Shown: positions 1-64,000 of the stretch, piece after piece
How the letters are laid out: each line of letters starts with the position of its first letter
Numbering within the stretch: position 1 is the first letter of the stretch
From: Squalus acanthias
Taxonomy: Eukaryota
Direction of reading: 5' to 3'
Assembly (NCBI GenBank): GCA_030390025.1
Contig: CM059432.1
Coordinates: 40,488,001-40,552,000, forward strand
Length of the DNA stretch: 64,000 nucleotides
Translations under genes and position numbers: made by a program
The notes under the pieces: generated by a model
Seen by the model: the letters and a program-made list of their open reading frames with translations, nothing else
The model's database searches: none
Told to the model about the DNA's origin: nothing

Positions 1-990
1 TGTTCTAGTGATGCTGTTGGTATAGATATATGAGGACCTACAGCTCCTGGAGCTTAAAAGGTTCCATTTAGTGGTAGGAAATGAACCAGAATTTCCTATA
101 ATACTGTACAACTGATGCAATATTGGATAAAGCTGCAGCTTCAGTCGTGACAAGTTTAAGTCCCACTGCCCTCCCATTGTAACTATTTATTTTTGATTTT
201 TGTATGTCATAAAGGAGGCTATAGGGTTTCAGATTTCACAGAAAAACAAACTGAATTGGAAATGTGATCCCAAAACATCAACTGAAATACTGAAATCCAA
301 TGTGATAAAACAGAATGCAATTTATTCAATTGCCTTGAAGCAGTGTCCTTGGTCACAGGCCTTTATTGTGGGCTTGTTTGTTAGTAGTACATTGTATTAC
401 TCGGATGCTCGGGGCCAGTGATTCTTGATGTCCAGGTCTTATGCAGCCAGCAGCAACCCTAAAGTAAACTTGTCAGATTTGCTAAGCCTGAATACTGGGA
501 AGACACATTTTGTACTAGGTCTTCCCAGTAGCTGCCCTTAACGAATCTGAGGTTACTGTAGGCTATGCGACATCCGCATGTCAGGATCTGCGCCCTAGCC
601 TCCCACAAAGTGCAATATTAAAACAGCTTTAAGCAATGTGATCTGTACATGTCAGACACCGAGCTGACCAAAAATAAAAATTCACTCCAGTGAGTCCCTC
701 ACTTTTTTCAGTTGCAATATATCCTTTGTTTTTTAAAAAGCATTTATTTGGCATATAAAAACATATCAGGCTGTGAACGTTCAACATAAAGAATCTAATG
801 ATATTTGAATCATTCAGTAAAAATGTCTACAATCCTTGTGTTACCTCTGGGACCCGCACTGTGCCCCTACCCACCCAAGTCCATGAGCATGAATCACGTG
901 AGGAAGCTGGTTATCCAACATGCTTCAAAAAATTACATGAATGAGCCCAATGTAAATAGAAATACTTGGAGAACCGCGGCAATTTCTGAC

Positions 991-1118
991 CTTTCCATGC
1001 CATCCTGAATCCAGATCAGTTGCTGCTACCTGCACAACTGACATGCCGACTGCAGCACCTTCAGGGACCGTGGCCTCATATGTGGACGAGGTAAAGAAAG
1101 GAACATTGTCGTTCACAT
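991..1118 (-). CDS. Cadherin exon 13 (128 nt, phase 1-0)
   Basis: ttttcag|ATGTG ... AAG|gtcaga; [43 protein letters not shown]. Confidence 0.92.
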
Positions 1119-4100
1119 CTGAAAAATGGAACAACTAAAAAGATCAAAGTGTACTTCATCTTGAACCACAACAAAAGAAGGAACCTTGCACAGTTAAAGG
1201 GCCAATGTCATCATTAACATTGTTTGTTGCATTTTATTTTTATTTTTTTTAAACAGTTTTAAAAGAATCACCCAGCACAGACCACACAATGAGCTTAGAA
1301 ACATAATTTCAAACGAAAGTGCAGAATGAGGAAAGAACATTTTGCCAATCAAGCCTGCTTCTCCCATAGGTTCTGTACAATATGCCATATCGGAGACTCT
1401 ATCCCACTTATTTCCAATAAGTTTTTTCTCTATTTTCCTGGAAACTGGGAAAACAATATTGAAGTACCTCAGCAATAGAGGGGAACCTTCTAAGAGGCCA
1501 AGAATATGGGCAGATGCCCTGGGAAACAGCATCTAAATTTGGGATATCTCAAACATACCTGTCACGTTGACATAGATGGTGGTGAAGGAGGCTAATGGAA
1601 CTGCAGCCACATTCTGAGCCCTGACTCTAAGTGTGAAAAACTTTGTTCCCTCAAAATCCAGTGGTTCTGCCACTAAAATTGAGGCAGATCCATCAGCACG
1701 ATTGGGTTTCAGGTAGAATCGAACAGGCATGTTTGTTTCTGGAACCTGACCTTCTTCCAGGTTGTATGTAACTCTTGGATCCCCAAGAGGAGATGTTGCC
1801 TTGATAGTCTAAAAATCACAAAAGGTGAAAACTCAACATTAAACCCACTATAATCACTGATCAGAACAGTCTGCATTGAAAACAATTACATATCTCACTC
1901 TGAATAAAGTAAAATACATGCAACATCAACAGTGCTACACCTAATATGTTGGGGGGGGGGGGTGTTGTATGATATTTATATTTTCTTGCCATCCTTCCTA
2001 CAGGTTCCCGTGAGGCCAAGCACACTTTTTCTGTTGAGTTGGAAGACAGGTAGCTTGCTTCTAGTCCCTTTCAATGATACTCTGTAACCAACTGCTAGGA
2101 AGTTAACAAGAACAGTGTGCAGCCACTCATCTTCTGATGATCCCTTCCCTCTGGGCAAAAGCCTGATCTCTGCCTAGATTGTAATTGACGCATACAGTTA
2201 ACGAATATCACAAACTCAATCCCTGTTCTGTGCTGAGTTAGCTGGGGCAGAGGTTAAGATACTATGATTGGACTGAGCTCCCTTGGACTTGCGAAAGTTA
2301 TCTAGGGTTGTTGCTCCTCATCGTGACCTAGTGACCCGTGCTGGAAAGCATGCATGTTCTGGAGGTGTCAGGTGAGGACAGCAGCAGGCTTGGCTGTGGT
2401 GCCCTTGCTGGAGAATAGCCAACTAACACTCATTATCTAAGCTCACAAATGGAGAACAACCAGTTGGCCAAGGTAATGGAGAGCGGCCTGCACCTGGGAG
2501 ACTGCATCCCAATGCCAGTCAGTGCCTTCAGGGGAGGAGCAGAGAAAATTGAAAGGGGAAAACCCTGCAATCTAGAAGTTCCATATTTTTTTGAAAATTA
2601 AACTCATCGACCTTTGATGACATCCACAGACCCCAGCTGCAACTGTTTTAATTATGTTCACAATGAAAAATTACAGTCATTGCAAAAACATGAAAAATAT
2701 GGGAAGGCCATCAGCATATTAACAACTCGAGTCTAATTTTGCCTTGAATTAATAAATAATCTCTCAAGCTGTTCATCGTTTCCTCACGTTCCTCTTCACT
2801 TTTGGGAGTTTCATGCTGCACTCTGACCTTTACATATGCCATGAATGATTCATTTAAAATGCAGCCATGATATGGTCTAATTAGATTCATGAAGCACCCT
2901 AAGTACCTCATTAGTTTTAACAAGGAATATTTTAGATGTTTAAAAACTAATTTCTATGCAGATTGATGAGCCTGTGCTCCAATCACATAATTAGTAGATC
3001 ATTAAGACAATACAGTAATTGTAATTTTAAAATGCTGCTCAAATCGCTATTTAGTAAGATACACTTTGTACAGGTGAATCCTCCAGGGGTGTAATTATGA
3101 AAAGAAATAACATCATACCTTCTGAATTCTTGTAAAGTATTCCATAATCTGATTGCCTGTATATATGGAGGAGGAAGATTTTTCCACTACCCTATTTAAA
3201 TATACAGATGTTTTGTGCTTCAGTGTTCTGTGCCTCAGAGCAGAGGCATCCACATCCCCCGTAATTCCACAAGGATTTCCGATTTCCCAAAGTACTGGGA
3301 TATTCGGGATATGCAGTCCTCACAAAAAATGGAGGAGAAAGATCAGCGTCATCCCCAGGCAACTTAAAGGCGATTGGAAGCAAGTTGCCTGCTTACCTTC
3401 ACAGCCACAAAATAGTGTGCGGTCCATGAAGGGTAAGTGCAAAGTGGGAGAAATGATAACCTAATGTGAGGATGGAAAAAATAATTTTCAAATGTAGGCC
3501 TTAAAATAACCAGGTTAACACCTCAATTAAAAAAGATGGTTATCCAAGTGTTCATATGATAAAAATAATGGGGAGGCTAACAGTGCTCACTGTTACTAAA
3601 GAGTAACTCAGAAAGCAACTTCGGTGACCGCATGTGTGGAGTTAAACGTGGAAATCAGAAGGTGCTGTCTGAGTTGCCCAGCTCCTCCAGACGTTTATAC
3701 TCGCCCAGAGACTCACCATTGAAACACATGGAACGCGTGAAGTTGCTGTACTTACCCACTCGATACCCACTAAACTCGCCAGAAAAGGTTAAGACTTGTC
3801 CATTCTAGTGTAAGTGGATTTTTAACAGTGTGATAAGTCTTAATTACTGCCAAGCAATCTCTGTGGCACTGAAAATTAACTTTTACAAGTGTGGAGTCTC
3901 ATTCCTTTAGATTTTAATTATTGTTGGCGATTTAAAAAAAGAAAAAAAATTAAATAAAAATTATTTTATTTTACTTTTTCTCTCTGTCTCTTTTATCTCT
4001 CTTAATCCCATCTTTCTTTCCCTCTCTTTATTTCACTTTCTGTATATGATTTGGCATTGAATTCAATATTCTAACTTACACTTCTTGGTTCGGACTCTGC

Positions 4101-7100
4101 ACTGCTTATTAAGAATTCTTCAATCTGATTGGTTAAGGAGATACACAGTTGCTTGCCTGTTCACATAGGTCCCAGATCTCCTGTAGAGGGCGCCACAATG
4201 AAATAGATTTCTAATTACCACAAGTTCCAGTGCAAAAGCCCAAAGTCTGTGGGCTAGTGTAAGTGTAATGAACAGCTGGTGCCGTTCATTCACCACTGAC
4301 CGCAAAATCTTGGCAAATATTTATACAAAGTAATTTCAAGGCCGAAAGGTCTGAAAGTACAAGGAAAAAGAGTGTTTGAGTAGAAATTCCCAATATTTGA
4401 ATTTATTCAATAAGTGGAAGTAAACTCCTATAATCCCGTGAGAATTCATTGTACACACAGCTAAATTCCACCAGGGTATTTGGGCAAACAGCTCCCAAAG
4501 TCAGAACAGACAAGGGGGGTAAATTTTGACTTTGCGCGATAGTGCAAAACGGAAATAAACTTCCATCGACATCAATGGAAATAAAAATCAGGAGAGATGT
4601 AAAACGGGCTGCCGATATGCTATCACCCGTTTTACACTACTGGACAAAGTGAAAATTACCCCCAATGAAATATGGGACAGAAAAAAAGTGGAAAATACAT
4701 TAATGCAAATGGTTTTCCAATCAGCATTCCCACTGGGATTTTTAAAAGCTTATGTTCTGGCACTTAAGTCAGGGCATGAACCTGCAGTTATTTCTCTTTT
4801 CTCTGCTCCTCTTGTCTTTTTTCAGGGAATGTGATAGCTTTTATATTCATGTAGTTTGGTGATTGAAGTACTCATCTGCTTTTTATAGCTGCAGGGCGCT
4901 GCTAGAATTTGGATGCTAACATTTTTTATTGTCTTTTTTCCCCCACTGAGTTACATTATTTGATTGCAGGAATTTATTATTCTTAATGCATTTTATTTCA
5001 AAACTCAATAAAATGTTAATCAAGCTCTCCAAATAACTCAGTTAGAAGAATATTCAGCCAAAGTCCCCACTCCTTCTTACTATCAAGTGTCTTCTGCTGG
5101 AAAGTGCACTTGTGTGAGGGTTGGATAAGGATAAGGTTGGGATTGGCTAGGATGTTCCTTCATGGTCAAATAGCCTGCTGACAATCTTGGTTCACAGATG
5201 AAGAATGGTCACTTGCAAGAGATATTGCAGGGTGCGTGGCAACTGCGAAACAGGAGCACAGCTGGTTCAGCACTTTCAAAAATGTGCGTTTTTTTTTTGT
5301 TCCTCTAGTTTCAAGGCTGGTAACAATTTGCAACCAAATTGCTTCAATGCAGACAAACCTACATGGGAAAACCGCTTTTGTAAATTACAGAATAGGCAAA
5401 AGTCAAATCAGAAACATAGCCATAGATTCTCAGCTGTAATTCTGGAGATTAATTTCTGGACAAAAAAAATTCGATACAAACAGTGTGATTTAAACTGAAC
5501 AGCAAAAATAAAGAGGAAAACACTAAACGGGAAGGTTTGCTGGAACACCAAAAAGTACAGATTGAGGATTGCACCTAGAATTTCGAAGTTAAGAACCGTT
5601 TGATCCTTTGTCAAAAAGTCTAACTTCAGGTTACAACCCAAGGGGAATCGGAAATGAGAAATTTGCTTTCCCAAATCAAGTCCAATCTCACAGAACATTC
5701 AAGATTTAGAAGATTTTAAAAGATTTTTTGAGCAACCTGAGTGGCGGCCCAAGATCCACCGTGCAGGATGCCAACAAGGGTTGAAAAGAATGGGAGAGAA
5801 GACAGGGTAAACCATGTCGTGCTGAGGTGAAGCCAAACTTAGGTTTTAAATGTCCGAAATTTGTAGAAGGAAGGATAGAAAAGGAGGCAGAGTTCCACAG
5901 TTCTGAGGTCCAGAGAAAGGATAAGTTAAGGTAGGAGAAAGTGTACTGAATCTTGATTTCAACAGTGAGAATACAGAAAGGAGCAAGAGTGTGTACGATA
6001 ATGTATTTTCAGCTTAGAATGAATAATTGAGGGATGTTCAAAACCATAATACTGATAAAATAGAGAAAGACAAGAAAGTAGTGGCGGAAATGGACTGATT
6101 ACAGGGTTAAATGTGATAGAAAGATCTCCTCATCGTAATACCACAAATCTGAAACTCACATGTACCCTTACGTTCCCTTTCCCTGGATTCCTGGAGAGGA
6201 ATGTTGTCTCTGTCAATGCTGTTTTTCAGCCAGCCACTAGAGGATATGTTAACACAGTCTAGGGTGAGTTTGATTCTCATTCACGCCATGTGAAGAATGT
6301 TTGCCTTCCATTTTACATTTGCACTGGTTGCAGGTGTTGAGGAGAGGCCAGGAATATTCCCAAAGGAGGATAGCATTTTTTGAAAAGGTTGTCATCCCAG
6401 GTCACCCTTACATAACACAGTGTGACCAAAGACCGAATAACATTAGCAGATGAAGAGGAATATGTCTGCCTTCTTGGCAAAGTGCTTCATTCATGGCCTG
6501 GGAAGACTTGGAAGAGGAGGAGGAAAAGCAAAATAGAAACTGTTATCTATATAAACAGATGTCTTAACTAGTTAAACAATGAGTAGATAAGCCATAGAGA
6601 CCAGGAAGAGCCCAGATTTGATTCCTGGGCTGTATTGGTCTCAACCAAGGCAGAAATTGGAGCATTACAATTGGCCTCAGCCCTCTGGGCTAGGGAGTGG
6701 AAAATCTCCTAGATTTCCTATTCCTGGCTGCTATCCTCAGCTGAAAGGATATGGGCATTGGCTGAGATGAGGATCAGCCTCAATTGTGGTGTCTGTCGCT
6801 TTAGTTGAATAGCCTGCTAATCCTCACTGTGAAGGTTGACACATGAAGAATTGCCATTTGGGCAAGGTACTGACAGGCAAACAGTGCACGTGGAACTATA
6901 CGCCAGAGGAAAGGAGGAGCAAAAACTGGTAGAAGCGAACAACAACTTGCATTTATATAGCGTCTTTAACGTAGTAAAAAGTCCCTAGGCCTTTCACAGG
7001 AGCGATTATCAAACAAAATTGGACGCCGAGCCACAAAAGGCGATATTAGGATGCATGAACAAAAGCTTGGTCAAAGAGGTAGGTTTTAAGGAGCGACTTA

Positions 7101-10100
7101 AAGGAGGACTTAAAGGTAGCGAGGCAGAGAGGTTTAGGGAGGGAATTCCAGAGTAGGCAGCTGAAGGCACGGCCACCAATGGAGATGCGAAGAAAATCGG
7201 GGATGCGCAAAAGGCCAGAATTGGAGGAGCGCAGAGATCTCAAAAGGCTTGTAGGGCTGGAGGAGGTTACAGAGATAGGGAGGGGCGAGGTCATGGAGAG
7301 ATTTGTAAACAAGAATGAGAATTTTAAAATTAAGCTGTTGCCAGATCAGGAGCCAATGTAGGTCAGCGAGCACAGCAATGATGGTTGAACTGGACTTGGT
7401 GCGAGTTTGGATATGGGAAGCAGAGTTGTGGATAATCTCAAGTTTAGAGAGGGTGCAAGGTGGAAGGCTGGCCAGCATTGGAATAGTCAAGTCTAGAGGT
7501 AACAAAGGCATGGATGAGGGTTTCAGCAGAAGAATTGAGGCAGGGGTGGAGACGGACGATGTTACGGAGGTGGAAGTAGGGGTTCTTGGTAATGGAGAGG
7601 ATATAGGGTTGGAAGCTCAGCTCAGGGTCAAACAGGACAGCAACATTGTGAACAGTTCGGCTCAGCCCCAGACAGTGGCCAGGGAGAGTGACGGAGTCGG
7701 TGGCTAGGGAACTGAGTTTGTGGCGGGGGCCAAAGACAATGGTTCCAGTCAACCCAATATTTAACTGGAGCAAATTTCTGCTCATCCAATGAAAGATGTT
7801 TATTAGATTTGTCCTCTATTATTCCCTCAAGATGATCTTGTTAGAATTAGACCAAAATTCCAACAAGATCATTTTTTCATATCATAGAGGGCAACAGCTG
7901 AGCAATACATACCAGGAGGAATCAGGGTTTGATCCCAGGTCTGTGTTGATCTCAGCCAGGGCAGAATTTGGAGTGTTAATTAATATAATTTAACTTGAAT
8001 GTAACTTGTTTTTTATTAAAATTTAAAGTGTATCGCATTTTAGTACTGAGATTATTTTTCTAAAATCCTCAGAAACCAATTCTTGGAAGTCTCATTAAGC
8101 TATATAATTTGACATGTATTACATACCACAATCCTCAAGTCTCGAGTAGTGTTCTCTGGGATTGTTATTCGATATTCTTCTTGCTCCCACTGGGGTGGTT
8201 GGTTATGTATATTAGTGATGGTAACTGTTAGTTCTACGCTGCTGCTTCGATTGCCTCCGTCAGTTGCTATAATTTGACGACTGATATGAGCGATCTAGAA
8301 CACAGACATATCAAGAACTGACAACGATTTGATCAAATCAGAGATTTCTTTTTATTTAGTTTGGGAAATGTAATCAGGTCCCCAAACATGTCAATAAATT
8401 ATATATATTATGGGCAGGCCTGAAGGCATCTTCTGATTGACAGGAGTAGTTGTAAAATCCTTGGCAGAGACACAATTTCACTCATCCATTTACATTTTAT
8501 TTAGCTATTGCTGTGTAATCAGCAGAAAAACATTAGCAACAAAAATGCATTCAAAAGTGTAAAATGGAGCTCCATTGCCCCATAAATTGAAAATGTAATA
8601 AAAATAAAATGAATAACCCACATTGATAACAATTCTGAAAACAACTGATTTTATTCCCTTTTATTGTGAAGACATTGTAAAGTGACTGTATTGTTAAAAA
8701 AAAGTTGTAATAATTACTTAAAATTAAAGTCCAAGCACTAAGCTGAACATTGTACTATGTTGCAGATATCCAGCTTGTAATATAGGCCTAGACATTGCTC
8801 AGGTTGTGGAGTCTGCACGGTCAATGAGAGGGCACCTCTTTGGCACAGGTCAGGCAGGAGCAAGTGCCACTTTGGTTACATCTCTGGTGGCCACCTGCCC
8901 AATGTAGCCGAAAACTCTGACCTTGTTCCACCCTTATGGAGAGAAGTGGTTGCTCAGGCACCCGCTCACCCCCAACGTCGGCAATAGCCCTTTTGGTGCC
9001 TTCAGCAAAGAGGTCAATCTGGGTGCATTTTTATTTAAACATTTTTTTTTAATTCTTCTGGGTCCAGGCCACTTTCCTGGTTTGGACTCCATTGATGGGG
9101 CACACGTGCGCCCTTGTGGAGGTCAGCATGCCTCACTGACTGGTCATAACTACCAACAGTGCAATGCTGGGTCCTGGAGTCCTCAACCTTGGCCCTGCCC
9201 CCAGCCCGTTATTTGCCTTGTGAGGGGCAGACAGAAGTTCCATCTTTTACAAGACACGGGAAATTCCCAGAACCAGTGGAGACCCCCTTCATTATTCCCC
9301 TGGGGGTTCACCAGTCTCCTGCCCTAGAATGACGGAAACCTCACAAACCATGCACCTAGCTGGTAGGCCCTACCCGATATTGGGTCTCTGGGGAGCGCCC
9401 AGGAGGCAATCAGGGGGAGGGAGGTGGGTGAGCAGTATAATGTCCTGCTTCTCCCAGCTCCACAAGTAAAAAAAGTTAAAATTTACCTTTCCGGTGGCAG
9501 CCTCCAATGGTCCCATTAAAGACTTGAAGAATCTGACCGCATTATGCAGAGCGCATATCATGTGCAATCAAATTTTGCAAAGGGAACCTCACACAGGCAT
9601 TAGGCCCCCTATTTTTAAGCACATGCCCAGGAGGAGCCCTAACCAACATGGACCCTTAGATGCCCATTTTACGCATGTAAAATGAGTGCAACGCAAACTA
9701 ATTTTGAGGCCAATATATTTAGAATTCATAGTATCCTTTCTAAAGTGCAAATGCAAGAAATAAACACAGTCAGCTATGGACTTTTCAAATTATGTGTTAA
9801 ATTTAGACTAGTTCAGGGCTGTGCAGTTATGCATTTGGGACTGTATTAGAACTGGCAGGACTTTGAAGATGTTCTGTCTGATTCCACTATTAACACTACA
9901 GGTCTTATACCCTTACCTGAGAAATGGGATGGTTGACATAAATCCAGCCTGTACTGGGACTGATCTGGAAGTACTCTGGCTGCTGCCGTGATATAGAGTA
10001 AGTGATGACTGCATTGATTCCATGGTCATCATCATGAGCTGCTGCTCGCAGGAAACTCGTGCCAACTGGTGTGTCTTCACGCAAATAGTCTAAGTACAGA

Positions 10101-13100
10101 AGAAAATGATTTCATCCAACTTATTTGTTTGCTGACGTTTTAAAATTGTATTTAAACTTGATCGCTCCTCCTCGTCTCACTTATAATTACATCCTTAGGT
10201 TATATTCATTTCAACACAGACGCCCTAGTGAAGTGTAGTGATAAGACGGCGAGTTATGGCTGCAGTGAGCTGCGTGATGGATTTGTACCTGACGCGAGAG
10301 TGCCGGATTTCTGCAAAGCTGCCAAGGCACCAAGTGGAAGCCAAGTAATTCCCCACAGGGAAGGTGGAAAAATTGGAGGAAAAGGCCACTCTCCTAACCT
10401 CTGGGCAGTCAGTTCAGAAGAGGACTACTAGAGGACCAAGAGTAGGTGCATCTCCCAGCATCGAACCGAAACACACAGACCAGGGATGTCCTTTGTTCAA
10501 TCCCAAGCTGGTGCTGATCTCAGCTGGAGCAGCAGTTGGGATGCAACAATTTAGCTCAGTATCACTGACCCACAGAGAGGAAACACGCACACGTGAAGAA
10601 TAGTCACCTGGGGAAGATGCTGGAGGGGACAGTACATGTAGACCCATAGCCCGGCATGAGTCAGCTCCTTCAGTACAGGAGGGGAGGGGGGGAAAAGCAT
10701 TGTCCATTGAGAAATGACAGCACACTTGCCAATAACGTGCCTCTTTTGGAATTTTTAAAATTATTGAAGTCACGCAATATTTACTTCACTGCATAAACAG
10801 AAGAGACAGCATGAAAAGGCTGTTTTGTTTTCAGATCCTGAATTAATTTTGCCAAAGTGTGAGTCATAGGGGATAAGAATTAGAGGTTGTTCACTTGCTA
10901 GGAAAATGTGGACCAGGGGATAGGAAATTACAGTACCATAACACTGGTTATTGCACAGAAGTTCAACATCACTATAACATCAAAGGAATCAGATTAAACA
11001 TCACAGAGCCATTTATCGGTGGGTAGCATCCAGTGTTTGATCCTTACATTGGTAACGACTGTTCTCAAATTTTGGATCATTGTCATTTTCATCAGCTACG
11101 AGTATGATCATCTGACAAATGCCGATTAGTGGCTCCTGAGCCTGGTCCGTTGCTGTCACTGACACAGTGTATTCTCGCTGATTCTCTCTATCAAAACTCT
11201 GGGTTGTGGTAATAGATCCTACAAAGGAATTTAAAAAAAATTAACCTAGCAACCAAGCATTTTGTGAATTGTTCTACTCCTTATTCAAATTAAATCTTTA
11301 ACCTGCGAGTCCCAATTATTTGAACTCACAGTTACTCAAAGCAACTATTTGTCTTCTTAGTGGGCTGGATGGAGCTACTTTACTGCACTATATTCTTGCG
11401 AGAAAGAGTGCATTTAGATAACAGAAGCTCCTGATTGAAAACAAGCAGCACAAGTTGATGATGGACTGTAACCCTCATACGATCTTTTCAACAGTTGAAG
11501 AATTTAGACAGTATAATGATCAAAGTGTTTTAACTCCAGAGTTGACTCTCACTACTAACAAGGTGGCAGGCTAGGAGAATGCTACCATTGTGGATGGACA
11601 TGTTGGCATAGAAGTTGGTTTGCATTGTGCCCATTTCTTTAGGTGTAAAACAGATGCAAGTCACACCAATTTATCAATGGGATGGCTGCGCTCAATCTGC
11701 ACAGGCGTTGGGTCCATGGCTAAGTTTGTCAGGCTAATTTTTAAGATTTCCCAGCAGCCTCCTAAAACAGGTGTTAGATCCCTTGAATATGTTAATTAGG
11801 AATATGTTAAGTCCGTTGAAGGACCCCTCTGCAAAATTTGTTCCTGGTGAGTGGGACAGGCGTCGGGCTTGCCCCACTCAGGATTCTTCAGCAGCCCACC
11901 ACTAAAGCGAAGTTATTTTACATTTTTATAGAAAAACCTTTATGTGGAGCCACAAGGAGCAAGACTGCTCTCCCTGACTCCACAATCATTGCGATGAAAA
12001 ACTACCCAGTTATCCTTTATTTGTTTACCGTTCTCTCAAAAGATACCCTGACAACAGTAACTTTCATCATAAAATCATAGAAACTTACAGCACAGAAGGA
12101 GGCCATTTGGCCCGTCATGCCTGTGCTGGCTCTTTGAAAGAGCAGTCATACTTAGTCCCACATCCCCGCTTTTTGTCCGTAACCCTGTAAGTTCCTCATA
12201 CTCAAGTACCTGTCCAACTCCCTTTTAAAATTATTTATGAATCAGCTTCCACCACCTTTTCAGGTACAACGTTCCAGATCCCGACATCGGAGTGAAAAGA
12301 TTTCCCCCCATCTCCCCTCTAGATCTTTAGCCAATGATTTTGAATCTATGACCTTAGTTATTCACCCACTCTAAAGCAGAAACTAAGATGTATTAACTCT
12401 ACCTTGTGTAAATAAGTTGATTGGGTCACAATAAGAGAATGTTGTACTTTTTAACCTTTTTAGTGTGCATCTCTTCTTTTCTTACCTTCTCTCTTCATGG
12501 AACTCCAATCAGAAAAATGCAACCAGAACTGCAGATGCAGCAATCCGGATAGGAAATGTATAGGACAAGCTACATCCTCTCAGCTTCTATGATCATCATA
12601 TTTAACCTGCCTGATTGTAATAGAGCCACCTGGTGGACGACTGATGTATATAATAATAAAGCCATATGCAGTACAGTTCTTACCAGAAGCCATGTTATGC
12701 TGTTGTATATATATGCTGTGTCTCAAGATATCACAGAACTGGCGATGAGGATGCGATTGCGGATTCCCTAGCTGAAATTTTTGCTGGAGGATAATCCTGC
12801 CAACTGACAGAGGGACTGTTAGAGGTTCTTCGTTTTGCAGAAAAACTTTAAAATCCGAGGTAAATTTCGAGCACACGTGGCTGAACTGTCGACGTTGCCA
12901 GAGTCCAGATGGCCACGCCTATGAGAATAATAGGGTGTTTGGGTGAGTTCCATCACGATCGAGAGACTTTCGGAGCGTATGTGGAGGGGCTAGAAATGTT
13001 TTTCACCGCGAATAGTATCGTCGAAGTCCCCGATGATGTAAACCGTAACCGGGCGGTTTTAGAAATGAAACGGGTTATTTTTTTGACTGAAGCAGGCCCC

Positions 13101-16100
13101 GAGGTGCATGAAACCCTGAAAAATGTGCTTGTTCCCGCCAAGCCGAAGGACACGCCACTGAAGGAGATCCTAACCAGGTTAGAACTGCACTACAGTCCTG
13201 AGCCCCTGGAAATTGCTGAAAGTTATCGTTTTGGAACATGTGATCAATTAAATAACGAGGGTATCAGTGAGTACATTGTAGCTTTAGAAAAAGCTATCTA
13301 TTCACTGTCATTTTGGAAACCATCAGGACCGAGCTTTGCGTGACCGCTTTGTTTGTGGGTTGAAAAATGAGCATATCAGAAGTAAATTGTTGACAACCTC
13401 CAACCTGACTTTTGACTTAGCTTGTCAGACAGATATGTTGATGGATATGGCCGACCGATACTCCCGAGAGTTCCGCACCATTTCCAGTCATCAGACAACT
13501 GAGGTGAATCGGCTGCAGACTAAAAGTAAAAGGCAGTTGGGCCCCAAAGCCTCAGCAACTGGCCAAGGTAACAGTGCATTGAAGTCATGCTATAGGTGCC
13601 AGGGACAACACATCGTTCAAAGCTGTCCATATTGACGGCAAAGTGTTTTTACTGCAAGAAAACTGGGCATCTTGCGAAGGCGTGCCGACAGAAGAGTAAA
13701 CCGACTGGCAATACTAGAAGTAGAAATCACCAGACACTGCATACCATTGAAGAGAAGCAGCAGGACGAGGAGTTTCTGGAGATTCACGTCATCAGGAGCA
13801 CGAAGGTATCTAACAGCGATTCGCGAGGTATCATTATCCAAGTAGATGTCGCAGGAACCAGGATACCCATGGAAATCAACACTGGTGCATCCGTGAGCGT
13901 AGTACCAGAATCACTATATCGCGACAAGTTGTGTGATTATCGACTAGAGAAATCGAAGGTAGAGCTGCGAGGTTACTCAGGAGAGCAAATCCCTGTAGTA
14001 GGAAGTGTCACCATACCAGTGAAATACAAGGATCAGTGTCAGAGCTTGCCTCTAATAGTGGCAGGAGACAAGCCTGCCTTGATAGGTAGAAATTGGTTGG
14101 GATCATTGAAGCTGGATTGGAATGAGATTTTTCGCGTGGAAGTGAAATTTGCATCGAAAGATGATGTCATCAAGCAATATCTGAAGGTGATCAGAGAAAT
14201 GGGCAGTCCGATCCAAGACTTCAAGGCGAGTGTCAGAGTGCAGAAGGACGCAAGACCAGTTTACTGCAAGCCACGTCCCGCACCATACACACTCAAGGAA
14301 AAAGTTGAGCAAGAACTCAAAAGACTAGAAACTGAGAACATTATCTCTAAGGTAGATCTGAGTAATTGGGCTACACCCATTGTTGTTGTAGCTAAGTCAG
14401 ATGGTAAGGTAAGGTTGTGTGGTGATTATAAGGTAACCGTAAACCAGGTTCTAGAGTGTAATCTACCCAATACATTGCCAAATGTGGAAGATTTGTTCAC
14501 AACACTGACAGGTGGCCAGATTTTTTCGAAGTTAGATCTTACAAGTGCCTATTGACAACTTGAGTTAGATGAAGAGTCCAAGTCATGCTTGACTATAAAT
14601 ATTCACCAAGGCCTATATCAGTTCAATAGGCTACCATTTGGAGTGTCTTCTGCCCCGGACATATTCCAGGGGGTGATGAGCCAAATTTTGCAAGGGATTG
14701 GAAGGGTAGTGTGTTATTTGGATGACATACTCATTTCAGCACCAAACAGGCAAATCCATGATGAGGTGTTGAATGAAGTGTTCAAACAGCTAGAGAAGCA
14801 CGAGTACAAGTGACAGCTCACAAGTGTGAGTTGTTTCAAAACTCAGAGGAGTACTTAGGGCACAGAGTAGACAAAGATGGTTTACATCCAACCAAGGGAA
14901 AGCTGGATGCAATCAGAAATGCACCCACTCCCAAGAATGTCTCTGAACTTCGATCATTTTGGGGTTTTTGAATTATTATGGAAAGTTCCTTCTAAACTTG
15001 GCTACATTGTTACATCCACTGAATGAACTGTTGAGAAAACAGGTCCCTTGCAAGTGGTCAAAAGAATGCGACACAGCATTCAAAGAGTGTAAAAGTCAGT
15101 TAGTAGAGAGTACCATGTTAGTTCACTATGATGTATCTAAGGAGATCAAGTTAGCGTGTGACGCCTCTCCGTACGGAGTTGGGGCAGTGATCTCTCATGT
15201 ACTAGATAGTGGGGAGGAGAGAACAATTGCTTTTGCTTTACATTTCTCAGTGTCAGTGAACGGAATTATGCGCAGATCGAAAGAGAATCTTTGTCATTGA
15301 TTTTTGGGGAGAAGTTTCACAAATACTTGTTTGGTTGTAAGTTTACCATAGCTACTGACCATAAGCCCCTGACAGGAATCCTCCATTCAAAGTCCCCAGT
15401 TCCAACCTTAGCTGCAGCCCGAATGCAGAGGTGGGCTTTGATTTTGTCCATGTATATGTATGACATTGAGTACAGACGATCAGCTGATCACAGTAATGCA
15501 GATGCTATGTCCAGGTTGCCATCCCCATCACAAGTTACACCCAATAAGGAAGAAGTGTTCTATTTCACACATGGATGAGCTGCCAGTCACAGCTGAAGAG
15601 ATTGGTATGGCAACCAAACGTGACCCAATGATGTCAAAGGTATATGATTACATAGCAAATGGATGGCCAAGTCAGGTATCAGAGGAAGATATACATCCAT
15701 ACTTCGTTCGTAGGAATGAATTGTCAGTGGATAATGATTGTATCATGTGGTTATCCCAAATAGGTTCAGGTCTAAATTGTTAGGAGATCTTCATGACCAG
15801 CACCCTGGGAATGTGCTTGACCAAGAGTTTTACATGCAGTTACTTATGGTGGCCAGGTTTAGATAAAGAGATAGAGTGCATAGTCAGTCAGTGTACATGA
15901 TGTCAATCGGTGAGCAAGAAACCACCATCAGTACCATTACAGCCATGGAAATTGCCTCCTAGAGTGTGGCAGAGGTTACATGTAGATTTTGCTGAGCTAG
16001 AAGGACAGCAATTGTTCATAGTGATAGATAGTCACTCGAAGTGGGTAGAGGTGTTTCCGATGCGGATAATAACAACAAGCAAAAGACTAGACAATTTGCG

Positions 16101-19100
16101 AAGATTGTTTTCTTCATACGGCCTCCCAGAAGAAATTGTGTCTGATAATGGGCCGCAATTTTATTCAGAAGAGTTCACACAGTTCATGAGCAGAAACGGT
16201 GTGAAACATACCAAAGTTCCACCGTACCATCCTGCTTAAAATGGTGCGGCAGAGTGCACAGTACAAATTGTCAAACATGCCCTCATCCAGCAAATGTTGG
16301 ATCCAAATCCAAAAAAACGTCAGCTGTCATTGGACCACAAACTGGCAAATTTTCTGATTACCTATCGGAATACTCCTCATACCACTATTGGTAGAAAACC
16401 AGCAGAGTTGTTTCTCAAACGACATCCATGAACCAGGTTCTCATTGTTAAAGCCAAACTTGGCACAGTCCGTAGAAGAGAAACAATCAAGGCAGAAAGAG
16501 AGTCATGATAAAGGTAAGTTAGAGAGAGAAGTGTGAAGTTGAACCAGAAGGTTAGAGGGAAGAACCATCACTATAAATTATTAAAGTGGTTACCAGGAAG
16601 AGTAGTGAAGATCTGTGGCCCTCGCACATACTTGGTCAAGATGTTTGATCATGGAAAGGTTAGGTTTGTTCACATTGATCATATCTTACCTACAGATGTG
16701 GAAGGAGTTGAAAGCTGGGATGATTCAATTTATTCTGATGGGTCGGATAGTCTTGTTACAAGTAGAATACCAGTAACAAATTCTACATCAGATGTACCAG
16801 AAACAAGTCCAAGACAAAGTCAGAATTTAAGTCTGAGCCCGAGTCAGGCAGACAAACAGTCTGAAAGTATAGAGAGTCCAAATGCAGATCAAGGTCAGCC
16901 CTTGGAGAAATATTCTCGGCAGGCTCAGCCTAGAATGAGTCAAAGTCCTACAACAAGATCTGAAAGTTCTGTTTAAGAAAGAAGGTATCCTCTTCGAAAC
17001 AGAAAACCAGTGGTTAAGTTTAATCTGTAAATATGGAAAATAAGTTCATATCTTTTGTTTGTGTTACAGAATTCTATAGTAGAATTTGGAAACATAAAAT
17101 GGGTTCCATTTGAGAAATGTATACCAAGAGTTGTGTATATCATGCAAGTCATGTACAATGATTATTTGCTATGATTAACTTCTTCAATAAGGAGGGAGCA
17201 GTGTAATAGAGCCACCTGGTGGACTACTGATGTATATAATAATAAAGCCATGTGCAGTACAGGCATGTTGTGCTATTGTATATATATGCTGTGTCTCAAG
17301 ATATCACGCGACTCAATTAAGTTGCTGACGACAAAGCTGCAAAGTCAAAGGTTAGTGCTCTAAGAGGGATACCAAGCTGCTTCCATATTTAAAAAACTAT
17401 GATTTATCCCACTAAGCATTCGCACATACTGAATTGGTGCACTCCAGTATTTAAACAACCAGAGCTACATCCTTCCTGTACAGTAATAACAAATTAAATG
17501 GAAAACCTGAAATCCATGAATCATTGGGGCCTTTTTTTCAGCCAGAGGAAACATCTTATTTCTTGAAATTTGTTAATGTCCTTCCCAGATGCCCAGGATT
17601 CAGCAACATCAATTTTTTGAAAAGACTAAAAATTGTAAACAAATGAGCAATAATTTGTCTACGAATCCTTGTTGCAGTGTTCATGATTTCAAGAAATTCT
17701 AGTTTGCATTGGATAGTTTTGTTTACTTCAGTTTTTATTGCAAAGTAACTGAGCAACACACTCACCAGTGTCAGGATTAATATGGAAACCTGGAGTAACT
17801 CCATCTCGAATCATGAGTCCATATTTCACCTGTCCATTCACTCCAAGATCAGCATCATAGGCCTTGACTTGTAGTACAAACGTTCCAGGAGGCTGGTTTT
17901 CCAAGACACAGGCATCTTCACTGTATTTTAGACACTGGAATAAAATTAGAAATACAGCTGATCTCACACCCAGTCTTTCCTGAGTGTCCATGAAGCTATA
18001 ATACAAGACTGCATCACTTCTGTACTTCCAGCTCGGATATAACTGAGCTGCGAGGAATTTCGTAAAAGGAAAATAACAGATTGAGCAGGGAAAGTTCAAT
18101 GCTGCGAGTAAAATAATGGGTTCTGACGAAGGGTCATCAACCTGAAACGTTAACTCTATTTCTCTCTCCACAGATGCTGCCTGACCTGCTGAGTATTTCC
18201 AGCATTTTCTGTTTTTATTTCAGATTTCCAGCATCCGCAGTATTTTGCTTTTGTAAAATAATGGGGTTGATTTAAGGAATCAAGTTTGCTTAATTGATTT
18301 TATTTAAATTAAGTGATACTTTGCTCTCATTCATTTGGAAGATACTTAAAAAATTATTTTAAGTTTTATTTGTTTAAAGAATGTTTCAGTTACCTCTAAG
18401 TGAGCTGGTATCTTCTTCCTCTAGATTAGCAATAGTGATAATCGATGACAGTAAGCCTATCAGATGGATAACCTACAATAAGGGATCAGGCTGCAATTAG
18501 GTGGGAATGTGCATTGAAATTATAACTCTGGCAAGCAACCGAGGTGCATTTTATTGTAAATTGTAAGATATATCTATGTCTTATTAAAAATCTTATTTCT
18601 GTATTCATTTCCTTAGCTCCTGTTTGTGACTTGCTTTGTGTCAAGTTTTTCCATTGTAAATTCCTATATCCACATTTAATATTGAACAGCGCTATTGTTA
18701 TTATGGGTCTGGCCACCAGCTGGTTCCATGAATCTAATTTACGACCGGCCTGTCCCAGCTCGGCTGCCATTTTGGTTTTTGCCTAACTGATTTTTCCTCT
18801 CAGGTAAGTTAATTTTAAACTTAATTTTTGAAGTTTTAAATTTAAGGTTTATTTTTAATTTAAGTAGTGATAATCTTTACTGTAAAGAATTCTGATTGAT
18901 GTCATTAGACCTCGACTTTTGCATGTCAATGGGGCCCTCGCCTGCTTTGGACTAGGGCCTCACTCGCTGCCCAAAACGTGCCTGTTAAAATGGTGCTATT
19001 GCGGCATGGACAAGGTAAGTAGCACACAGCCGATATTTTAACCCCCGCCATGACCCATTCTCGTCAAACACTGCGTGTTAAAATCAGGCCCATCATGTAC

Positions 19101-22100
19101 CACTCCCTAAACAAGTGTAAAGAAACAAATAAATAACAGATACATTTTCTCAGAAGAATTCTTCTCCATTTTTTGGACCATGACAACATTCCCCTGGGCA
19201 ACAGAGCAGGCAGTGGACCAGCTCCATCAATGCTGCTCTGTAACCACCTGCAACCTTGTGTATGAACTTAGGCCAAGGGGACCTCACTCTCTGATTTCCA
19301 CTCCTTGTTGAAAAGAGCATTGGTCTATATCATTAAATCGATTTCAATGGTAAACCAGCATCGTTACACTTTCTTTGATACTTCATATACAGCAGTATAA
19401 GCTTACAGCTATTCGAAGTCTCTCCCATTATACAGGATTCGTGATCCAGGAGTAATCCTGATTCACACATGAAATTTCTTAACTATGCATTCATTGTTAT
19501 TAAACTGCACGTAATTTTTAATTCACCACCCCCGCAACACCCCCATCCTTAGTCAGTTCATTTAAACTGTTTCCCCACTGTGCACTTATGCTCTGGAGGA
19601 AGCTCATACCTCTGTAAATACTGGCTTGTTGTTATTCACATCATTGATCCCCACAATGACTTGAGCAATGCTGTTGAGGAAGGTGGGCCCTCCTGAGGTG
19701 TTGTCATCTGTTGCCGTGATGTTCAGCACATACTGAGGTCCTTGTAGTTTTGGCAGTGGGCTTCTGCGAAGTTTGATAATACCTGTCATTGGACGAAATA
19801 ATCATTGTGATTAACGTTAGTCTGGACAGCTGACTCTTAGCTGCTTCCAGAAAAAGCAATCCCACTGTGTTTTCAGATCTCAGCAATCATTTTACGTAAC
19901 TGTTCCTATAAGAGATTAGAAAGGCTGGGTTGGTGGAAGGTCGTGGCTCGGGTAACATCGTATCTCGGGGTGGGGTTCAATATACTGCTATATTGGGGAG
20001 TCCAACACAGTTTTACAAAATCATCGGCCCTGAAATGCATCAGGTCCTGATCCTGGTTACACGGGGATTGCGTTCTACGGTATCCTCCAGCACTGATACT
20101 GCCGGAGTTTGTGGGGTCAGAGGGAGGGCACCTCATTAGTATGGGGCAGGTGGATCCAAATGCCACTATGTTACCCACTTACCCATGTCCACAGAAACTC
20201 ACCCATTCATTCACCCTTTGAGAAGGGCTTACCAGACGTTTTACTCTGAGCTGAGCTTTTGACCCCATATCCTCTCCATCACAAACACTGCCTCCTTTCA
20301 CCCCTGTAACACTGCCCATCCCACCCCTGCCTCAGCCCACCAGCTGCTGAAACCCTCATTCATTCCTTTCTTACCTCCAGAATTGAATGCTCTCCTGGCT
20401 GGCCTCCCAACCTCCACTTTCCGTTATCTTCAGTTTGTCTAAAACTCTACTGCCTGTATCCTATCCTGTACCATGTCCTGCTCGCTTATCATTTACCCCT
20501 GTTCCTTGTTGATCTGCACTGGGTCCCAGGTCTCCAACACCCCAGATTTAAAATTTTCATCTCTGTGTGTGTAAGTGCCTCCATGGCCTCACCCCTCCCT
20601 ATTTCTGTAACTCCTCTCGTACTCTTTATTCCTCCCCCCCCCCCCGCCCCCCGCCCTTTGCGCTACCAATCTACCTTCAGCTCGCTACATCCCACTCTCT
20701 GGAATTTGTTCCCTAAATCCCTCGGCCTTTCCATCTCCCTCTCCTCCTTTATTACCCTCTTCAAAATCCACCCCCTTTGACCAAGCTTTTGGTCGCTTCT
20801 TCTGCTATATTGGGAAGTATACCTCTGCCTCTTTGGCTCAGCAGACAGTTTCTTCTCGCCCCGTTGATGTCAGAAAGCACTTCTTCACACAAAGGGTCAT
20901 AGAAATCTGGAACTATTGAGGCAAAAAGCTGTTGAGGCAAGGTCAATTGAAAACCATTAGATCAACCATGATCTAATTGAATGGCCTTGGGATGTTTTTC
21001 TACATTTACGGTGCTATACAAATGCAAGTTAATGTTGAAATGTAGAGATGTTCTATCAGTATCTGAAAGAGGCAGACCATTGTATTCTGCTTTAGATTCA
21101 TAGGAGCATAGGAATATAGACACAGAAGTAGGCCATTCAGCCCCTTGAGCCTGTTCCACCATTCAATTAGATCATGGTTGATCTGTATCTTAACTCCATC
21201 TACCTGCCTTGGTTCCGTAACCCTTAATACCCTTGCCTAACAAAAATCTAGCAATCTCAGTTTTGAAATTTTCAATTGACCTTGCCTCAACAGCTTTTGG
21301 GAGAAATAGTTCCCGATTTCTATGACCTTTTGTGTGAAGAAGTGCTTTCTGACATCAACCCTGAATGGCCTAGCTCTAATTTGAAGGTTATGGCCCCTTG
21401 TTCTGGACTCCCCATCAGAGAAAATAGTTCAGCTCTATCTACCCTATCGACTCCTTTGATCATCTTAAATGCCTCAATTAGATCACCACTTAATCTTCTA
21501 TATTCAATGGAATATATGCCTCGTCTCTGCAACCTGTCCTCATACTTTAACCCTTTTCGATCCAGTATCAGTCTGGCGTATCTCGCTGCACCTCCTCCAA
21601 GGTCAATATAACCTTTCTGAGGTGCGGTGCCCAGAACTAAATGCAGTTCTCCAGATAGGTTCTAACCATTTCTGTACAGCTGTAACATAACTTCCAACCC
21701 TTTGTATTCCAGCTCTCTTGAGATAAAGGTCAACATTTTAATTATGTCTTTTTAATTATTTTTGTACCCGTCCACCAGCTTTGAGTGATTTTTGTACTTG
21801 GAGCCCTAAATCTCTCTGCTCATCCACCGTTCCTAGCTTCTCACCATTTAGAAAATACTCTGATCTATCTTTCTATGATTCATACCTGGAACATTAACCA
21901 ATCTTTCTCTTTCAATATTGACTGACCTAGTGTATATTTTTTAACATTTTCTATCTCTATTTTCCTTTTATTTGGTCCTGAACAGAGCAGTGTAAATTAC
22001 CATCAGCACAGTGAGGACCCAGAGTGAACAAAACCCAATTCAAACTCTTGGGAGTAGAATTATCAAGTGATAATAATGACCCAAAAGATGTTAGGAGCTG

Positions 22101-25100
22101 AGAATCAGAGTGGCAGCTCAATCCTTCAGCCAGCTGTGCAAAGTCTGGAATGATGACTTAGATTCCCTGGTGGTTTAGTGGTTAGGATTTGGTGCTTTCA
22201 CTGCCGTGGCTCAGATTCAATTCCCAAAGAGCGAACATGACTCTGGGACATGCACGATAGGCTGAATGACCTCCTTCTGTGCTACATCATTCTATGACAG
22301 TATTAGTGTAATCAGTAGAATGCTGTTGTCTCCCGAAGTTGCAGGGATTTTTACTTATAATGTTGCACAGCTGACATGTGACAAAACCTGGCCAAATATG
22401 TTTGCATAGTTTTTACCTTTCTGATTGTCAAGCTCAAAATTTTTATCTTGGTTGCCTCCTGTGATTGTGTAGAAAACACCGTCACCATCAGGATCCTTCG
22501 CATGAACCGTAGCAACCAGGCTGTTGGGCCCAGCATCCTCAGAAAGAAATGTCTTGTATCTGGGTATAAATGATGAGAAGTCTATTAATGCAGGATATCT
22601 TTTGAAGCAAATAAACTGTAGAAAAGATATAGGGGGAAAAATCCGGTTGCTAACGGGGCACAAAGCAACTAGCGCCCGGGCGCGGCGCCGCCAACACCTC
22701 CCACGATATTTAGTGGGAGGTAAGCACCCACGCTAACCGTTAGCGCCCCGCGGCTGGCGATGACGTCATCGCTGTGCGCAGCGCCCCAGCCGCGATCTTC
22801 GGTAGTGCCCCCTGACTTACCACCGGACGCTATGTCCGACGGAGTCAGGGGGGCCTACCTGCGGCTGGGGCGCCGCTATTTAAAGGCGAGGTGCCAGGCG
22901 GCCATTTTTGTTGCTGGCCGCCTGCCAGCATCTGCCTCCGCTCCCGTCCCCCTGACCTGCCCCCCCGCAGAGTGCCGGCTGCGCTTCATCAGCCCAGCAC
23001 TTCTCGAGTGCTGAGCTCTTTTGCCGGCACTCCGACCCCCGCTGGCCCAGCTGGGCCCCGGGTCGCGCTACGCAAGGCCCCTCCCCTTTAAGAAGGGGAG
23101 GAAGGCCTGCAATACCGCGGCACGATGTGCCGCAGCTCATGGCGCTGCGGCACATAGCGCCGCGATATTCCCTCGCAACGCCCCAGTAGCGCCTCGCTTC
23201 CCTCTTGGGGCGCTACCACTCAATTTCAGCCGCGGAGGCGCTAATTTTTAGTCGCACCCTGGCGAAGTTAGCGCCCCAAAGGGGGCGCAACTCAATTTCT
23301 CCCCCAGAGGCTTCAAAATTCCAAAGGCTCTGAGAGGGAAGAAAGAAAAGAAAAAGAAAAGAAAGGAGAATAGAAAAGAAAGAACTTTCACGATCTCAAG
23401 ACGTCCCAAAGCGCTTTACAGCCAATGAAGCAGTTTTTGGAGTGTAATCACCGTTGTAATGTAGGAAATGTGGCAGCCAATTTGCAAACAGCAAGCTTCC
23501 ACAAACAACATTGTGATAATGACCAGCTAATCTATTTTAGTGATGTTGGTTAAGGGATAAATATTGGCCAGGACATCAGGGAGATCTCCCCAGCTCTTCT
23601 TTGAAATAGTGCAATGGTATCTTTTACATCCACTTGAGAGGGCAGGCGGGGCCTCGGATTAATGTTCTCATCCGAAAGGCAACACCTCCGACAGTGCAGC
23701 ACTCCCTCAGTACTGCACTGAAGTGTCAGCCTAGATGTGCTCAAGTTTCTAGGGTAGGACTTAAACCCTCAACCTTCTGACTCAGAGAGGAGAGTGCTAC
23801 CAACTGAGCCACAGCAACAGTTCAATTAGGAAGCTTAGAAAGAACTGCATGTCCTGTTGCAACTCACCAACAAACATCTTCTCAAACACTAAAATCAAAC
23901 AAACAGCAGATGTACTCTGGAACATAGATCCAAATGGTTTTACCGTGCAAATATATATTTACAGCAAGTGCAATCCAGTCCATATTCTGCACCAAGAAAA
24001 CAAAGCAATAGGAAAACATTGTGTTAACATTAACAAACATAGCCCTTTTGTTTCAAAGACCATAATGTAGGTCCTGCACCTGATTATATGAACAAAGGTC
24101 ACTGTTTGAGAAACATCTGTTTATGATATTACCAGCTATGAAAGGGAAGAAACAATTTTTAGAATTATTTAAAGGAAAAGAGAAGCATCAAGGGCATGCT
24201 TTCTGTATAAAGCAATCCTCTGTAGGCGCTATTTTTGAAAAATTGAACAAATCTCAGGAAATACCATAAATTTAGTTACTGATGCTTTGTCCCATGGAGA
24301 CTCAGAACCACTTTAAAGATGTATGCTATGGGAAGCCTGTGTCCCACCTGAACAGGAATGAATGCTTTGGACCTGAAGGCTGATCAGAGCAAATTCATCT
24401 GGGGAAAAAATCAGTCCTTTGAGTATCCAACAGTACCTAGCCAGTGCTATTTTTTCCTGTATTGCCTCCAGTTCAGACTGCAGGCTGTCTGAAGCACTGA
24501 CTTCGAAACGACTCAACTGAGCTATTTCAGGAGGGACACAAAATAGTCTGTCTCCAAGGGAGGGAAAATTAGTTCCAAAACTGCTGTTTTGTTTTTACAT
24601 TTTTAAAAACGAATATTTTTTTGCGGAAGCGGCTCAAGGGGCTAAATGGCCTACTCCCATTCCTATGTTCCTAATATCCACGGGGTGCATTGTGTACCAA
24701 AGGTATTTCTCCCCTCACCAACCCTCTTGGCTTTCCTTTTCTTTTCATTAAAAAACGATTACTACTGCACGGAGAGAAGTTCACGTACACATTCTGTGAA
24801 AATACAGGGGCTTCATCATTGACGTTCGTCATCCTTATCCTCACTGATGCTGTTCCAGTCCGAGGGGGGTGGCCTTTGTCTACGGCCGCAACAACAAATT
24901 CATACATGTGGTTGGGTCGCTCGTAGTCCAGTTCTTGCTTTGGGCTGATGAGCCCCTGTGCGGTAATGGCAAATTCAGCACCCTGGGAGAAGTAGGAAAT
25001 CTCTGCATTGAGGCCTGTGTCGCAATCCCGTGCCAGCACTACATGAGAAAAATAACAGTGCTTCAGTTAAGAAAAGGAATAGCCACTGAAATGTTTTATG

Positions 25101-28100
25101 TTATCAATTAGAAATAAATAAGAGTGAAAGCATATGATATTGAGAAGCCCAACAATATTAAAAAATATAAAACAAAGAACATTTTGCAAAGAGAGGATAT
25201 GCAACAACAACAACTGCATCTTTCACTTAAATAACAGTGTTATGGAACAAGATAACTCACGGTGCTTCACAAGAGGGGAAGAAAATTTGGATACCTGTAA
25301 GATTATCATGTTGGTTTTTAGAATACTTGTTTTAATATCTTATAATCGTCAGTAATGGATTTATAATCGTGTGTAAGAATTAAATGTAGAGGTCTGTAAT
25401 CATCAATTGTATGCAATGATAATCTGAATTATATATGACATGTAATCCTTTTTGCTTATAATTAAAAGTCTGTGAGTAAGCTGTAACCAGACAGGTGAGA
25501 AAAGAGACTGCCATGGTCGAATAGAGTCAGCTAGCCTGGGAAGCAAGGTCAGGGATAGCTGCTACTGTGTTGGAATGTTATGATATCTGTGGTGAATTAA
25601 AAATATCGGCCTCTCACAGTGAACAGCAAGGACACTATGGAGACATGTTGCTTTTGTGTTGCCATAACTACCCCAGATATGAGTCTTGATGGTCAAAAAC
25701 AGATGATGTAAGGGTGTCATAAGACTAGAACCTGCGTAAGCCAAGGTGCTGTGGACGTGGCATCTTTATGATTAGATTTTGGGTTTGGGGTGTAATCCAG
25801 TGATTGGTTCAGGAGGACTCCATAGGTTTTGATTGAGTTATGGGTATAAGAAGGGGGTCTTAACAGCCACAAAATGTATAAGATTTCAGAAAGAGTAGAA
25901 GATTTCAGAGACACAGTAGAAGATTTCAGGAAGAATCAAGGAGACACCCAGGAGATGAAGAGAGACGAGAGACGAGAGACACAGGGTGCAGCTTATTCAC
26001 GGTTGTGGCTTCTACCCAGAGTATAAGGGGTAATAGAAGTCTCAATTATACTTTAGAAACTGCTGTTCGAATACTTTAATGTATTAAGTCTTGCTTTTGC
26101 TGAATAAAGTTAAATCACTGTCCCCAATACGGGTCAACCTCAAATCATTTGGAACCAGGGTCTCTCTGGGATCTTATATACTGAACAGGAATTGGGAGAT
26201 GAACTAGGGGAGATGACTAGGGTCAAGAGATTTGAGAAGGCTTTTTAAGGTGGGGAAAGAGCAAGCAATGCGAAGAAGTTTAGAGACAATTCCAGAAAGC
26301 AGGGCACAGGCATCCCTTTGAAAAATCGCCATTTTCGTAAGAACCATAGCGCTGCCGTTGACAGCACTGACCCCCGAAATGTAAATGAGCAGAACATGAC
26401 ATCAGTCGGCGTGCAACACTGACTTGACGCCATATCTCAAATTTTGACGTTTTCGCTCTGTTTAACGCCGGGTCCTAAGCGCGCTCAGAAAAGCATGCGT
26501 GAAGCAGCACCGCAGAGACACGGTCAGTGCTTCTTAAAGGGACACAAACATCTTTCAGGTAGGTTTGGATTTAAGCTTTTGGACTTTTTTTTTATTTTAT
26601 TTAAGTAGTGGCTTGGTGCAATGTTAAAGGGAGTGCTGCTAGAAGCTTGCAAGGCTTCGGATGATAAAGGATGGCCTCTGAGAAGACAGAATATGTTGGA
26701 AATACTCAGCAGGTCAGGCAGCATCCGTGGAGAGAGACGCAGAGTTCACATCTCAGGTCGAGATGCTGCCTGACCTGCTGAGTATTTCCAGCAATTTCTG
26801 CTTTTATTTCAGATTTCTAGCATCTGCTCGCAGAGGGAAGAGGAAGACGCAGAAGAGGAAGGTGCAGAAGAGAGTCATAACGGGTCAGGAGGTCATTCGG
26901 CCCATCGAGTCCATGCCAGTAAAGTGGAGGAAGCAGAAAAGGAGGAAGCAAAAGAGGAGGAAGCAAAAGAGGAGGAAGCAGAAGAGGAGGAAGCAACGCA
27001 GACAGACCCTTTCTGGTGGGGATATCCGGGATGGAATCATCCACCTGCGGTCCCAGTGACCACAACCCCAATTCCCCTTTCAACATTTGTCCCACACCTT
27101 ACCTTCCCTCTGTTACTGACCATCACAGCGTCCTCTTGGCCACAATGCTGAAATAAAAGCCACCACAAAGCAAACTTTCCAATCCAACTTTATACATCTA
27201 TCCATCCAATATGGCATCAAGAAATCAACTAATCACCCTTGTGCATTCCCTTAGTGATCGTTTTGCATGTGCTTTTGCCTATCCTAGGTGATGTTATGCA
27301 GTGCTACCCCAGTGGCTGCAGCGCCGCTGGTGGAAGGCTGCTGAATTTCAGTGGGGGATACTGCAGATGGTCTTGCAGGATGACCTCGAGGAGCTGATGG
27401 CTGGGACTGTGAAATTGAGTGATGGTGTTTCATCTTCTTCTTCACTCAGCTCTCTCTCTTCTTGGTCAATCTCTGGCTGGGCAGGCTGCATTTCTTGGGT
27501 GTGTGAAATGAGAAAGGCACAAAAGTAGAGTTGTGGTGAGGGTAGGGGGGAAAGCAAGAGCTGCATGCTTACACCATGCGCACCTTGTAAATCAGAAGAG
27601 GTTGTGGGATGAGGGGGAAGTGGGATGTGAGAAGAAGGATAACATATGAGGATACCAGCATCTTGTATCCTTTCAGCCCCGCCGCTGGCCAGGGCTCAGC
27701 CATGCCCCTGCCAAGCATGGCCAGCACTGTCTCCTCCAAGGGGGTGAGGCGAAGCTAAGAATGTGAGGTGTGCCTCGTGTTTGGTAGAGATTGTTGGTAG
27801 GTGAGTGATTGGGGGGGGGGGAGGGGGTCGTGCATTGAGCAGTATGTGAGGCTAGTGGTGCAGTTGGTAGGAGACGGCTTTTGAAGATGCATTCACTGAC
27901 CTTGACCAGTGGTCTGAGGTCATGAAGCTTCTTGGGGTACTGGATCCAGGTGGTGGGGGCGACACTGCTGGCAGACAGCAGGCAGCACCAAAATACCGGT
28001 GTTGCCTGCGATATTATTTCGGGAGGACATTAACTTCGGTCCGCAGTGGCACCGGCAGGTTTCTGGCCTACTTCGATTTCTAGGCCTTCATTTCTTCTAT

Positions 28101-31100
28101 TATTACTGTATCAATTTTATTTTATTGTGGGCTATCAAAAGCACGGAGGAAGCTTTAATAACTCCATGGCTTTATGTGATGAAACTTTTACATCTCCAGA
28201 CAATCTTTGCTACCATCTTGAAAATCCCAACAATTATTGCAGTTAGAAATTATGGATACATACAATCTTGAAACCACATTTTTCATAATGCTAATAATTC
28301 AGCCTGTTTAACGTTATAGCTCTGTGACTTTTTGGCTCTCTGAATATTACAAGAATATATAAGTATATTTTATGTATGTGTGCTGTGGACCTGTGCCCAT
28401 TTGGGACCTGGGTTGAGATTGCCCAAACTCATTTAATATGAGGCCCTTATAATGAGCGGAAAGAGGAGAATGTTCATCCCACTTATTTAATTTATTTAAC
28501 AGTCTATTCAGCACACGCCTTTGGCTGTGCTGTGGGCAAAAGGTTTGTTAACTCATCTTCTGCCATCAAAATACATCAAAGCAACCATTGTTAGTGCTGT
28601 GATGAGGAGCAGCTAAAGAGAGACTAGTAAGTTACAGGAATATTGCTGTTCCCTGCACTTTAAAAAAAAAACACTTTTTTTTTTAAACTGTTCATTCTCG
28701 TTCTGTTATATATGCGCAAGACTTTCTTTAGGGTAAAAGGGGATGATTTTCACTGATGCAAGTGATCGCAGATTTATTGATGGTAAAAACCATTTCTGGC
28801 CAAAATTTTCTTTACAACAGCGTTATGCATAAATTTAAATATGCAAATGCAGGTTTATGAGTTCTGTGCCTAAATTAGCTAATTTAAGCTGGAATGGTGG
28901 TAGTGGCTCTATAATTGGCCTCAGGGCTCTGAATAAGGGAGGGGATTTTTTCCCCCCATTATCTGGGATGTGGCGCCACTGACAACTCCAGCATTTATTG
29001 GCCGTCCCTAGTTGCCATAGCCATTTGATACAACTGAGTGTCTTGCTAGGCCACTTCAAAGTATGGATAAGAGTCAAGCACATTGGTGTGGGTCAGGTCC
29101 CAGCTCCACCTCACCACCACCTCTCTCGATCCCTCCACTGCCTCCGATTTGTCACACTGCTTGTCTGACATCCAGTCCTGGATGAGTAGAAATCTCCTCC
29201 AACTAAATATTGGGAAAACCAAAGCCATTGTTTTCGGTCACCACCGCAAACTCTGTTCCCTAACTAGTGACTCCATCCCTCTCCCTGGTTACTGTCTGAG
29301 GCTGAAACAGACTGTTCGCAACCTTGGCTTCTATTTGACCCCGAGATGAGCTTCCGGCCCCCATATCCACTCCATCACCAAGACAGCCTACTTCCACCAC
29401 CATAACGTCGCCCGGCTCCACCCCTGCCTCAGTTCACCTGCTGCTGAAACTGTGATCCATGCCTTTGTTTCCTCTAGACTCGACTATTACAATGCTCTCC
29501 TGGAAGATCTCCAATCTTGCACCCTCCGTAAACTTGAGTTCATCCAAAGCTCTGCTGCCCGTATCCTAACTCACACCAAGTCCCGTTCACCCATCATCCC
29601 CGTGCTCGCTGATCTATATTGGCTCCCGGTCCACCAGCGATTCAAATTTAAAATTCTCATCCTTGTTTTCAAATCTCTCCATGGCCTCGCCCCTCCCCAT
29701 CTTTGTAACCTCCTCCAGTCCTATAACCCTCCGAGACCTCCAATTCTGGCCTTTTGTGCATCCCCGATTTCAATCGCTCCATCATTGGCAGCCATGCCTT
29801 CCTAAACCCCTCTGCCTCGTTACCTCCCTCTCCTCCTTTAAGACACTGCTTAAAACCTACGTCTTTGACCTCACCTATCCTAATATCTCCTTATGTGGCT
29901 TGGTGTCAAATTTTATTTCATAATGCTCCTGTGAAGCACCTTGGGATGTTTTACTATGTTAAAGGTGCTATATAAATGCAAGTTGTTGTTGATTTTGGAG
30001 TCACATATAGGCTAGATCAGGTAAGGGCAGCAGGTTTCCTTCCCTAAAGGACATTAATGAAACAGTTGGGTTTTTACTACTATTCGACAGCTTCACGGTT
30101 ACTTTTACTGATACCAGTTTCTTATTCCAGATTTTTTAAATTTTTTTTTAACTAATTCAAATTCTCAGGGTGCCATGGTGGTATCATGTTCCCTGGGTTA
30201 TTAGACCAGGCCTCTCGGTTATTAGTCCAGTAACATAACCACTACACTACCATACCTGGTAAATTGGCCGAGTTCCCCATCCCCACCCCACCTCGATCGC
30301 TATCCAATGGCTCCTGTTGGAAGTGTGCATGTGTGAACATTGGGTCAAGACAGGATGCTTACCAGTCAGATAGTTCACCAACATTCACTGTTTAGGCTCA
30401 AGTATGAAGAATAGCCACTTAGGCAAGTTACTGGAGGGCTCTCAGTGTCCCTGGAATCATACTCAAAAATTGGCAGAAAATAAAGGGAATATATTATTAT
30501 ATTAAAAAAAGCCAACTCTGCCTCATTCACATAGGCGGCATTATACTTGCCTGTAGCAGTGGCACACCAGTTTCCTTCTAAAAGTGGCACACCAGTTTGC
30601 TTCCAAAAACAACAACAACGCACAAAGTGTGGTGAATGAGGTTGGTGAGCGACAAGCACAATTACCCGTGTGGGAATATAATGTAACGCCAATAACGGAA
30701 ACGTGGCTTAAAAATGTTGAGGACTGGGTGCTTAATATTCACAGATACAAGGTGTTCAGAAAAGATAGGGAAAGAAAAAAGGGAGGTGGGTGGCAGTACT
30801 GATTAGGGAAGACATTGTAGTGTTGGAAAGAGAGCATGTTCTTGAAGGGGCAAGGACAGAATCCATTTGGCTAGAGTTGAGATGCAAAAAGGGTATGATC
30901 ACGCTATTGGGGGTATTCTATAGGCCTCCAAATAGTGAGAGAGAGATAGAGGAGCAAATCTGCAGGGAAATCACAGAGATGTGCAAGAAATATAGAGTGG
31001 TGATATTGGGGGACTTTAATTACCCAAATATCGATTGGGATAATGTTAGAGTAAAGGGAAAGGAGGGGGACGAATTTCTGAAATGTGTTCAGGAGAACTT

Positions 31101-34100
31101 CCTTGACCAGTATGTTCTCGGCCCAACTAGGAAGGAGGCTTTGCTGAATCTTGTGCTGGGGAATGAGGTGGGCCAGGTCGACCAAGTGTCTGTGGGAGAA
31201 CACTTGGGTAAGAGTGATCATCGTATCATAAGATTTAGATTAGTAATGGAGAGGAGCAAGGAACAATCTAGAGTGGAAGTTCTAAATTGGAAGAGGGCAC
31301 GGACAAGATGGGCCAAATGGCCTCCTTCTGTGCTGTAAATTTCTATAATTCTATGATTCAATGGGATGAGAGGGGATCTAGCCAGCGTAAAATGGAAAAA
31401 ACTGTAACGGAACAATGGGTGATTTTTCAGGAGGAGATGTTTCAGGTACAGGCTAGGTACATTCCAGCAAGAGGGAAAGGTAGGGGAACCAAAGCCAGGA
31501 CTCCTTGAATGACGAGGGAGATAGAGAATATGATGAAACAAAAAAAGAGGGTGTATGATGCATGTCAGGTGAATTCTTCAAGTGAGAACCAGGCCAAATA
31601 CAGTAAGTTGAGAGGGGATGTGAAGAGGAAAATAAGACCATCAAAGAGAGAATATGAGAATAGAATGGCAGTTAACATAAAAGGAAACCCAAAAATCTTC
31701 TACCGGCATGTAAATAGTAAGCGGGTAGTAAGAGGCAGGGTGGGACCTATTAGGGACAAAGAAGGTGATATATGCTTAGAGGTGCAGGACAAGGCTAGAA
31801 TATGTAATGAGTACTTTGTATCGGTGTTTACTAAGGAAGAGAATGCTGACAAAATATTGGTAGAAGCGGAGATGGTAGAGGTAATGGATGGGGTGAAAAT
31901 TGATGGGCAGGATTGTACTAGAAAGGCTGGATATGCTTAGAGTGGTTAAGTCGCCTGGTCCGGATGGCTTGCATCCCAGGTTGCTAAGGGAAGTGGGGGT
32001 GGAGACAGCGGAAGGGCTTGCCATAATTTTCCAATCTTCCCTAGATGCGGGGGAGGTACTAGAGGATAGGAAAGCGGCAAATGTGACACGCCTGTTCAAG
32101 AAAGGGTGTAAGGACAATCCTAGTAACTACAGGCCGGTCAGTTTAACATCAGTTGTGGGTAAGATTTTAGAAACAATAATCAGGGAAAAAATTAACAGGC
32201 ACTTGGAGAGGTTTAAGTTAATTAAGGAGAGCCAGCACGGATTTGTAAAAGGCAGATCGTGTTTGACTAATCTAATTGAATTTTTTGATGAAGTAACAGA
32301 GAAGGTTGATGAAGGGAATGCAATGGATGTTGTCTATATGGATTTTAAGAAAGCGTTTGACAAAATACCACATAGAAGGCTGGTTAACAAAATTGAGGCT
32401 CATGGAATAGGGTGGGTCAGTGTCAGCTTGGATAAGAAATTGGCTTAAGGACAGAAAACAGCGAGTCATGGTAAATGGTTGTTTTTCAGACTGGAGGATG
32501 GTAGACAGTGGTGTTCCCCAAGGGTCAGTGCTGGGACCACTGTTTTTTTTTGTTATATATAAATGACTTGGATATTGGAATACAGAGTAAAATTTCAAAA
32601 TTTGCCAATGACACCAAACTTGGAGGTGTGGCAAACTGTGAGGAGGATACCAATTGATTGCAACAGGACATAGATAGGCTAGCAGAATGGGCAGACAAGT
32701 AGCAGATGGAATTTAATACAGAGAAGTGTGAGGTGATGCATTTTGGCAGAAGGGATAGAGAGGCAATATAGACTTAGTGGCACAGTTCTAAAGGGTGTGC
32801 AGGGACAGAGGGACCTGGGGGCTCATGTGCATAGATCTTTGAAGGTGGCAGAACATATTGAGAGAGTAGTTTGCAAAGCATATGGGATCTTGGGCTTCAT
32901 AAATAGAGGTACAGGAAACTCTCTTTTAACCGGCACCTAAATATCCGGAAATCTCTCTTAACCGGCAAAATTCAGGAGTAGGTTCAGGTAAGTTTTACTA
33001 TATATTAGTGGCCGTGTAACCGGGGTTCCTGCACCTGTGGCCGTGCACCAGGGACTCCTGGATCTGTGGCCATGTAACCGGGGTTTTCCCTCATCACTCT
33101 ACACTGGATCGTAGCATTATATGAGCCAAGTCTTTGCTGAATGCTCGCTGTAAGATCGCTGTAAGATCTGTCACAAGACGGGAGATGCAGAAAACATGCT
33201 GTTGTGTGATGGCTGTGATCGAGGGCACCACACATACTGTTTGAGACCAAAGGTTAAGGTTTGTACATAGTACTTTTTAAATCAAAAAACGTGTAGTTTA
33301 AAATTTTATTCTGGCTACTCAAAAGAAAATTCTTTAATGTGACCGGGGCTCCTGCACCTGTGGCCGTGTACGGGGCTCTCGTACCTTGGTAAGTATACCT
33401 CTCTGTCATCCGGACTTTTTGATCAACCGGCACCACGCCGGTCCCGTCGGTGCCGGTTAATAAAGAGTTTCCTGTATTGAGTACAAAAGCAGGGAAGTTA
33501 TGCTGAACCTTTATAAAGCTCTGGTTAGGCCACAATTAGAGTATTGCGTCCAGTTCTGGTCACCACACTTTAGGAAGGTTGTGTAGGTCCTTGAGAGGGT
33601 GCAGAGGAGATTTACCAGAATGGTTTCAGGGATGAGGGATTTTAGCTACAAGGTTAGGTTGGAGAAGCTGGGGTTGTTCTCCTTGGAGCAAAGGAGGATG
33701 AGGGGAGATTTGATAGCGGTGTACAAGATTATGACGGGTTTGAATAAGGTAGACAGAGAAAGGCTGTTCCCATTAGCTGATGGTACAAGGACTAGGGGGA
33801 CACAGATTTAAGGTTTTGGGCAGGAGATACAGGGGGATGTGAGGAAGAACTTTTTTACACAGTGAGTGGTAATGACCTGGAACTCGCTGCCGACAAGGGT
33901 GGTGGAAGCAGAGACAATCAATTATTTCAAAAGGAAATTGGATAGGCACTTGAGGGAAATAAACTTGCAGGACTACAGGGATAGAGCGGGGGAATGGGAC
34001 TGACTGGATTGCTCTACAGAGAGCCGGCACGGACTCGATGTGGCCACCTTCTGTGCCGTTATGACTATGACTCTAAACTTGGAGCACCAGTACACACTAA

Positions 34101-37100
34101 CTCAGTGCTACCCCACTGTCAGGCCATCTACCTTAAAAAGCCTCAACGGAGGTAGTATGGATGTTCAGATTTTCGATTCAACAGGATTTTACTACAAATT
34201 TGGTAGGAATACACACCAATATCAGCATGGTGCTGGCACCAAACTTACTGTTTAACAGCAGAAGTAAATGCACATTAAATTGGAACCCGATATGTCTGGA
34301 GTAAAGCTGACAAGCTGTTTGGAAGCTTCAAGCTACAAGGAAATATTTTAGCAAACTTGGAACATCAGCTCATTAAACAAAGTCAGTTGGTGTGTATAAC
34401 GATGTCAAATCCTCTCGCTACTTCTCTCCTGCAGAGGTGGTTTAATTTGAACAATCTCATATTTCTGTCGTGACATGAGTAATCTTTCATTAAATATTCC
34501 TTTTAAGGTAGCAAGGAGGTTTAATTAAATATACTTTCCTTGAATCTCCATTTTTATAAAGCTCAAATCTAATTTATTTATAAATGAGTGAAGCACAACC
34601 AATTGAGTCAATGTTGACATTTCTAGATCAAAAGTGACCTGAAAATAATCAAAGGAGAAACTCGCATCATTAGAAGCATTGCCAGCTTTTTCACCATAGT
34701 AAGAAAACTCACTTCGTTCTGCCTTGACAAGATGGCAGCAATAAAAGGCCAATGTTTTTCTCTTTGTTGTTGGATGTGAAAGCCTTAATCTTGCAAATAA
34801 ATAATGTTCAGCCCTTGCAGATGTGTCAACATTGAAAACATAGCAGAGACAACAAGGAAGCTGGAGCTGGGGGACTAAGTAAAGAGCTCAGATGAGATTT
34901 TAACAGCAGGCTCATTCCACATGCACCTCCAGCATCCCTCACTAATGAAAACACTGCTCCAGGCTCCACTCAGCTCCTGTTAGGAGTGGATCCAATATTT
35001 GCCATAATATTTTAAACACACCCTGGGTACATTCCCTTTACAATCTGCATTAATGTTTCAAATCTAGTCCAATCATGCAGTCATTTTCCTCCAGAGGGAA
35101 TCGATTTGGACTAGATCTGAATCATTAGCTTTAATTTCTGTTGACTTAACTCCGGAGAATCTTTTAAATTATTTAATTAAAATACAACTATTCACACAAT
35201 TCTGAATCAATTTAATAATCAGCCTATTTTGATGCATTCTCCTGATGTATTTTCAAATGTTTTAATCTCAAGAATGACTTGTTTTTAAAATCACCATTTA
35301 AAATATACTAACAATTTTACAGTTTAAGCTTTAAGATTAGCAATGAACTGGGTATTTGTCTTCTCCCTATTATGACCGAGTTTGTCACTGCGCTTCTAAA
35401 AAAAGGAATACATCATAACACCACAACTTGGAAGCTCTTGCAATTTATATGCATTGAGAACTGTTAGCTAAATTTGTCTCAATGCCAAATTTTGTTTGCG
35501 CTCTACAAGGCACAACGTGGTCTGGGAAATTGTACATCTGTTGTAGCAGAGGAGCTGGCATTGGGGCAGTCCTCTTGGTGACTGTGGAGCCAATATGTAG
35601 TTTGCCTAATGTCTTTGGTGGCATACATTTTGTGCACAATGGGTGCATGCAGCATCTTACAGGTAAGATCAATCTTCCTTTAATGATTGGAGCCATCTCA
35701 GTATCGCTGTGTTTCCATGAGATTAAGCAGCAGAAACTACCTAACTATACCAAGGAAAATACAATTTCAGCTTTAACTGGCTTTAAGCAATGCAAAACGG
35801 ACAATCATTCCAGTAAATTGAATGTCATAATGACAAAAGGTTGATTACATCCTAGTAAAACAGTCACATTCTGACATGATGCCCCAAAAGCAGATGGAAG
35901 CACGGTAGATAATTCCAATGGACGGTGTATCTTAGCACTTCTGAAATGGAAGAATTGTGAGTCACCTTTCCACCGACTGCATTTACATGAGGTCAATGTG
36001 CAGATTAATTTGCTACTGAGTAGCTTTTTGATTCAATGATGAGAGCATTGGAGTGTATCGGTTTTCTAGCTTCTTATACAGAGCAGATATCAAAAGTATT
36101 GAGAATTAATCACTATTCCAAAAGGTGTTAAAATATACCAACAAATATTTTTAACTGTATACTCTAACTAGATTAATGCGTTTTTTCTGTTTACTCTAAT
36201 TGATCTAAATTATCATCAATTTACTTCATCCCAAATCAGTTTATAGCAGTCAACACACATAAAACAAATTTGGAAGCCCAGAAATGAATGTCTGCTGGCT
36301 ATCTGCTTTCTGAAACGAGTTTGTACAGTTTCAACCAAATTCCTAGTGGGCATCAATCCATAGTTTAAAACTGACCCTAATTTAACACTAATTAGCATTA
36401 AATTGTTGATCACTCAGAAAGACTACAGAACGGCTGGTTTAGAAAATTGAAAGCACTGAGGTTGGGCCTGAGTCGCATTGTTAGGACAGAATGGAGGAAG
36501 CTTGATACTGCATTTAACTATGCCTGACCTGGGAGTGATTTATGCTGGCACTGGATGCCTGAAAATAGAAAGTGCTCCATTTCACAGCACTAATATCGCT
36601 TTATGAGCACAAAATTCACGAACAAAATAGTGGAAAAAAACCAAATTGAGGATAATCTAAAGCAATTTAATTTCTGAATTGCATGAAGGACTTGTATTTG
36701 TTTAATGCTTTATTACATCTGCCAGAAACATCCTATAGCATTTCCCCTACAGTGAATTACTTTCAAGTGTAGTGAGATGTTATTACGTAGACAAATGTGG
36801 CAGCCACTTTGCACACAGCTAGATCCCTCAAGCAATGAGATGTAATCTGTTTTTACTGGTATTGGTTGAGGACACCATAAGAACTCTCTGCTCATCTTCA
36901 AATACTTCCATGGGAGCTTTAACATCCACCTGAACAGACAGATGGGGCCTTGGTTTCACATCTTATTTGAAGGACACTAACTTCAACAACACAGCACTCC
37001 CTCAGCACTCATTGGATCATCAGCCTAGATTATGCACTCAAATCCTGGAGGGGTTTGACCCCACAGCATTCTAACTCAGAAGCAAGAGTGAGCAAAGGTG

Positions 37101-40100
37101 ACACTGCCATCTATGGCAAGCTGATACTAAGGTAGGAAAAACGTCAGATACTCCATGGCAGGAAGAAGTATGTGCACGAATACTCTAGTGCTTTTTTTTT
37201 TATAAAAGAGAAGCATATGTACAACCTTGCAATAAAGAGGTGCCAATCGGAATGTTTTCGGGAATGTTGTCACGGCTGTAGATAGAATGCAGGAACTCTG
37301 GTGTACAGTCGTTTTCATCAATGATGTGAATTACTACCTGGAAAATAATTGGCAAACAGTAAAAATCAGAACTCCTCAGAAGCAAAGTGAGATAAAATGG
37401 ACGTCAGTTAACCTGAAAAAACGACCATGAACAATTTGCTCCAGTAGCATCACTTTGAGGAACACATCAGCAATGAAAATGCAAGGCCCAAAGGAGCAAT
37501 GTCTCTCATCAGATATTCAGTCTGGATACAGTCGGGGGAATGAGAAAAATAATAGGAATGCTGGCAAACCAGCACATTAGAAAATGTATATTATCAGTAA
37601 AGAATCATGTACTGGATATTGCTGCGTTATAACACTTTTGGTTAGTGATAAAAATAGACCATCGACCTTTCAGATATGGTGCACCATTTTGGATGTATGA
37701 AAATGAATTGAAACAGGAATCTATGTGATCTCAGTTTCCACATGTACGCTGACGACACCCAGCTCTACCTCACCACCACTTCTCTCGACCCCTCCACGGT
37801 CTGTAAATTGTCAGACTGCTTGTCCGACATACAGTTCTGGATGAGCAGCAATTTTCTCCAATTAAAAATTGGGAAGACCGAAGCCATTGTTTTCAGTCCC
37901 CGCCACAAACTCCGTTCCCTAGCCACCGACTCCATCCCTCTCCCTAGCATCTGTCTGAGGCTGAACCAGACTGTTCACAACCTTGGCGTCATATTTGACC
38001 CTGAAATGAGCTTCCGACCAGGTATCCACGGCATAACTAAGACCACCTATTTCCACCTCCGTAACAATGCCTGTCTCCGCCCCGCCTCAGCTCATCTGCT
38101 GCTGAAACCCTCATCCATGCCTTTGTTATCTCTAGACTTGACTATTCCAATGCACTCCTGGCTGGCCTCCCACATTCTACCCTACTTGAGTCATCCAAAA
38201 CTCGGCTAACCGTGTCCTAACTCGCACCAAGTCCTGTTCACCCATCACCCCTGTGCTCGCTGACCTCCATTGGCTCCTGGTTAAGCAACAGAACCCTTGT
38301 TTTCAAATCCCTCCATGGCCTCGCTGCTCCCTATCTCTGTAATCTCCTTCAGCCCCACAACTGCCACACCCCCCCACCCTCACCGAGATATCTGCGCTCC
38401 TCAAATTCTGCTCTCTTGAGCATCCCTGATTATAATCGCTCAACCATCGGTGACCGTGCCTTCTGCTGCCTAGGCCCTAAGCTCTGGAACTCCCTCCCTA
38501 AACTTCTCTGCCTCTCTACCTCTCTTTCCTCCTTTAAGACGCTTCCTAAAAACTACCTCTTTAACCAAGCTTTTGGTCATCTGCCCTAATATCTTATGTG
38601 GCTCAGTGTCAAATGTTTGTCTTAAAACACTCCTGTGAAGCACCTTGGGACATTTTACTACGTTAAAGGGGCTATATAAATACAAGTTGTTGTTGTTACG
38701 TTGTGAGTTAGATGAACACAGTGTTAATGGTAACACATGATGGATGATCTCGCATTCCCAATGGAGAGCGTCACTCGCTGGAAGCAAATCCCGGAAGGAG
38801 TACGACTTTTGACCTGCTAGGGCTGTTTCCCAATAGAAGTTCCAGATGGGGGAATTGTATCTATAATGAATATTTAGTATAACAGATCCATTTTTATCCA
38901 GCTGTAGATATGCTATTAAGTCCAGGAGAAGTGGCCTAAATATTGTTGTACCCATTTTATTGGCCTAAAATGAGCACAATGATAACCAATTTAGCAGGGC
39001 AGGAGCCCACACCCAATCTACATGAGCATTCGGGCCACTGGTAAATTGGTTGGGGCCTTTTTTGAGGCAGCTGTCGTGGATGCCTGAAATGAGCTCAAGC
39101 CTCATTTCAATATTGAAATGAGGCTTCTGCACCTATTTCAAACTTGGATTACTGAAATAATTTGCACTAGTCAGTAGATTGTGCTGCACAAGCTCCAACT
39201 AGTAATTCCGGGGCTTGGGGAGACTAACCAGCGGTCCTTAAAATGGCCTCTGGAGGACCCTCAAAATGAAGGCCTCCAAACTTTCAAAATTTCGCTTTCT
39301 TTGGAGTCAGAAAGAGATGGAGCGCTCCTCCTGGCTCCGTAAAACAACTGCAGCTGCTGCCAGCCCGCTCTCGCCCTGATCTGCAGCCTGCCCCCTTCCT
39401 AATCACCAGGGACTGTCCCTTAGGGTCCCCAGCTGCGGCCTCCTGCCGCTGGCTTTCCCACCCGGCAGCTGACCAGCCTGTCAGCAGCTCACCAGCTTGT
39501 CAATTTAGCCGACTGCCGGGTGGGAAACGGAATTAAACATTTATAATGAGGTCCTGCCACTAAATTCGGCAAGACCTCAGCGTCCCTGGCATTGTCGGGT
39601 TCTTTGGCCGCTTTCGGCCTCCCCCACCTCACTATAAATACAGTAAACTCTTGTTTAAACGGCACTTAATCATCCGGAATTCTTTAATAACCGGCAAAAT
39701 AGATAACTGGTAATCTTGCCGAATCCATCCAGCACTCGTTTTTCCGAGTCCGAGTTTCCCGCGGTGGCCGAGTTAGTCAGTGGTTTTTATTTCTTTTGTG
39801 TTAAAAATTGCCTACCTCTCTTATCCAGAATTTTTCATCAACCAGCACCATTCTGGTCCCATAGGTGCCGGATACGAAAGAGTTTACTGTATCGGGGCTA
39901 ATGATTCAGTCGGAGTGGCTTAGAGGTGACACAAGGGCGCATTTTGAACATTTTTGAAGTGTTACAGCTTTGGAGCCCCATGCTGATTGTTCAGTGGATA
40001 AATGCACTGCATGGAGTAGCACTAAACCATATGAAGGGCCCAGGTTCAATCTCTGATCTGTCATGAATTCACCAGTCTTAGCCTGGAGGGTAGCAGGGCT

Positions 40101-43100
40101 GCTACAATTGCCTTCAAGCTAGAGAAAAGAAAAATCAGGCACAACTCCTGCTCCTAATTGCAATTCAGTGCTCCTGCCATAAGAACATATATGTGGACAC
40201 TAGGATGGTGAAACAATCTGGTTAATTTTAGCAAAAAAGTTGGTGTGACAAGGGTGTTTCCTTGCTTTAATACTTACACCAACTTTAGCAGTAAAATTAT
40301 CAAATGCAGGAATTTAAAATTTCTGCTGAGGTGAGGTCAAGATTAGCTGTGCTGCCCAAGTGAAATACGGTGTCTGCGCTCACTCATTGGCCAAGCTCAA
40401 GTGGAAGAATGACTAATTGGTTGAGGTAGTGGAGGATTACCCATTGCCTATGAAACTGTACCCCAGTTTCAGCAGAGGAGGAGGAAGAGAAAAATCATGC
40501 TGTTCAATATTAGTAAAATCAACACATTACAATGCTTGCATGAAATTCCTCTGTCCACTGTTAAGAGTAGGGATAAACGGGTCTTTTTCAGGATGGCAGG
40601 CTGTGACTAGTGGGGTACCGCAAGGATCGGTGCTTGGGCCCCAGCTATTCACAATCTATATCAATGATTTGGATGAGGGGACTAAATGTAACATTTCCAA
40701 ATTTGCTGATGATACAAAGCTAGCTGGCAGTGTCAGTTGTGAAGAGGATGTGAAGAGGCTTCAAGGGGATCTCGACAGGCTCAGTGAGTGGGCGAGAACA
40801 TGGCAGATGGAATATAATGTGGATAAATGTGAAGTTATCCACTTTGGTAGAAAAAACAGAAAGGCAGAGTATTTCCTAAATGGTGAAAGATTGGGGAATG
40901 CAGATGCTCAAAGGGACCAGGGTGTCCTTGTACATGAGTCACTGAAAGTGAATGTGCAGCAAGCCATTAGGAAGGCAAATGAAAGGTATGCTGGCCTTCA
41001 TTACAAGAGGATTTGAGTACAGGAGTAAAGAAGTCTTACTCCAATTATATAGGGCCTTGGTGAGACCACACCTGGAGTACTGTGTACAATTTTGGTCTCC
41101 TTACCTAAGGAAGGATATACTTGCCATAGAGGGAGTGCAACGAAGGTTCACGAGATTGATTCCTGGGATGGCGGGACTGTCGTATGAGAAGAGATTGAGT
41201 AAACTAGGCCTGTATTCTTTTGAATTCAGAAGAATGAGAGGAGATCTCATTGAAGCATACAAAATTATTACAGGGCTTGATAGGGTGGATGCTGGGAGAA
41301 TGTATCCCTTGGCTGGGGAGTCTAGAACCAGGGGCCACAGCCTCAGGATAAAGGGTAGGCCATTCAGGACTGAGATGAGAAGAAATTTCTTCACACAGAG
41401 GGTGGTGAATCTTTGGAATTCTCTACCCCAGAGGGCTGTGGAGGCTCAGTCATTGGGTATATTCAAAACAGAAGTTGATAGATTTCTGACTCGTAAAGGC
41501 ATCAAGGGATATGGCGATAGGGCCGGTGAATGGAGTTGAGACAGAAGATCAGCCATGATATCATTGACTGGCGGAGCGGGCTCGAAGGGCCGAATGGCCT
41601 ACTCCTGCTCTTATTTCTTATGTTCTTATGTTTTAACTAAGATGTTCATTAAAATAGCAGACAAACGAATACCAGCTCAATGCCTTACTGCGTCCATCAC
41701 GGATATCACTCAATGCAAACTCAACTCTCCTGTGCCCTAGTCAGTGGCTGGCAATTTCCTCAGAGCTGCTCCTCTCTGGTCGCCTGAGGTTTGCCAGAAG
41801 CACGGTGAAAACCCTGATTACGCATAAATAGAGATTCTGCCGCACTTCCGGAGAAGTTACAGCAGATCCTATTTAATATGAACGCACACTTCAGACTGTA
41901 TGTTATCCAATTTTACAGACATGTATTGCAATCAATATGAGGTATAAATAAATAACTTAAATAATTTCTGTTGAATAATTCCGTTTTTTTTTATGTTTTT
42001 CAATCAAAAACAGTTGCGTGTATACCCAAGAAGAACATGATTAGAGATGGATATTTGTATGCATGGTTCAAAGATCCTGTTCAGCTAACTTTTAACCCTT
42101 TGCCTCACTCCAGAATGTCCTCTGGCCATTCAAATTAGCTGTTAATTTTGAATGGTGAAATGGGCCAAGTCTAGCCTTATGTCTTGTTCGTGACAGATGC
42201 TCTGCATATTGGGGTTGGGAGAAGGGATAGAGAATTTAGCCAGATGACCAGCCGCACCCTAAACAAGTGCAGCTACTATTTGTTTCTGGGCAGCCTAAGG
42301 TATTAACCCTGAACGGTTTTTTGAGTGTTCAAAATATACACCTCTTTTGTTCACGTAACATGAGCAAAAATAGTTCTGTGAATAAGAAAAATCAACTTTT
42401 ATTTTTACCATGAATTGCTGACCGAACCTCCAAACTCTTGATCTCAGGTGTGTTGCTGTGGGAAACACCGAGCAGAGGGCAAAAAAAAAATAGTCTGCAG
42501 GGTCGGATAAAATATGATTACGTCATTTTGCTCTTAACTTTTTTATCCACTGATTCAAATTTCTCACACAGGAGAAAAGAGCTTTAATCAAAATCATTCC
42601 GAACAAAAAAAAAATTCTCCAGCCTGAATGACAAATAATTTCATTAAAATCGGCTCAGAAAGTCTCAGCAATCCAGTTAGTCCATACATCAAGTGCTGGA
42701 GTATTTCACTGCAGGATTACTGGCACTTTCATGTGTGGATTCCACAGATGGTGTCAATATTGGAAGAAAGTGAGTCTATTAATCAGTATCACAACAGCTT
42801 GAGTGTAGGCTTAGACCAGCTCTAGAGTGATTCCTCTTCGAAAGTCTCATCAGAGGCTCCACGTGTTCGTTGCTTAGACAATTTACATCACCCTTCAGCA
42901 GAAACTGCTTAAACTTGGCTGCCCATTTCTAACAAATTATTGATTGGAAATAGTCACTGTTTACAGCCCTTATCTAGATTTAGAAACAGGAAGGCAGAGT
43001 GCTGCAGTCCTGCCACAAACTATATGTAAAAAAAGTTAAAGAAAGGCAATGGAGTGTTGCTGTAAATTCCACACAGATTTTGGTCCCATTGAAAAAAAAT

Positions 43101-46100
43101 CTGCTCTTAAGCTCCCACTGCAATAGTACTCGTGCTGGATTCATCATCACAATCCTTCACGAATTGAGTTCCAGATCTGCTTTGGAAAGAGCAGGAAGAC
43201 TGGAGAAAGTTACCCAGAGCTTTTCTCCTCCTGGTGATGTGTTACATCATGGCCCAGAAATTAAACACTGAGCGTTCCTGCGGGGGTAAGGCTTCCCCGC
43301 GATATCTCACTGCGCGCCTACCTTTTCCCTCCGGGCCCACACGAACTTTAGTTTCAAGGCTGCAGCTGTGCAGTGCTTGCGTGACCCACAGACGCAGTTA
43401 GTTCGTGCGAGCTCTGGGATCACGTGATTCAGTTAGAGCCAATGGCAGCACACCATCTTTCATTCATAGTTTTGACAGGAGAACTGTCAAAGCTATGAAT
43501 ACAACTTACCCCCAAAAGAACAGCTAAACCTCAATTAAATTTAAAAAAAAACCATCACATTAATAAAATAACTATAGTTAAATAAATTAACCACTTCAAA
43601 CAAAAATTTTAATTTTTGAAAAAATTTAAAATCTTTTAAAAAGTTATAAAAATAAACTTACCTTTCTTTAAAGTCTCTAAAAAAGATAAACCTGTTGAAA
43701 AAAATTTAAAATAATACTTAATTAACTACTTACCTTGTTAAAAGAGGGTCTTACGCCTCCTTTCTTTATGTGTAAAATCTTCCATGCTTACCTGCGCGCT
43801 CAAAGCACTAAGTGCACTGCGTGCGCGCAGCCTGTAGCGCGCACGCGGTTCACTTAGGAACCGCCCCCTTTTGAATTCACGAAGTGCCGGTTTCCCGCGC
43901 ATGCGCAGTGCATGCTGGAAACCGGCAATTGGAGACCGAAAACGCGAGAGTACACAGTGCGTACTCTCGCGTATTAGGTCTAATTTTCGGGCCAATAGCT
44001 TTAATGAGGGAGTGAATTGCTTGCCCAGTAATCTGCATTCTCTCTTGGCTGAAGTATGGTGAGAGGCATAGGGAGATATGGGAATAGGTATTCCTTAAAT
44101 GGCATTAATACAATTATATAGCTTTAAATTTAAATAGAAGATTGTTGATGACAGAATTTAAATATTAGCTCTCGCCTTCACATGGTCCATCTCCGATTCT
44201 TCCCTTCCCTTCCTTGACTTCTCTATCTCCATTTCTGTCGACCAATATCTACTATAAGCCAACTGACTCCCACAGCTACCTTGACTACACTTCCTTCCAC
44301 CCCGCTTCCTGTAAGGACTCTATTCCATTTTCCCAATTTCTCCTTCTCCGTCTCCGTCGCATCTGTTCCAACGATGTCACCTTCCATACTAGCGCTTCCG
44401 ATATGTCTTCCTTTTTCCTCAACCGAGGATTCCCTTCCACCGTGGTTGATGGGACCCTCGACCGTGTCCATCCCATTTCCTGCACCTGCTCTCACCCCTT
44501 CCCCTCTCTCCCAGAACCACGATAGGGTTCCCCTTGTCCTTACCTTCCACCCCACCAGCCTCCACATTCAACGAATCATCCTCCGCCATTTCTGCCACCT
44601 CCAGTGTGATGCCATCACCAAACATATCTTCCCCCTCCCCTCCCCTTTCTGCATTCCAAAGAGATCGTTTCCTCCGCAACACCCTAGTCCACACTTCAAT
44701 CACCCGCTCCCCTTCCCACGGAACCTTCTCATGCAAGCACAGGAGATGCAACGCCTGCCCCTTTTCCCTCCCCACTGTCCAGGGCCCCAAACACTCCTTC
44801 CAGGTGAAACAGTGATTTACTTGCACTTCTTTCAATTTAGTATACTGTATTCGCTGGCCACGATACGATCTCCTCTACATTGGGGAGACCAAACGCAGAT
44901 TGGGTGATTGCTTTGTGGAACACATCCGTAAGCATGACCCTGATCTTCCAGTCGCCTGTCATTTTAATTCTCTGTCCCACTCCCACTCTGACCTTGACCT
45001 CCTACACTGTTCTAATGAAACTCAACAGCAGCTCGAGGAAGAGCACCTCATCTTTTGATTAGCATTTTACAGCCTTCCAGATTCAACACGGAGTTCAACA
45101 ATTTCAGATCATAACCAACGCTCCCATTTTTTCCAGACAACAGCTATTGGTAATGATTCTGCTGTAGTCATTTATACCTCCTCCAGATGCATCTTTTGTT
45201 TCTTTATTTGTCCTATTACCTGTTTGCCACACACCACCATTCCTTTTGTCATTTAATCTCTCCTGCCTTCCATCTATCACAGCCCTTCCCTTTTGTTCAT
45301 TCCTTCTCTTCCCGCCTTGCCCTCTGTACTTTCTTGAAACCTGTTACATCTCTAACTTTTTCCAGTGCTGATGAAAGCTCATTGACCTGAAACTTTGTTT
45401 CTCTCTCCACAGATGCTGTCTGATCGGCTGAGTATTTCCAGCATTTTCTGTTTTTATTTCAGATTTCCAGCAGCCACAGTATTTTGCTTTTGTGTTAAAT
45501 ATTAGCAATTCTACTGATCTTCATATAAGGAATAGAATTCCTTTAATGAACTTTATCACAAAAAATAAATATACAATCTGCATTTCTGATATGTGATGAT
45601 ATTCTTTCTTATATGTTTTATTACCTGTGTCGTACTGAAAAGTTGTATTTGAGAAAGCAGAAGACACGTCTAAGTAAATCAGGGTTGCAAATTATTCAAA
45701 TTACTGATGCTTCCTCCATCATACCTCAGTGACACTGCTGAGTCCTGTGCCAGCTTCCAGTGCCCGTACCAGTAGGTGGTAGAGGTGGTGTTCACTTTCA
45801 TAATCGATGCTGTGTATCAGGCTCAGCTCCCCATTGTCCTGATTTATACTGAACAGACTGCTGGGATTGATCAGCAAGGAGTACGACAGAGGCCTCCTCT
45901 GGAATGAAATGGCTTCTACAACTGTCATTCTGTCAAAAAGGAAACACAAACAATGATAGCAAAGATCCTGCATGTGCCGAGCAGGCTTCCTTATGCACCA
46001 TCAAATATAAACCCCAAACTGTCCATTTAATTAAAACCTGGAGTACTGTTTTCCTATCAATCAGAAATCTGTATTTTATTTTCTCATTTTACCATTAGAA

Positions 46101-49100
46101 GTTATAGTTATGCAAAATCCGTGCGGATTTTTAATATTCCCAGATTACTTATTCTGAAAAATGCTACCATAAGTTTCAATATATTAAGAGACATTCCAGA
46201 TTTTGAGGTTTTAAACCTCTAAGGTGTATTCCTTAGTTGATAGAGAACTGTACACTTTTGATAGATCTCACCATTGTAGTGTAGTTCTCAGGTAGTACTA
46301 GTTTCTAACTAGCTCTACATTATTTCGAACCAAGATCAATGTGGTTCGTGTTCTGATTGTACTACAGGAAACTCTTTATTAACCGGCACCCAAATATCCG
46401 GAAATCTCTCTTAACCGGCAAAATTCTTGAGTAGGTAACCGGGGTTTTCCTTCATCTCTTGTTTAAGATTAACTTTTTTTAAAAACCCGAGGCGTTTGCC
46501 TTGTATCGGAGCGTGTAGATTGGGAGGGGAATGTGCAGCCCGGGTAGGCAGCGGACACGACAGATGGTCAGCTGGCGGTCCCCGGGGAGACGGAGCTCCG
46601 AATGCAGGCACATGTCAATGTGTACGGGGCTCTCGTACGTTGGTAGATATAACTCTCCGTTATCCGGACTTTTTGATAAACTGGCACCACGCCGGTCCCG
46701 TCGGTGCCGGTTAATAAAGAGTTTCCTGTAGTATGTGACTAACTCTACATGACAGAGCAGAAACCAGTGCTTGAGCTGTATCAATCTGTAACTAGCTCTG
46801 CAAATACAGAATAAAGCTGAGACCTGTAAGTATAAAGTCCAGATGTATTAGTCGAAAATTAGTTACCCAGAAGTAAACAAAAACAATCGGGCTCTGAGAA
46901 TTCAGTATACAGTATCGATGATTGTAACTCTAGTGCAATAGTATAGCTAAAGCAATGACACCAGCAGAAAGTTCTAATATAGTGCAAAAATATACTGATA
47001 AGTACAGTGCTGCACTTCACAAGTTAAGAGTCTAATAACATAAATGGAAACTGTGCGAGTCAGCTCTGATTTTCCATTAGGTGCCTGCATTTTTATAAAT
47101 CAAGTGACAGCGAATGCAGAATATGTGCATGGTCAGGACCTCGGGGATTAAGTAAACTGAAGAAAAGTGAAATCAGCTAACTATGGGTGCGTTTATTACA
47201 CTGTGTTCAAAGGAATAGAGAAACATTTTAAATTCTTTTTAAATGTGAGTATCCTCATACTTCACAAAGGTAGATTTTTTTTTCTAAAAAGGGGGCAATA
47301 TCTATATGAAAAGATGGTTGGCAAATCTTTACAGTTTCCCTACCACTATCTGTGAATTGCCTTGGGATATTCTTTACATTAAATGTATTATATAAATGCA
47401 AGTTACTGTTATTCTGAACCTTCATCCTTCCCAAACAACGCAAAGGAGTTCATTCCAGACACTTTTTCATGAAGACACTACCCAATTAAAATGTTTTACT
47501 TTTTTTTCCACACTATCACTAGTATAAGCAGCCCAGATGGTCGGTTAGTATTCCAAATGCATCTTTATACCTTGAAGACCACTGGGATAAGGAACATATG
47601 TGACATGACTGTAATTTGTTTTTGTTTCAAATTTTATTCCCTTCCCTACCTAACACAAGTGACCCATCTTTGTGTAAGTGAGTATCAGAAAGCTAATGGA
47701 CTGTGGGAACATCATAACTGACTCCAATCCTATTCTTACCCACATCTATACAGGCGCAATCCTGGGCAGGTGTCACTTGGGAACAGGAACGCCTGCCAAC
47801 CAGGAATTAAACCTAGGATCTCATGGACTGTATGACGTAATACAACACTAGGCAGTGCCTTTACCCACTAGGCCACTGAGGTAGTTCGATATAAATCCTA
47901 AAATGAATTCCGATCAGGTATTTATGCAGAATTCACTCCTGTTGCATTCTTAGAGCAAGCTCCCCTTGGAATGACTATATCTGTGCTTTTTCTGCTTCCA
48001 ATACCCCTTTGAACACTGATTGCTCTTTGCAGGTTTCAAGCTCCAGCACAGACACACAGCACTTTTAAAAGATAACAGCAGCACAAATGTGTATGCTTAA
48101 AATATTGAACATTACAAGGCATACACAACTATCCAGCATGCATTATTTACAGTATTCTTTGAATAACTATGGTTACTTAAAAGTCCTGCTCTCTTTTGGG
48201 TTTCCTCTTCAAAGAGATTGGCTGTTAGCTTGATTCTATGGTTGCACCAGAGATAAAGGCTGCCATTTCGCCGACCATGGAGGCCGGGGTCGGTGTCGCG
48301 GTCCCAGCCCGCTGCCTACTGCAGCCTGTACTCTCCAAGTGATTTTACGTTGATGGGCCTCGTTAAGCCCGCCCTGCGAGGTTTCCGAACAATTAAAAGG
48401 AAGCGGGTCTGATGACGTCATTTGATGACGCATCATCAGCCGGTTTCCTTAAAGGGGCCATGTCCAAATTGATTTTGACAGTTCTGTTGTCAGTGTTCTA
48501 CAGCATTGAGGTGCTGCAAACACTGACAATCACAGAGGTGCAGGGCTGCACCCAGACTCTCCCATGACTCCCTCCATATGCTTATGGGTGGAGTCACAGC
48601 ATGCAGGGAGGTTCTCTTCCCTTCCCATGGGCGGAAGAGACCTCCGCAGGAGATCAATGCAGCCTGGTTGCACATTGCACAGGAGGGCACAAGCAGGGAT
48701 GTCATCAGGAGGACCAGGCTGCAGTGGCGCAAGCCTTTCAATGATCCCAGTAGATCACGAAATGTTACTTCAAAGCCACACTCAACCTCATCCCGCTATG
48801 CCACTCATCACATCCACATCACTCTGCCTTCCCTACCCTACTCCTGCACATCTTTACTCACACCAACTTACCTTGCACCTCCACCCATCCCTCTCTATCT
48901 ACATTATCACTTCCCCATTTCACTAGCCACCCCTCACACATACCCTCATCCTACTGCAAGCATACCCACTAACAACACACAAGGGTAGGTACTTGGGTGA
49001 TTTAGCCAATGTCCATGTAAAGTTTCTGTTAATGTGCTGTCAAACATTGAAATCTTTATTTTCAGCACTTTGCGTTCTTGGACAGATTTGTGTGCACCTT

Positions 49101-52100
49101 TGGAAGTGGCTTAGTGAGTTCTAGTGAATGGTGAGACATAAGGGTACCCCCCCCTCCCCAAAATGGTGATGAGTGTGAAAGGAATGGCTTGGGCATTGTA
49201 GGGATGCTTTATGGTGTTGGTGTGGGGTGGTGCCAACCTGGCGCATCATGTGGCAACCAGGGTATACAGCGTCAAGTGAAGTAAATCTGGCCATGGTGAG
49301 GCCATCCCTGGCGTCCCGGGCAGCAATGTGGTCAGATGCTGATGCCCTGTGTCCTGTGCAGCATCAGGTGATTGCAGAGAAGGTTGGTGTTGTTGTTGCT
49401 GCTGCTGGTGTGCCCAGTGATGCTGGTGTTGCGGCTGATCTTGGTGGGATTCTGACGACCAAGGTGAGATATTTTCAAGGGCAACGATGCTGATGGAATA
49501 GATGGCAGATGAGGTTGAGATGACAGAAGCGATCTGTCAATGGTGAGAGAGGTTGTTCCAATGAGGTGGCACCGGATAGAGAGTTGGCTCCAAACACTTG
49601 CAACCTGCAGAAAGCTCAATCTGTCTTCCAAATTCAGTAACCAACAGTTTCTGAGCTTTGAAAGTGAACAGCTGTAACATGGGATCTTTTATACAACTTT
49701 GGCAGCTGTCAGGTCATGAGATAATTCAATGCTGAGTCCACTCACGACATGCTGAGCCGACGTGTTCCCCGAGCAGCGGGTAACCCGTGGGGGAGCACGT
49801 AAAATTGAAATGTAGGCTTAAAATAACAGTTAATTGGATGTTAACAACCCATTTAATTATGTGAATTGCCTCCCCCGCCGCTTGGTGACGGGTCTGTTCA
49901 GCGCTGACAGACCCAACACCTGGGAGACTTGCGTGGAGGTGGGTTGACAGCAGGTTTCCTACCCGCAGTCAATCTTTGCTATTTTGACAGCGGACCCACC
50001 TCCGAACTCGCCCTCTGAACGCCGGCAGAATTCAGCCCAAAGTGTGGGATCTTTGTCATGCTCATTGGTCGTTGAGCCATTGGGGGTGATTTAAGCTCAC
50101 TGGCCTCGAAAACCACAAAAAGAGTCCTCTAGTTTCTCTTCACATCTAAAAGCCTCTCATCCCTAGTGTCACCTTAGTGAATCTCTTCAATATCCTTGCC
50201 ATGACCTGGACATCCTTCCTAAATTAGGGCCCCCAAAACTAGACACAGTGAGGTAAATATTGGTATGCATTGCAGCTATTTTTCAGGCGTAAGATGGGCA
50301 CAAAGCTGACAAATTTACCAGTGACATGCCCATTGTGAATCTTTTATTGACATGCCCATTGTGTGCATCCATCGGGTCCATTCATAGGCATCCCGGATAG
50401 CCGCCTAAAGCATATGTAATTGAGGGGCCTAATGCATGTTGAAGGACCCTCTGTAAAATTAGCTTACGATGAGCGGAGCAGGTGCCGGACCTATCACGCT
50501 CAGAATTCTTCAGTGGCCCCTGCAGCCGCCAACGGAAAGTACTTTTTAAAAATTTTAATAGTTTTAAAAAACCTTCCTGTGGATCCAGGAGGAGCAGAAT
50601 GCTCCCCCGACTCCACTGTCAACGTGATCACTCCCACCCCCGCTCCATTTCCCACACCAACCCCCTCACGGGACTTACCTTCAGACTGTTGCCGGCGAGG
50701 CAAATGGCCCGACATTTGGCATTTGCAATGCGGAGCTTTCTGTGAAGGTACAACAGGTGCCAGCAGCTCGAGCATAAAATGTTAATGAGGCACATGGTCC
50801 AGTTTCAGGCTGGTCTCAGGTTGGGGAGAAGTCTGTGCCCAGATGACTTTCTACCCCAGTACTCTAAGTGTGGCCTAAGTAATGATTTGTTTAGGTTTAG
50901 CATAACTTTTGCTTTTGTACTCAATGCTCCTATTCAAAAATAACATCCCATATGGTTTTTTTTTTTTAAATCAGATTTACCAACTGGTCCTTCCAGTTTT
51001 AAACATATGTCTATCTGAACTCCTAAGTCTTTCTGCTTCTCTACTCCTTTTAAAGTGTTGCCATTCAGCACAGATTCTCCTTCTTACTCCCAAAATGTAT
51101 CATCTCTCATGTCTCAGTATTAAATTTCATCTGACATCTACGCAATCTACTAACCTGACTATATCCTCATAAGGTCTCATACAATCCTTTTCACAGCTAA
51201 CCATACTCCCTAATTTTGTGCCTGCTGCAAATTTTGACATTGTGCCCCTTATAATCAAATCCAGACCCATTATATATATTAAGATATATATATGCTAAAT
51301 TAGTTGATCTCTAGGAAGCTTAGGGAGGGGAGGGATGCAATGTCCTCAGGTTAAAAAGTGGAACGCTCAGTCAGGGTTTCCACTCTTGATTGCCATCCAT
51401 TGGAAAATGCGTGCATGAGGATTTCAAGTGATCGGATTGAGTTTGGATGAAGAGCCTGCCCACATTCACTGTCTTGCCTCATGCATTAAGATCAGGGACA
51501 GCGTTAGGGCTGTACAAGCCATGCAATTGCATGGGCCCCATGCTCCAAGCCTGCAATGATACCAGATTAAGTAGGTAGTATTTAGTATCATTGTCCAGTA
51601 AACATAGGGGACCCCAAACCAAACCTTTGCACAGGGCCTCTGAAAGGCAAACAAACACCTGAGTGAGGTACTGGAAGCAGTCACTCCTCCCCATAGGTCC
51701 ATACCACAGCACGAATTCGTGAATCGGGGAAAAAGGGGAGAAGACCTGGGGGGGGAAGGATCATGAAACAAATAATTTGACAAAGGATCCGTACCTAAAA
51801 CATTAACTTATCTATTCTCTCCGCTGTTGATTCATGACCTGCGATATGTTTCCAACATTTATGTTTTTGTTTCATATTTCAAGCATCGACATTTTTTGTT
51901 TTTTGTTCACGAAAATATTTCCTGTATCAGCTCTATTTGCAGGGCGATACTAGTGCGTCAACAAGAAAGATCTTGGGGGGCGGGGGGAATAATTTTTCAC
52001 TAGCTTTTTAATTAACAAGTGGGGTAACTATATATGACAATGAAAAAATCTTGATACAAATTCTTTCACCTCATTGGATCAAATTATTCTACAACATGCT

Positions 52101-55100
52101 GTAAAATTTTAGTAGGAGGTAAGCAAACAGGCAGATAAAACTCCTCATATCCTGATTCATATCTTAGTGATTGAAATACAACTCCTTCATGTGTGTGTTG
52201 AAACCAAGTAATCCCAAGCCTAATATAACAGAGTCACTGCTTTGCCTCAGTGATCTTTCTGATATAGACCTGCTTAGCTCTGGGAAAGAGGCAGATGAGT
52301 AAAAACTATTGGGATGCTCTGCTTTTTTTTCGCATAAGCTTCCATGAGGGAGGACATTGCTGAGGAAATTATTGGCTATAGCACATTCATTTCTGATAAA
52401 CATTACAACTTCATTACACCACAATCTTGTCCTATTGGAAATGGTATTTTGTGGATCTAGGAATATTTGTGAGAGGACATTGTCTCACATTGGCACCAAT
52501 ATTTTAATCAGGAAACTATAGACCAGTTAGCCTAACATCTGTCGTTGGGAAAATGCTGGAGTCCTTCATTAAGGAAGCAGTAGCAGGGCATTTGGAAAAT
52601 CATAATGCAGTCAAGCAGAGTCAGCATGGTTTTATGAAAGGGAAATCATGTTTAACAAACTTGCTGGAGTTCTTTGAGGAGGTAACGAGCAGGGTGGACA
52701 AAGGTGAGCCAGTGGATATGGTGTATTTGGATTTCCAGAAGGCATTCAATAAGGTGCCACATAAAAGGTTACTGCACAAGATAAGAGCACACGGGGTTGG
52801 AGGTAATATATTAGCATAGATAGAGAATTGGCTAACTACCAGAAAGCAGAGAGTCAGGATAAATGGGCCATTTTCCGGTTGGCAAACGGTAACTAGTGGG
52901 GTGCCACGGGGATCGGTGCTGGGGCCTCAACTATTTACAATCTACATTAATGACTTGGATGAAGGGATCGAGTGTAATGTAACCAAGTTTGTGGATGATA
53001 CAAAGATAGGTGGGAAAGCAAGTTGTGCAGAGGACTCAAAGAACCTGCAAAGGTATATAGACAGGCTAAGTGAGTGGGCAAACATTTGGCAGATGGAATA
53101 TAATGTGGGAAAGTGCAAGGTTATACACTTTGGCAGGAAAAATAAAAAAGCAAATTATTATTTAAATGGAGAGAGATTACAAAATGCTACAGTTCAGAGG
53201 GACCTGGAGGTCCTTGTGCATGAAACACACAAAGTTAGCATGCAGGTACAGCAAATAATCAAAAAGGCAAATGGAATGTTGGCCTTTATTTCAAAGGGGT
53301 TGGAGTATAAAAGCAGGGAAGTTCTGCTACAACTGTACAGGGTATTGGTGAGACCACACCTTGAGTACTGCGTACAGTTTTGGTCTCCTTATTTAAGGAA
53401 GGATATATTTGCATTGGAGGCAGTTCAGAGACGATTCACTAGGTTAATTCCAGAGATGAGGGGGTTGACTTATGAGGAAAGGTTGAGCAGGCTGGGCCTA
53501 TACTCATTGGAATTTAGAAGAATGAGAGGTGATCTTATTGAAACGTATAAGAAACTGAGGGGGCACGACAAGGTAGATGCAGAGAGGATGTTTCCCCTCG
53601 TGGGGAAATCTAGAACTCGGGGGCATCGTTTTAGAATAAAGGGTCGCCCTTTTAGAACTGAGATGAGGAGGAATTTCTTCTCTGAGGGTTGTAAATCTGT
53701 GGAATTCTCTGCCCCAGAGAGCTGTGGAGGCTGGGTCATTAAATACAGTTAAGGTAGAGATAGACAAATTTTTGCAAGATAAGGGAGTGAAGGGTTATGG
53801 GGAGCGGACGGGGAAGTGACTTTGAGCCCAAGATCAGCCATGATCTTATTTAATGGCGGAGCAGGCTTGAGGGGCAAAGTGGCTGATTCCTGCTCCTATA
53901 TCTTATGTTCTTAAGAATGGTTTAAAATACCAAATTAATAAAACTGTTGCTTGGAATTGGAGTTTCATTCTTTTTACCAATATTCATTGCTATGCTCTTT
54001 TGGAATATTATTCCTGCAGATACAAAATGACGTCAAACATGTATTGAAGCTGTCTAGAAAATTTAGAGGAATGGCAGCTATTTAAATTGGCAATGTTTGA
54101 GCTAGTTGCCTTATACTGATAGGCTCTGGCAGTCGGTACTTACGGTTGTCCTGCTGGGGTATTTTCAGAAACAAACACACTGTAGGACACATTGGTAAAC
54201 TGTGGGGGTCTGGAGCCGACCAGAATGAAAATAGATGCATGAGGACCTTTGTTGCCCCGCCTATCGACAGCCAGCACAGTTAACACGTATTCATTGTGTC
54301 TGAGCAGAGTTGAGCCAGTGGTCCTGATGATGCCTGAACTCTTGTCAACTTCAAATCTCTCTTCTCCGCCTGTAGGTATCAGAGTCATGACATGTTAGGC
54401 GCATGAAGAGAAGCGATGTAAATCTGAGCCTTTAGCTATTGAATTATTCTGATAACATTTTCACTGGGCAAAATCACTACATATCTTTAGATTAAAAGGA
54501 TGGGATCGACTTCAACATAATTTAAAGACATTGCCAAAGGCTGATTTGGGATATTAATACAATAAATATCACTGGTTAAAGAAACATCAACATTTTTTAA
54601 ACAAAATTATTTCCACAGGAGTGTGTGACATCACAGAAATGAAGATTATTTTATTTTTTAATTGAAAGTCTCATACTAGTGTTCTAAGTAGATTAGATTC
54701 ATGAAGTTGTCCATAACTCACTCATGAGTTATCCAGTTAGCCTCATTTGGGGAGACATTTATCATATTACATGGCTGCCTAGCCAGAACATATCCTGAGT
54801 GTGTAGAGCAGCCTGGAATAGCCACGGCTGGTTCCATCATAAAGATGTCTCAATGGAATTATCTTCAGAACACGGCAGCACTTCAGTCTAAGTTGGCTTT
54901 TATATTCATTCAAGCCAACTTAATGCTTATTGCTCAGTGACAATTTTATTGCAACGGGATGCTTATAAGGACATTTTCTTTTTTTTATTCATTCCTGAGA
55001 TGTGGGCATCGCTGGCAAGGCCAGCATTTATTGCCTATCCCTAATTGCCTTTGAGAAGGTGGTAGTGAGCTGCCTTCTTGAACCGCTGTAGTCCGTGTGG

Positions 55101-56262
55101 TGAAGGTACTCCCATAGTGCTGTTAGGGAGGGAGTTCCAGGATTTTGACCCACCGACGATAAAGGAACGGAGATATATTTCCAAGTCAGGATGGTGTGTA
55201 ACTTGGAGGGGCACTTGGAGTTGACGGTGTTCCTATGTGCCTGCTGCCCTTGTCCTTCTAGGTGGTAGAGGTCGCGAGTTTAGAAGGTGCTGCTGAAGAA
55301 GCCTTGGCGAGTTGCTGCTGTGCATCTTGTAGATGGTACACACTGCAGCCACAGTGCGCTGGTGGTGGGAGGAGTGAATGTTTAAGGTGGTGGATGGGGT
55401 GCCAATCAAGCCAATCTAAGATAGCCCAATGTCTTCATTGGTTCCCATTCCCCAGCGCTATTCAATGGCCCCTGGAAATGTTATGTGTGAATATGGGGTG
55501 ACAGGATCATGCTCAGTTCTCAAGGCCCAATACTTTAATTGCCTGCTGGTATTAATGTATGGGTTCTCAGATGGAGAGTGGTCACTTGAGCAAAGTATCA
55601 ACAGACTTCAGAAGAGGAAGGGGAAAAAAATAAAGTTAAAAAGCACTACTGGCTAGCAAATAACTTGCTATAAATTTATTACACCATAAATGACCACTTG
55701 GACAGGGTACAAGAGAGCATCTAACACCTGTGGAACTGTACCTCTAACAAGGAGTCGACACCTTCATACAGAAGGAAAGGAGGGAAGAATGTTGGCAGTA
55801 AAAAGAGGAAAAAAATTGAACTGGTGGGTGGGGGGTGGTTATTGGGAAGAAAGAAGCTCAGGGATGCCAACCCAGTCACTCCTATCCTTTGGACTACTGG
55901 ATGGATCAAGAGCAGCATTGGCTGAGGTACAGGAGCACCTCTCAGCTAAAGAGGGGACCATGGCATGGGACAGATCATAGCAAAAGAGGAAAATACAAAA
56001 AATACCTACAAAAAAATCTTACTTTTGAAACACATGGCATGTATAAGAATTTTCTGACTTTCTTTCTTACCCTCTGTTAGAAAGTATTCCATTCCATCAG
56101 TAGAGTGATCTGAATCATCCCATGCAGAAAGCTGGAAAACAGAAGTACCCTTGGGAGCATCTGAAGATACCGCTGTTAGATAGGGGAACAGCTGCATTGT
56201 CCACTCTGGGAAGCTTTCCCTCAATATGTTGATCGTCAAATGGCACAGGTACCAGTCTTCAC
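991..56262 (-). CDS. Type III classical cadherin (neural-cadherin-like, DN-/Hz-cadherin family), partial gene: 13 internal exons, 2360 nt spliced, about 7 EC repeats
   Basis: All 13 exons have AG acceptors and GT donors and join in consistent phase without stops. Cadherin motifs LDYE/FDRE, DxNDNxPxF and AxDxD are present. Segments such as [48 protein letters not shown] and GVNGQVKY are collinear with DN-cadherin as recalled. Confidence 0.9.
1559..1808 (-). CDS. Cadherin exon 12 (250 nt, phase 0-1)
   Basis: tttttag|ACTATC ... ACAG|gtatgt; [17 protein letters not shown]...[19 protein letters not shown]...IYVNVT. Confidence 0.92.
4515..4663. mobile_element. Short palindromic MITE-like element
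   Basis: GGGGGTAAATTTTGACTTTG ... CAAAGTGAAAATTACCCCC imperfect terminal inverted repeats extending about 35-40 bp. Confidence 0.55.
6590..6925 (+). mobile_element. Old SINE-like repeat, family not identified; related pieces near 2215-2560, 5060-5240, 10480-10700, 30270-30480, 39975-40490 and 51290-51480
   Basis: Recurring motifs ACAATTGGCCTCAG, GAATAGCCTGC and CACATGAAGAAT(G/T)GCCA(C/T)TTGG(G)CAAGGTA shared among copies. Confidence 0.55.
6938..7788 (-). mobile_element. L2-clade LINE 3' fragment
   Basis: RT C-terminal motifs [26 protein letters not shown] and APPYL; tail AAATGCAAGTTGTTGTT on the minus strand. Confidence 0.85.
8127..8294 (-). CDS. Cadherin exon 11 (168 nt, phase 0-0; absent from ORF track)
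   Basis: gttctag|ATCGCT ... GTG|gtatgt; [56 protein letters not shown]. Confidence 0.9.
9917..10089 (-). CDS. Cadherin exon 10 (173 nt, phase 1-0; absent from ORF track)
   Basis: tacttag|ACTAT ... CAG|gtaagg; [58 protein letters not shown]. Confidence 0.92.
11048..11218 (-). CDS. Cadherin exon 9 (171 nt, phase 1-1; absent from ORF track)
   Basis: ctttgtag|GATCT ... CAAT|gtaagg; [57 protein letters not shown]. Confidence 0.92.
12070..12370 (-). mobile_element. CR1 LINE 3' fragment
   Basis: Reverse complement of the CR1-type tail (GGGCCAAATGGCCTCCTTCTGTGCTGTAAG..TTCTATGA) plus the end of ORF2. Confidence 0.7.
12616..12735 (+). repeat. 5' LTR (120 bp)
   Basis: TGTAATA...TATCACA; near-identical to 17202-17308. 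Confidence 0.93.
12740..12758 (+). promoter_or_regulatory. Primer-binding site, tRNA-Ser(GCT)-type
   Basis: TGGCGATGAGGATGCGATT has 2 mismatches to the complement of the recalled vertebrate tRNA-Ser(GCT) 3' end (TGGCGACGAGGATGGGATT) and lies 4 nt after the LTR. Confidence 0.75.
17202..17308 (+). repeat. 3' LTR (107 bp) preceded by polypurine tract
   Basis: AAGGAGGGAGCAG immediately before TGTAATAGAGCC; 13-bp deletion relative to the 5' LTR. Confidence 0.93.
17766..17934 (-). CDS. Cadherin exon 8 (169 nt, phase 0-1)
   Basis: ttccag|TGTCTA ... ACTG|gtgagt; [38 protein letters not shown]...FHINPDT. Confidence 0.92.
18118..18156 (+). ncRNA. Minimal type I hammerhead ribozyme motif
   Basis: GGGTT-CTGACGA-aGGGTCATCAACCT-GAAA-CGTT-AACTC: CUGANGA and GAAA cores, imperfect stem II, ACGU palindromic stem III, and a 5-bp stem I with one G-U pair (partly from target flank). 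Confidence 0.65.
18121..18252 (+). mobile_element. Penelope-like element terminal (pLTR) fragment with 13-bp target-site duplication
   Basis: Matches the 3' end of the Penelope element at about 45365-45494; flanked by GTAAAATAATGGG at 18108-18120 and 18253-18265. Confidence 0.85.
19610..19782 (-). CDS. Cadherin exon 7 (173 nt, phase 1-0)
   Basis: tgacag|GTATT ... GAG|gtatga; GIIKLRRS...[10 protein letters not shown]...[13 protein letters not shown]. Confidence 0.92.
20235..20800 (+). mobile_element. Degraded L2 LINE 3' fragment
   Basis: Similar to the L2 copies at 29100 and 37732 (GCTGCTGAAACCCTCAT, CTCCATGGCCTC, TTTGACCAAGCTTTTGGTC). Confidence 0.7.
21098..21872 (-). mobile_element. CR1 LINE 3' fragment
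   Basis: [26 protein letters not shown] motif and CR1 3' tail on the minus strand; small plus-strand piece of the same end at about 20870-20985. Confidence 0.85.
22164..22235 (+). pseudogene. tRNA-Glu(TTC)-derived pseudogene fused to a CR1 3' tail (to about 22297)
   Basis: TCCCTGGTGGTTTAGTGGTTAGGATTTGGTGCTTTCACTGCCGTGGCTCAGATTCAATTCCCAAAGAGCGAA is 72 nt and collinear with vertebrate tRNA-Glu. Most CpGs have decayed to TG/CA, and the acceptor and T stems are broken. Confidence 0.8.
22417..22559 (-). CDS. Cadherin exon 6 (143 nt, phase 2-1)
   Basis: acccag|ATACAAG ... AAAG|gtaaaa; [47 protein letters not shown]. Confidence 0.92.
22632..23305. mobile_element. GC/CpG-rich non-autonomous DNA transposon (possibly PIF/Harbinger MITE)
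   Basis: TIRs GGGGGAAAAATCCGGTTGC / GGGGGAGAAATTGAGTTGC (15/19); many TAGCGCCCC-like motifs in both orientations. Confidence 0.7.
23378..23815 (-). mobile_element. DeuSINE (SacSINE1-like); further copies at about 36688-37105 (-), 56680-56960 (-), 57575-57800 (+) and 62240-62512 (+)
   Basis: tRNA-like head GCTGTGGCTCAGTTGGTAGCAC...; Deu-domain-like CTTTCGGATGAGA..CCGAGGCCCCG..GTGGATGTAAAAGATACCATTGCACTATTTC; L2-like tail. Confidence 0.75.
24789..25038 (-). CDS. Cadherin exon 5 (250 nt, phase 1-2)
   Basis: catgtag|TGCTG ... AATGT|gtacgt; [16 protein letters not shown]...LDYERPNH...[14 protein letters not shown]. Confidence 0.92.
25296..26178 (+). mobile_element. Solo LTR (883 bp) inserted in an old L2-type tail
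   Basis: TGTAAGAT...ATCTTATA inverted ends; 4-bp TSD TACC/TACT; TATAAG at about 25844; AATAAA at 26103; the interrupted repeat resumes on both sides. Confidence 0.75.
26310..28043. mobile_element. Rearranged PIF/Harbinger-like relic with nested Penelope tail and CR1 tail fragments
   Basis: Plus strand: acidic EEEAK repeat then ...[10 protein letters not shown] (resembles a transposase C-terminus). Minus strand: Myb/SANT-like pieces [14 protein letters not shown]|gt and [13 protein letters not shown]. Confidence 0.6.
28955..30257 (-). mobile_element. tRNA-headed SINE split by an L2 insertion
   Basis: Head GGTATGGTAGTGTAGTGGTTATGTTACTGGACT (minus strand, from 30257); body continues at 29095-28955; tail resembles the LINE end at about 54990-55050. 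Confidence 0.65.
29100..29990 (+). mobile_element. L2 LINE 3' fragment
   Basis: [37 protein letters not shown]; tail AAATGCAAGTTGTTGTT. Confidence 0.9.
32912..33474 (+). mobile_element. pogo/Tigger-like (Tc1/mariner superfamily) non-autonomous element, copy 1, carrying captured gene DNA
   Basis: TIR CAGGAAACTCT(CT/TT)..TAACCGGCACC 24/26; TA duplication at 32910-11 and 33475-76; removing it restores the CR1 frame AGA GGT ATT GAG TAC (RGIEYK). Confidence 0.93.
33083..33258 (+). pseudogene. BAZ1A: Captured BAZ1A (ACF1) PHD-finger exon fragment
   Basis: [24 protein letters not shown][11-bp duplication][30 protein letters not shown] compared with recalled human BAZ1[56 protein letters not shown]; followed by AAG|GTTTGT and AT-rich sequence. 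Confidence 0.88.
36455..36620 (+). mobile_element. LF-SINE-like 3' fragment
   Basis: GCATTG..GGAAGCTTGATACTG ... TTTATGAGCACAAAATTCAC resembles the LF-SINE 3' end; shares CTGGATGCCTGAAA with the 58.8-kb copy. Confidence 0.55.
37226..37337 (-). CDS. Cadherin exon 4 (112 nt, phase 0-1)
   Basis: ttttccag|GTAGTA ... CAAG|gttgta; [37 protein letters not shown]. Confidence 0.9.
37732..38697 (+). mobile_element. L2 LINE 3' fragment
   Basis: [12 protein letters not shown] motif; tail AAGTTGTTGTTGTT. Confidence 0.92.
39641..39889 (+). mobile_element. pogo/Tigger-like MITE, copy 4 (divergent subfamily)
   Basis: TA-CAGTAAACTCTT...AAGAGTTTACTG-TA; subterminal regions homologous to copies 1-3. Confidence 0.85.
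40562..41631 (+). mobile_element. CR1 LINE, 5'-truncated, relatively young
   Basis: [40 protein letters not shown] tail. Confidence 0.95.
43251..43992. mobile_element. Non-autonomous DNA transposon with CpG-rich arms and AT-rich core
   Basis: Ends GGCCCAGAAATTA / GGCCCGAAAATTA; internal hairpins. Confidence 0.6.
44170..45494 (+). mobile_element. Penelope-like retroelement, 5'-truncated, with 12-bp TSD
   Basis: [24 protein letters not shown] (RT thumb); [15 protein letters not shown] (GIY-YIG); flanked by TTAAATATTAGC at 44158-44169 and 45495-45506. Confidence 0.92.
45725..45929 (-). CDS. Cadherin exon 3 (205 nt, phase 2-0)
   Basis: ttttgacag|AATG ... GAG|gtatga; [19 protein letters not shown]...[18 protein letters not shown]. 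Confidence 0.92.
46365..46728 (+). mobile_element. pogo/Tigger-like element, copy 2, with different cargo
   Basis: Perfect 26-bp TIR CAGGAAACTCTTTATTAACCGGCACC; TA duplication; ends nearly identical to copy 1. Confidence 0.93.
48257..50038 (+). mobile_element. PIF/Harbinger-derived element with decayed Myb/SANT-like ORF; left boundary uncertain
   Basis: [39 protein letters not shown]; right end AATTCAGCCC; closely similar to 60355-61678. Confidence 0.7.
52510..53912 (+). mobile_element. CR1 LINE, 5'-truncated
   Basis: [36 protein letters not shown]1 tail. Confidence 0.95.
54144..54369 (-). CDS. Cadherin exon 2 (226 nt, phase 1-2)
   Basis: ctacag|GCGGAG ... CAACC|gtaagt; [19 protein letters not shown]...[26 protein letters not shown]. 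Confidence 0.92.
54983..55410 (-). mobile_element. Non-LTR retrotransposon 3' end (CR1/L2 group, distinct family)
   Basis: Minus strand encodes ..[24 protein letters not shown]; ends GAATGAATAAAAAAAA. Confidence 0.7.
56071..56262 (-). CDS. Cadherin exon 1 in window (192 nt, phase 1-1)
   Basis: ttttgcag|GTGAAGAC ... GAGG|gtaaga; [21 protein letters not shown]...[18 protein letters not shown]. Confidence 0.88.
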
Positions 56263-58029
56263 CTGCAAAAAGTCAATAGTCACCACAGTGTTTCTCACAT
56301 TCTTCTCCAAATGGGTCATGATGACTTTTTGAACATATTCAAACATGTTTCTCAGGCTCAAGCTTAGAAAAGTACCCACCCAACATTTCTCACACTAGTC
56401 ATCATGATCTCCCTGTGTGAGATTGCCAATTTAATGCTGCATTATAGTAGATTTCTAGGGTGGATTTGCAACTGGTTGAGACTGCTTAAACTAGTTCTAC
56501 GAAGAATCCTTTCAGTTGAGGGAAGGGGGGATTTTCAACCCATCAGTTAGGACTAGATTCTAATTCAGATTCTGGGAGGAAAGCGTACTAAGTAGTTGCA
56601 TCATCCAGTCCCCTCTCTCACTGCATCTCGAAGAATAGAGATTTTCATGCACAGAACACCAATTGCATAAGAAGAATTAAAGAGCCTACATTTATATAAT
56701 CTCTTAGCATATCCTCAGAACATTCCAAAGTACTTTAAGCCAATTGATTACATTTGAAACATGGCAGCCAAGTTATTCCCTTCATATCCCACGAACAGTG
56801 AAACGAATGACTGACCAGGTCATTTGTTTTGCGTAGCATTGGAGCAAGTAGGCAGACAGAGCCTTGATTTAACATCTCAGTTCAAAAGATGCAACACTCC
56901 CCCTAGTATCGACCTAGAATATGTGCTATAAAGTTCTTTGTGGAGTTTTAATCTATAACCTTATGAGAACAATAGCATTGACAAACACCCAGCATTTCCC
57001 CAATAAGCCAGGTGGTTCGCTGTCTTGGAAGTCCACACCCTGCTGCCCCAATAAACAAAACTTAGCCTTTCATGTTGGCTTTTTATGATTTGCAAATATC
57101 TTCGGAACAGTTTTAGTGCACATAAGAAAATATGAGAAGCCATGGATGAGAAAAGACCATTTTCCCCATCAAAGCTCATCCTTCCAGTACCCTGACTCTT
57201 GCTATCACAGTATCCAACTGCAGTGTGAACAGCTCCAATGTTTCTGCCTCTATGACCCAGCCTGTCAGATTTAATTCAAATATTTATCCCTCTTTGAATA
57301 AAAAAAAAAAAATCGGACATTTTAAATTTATTTTTCACTCATTTCCATGTATGTCCTCTGGTTTTACTTCTCTGGCTTAATTAAAAGTAATAATCTGAGT
57401 GTACTTCATCTATGCTGTTTAATATTTTACATATTTCAATGAAGGTCTTTCTTAATTGCATTTTTTTCCAGACTGTAAAGCCAAAGCCTCTCTAATCTTT
57501 CCTCATCCCTTTCCACTTGGGATCAGTGTTGTTCTTCTTCACGGTCCCAGTTGACTTTGTAAAAGTGCGAATTTTGTTCAGTGATAGCATGCTTGCCTCA
57601 CTCAGACAATTATAAGTTCAAATCCCACTCCAGGACTTGAGCACGTAATCTAAACTGACACTTTAGTGCAGTACTGAGGGAGTGCTGCATGGTCAGATTT
57701 GCAATCTTTTGATAAAACATTTAGTATGGCCCCATTTGTCCGGTCAGGTTGATATAACAAATCCCATGGCACTGCTTGACTCACCGAGCAATGTCATGGG
57801 AGATCTGCCAGTATATATAAAAAGTCCACTCCAAAATAGAAGCATATCTCCAACCTCCCTCGAAAATAAATCTCATACCTGATGTACAGCATATCCACTT
57901 TCAAAATTGCGAGTGTGGGTCACACCCTCCCACCAAGCCGAATGAATATTACTCATGAGACAGAGTAGGGCAGGAAAATGAGAACTGAAAGAGTTTCATT
58001 GTTAAATAATCTACAGAGTGACATTACTA

Positions 58030-58900
58030 CAGGGTGGATACTGGGAGTGCAGCGTGTTTTCACCTCTGAAACATGGTTTCAAATCCAGTGTAGACTAGTT
58101 TAATAAAAGTCCTGTATCTGTTGGCTGTAAGCATCTTATGTAAGATGAGTCTGGGTAGCCTCAAGTAAGTTCCTAGTGAGCATAGGACCAGAACACAAAA
58201 TTTCCTCAAATTCAGTACAGGAAACTTTCGTTTATCCGGCATCGACGGGACCGGCGTGGTGCCGGTTTATCGAAAGTACCGGATAACGGAGAGTTATATC
58301 TACCGAGGCTATTTTTAACAAAGAGACTCCAGGCAGCGCGGGAGAATCAACTCCTGCTACTGCGGTGTTTCGGACTTCCGACAGCGCCAGGAGGCCGAGT
58401 AGTGGCACTTTTGAAAAGTACCCCTACTGACTAAATCGGCGTTCGCGGACTCGGACTCGGACTTGGGATCGGCAACATTGCCGGTTATTTGAGAGGAGTT
58501 TTCGGAGCACTCGGCGTTCGCGGAGACTCGACTGCGACTCGGCAACATTGCCGGTTATTTGAGAGGAGTTTTCGGAGGATGATTTTTGCCGGTTAAGCGA
58601 GAATTCTGGATATTTGGGTGCCGGATAAACGAAAGTTTCCTGTACTACATTGGCAATCTCATTAGAGAGGCAAAAAAGGTTGCCGGTGTGAGAGGTGGAA
58701 ATCTCACATACTGGTGCAGGATGCTCTTCTGAGATTGGTGTTAAGGCACATTGTAGGGGAAGGGTAAACAAAGCTTTTACTCTTCATCTGCCTTGTGCTA
58801 TATCTGACTTGGAAATTCCTCATACAAATACTGGATGCCTGAAATGGGAAATTGTTACACTTTGCAGCACTCCAATTCCTCAGCTTGATAAGCAGAAAAA
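58030..58900 (+). mobile_element. LF-SINE-like element interrupted by a MITE
   Basis: Ordered motifs TTTCACCTCT, TTCAAATCCAG, ATCTG.TGGCTGT, GTTCCTAGTG, TTGGCA.TCTCA..AGAGAGGC and AGGCACATTG, as recalled for LF-SINE. Confidence 0.65.
58218..58642 (-). mobile_element. pogo/Tigger-like element, copy 3 (reverse orientation)
   Basis: TIR CAGGAAACTTTCGTTTATCCGGCA(T/C)C 25/26; TA duplication; internal about 70-bp direct duplication. Confidence 0.92.
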
Positions 58901-60354
58901 TATGTTTTAAAGCCATTACTTAAAGGGTTAAAACACAAGTGTTCAAATGTTACACTTTAAAGTAGGGGAAATAAAAGTTTAAAAAAAAACTATTGTGGAT
59001 ACCAATGGACAGTAAGTAAAATAAAGTCATTTTCAGGTTCAGCTGTCAGAATAAGTGGTCATAATGTGAGGAACTACAACCATAAAGATATTATGAGGGC
59101 GAGGCAAGATGTCAAATCAAGACAAATATTGGCAACATGTATTCCATGGACTCGCATTATCAGCATTAGGTCGCCTCTGGGACTCAACTGGAGGGTCCTA
59201 ACGGGGTAACAAATGATCTTTTGAACTGCAAACTTCAGATTTAATTTGGGAACTAGTTTGTGTCTCAGTTTTAAGAAATAAATAAAATAGCATCAAGAAC
59301 TCCCAACATAACCCTTCATATGTCAGATCCGCTGCCAGCTGGTAGATGCATCAGCTGCAACTGAAGAATCATTTTTTTAATGGCAACTGGGGATGTTAAT
59401 TCTCAGATTGTGTTCTCTTTGGTATTTAATGATGTAACATGCTTTGGATTATGGTCTCTTTGATGAACTAAAATGCTCAGAGAATGAGCTGGATTCCTTT
59501 CAGCAGCACAGGCTTTAGAAATCAATGGAGTTTTGATAGCGCTAAAATTTGAAGCAAAAGGAAGCGCACAGTGGGTGACGGCTGTCGGGACAAAATACCC
59601 CTTTAGTATTTTGCCGTAACCACGGAGCTCCATCTGTTTGATGGGACTTACGCTCTCATTAGCATGCCTACTTTCCTCTATTGTTCCTGTCTGCAGCGCT
59701 GAACTTGCGGAGCTGAATAGCTCTCCTGTGGGTGTGCTGCTGTTTAATCGACAGCACTACTCCTGTTTGAGGACTGATCTGTCACTCCGTGGTAAAAGTA
59801 ATGGAAGTGTGCCACGGATACAATGATAAGAGTAAACAAACCTGCCTCTTTCTTTAGGCCGTGGTGCGGGGGTGGGGGAGAAGAGAAATGTTTACTAACA
59901 GCAGCAGTTATGATTAAGGACAAATACACATACTTGTTCGCGGTTTGTGTAAACCTGGAGGATAAACAGCGACATGGTGTCGGTAATGTAAAGTCCGTCC
60001 AGCTAATCAACACTATCAACTAGATGGAAGACTGGGGAACTCCCGGATTTACACAGCTAAACAAACAACTAGTAAAAACTCTTGCATATCGGTGACAAGC
60101 AACTCCCAACACTTTCATCAGAAGCTCATTTCTAATTAGCGTGTTGTTTCTTTTTCAGATATCAAGCATGCTAAGGCTTCAATGAAAATACTAGTTAGTT
60201 GCCTCTGTGTTAATGAATAACCAGATGCTGTTGTCTCTTCCATCTCCTAAAGGGCACTGCTGTAAGAGCAAAATAAATTCATTCAAGATAGGGGACAAAT
60301 TAAGCACCGCAGATTAATAGTTTGATATCAGTCATTACACAAATGCAGTATGAG

Positions 60355-61678
60355 GGAGGCCAATGGGCGGAAGAAACCTCCCCAGGAGATCAACGCAGCC
60401 TGGTTGCACATTGCACAGGAGGGCACAAGCAGGGATGTCGTGAGGAGGACCAGGCTGCAGTGCAGACCTTTCGATGATCTCAGTAGATCACAAAACGTTA
60501 CAGCAAAGCAACACTCAACCTCATCCTGCTGTGCCTCTCATCACGTCCCCATCACTCTGCCTTCCCTACCCTACTCCTGCACCTCTTACACCAACTTACC
60601 TTGCACCTCCACCCATCCCTCTCATCTACATTATCACTTCCCCATCTCACTAGCCACACTCACCCTCATCCTTGTCCAATCATTCAAACTAGCAACACAC
60701 AAGGGTAGGCACTTGTGTGCTTTAGCCAATGTTCATGTAAAGTGTCAGGTTAGTGTGTTGTCAAGCATTGAAATCTTTATTTTCAATACTTTGCCTTCTT
60801 GGACAGATTTGTGAAGTGTCTTAGTGAGTTCCAGTGAATGGTGAGAAATAAATTACCCCACCACCCTCCACCCACAATGATGTTGAGTGTGAAAGGAATG
60901 GCTTGGATATTGTAGGGATGCTTTATGGTGCTGGTGTGGGGTGGTGCCAACCTGGTGCATCATGTGGCAGCCAGGGTGTACAGCACCAAGTGAAATAAAT
61001 CTGGCCATGGTGAGGCCATCGCTGGCATCCTGGGCAGCCATGTTCACGGGTGATGATGCCCTGTGTCCAGTGCAGCATCAGTTGATTGCGGAGAAGTTTG
61101 GTGTAAATGTTGTTGATTCTGGTGTGTCCGGTGATGCTGGTGTTGGGGCTGATTGTGTCGGGATTCTGAGGACCAAGGTGAGATTTTTTCCAAGGGCAAT
61201 GATGCTGATGGAATAGATGGCAGATGAGGTTGAGATGACAGAAGTAATCTGTCAATGTTGAGATAGGTTGTTCCAAGGAGGTGACAGTGGACAGAGAGAT
61301 TACTCCAAACACTTCAAAAGTGCATAAAGCTCAAAAGTGGGTTTCAAATCATTAATGCTCCAGCTTCTAAGATTGGGAAGTGAACAGCTGTGAAATGGTA
61401 GGTTTTATACCACTTTTGCAGCTTTCACCTATTCACAGCAATCTACAATCACTGAGAACCCAATATTCTTACCTGATGTGATAGCCACTCTCCGGAAACC
61501 TTGTTGAAAACCTGGGGAAATGGTAAATACATGGGGAAATGGTTCTTAACTATCTTTTAAGAAGCTTTGAAGTTTCTAAATTGGCTGACCCGCCGCTTGG
61601 TGTCAGGTCTGTTCAGGGATGACAGACCCGACACTTGGGATACCGACCTGCACTCTGAGCGCAGGCAAAGTTCAGCCC
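60355..61678 (+). mobile_element. Second, left-truncated copy of the Harbinger-derived Myb/SANT element
   Basis: [39 protein letters not shown]; collinear with 48625-50038; ends AAGTTCAGCCC. Confidence 0.75.
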
Positions 61679-62889
61679 TATGTGGTGATTGTATCACTTG
61701 CAACAATCAAAGACTTTTCCCGCAATAACGACAAAAGGGGCGATTTTAACCATGCGCGCTGAGCAGAAAGCAGGCGGGCGGGCAGTTGAAATCGCACGTG
61801 GGACTCACCTCTCGACGTCCCACACTGATCCCACGGGTTCCAAGTTTAACCTGCTCTTCTAAGCAACTGAGAGCGACACCTGTCAGAAACCAGCAGGTCT
61901 TCTTTAACAATGCAGATTGGGCTCCAATGACATCATCGGAGCCCAGCTGCTATTTTAACCAGAAACCTAAGCAAGGAAGCCATTGTGGCTTTCCCACCAA
62001 GACAATCTAGTGGGAAGAGGAGTTGGGGCCAGTAAAGGCCCAAAAAGTTAAGTTTTTTAACTTTTTTTTTTAACTTTTCTTGTTGGCCAGGAGGAGCAGG
62101 AGTGCTCACCCAGGTCTCACAAGGAAAGTCTAGGCCTCTTCTGCCCTCCCCTGATCGCGAGGCCCTCTAAAATCGCCTTCCTGCGACTTACCCGCGTGCC
62201 GGCGACTATTCCTTTGGTCCCTGGCGGCGACCTCCGACCATGTAAAAAAAATCCTCTGGAACTATTTGAAGAAGAGCAGCGGAGTTCTCTTGGTGTCCTG
62301 GCCAATATTTATCCCTCAAACAACATCACTCAAACAGATTATCTAGTCATTTAACTCATCGCGGTTTGTGAGATCTTGCTGTGTGCAAGTTGACTGCCAT
62401 GTTCCCAGACGTTACAACAGTGACTACACTTCAAAAGTATTCAGTTGGCTGTGAAGGTCTTTGGGATGTCCTGAGGATGTGAAAGAAACTGTATAAATGC
62501 ATGTTCTTTGTTTCTAACTGATTTGGAGCACTGCAGAGTGTATATTATGCTGAAAAAACAGTGCTGCAGTTCTTCTTGCATTCACTTGCAAATGTAAATA
62601 AGGAATATATCTGAATAAGTAAAACAGTTTTTTGTTTAACCTGATTCCTTCTTTCCACACACCTTTCCAGGCTGAGAGGAGGGTTAGGGACCTGTTTCAT
62701 AGAATCATACAGCACAGAAGTTCATGCCTCCATCTTTGCTGGTCTGCTATTCGGCAGTAGGTTGCGTGAGAGTTGCTCATGTTTGGCACTATCAGATTTT
62801 CCCTCTCTCTCTCACCTCACCTCTGCTTAGATTGAGAACTTGTTGGGATTTTCCTGTTCTGAGGTAGTCATGGCAGGGAATGGATGCAA

Positions 62890-64000
62890 AGGAGTAGTAT
62901 ATAGGCCCCCTAACAGTAGCTATACCGTTGGACAGAATATTAATCAAGAAATAGTAAGAGCTTGCAACAAAGGTAATGCAATAATTGTGGGGGACTTTAA
63001 TCTTCATATAGACTGGACAAATCAAATTGGTAAAGGTAGTCTGGAGGACGAGTTCATGGAATGCATTCGGGACAGTTTCCTAGAACAATGCGTCATGGAA
63101 CCAACCAGGGAACAGGCTATTTTAGATCTTGTACTGTGTAATGAGACAGGGTTAATTAGCAATCTCATAGTAATGGATCCTCTGGGGCAGAGTGATCATA
63201 ATATGATAGAACTTCACATTAATTTTGAGAGTGACTTGCCTAAGTCGAAAACTAGAGTCTTAAACTTAAATAAAGCCAATTATATAGGTATGAGGGGCGA
63301 GTTGGCTAAGGTAGATTGGAAAAATAGATTAAAAGGTATGGCGGTAGATAAGCAGTGGCTAGCATTTAAAGAAATATTTCATAATTCTCAACAAAAATAC
63401 ATTCCATTGAGAAACAAAAACTCCACGGGAAAAGTGATCCAATCGTGGCTAACTAAAGAAGTTAAGGATAGCATTAGATTGAAAGAAGAAGCTTATAATG
63501 TTGCAAAGAATAATAGTAAACCTGAGGATTGGGAGAGTTCCAGAAACCAGCAAAGGATGACCAAAAGTTGATAAAAAGGGGGGGAAAAAAAGAATAGGAG
63601 AGAAAACTAGCAAGAAATATAAAAGCAGATTGTAAGAGCTTCTACAAGTATGTAAAAAGGAAGAGAGTAGCAAAAGTAAAAGTTGGTCCCCTAGAGGCTG
63701 AGACAGGAAAAATTATGAGGAATAAGGAAATGGCAGAAACATTAAACAAATATTTTGTATCTGTCTTCACAGTAGAAGACACAAAAAGCATACCAAAAAT
63801 GGTGGGGAACCAAGGGTCTAATGAGGGTGAGGAACTTAACGTAATTAATATAAGTAGAGAAAAAGTACTAGAGAAACTAATGGGACTAAAAGCCAACAAA
63901 TCCCCTTGACCTGACAGCCTACATCCTAAGGTTCTAAAAGAAGTGGCTGAAGAGATAGTGGATGCATTGGTTTTGATCTTCCAAAATTCCCTAGATTCTA
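62890..64000 (+). mobile_element. CR1 LINE ORF2 (endonuclease region), running off the window
   Basis: GVVYRPPN, GDFNLH, ILDLVL, SDHN, LNKYFVSVFT. Confidence 0.93.

Follow-up and report, generated by a model that had tools for sequence, protein, structure and literature searches.

In the main text of the animal survey by Tan et al. (2021, PMC8277862), gene capture by TIR elements is described as nearly always single-copy and independent of transposition. Four multicopy cases, from frog and alligator, are counted there among 370 Pack-TIRs, the worked example having three copies, and four Ssk-FB4 copies are recorded; the words 'shark' and 'BAZ1A' do not occur in that main text. In plants, Pack-TYPE elements (Pack-MULE, Pack-CACTA, Pack-hAT, Pack-Mariner) gain pieces of multiple loci stepwise within a family, with clusters of more than 100 elements in maize and stepwise capture described in both maize and rice, according to the relevant portions of Gisby and Catoni (2022, PMC8903248). 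The pogo superfamily is defined, in the part of PMC7386202 used here, by a TA target duplication and TIRs of at most 40 bp, and a DD29-36D range is common to Tigger, pogoR and Lemi. A literature search, with Repbase, Dfam, subscription journals and the supplements of Tan et al. outside its range, returned no report of a BAZ1A-carrying element.

We analysed a 64,000-nucleotide stretch of DNA (the window), in which a preliminary description had placed a pogo/Tigger-like transposon with a captured BAZ1A PHD-finger exon. This element is very probably a non-autonomous Tigger-like pogo MITE, mobilized in trans by a 2.6-kb autonomous partner in the same genome, that captured a piece of BAZ1A and then gave rise to a series of further captures.

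Structure and surroundings of the element

The element occupies 563 bp (32912-33474), with 24 of the 26 TIR positions complementary and TA on either side, as the preliminary description had it (Table 1). It was also said to be cleanly inserted in a CR1 ORF. Removing the element and one TA in silico restored a 16-residue stretch and let the LINE frame read through, which bears out the clean insertion; the open frame did not hold up, since the LINE is decayed and carries further stops elsewhere. The CR1 label is that of the preliminary description, our own support being the RT-domain match. The interrupted LINE is intronic to a cadherin-repeat gene on the minus strand, and the cargo is therefore antisense to that gene.

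Table 1. Coordinates of the element, its parts and related copies in the window
Feature	Position	Strand	Remarks
Decayed CR1-type LINE interrupted by the element	31509..33900 (ends approximate)	+	RVT_1 E 1.1e-15 at 31897-32445
Left TA target-site duplication	32910..32911	.	
Left TIR, 26 bp	32912..32937	+	24/26 complementary to right TIR
Left end common to autonomous pogo element	32912..32974	+	90% over 63 nt vs L187
MITE-specific 'long-left' segment	32975..33007	+	Missing from autonomous element; mostly deleted in short-left subfamilies
29-bp minisatellite units of empty parent MITE	33008..33083	+	L117 is the matching empty form
Left capture breakpoint	End of the 33008..33083 units	+	GG common to host and unit
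Captured BAZ1A exon piece	33082..33258	+	3' (last) 166 nt of 248-nt PHD exon, plus 11-bp duplication; N-terminal PHD part
TGG -> TGA	33122..33124	+	Only this copy, 1/37 aligned
11-bp tandem duplication (frameshift)	33147..33168	+	Post-capture gain; varies between copies
Captured BAZ1A intron piece	33259..33341	+	First 83 of 98 nt, identical to host; donor present, acceptor absent
Minisatellite unit resumes	33342..33383	+	7-nt unit piece flanks cargo on both sides
Right end common to autonomous element, including right TIR (33449-33474)	33384..33474	+	87% over 91 nt
Right TA target-site duplication	33475..33476	.	
Copy of 364-bp descendant family	46365..46728	+	96.7% to L083; BAZ1A relic 46443-46460 (17/18), then second middle
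400-bp-type internal-deletion derivative of autonomous element, no cargo	58218..58642	-	

Exons of the large cadherin-repeat gene extend over window positions 1536-46000 on the minus strand, with Pfam Cadherin found in the four ORFs tested. An immunoglobulin J-like motif near 34230 was rejected, the exons of the window being minus-strand cadherin domains. On the plus strand, broken gag/pol-like ORFs at 12885-16976 mark an LTR retrotransposon, judged from the ORF list only. A roughly 250-bp older relative of the same TIR family lies at 39641-39889 (ends 75-83%), and a similar one occurs about 16 kb upstream of BAZ1A. Two consensus-like splice donors are present on the plus strand of the long-left MITE (32984-32992 and 33386-33394); both are gone from the short-left and 364-bp forms.

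The BAZ1A source, the empty parent and the capture junctions

The cargo had been read as a PHD segment lacking its last two cysteines. Positions 33160-33258 indeed scored against PF00628 (PHD, E 8.2e-10), and the match covered profile positions 1-32 of 47 and ended there; the AAG|GTTTGT donor was present as described. The cargo was correctly located, with limits of 33082-33341 rather than 33083-33338. Its W-to-stop change is real and private to this copy. The 11-bp duplication is likewise present here and not universal: in a position-ordered sample, 14 of 35 exon-bearing junctions had none, 20 had one and one had two.

The host source lies at C1:64.81 Mb, where the cargo matches at 247 of 252 positions outside the 11-nt duplication gap. 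Within 140 kb at this locus, the single significant match to the element covered element positions 171-433, and no MITE arms adjoin the cargo source. A WAC-domain search led to two loci, this gene and a separate second WAC locus on C3393. Besides a first exon, the C1 gene comprises a WAC exon, two PHD exons and a bromodomain exon, and the best PDB match of the last is BAZ1A 5UIY (E 8.3e-20; next match 1.2e-6). By its WAC domain, PHD finger and BAZ1A-type bromodomain the parent gene is BAZ1A, as had been proposed. A PDB search with the PHD finger could not alone have named the gene, because no BAZ1A PHD entry was listed among 55 matches, the best being DPF2 and BAZ2B. Downstream of BAZ1A lies a cofilin-like exon; BAZ1A and CFL2 are presumably linked in other vertebrates. 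The consensus of 37 copies differs from the host solely by the 11-bp duplication and one site, and the predicted match to the adjacent intron proved exact (Table 1). In 220 kb around BAZ1A we detected no intact empty parent-type MITE, just an old relative at about 80%.

The cargo/right-arm junction had 152 genome matches with at most two mismatches, a count that takes in host segmental duplicates (seven loci with one shared flank) and unplaced contigs and misses decayed copies; the reversed control gave 0. Copies are thus many, with distinct flanks and TA duplications, as the preliminary description had anticipated, and none of the outcomes it had named as speaking against it, concerning source, intron match and copy number, was found. 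All 40 scored whole-element matches were full length, at 95-100% identity, and TA stood on both sides in all but two of the 30 examined. After removal of identical flanks, TA/TA was present in 29/31, 29/30, 7/7 and 2/2 loaded elements, and the 70 distinct flank pairs among the sampled loaded elements indicate repeated transposition after capture. Seven loaded copies with identical flanks (L010, L014-L016, L023, L027 and L029; C13:32.29-32.37 Mb, C1009) reflect a single insertion multiplied by tandem duplication of host DNA.

The TIR pattern had 7,625 exact genome matches and the long-left-arm pattern 646. Among 30 long-left loci examined, 26 were empty minisatellite MITEs, three carried BAZ1A and one another middle. 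Around the cargo site both arms of the empty form L117 are identical to those of the loaded form, which equals L117 plus cargo. Unit number varies widely among empty copies; in one (L114:1459-2731, approximately) the 29-bp minisatellite is expanded, giving a 1,273-bp element.

Of 1,582 candidates from a search for DDE_1, 150 were scored and 30 examined; they revealed a 2.5-2.8-kb element with a 588-aa transposase ORF, whose ends are common with the MITE at 86-94%. One copy (L187) has CENP-B_N, HTH_Tnp_Tc5 and DDE_1, and an ORF of at least 580 aa was kept in 11 of 24 complete sampled autonomous copies. The transposase spacing from D298 to D331 is DD32D, inside the Tigger range of DD29-36D. The family thus shows the features of the pogo superfamily: TA duplication, 26-bp TIRs and a partner with a CENP-B-type HTH and DDE_1. 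As the MITE and L187 share ends alone, at 86-94%, its actual partner may be a more closely related autonomous element.

Capture had been ascribed to the DNA level. A spliced-mRNA template is ruled out by the retained intron, and that part of the claim stands; a nascent pre-mRNA template is still compatible with the cargo. Such a course, in which reverse transcription filled a break in the MITE with a copy of an unspliced BAZ1A transcript before the product transposed, would accord with the gene-sense orientation of the cargo, the abundance of LINE reverse transcriptases here, and the 7-nt piece on each side of the cargo, which resembles a target duplication. The repeated 7 nt, however, belong to the minisatellite unit and are explained by unit switching. 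No poly(A) tail is present, and each junction shows microhomology with host sequence (GG on the left, 7 nt alike in host and unit on the right), a style that recurs in a later 170-bp capture. We regard an RNA template as improbable.

The shared ends, TA duplications, empty parent, intermediates and host sources for two cargos are directly observed, and from them we infer a capture by template switching. While an empty MITE was being repaired or replicated, synthesis would have broken off inside the 29-bp minisatellite, moved to BAZ1A through short microhomology, run there for about 250 nt over the exon/intron border and then returned to the MITE. Because both ends were kept, the loaded copy could then have transposed and amplified.

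Probable descent of the loaded, 364-bp and 531-bp forms

For the descent series, 40 of the 100 listed junction places (152 matches) were sampled in position order, those examined earlier being left out. They gave 41 junctions: 32 short-left, three long-left with exon and six tail-only (about 346 bp). Among the 41, a host-like full intron occurred only with a long left arm (one tail-only copy had no readable left arm), and 31 of the 32 short-left copies had a trimmed intron, the remaining one having a larger deletion. Two long-left copies with trimmed intron are intermediates, as are short-left AG forms.

The commonest TIR-bearing element, 364 bp long, accounted for 14 of the 19 complete elements sampled in position order. 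Its number with both TIRs exact is about 2,100, extrapolated from the first 100 listed TIR matches, in which 28 pairs spanned 363-365 bp. It begins with the derived 78 nt of the short-left loaded form, followed by the first 18 nt of the BAZ1A cargo and a CpG-rich 160-nt middle; the 18-nt start lay directly upstream in 41 of 42 second-middle stretches, the other being truncated. A derived TT in the left arm was present in 20/20 364-type, 21/21 531-type and 22/30 short-left loaded elements, and in 0/22 empty and 0/31 long-left full-intron elements.

The source of the 364-bp middle was not found in BAZ1A and its flanks (220 kb), 50 kb at the third-cargo locus, the autonomous element or the other loci examined. 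Pattern searches for an armless middle returned MITE copies only (15/15, and 4/4 including one with a SINE-like insertion); the chance that either search would pick up the source was no better than roughly one in two, so absence is unproven. Host DNA is a candidate for the origin of this middle. One 364-bp copy (L262:958-1754) contains an approximately 430-bp SINE-like insertion with a short target duplication.

In the 531-bp form, 170 nt are added between the 364-type middle and the right arm. All 27 candidates for this third cargo were scored; 26 lay inside MITEs and one was armless (L239). The armless locus, at C2:200.40 Mb, is 97.6% identical over 170 nt and about 100 nt downstream of a TATA-like motif, and no gene was identified at this site. 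The ancestral arm junction survives in the 364-bp form, and the 531-bp form is therefore derived. Broken hAT-like transposase ORFs (family assigned by eye) lie about 6 kb from this source (L250-L251, C2:200.402-200.404 Mb, minus strand). Two elements with the same TIRs have other middles (L121 at C1:151.47 Mb and L172:14-310), with 74 nt in common at 97%; in L121 the left arm is of the long kind and the right arm of the 364 type.

Private non-CpG changes per site were 0.0039 in the autonomous ORF and 0.0041-0.0047 in the main MITE groups, the figure for the long-left group being biased low by sampling on similarity to the 32912-33474 copy; the tail-only group had 0.8% (n = 6). These similar divergences point to a single burst. 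By divergence, the 364-bp family shows no measurable sign of being younger than its proposed parent (1.6% vs 1.0% in total; private changes equal). An older asymmetric TIR was present in 5 of 20 364-type elements but in only 1 of 30 short-left loaded copies. Subfamilies must therefore have recombined, and the series does not form a simple branching tree. The right arms are mosaic across subfamilies. Taken with the older TIRs and the age of the 364-bp family, this indicates that switching between family members was common.

The same age and TIR data would also suit the reverse order, in which the 364-bp family was the original form, an 18-nt resemblance to BAZ1A that could arise by chance in 3.7 Gb guided the capture, and long-left forms arose by recombination with the empty MITE. 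This order is strongly disfavoured: a full host-like intron with a short left arm was seen in 0 of 32 copies, and next to the cargo the long-left arms are identical to those of the empty L117. In the forward order that we prefer, copying errors like those of the capture itself would have produced the 11-bp duplication, the intron trim, the left-arm deletion and the autonomous-type right arm. Nearly all of BAZ1A would next have been replaced by the second middle, giving the 364-bp family with its 18-nt relic, and the third, single-copy host piece would have been inserted last (531-bp family).

Fate of the cargo and comparison with known capture systems

In 63 copies the exon cargo showed 44 distinct changes, nine of them synonymous against 11.6 expected under neutrality, and there is thus no sign of purifying selection. 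Judged by its letters, the cargo is a passenger, with neither ATG nor acceptor, half a PHD finger (two zinc ligands missing) and neutral decay. A working cargo, donating a PHD exon to other genes or acting on BAZ1A as a small-RNA source, is very improbable: an open 55-codon frame with the native donor is kept in 12 of 34 sampled exon stretches and a contig crosses the intron and right junction in a run of guessed RNA status, but the substitution pattern is neutral, start codon, acceptor and half the finger are missing, most copies are frameshifted, the most successful descendant has lost the cargo, and the 32912-33474 copy is antisense to its host gene.

No run listed as containing the sequence is recorded as RNA. 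In three sequencing runs whose RNA status is guessed, host-form contigs cease aligning at 33258, as expected for a used donor. A 143-nt contig from organism C is identical to 33229-33371; it spans the right junction and reaches 30 letters into the arm, a single letter below the bridging threshold; the short-left joint is also present in this organism. In organism D a joint within the cargo links 33190 with 33327 (depth 79). Organisms C and D may therefore be leads to loaded forms in related species. In run X19 (organism F) the captured intron is uncovered, a blank that is no proof of absence.

The family shows a plant-like capture mode in a vertebrate-type genome, with about 150 copies of a coding-exon piece. 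The empty parent, intermediates, two source loci and an open-ORF transposase are all present and about equally young, so the capture steps can be read at junction level, and capture is testable with the native transposase. The family also indicates that a capture history can hide in a plain-looking, abundant MITE, and mapping and annotation of BAZ1A will be confounded by the roughly 150 near-identical pieces of it. We give little credence to a bolder idea, that the minisatellite MITE is a standing capture machine that repeatedly takes host DNA, its commonest member stemming from the BAZ1A capture, with BAZ1A copies feeding germline small RNAs that also hit BAZ1A itself, which encodes a chromatin-remodeller subunit, so that the cargo would affect silencing or spread of the family.

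Among vertebrate systems, bat Helitrons likewise multiply exons, introns, promoters and UTRs as DNA elements, but they are rolling-circle elements without TIRs or TA duplication (Thomas et al. 2014, PMC4224331). MER6, a vertebrate Tc1/mariner-group MITE, likewise spread a foreign insert, a SINE V domain, during a burst; its cargo, however, came from another mobile element rather than a host gene, in one ancient event (Luchetti et al. 2019, PMC6887750). Plant Pack-TYPE families resemble ours in that pieces from several loci are added stepwise within one family. They differ in that Mariner Pack elements are mostly low-copy, and the plant model is capture via neighbouring insertions, of which we saw no sign here (compared with the relevant portions of PMC8903248). 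The closest likeness is to animal Pack-TIRs as set out in the main text of PMC8277862: TIR elements with an internal host fragment, a TIR-free parent, breakpoint microhomology, distinct TSDs and copies far from the parent. Unlike those, this family has about 150 junctions, a coding-exon cargo, a Tigger-like chassis, an open-ORF partner and several capture steps. Its insert is flanked by TIRs and a TSD, its parent loci (BAZ1A and the third-cargo locus) are non-TE and TIR-less, a cargo-free version exists, and transposition was repeated after capture. We class the family as a Pack-TIR that has reached an unusually high copy number and captured sequence serially.
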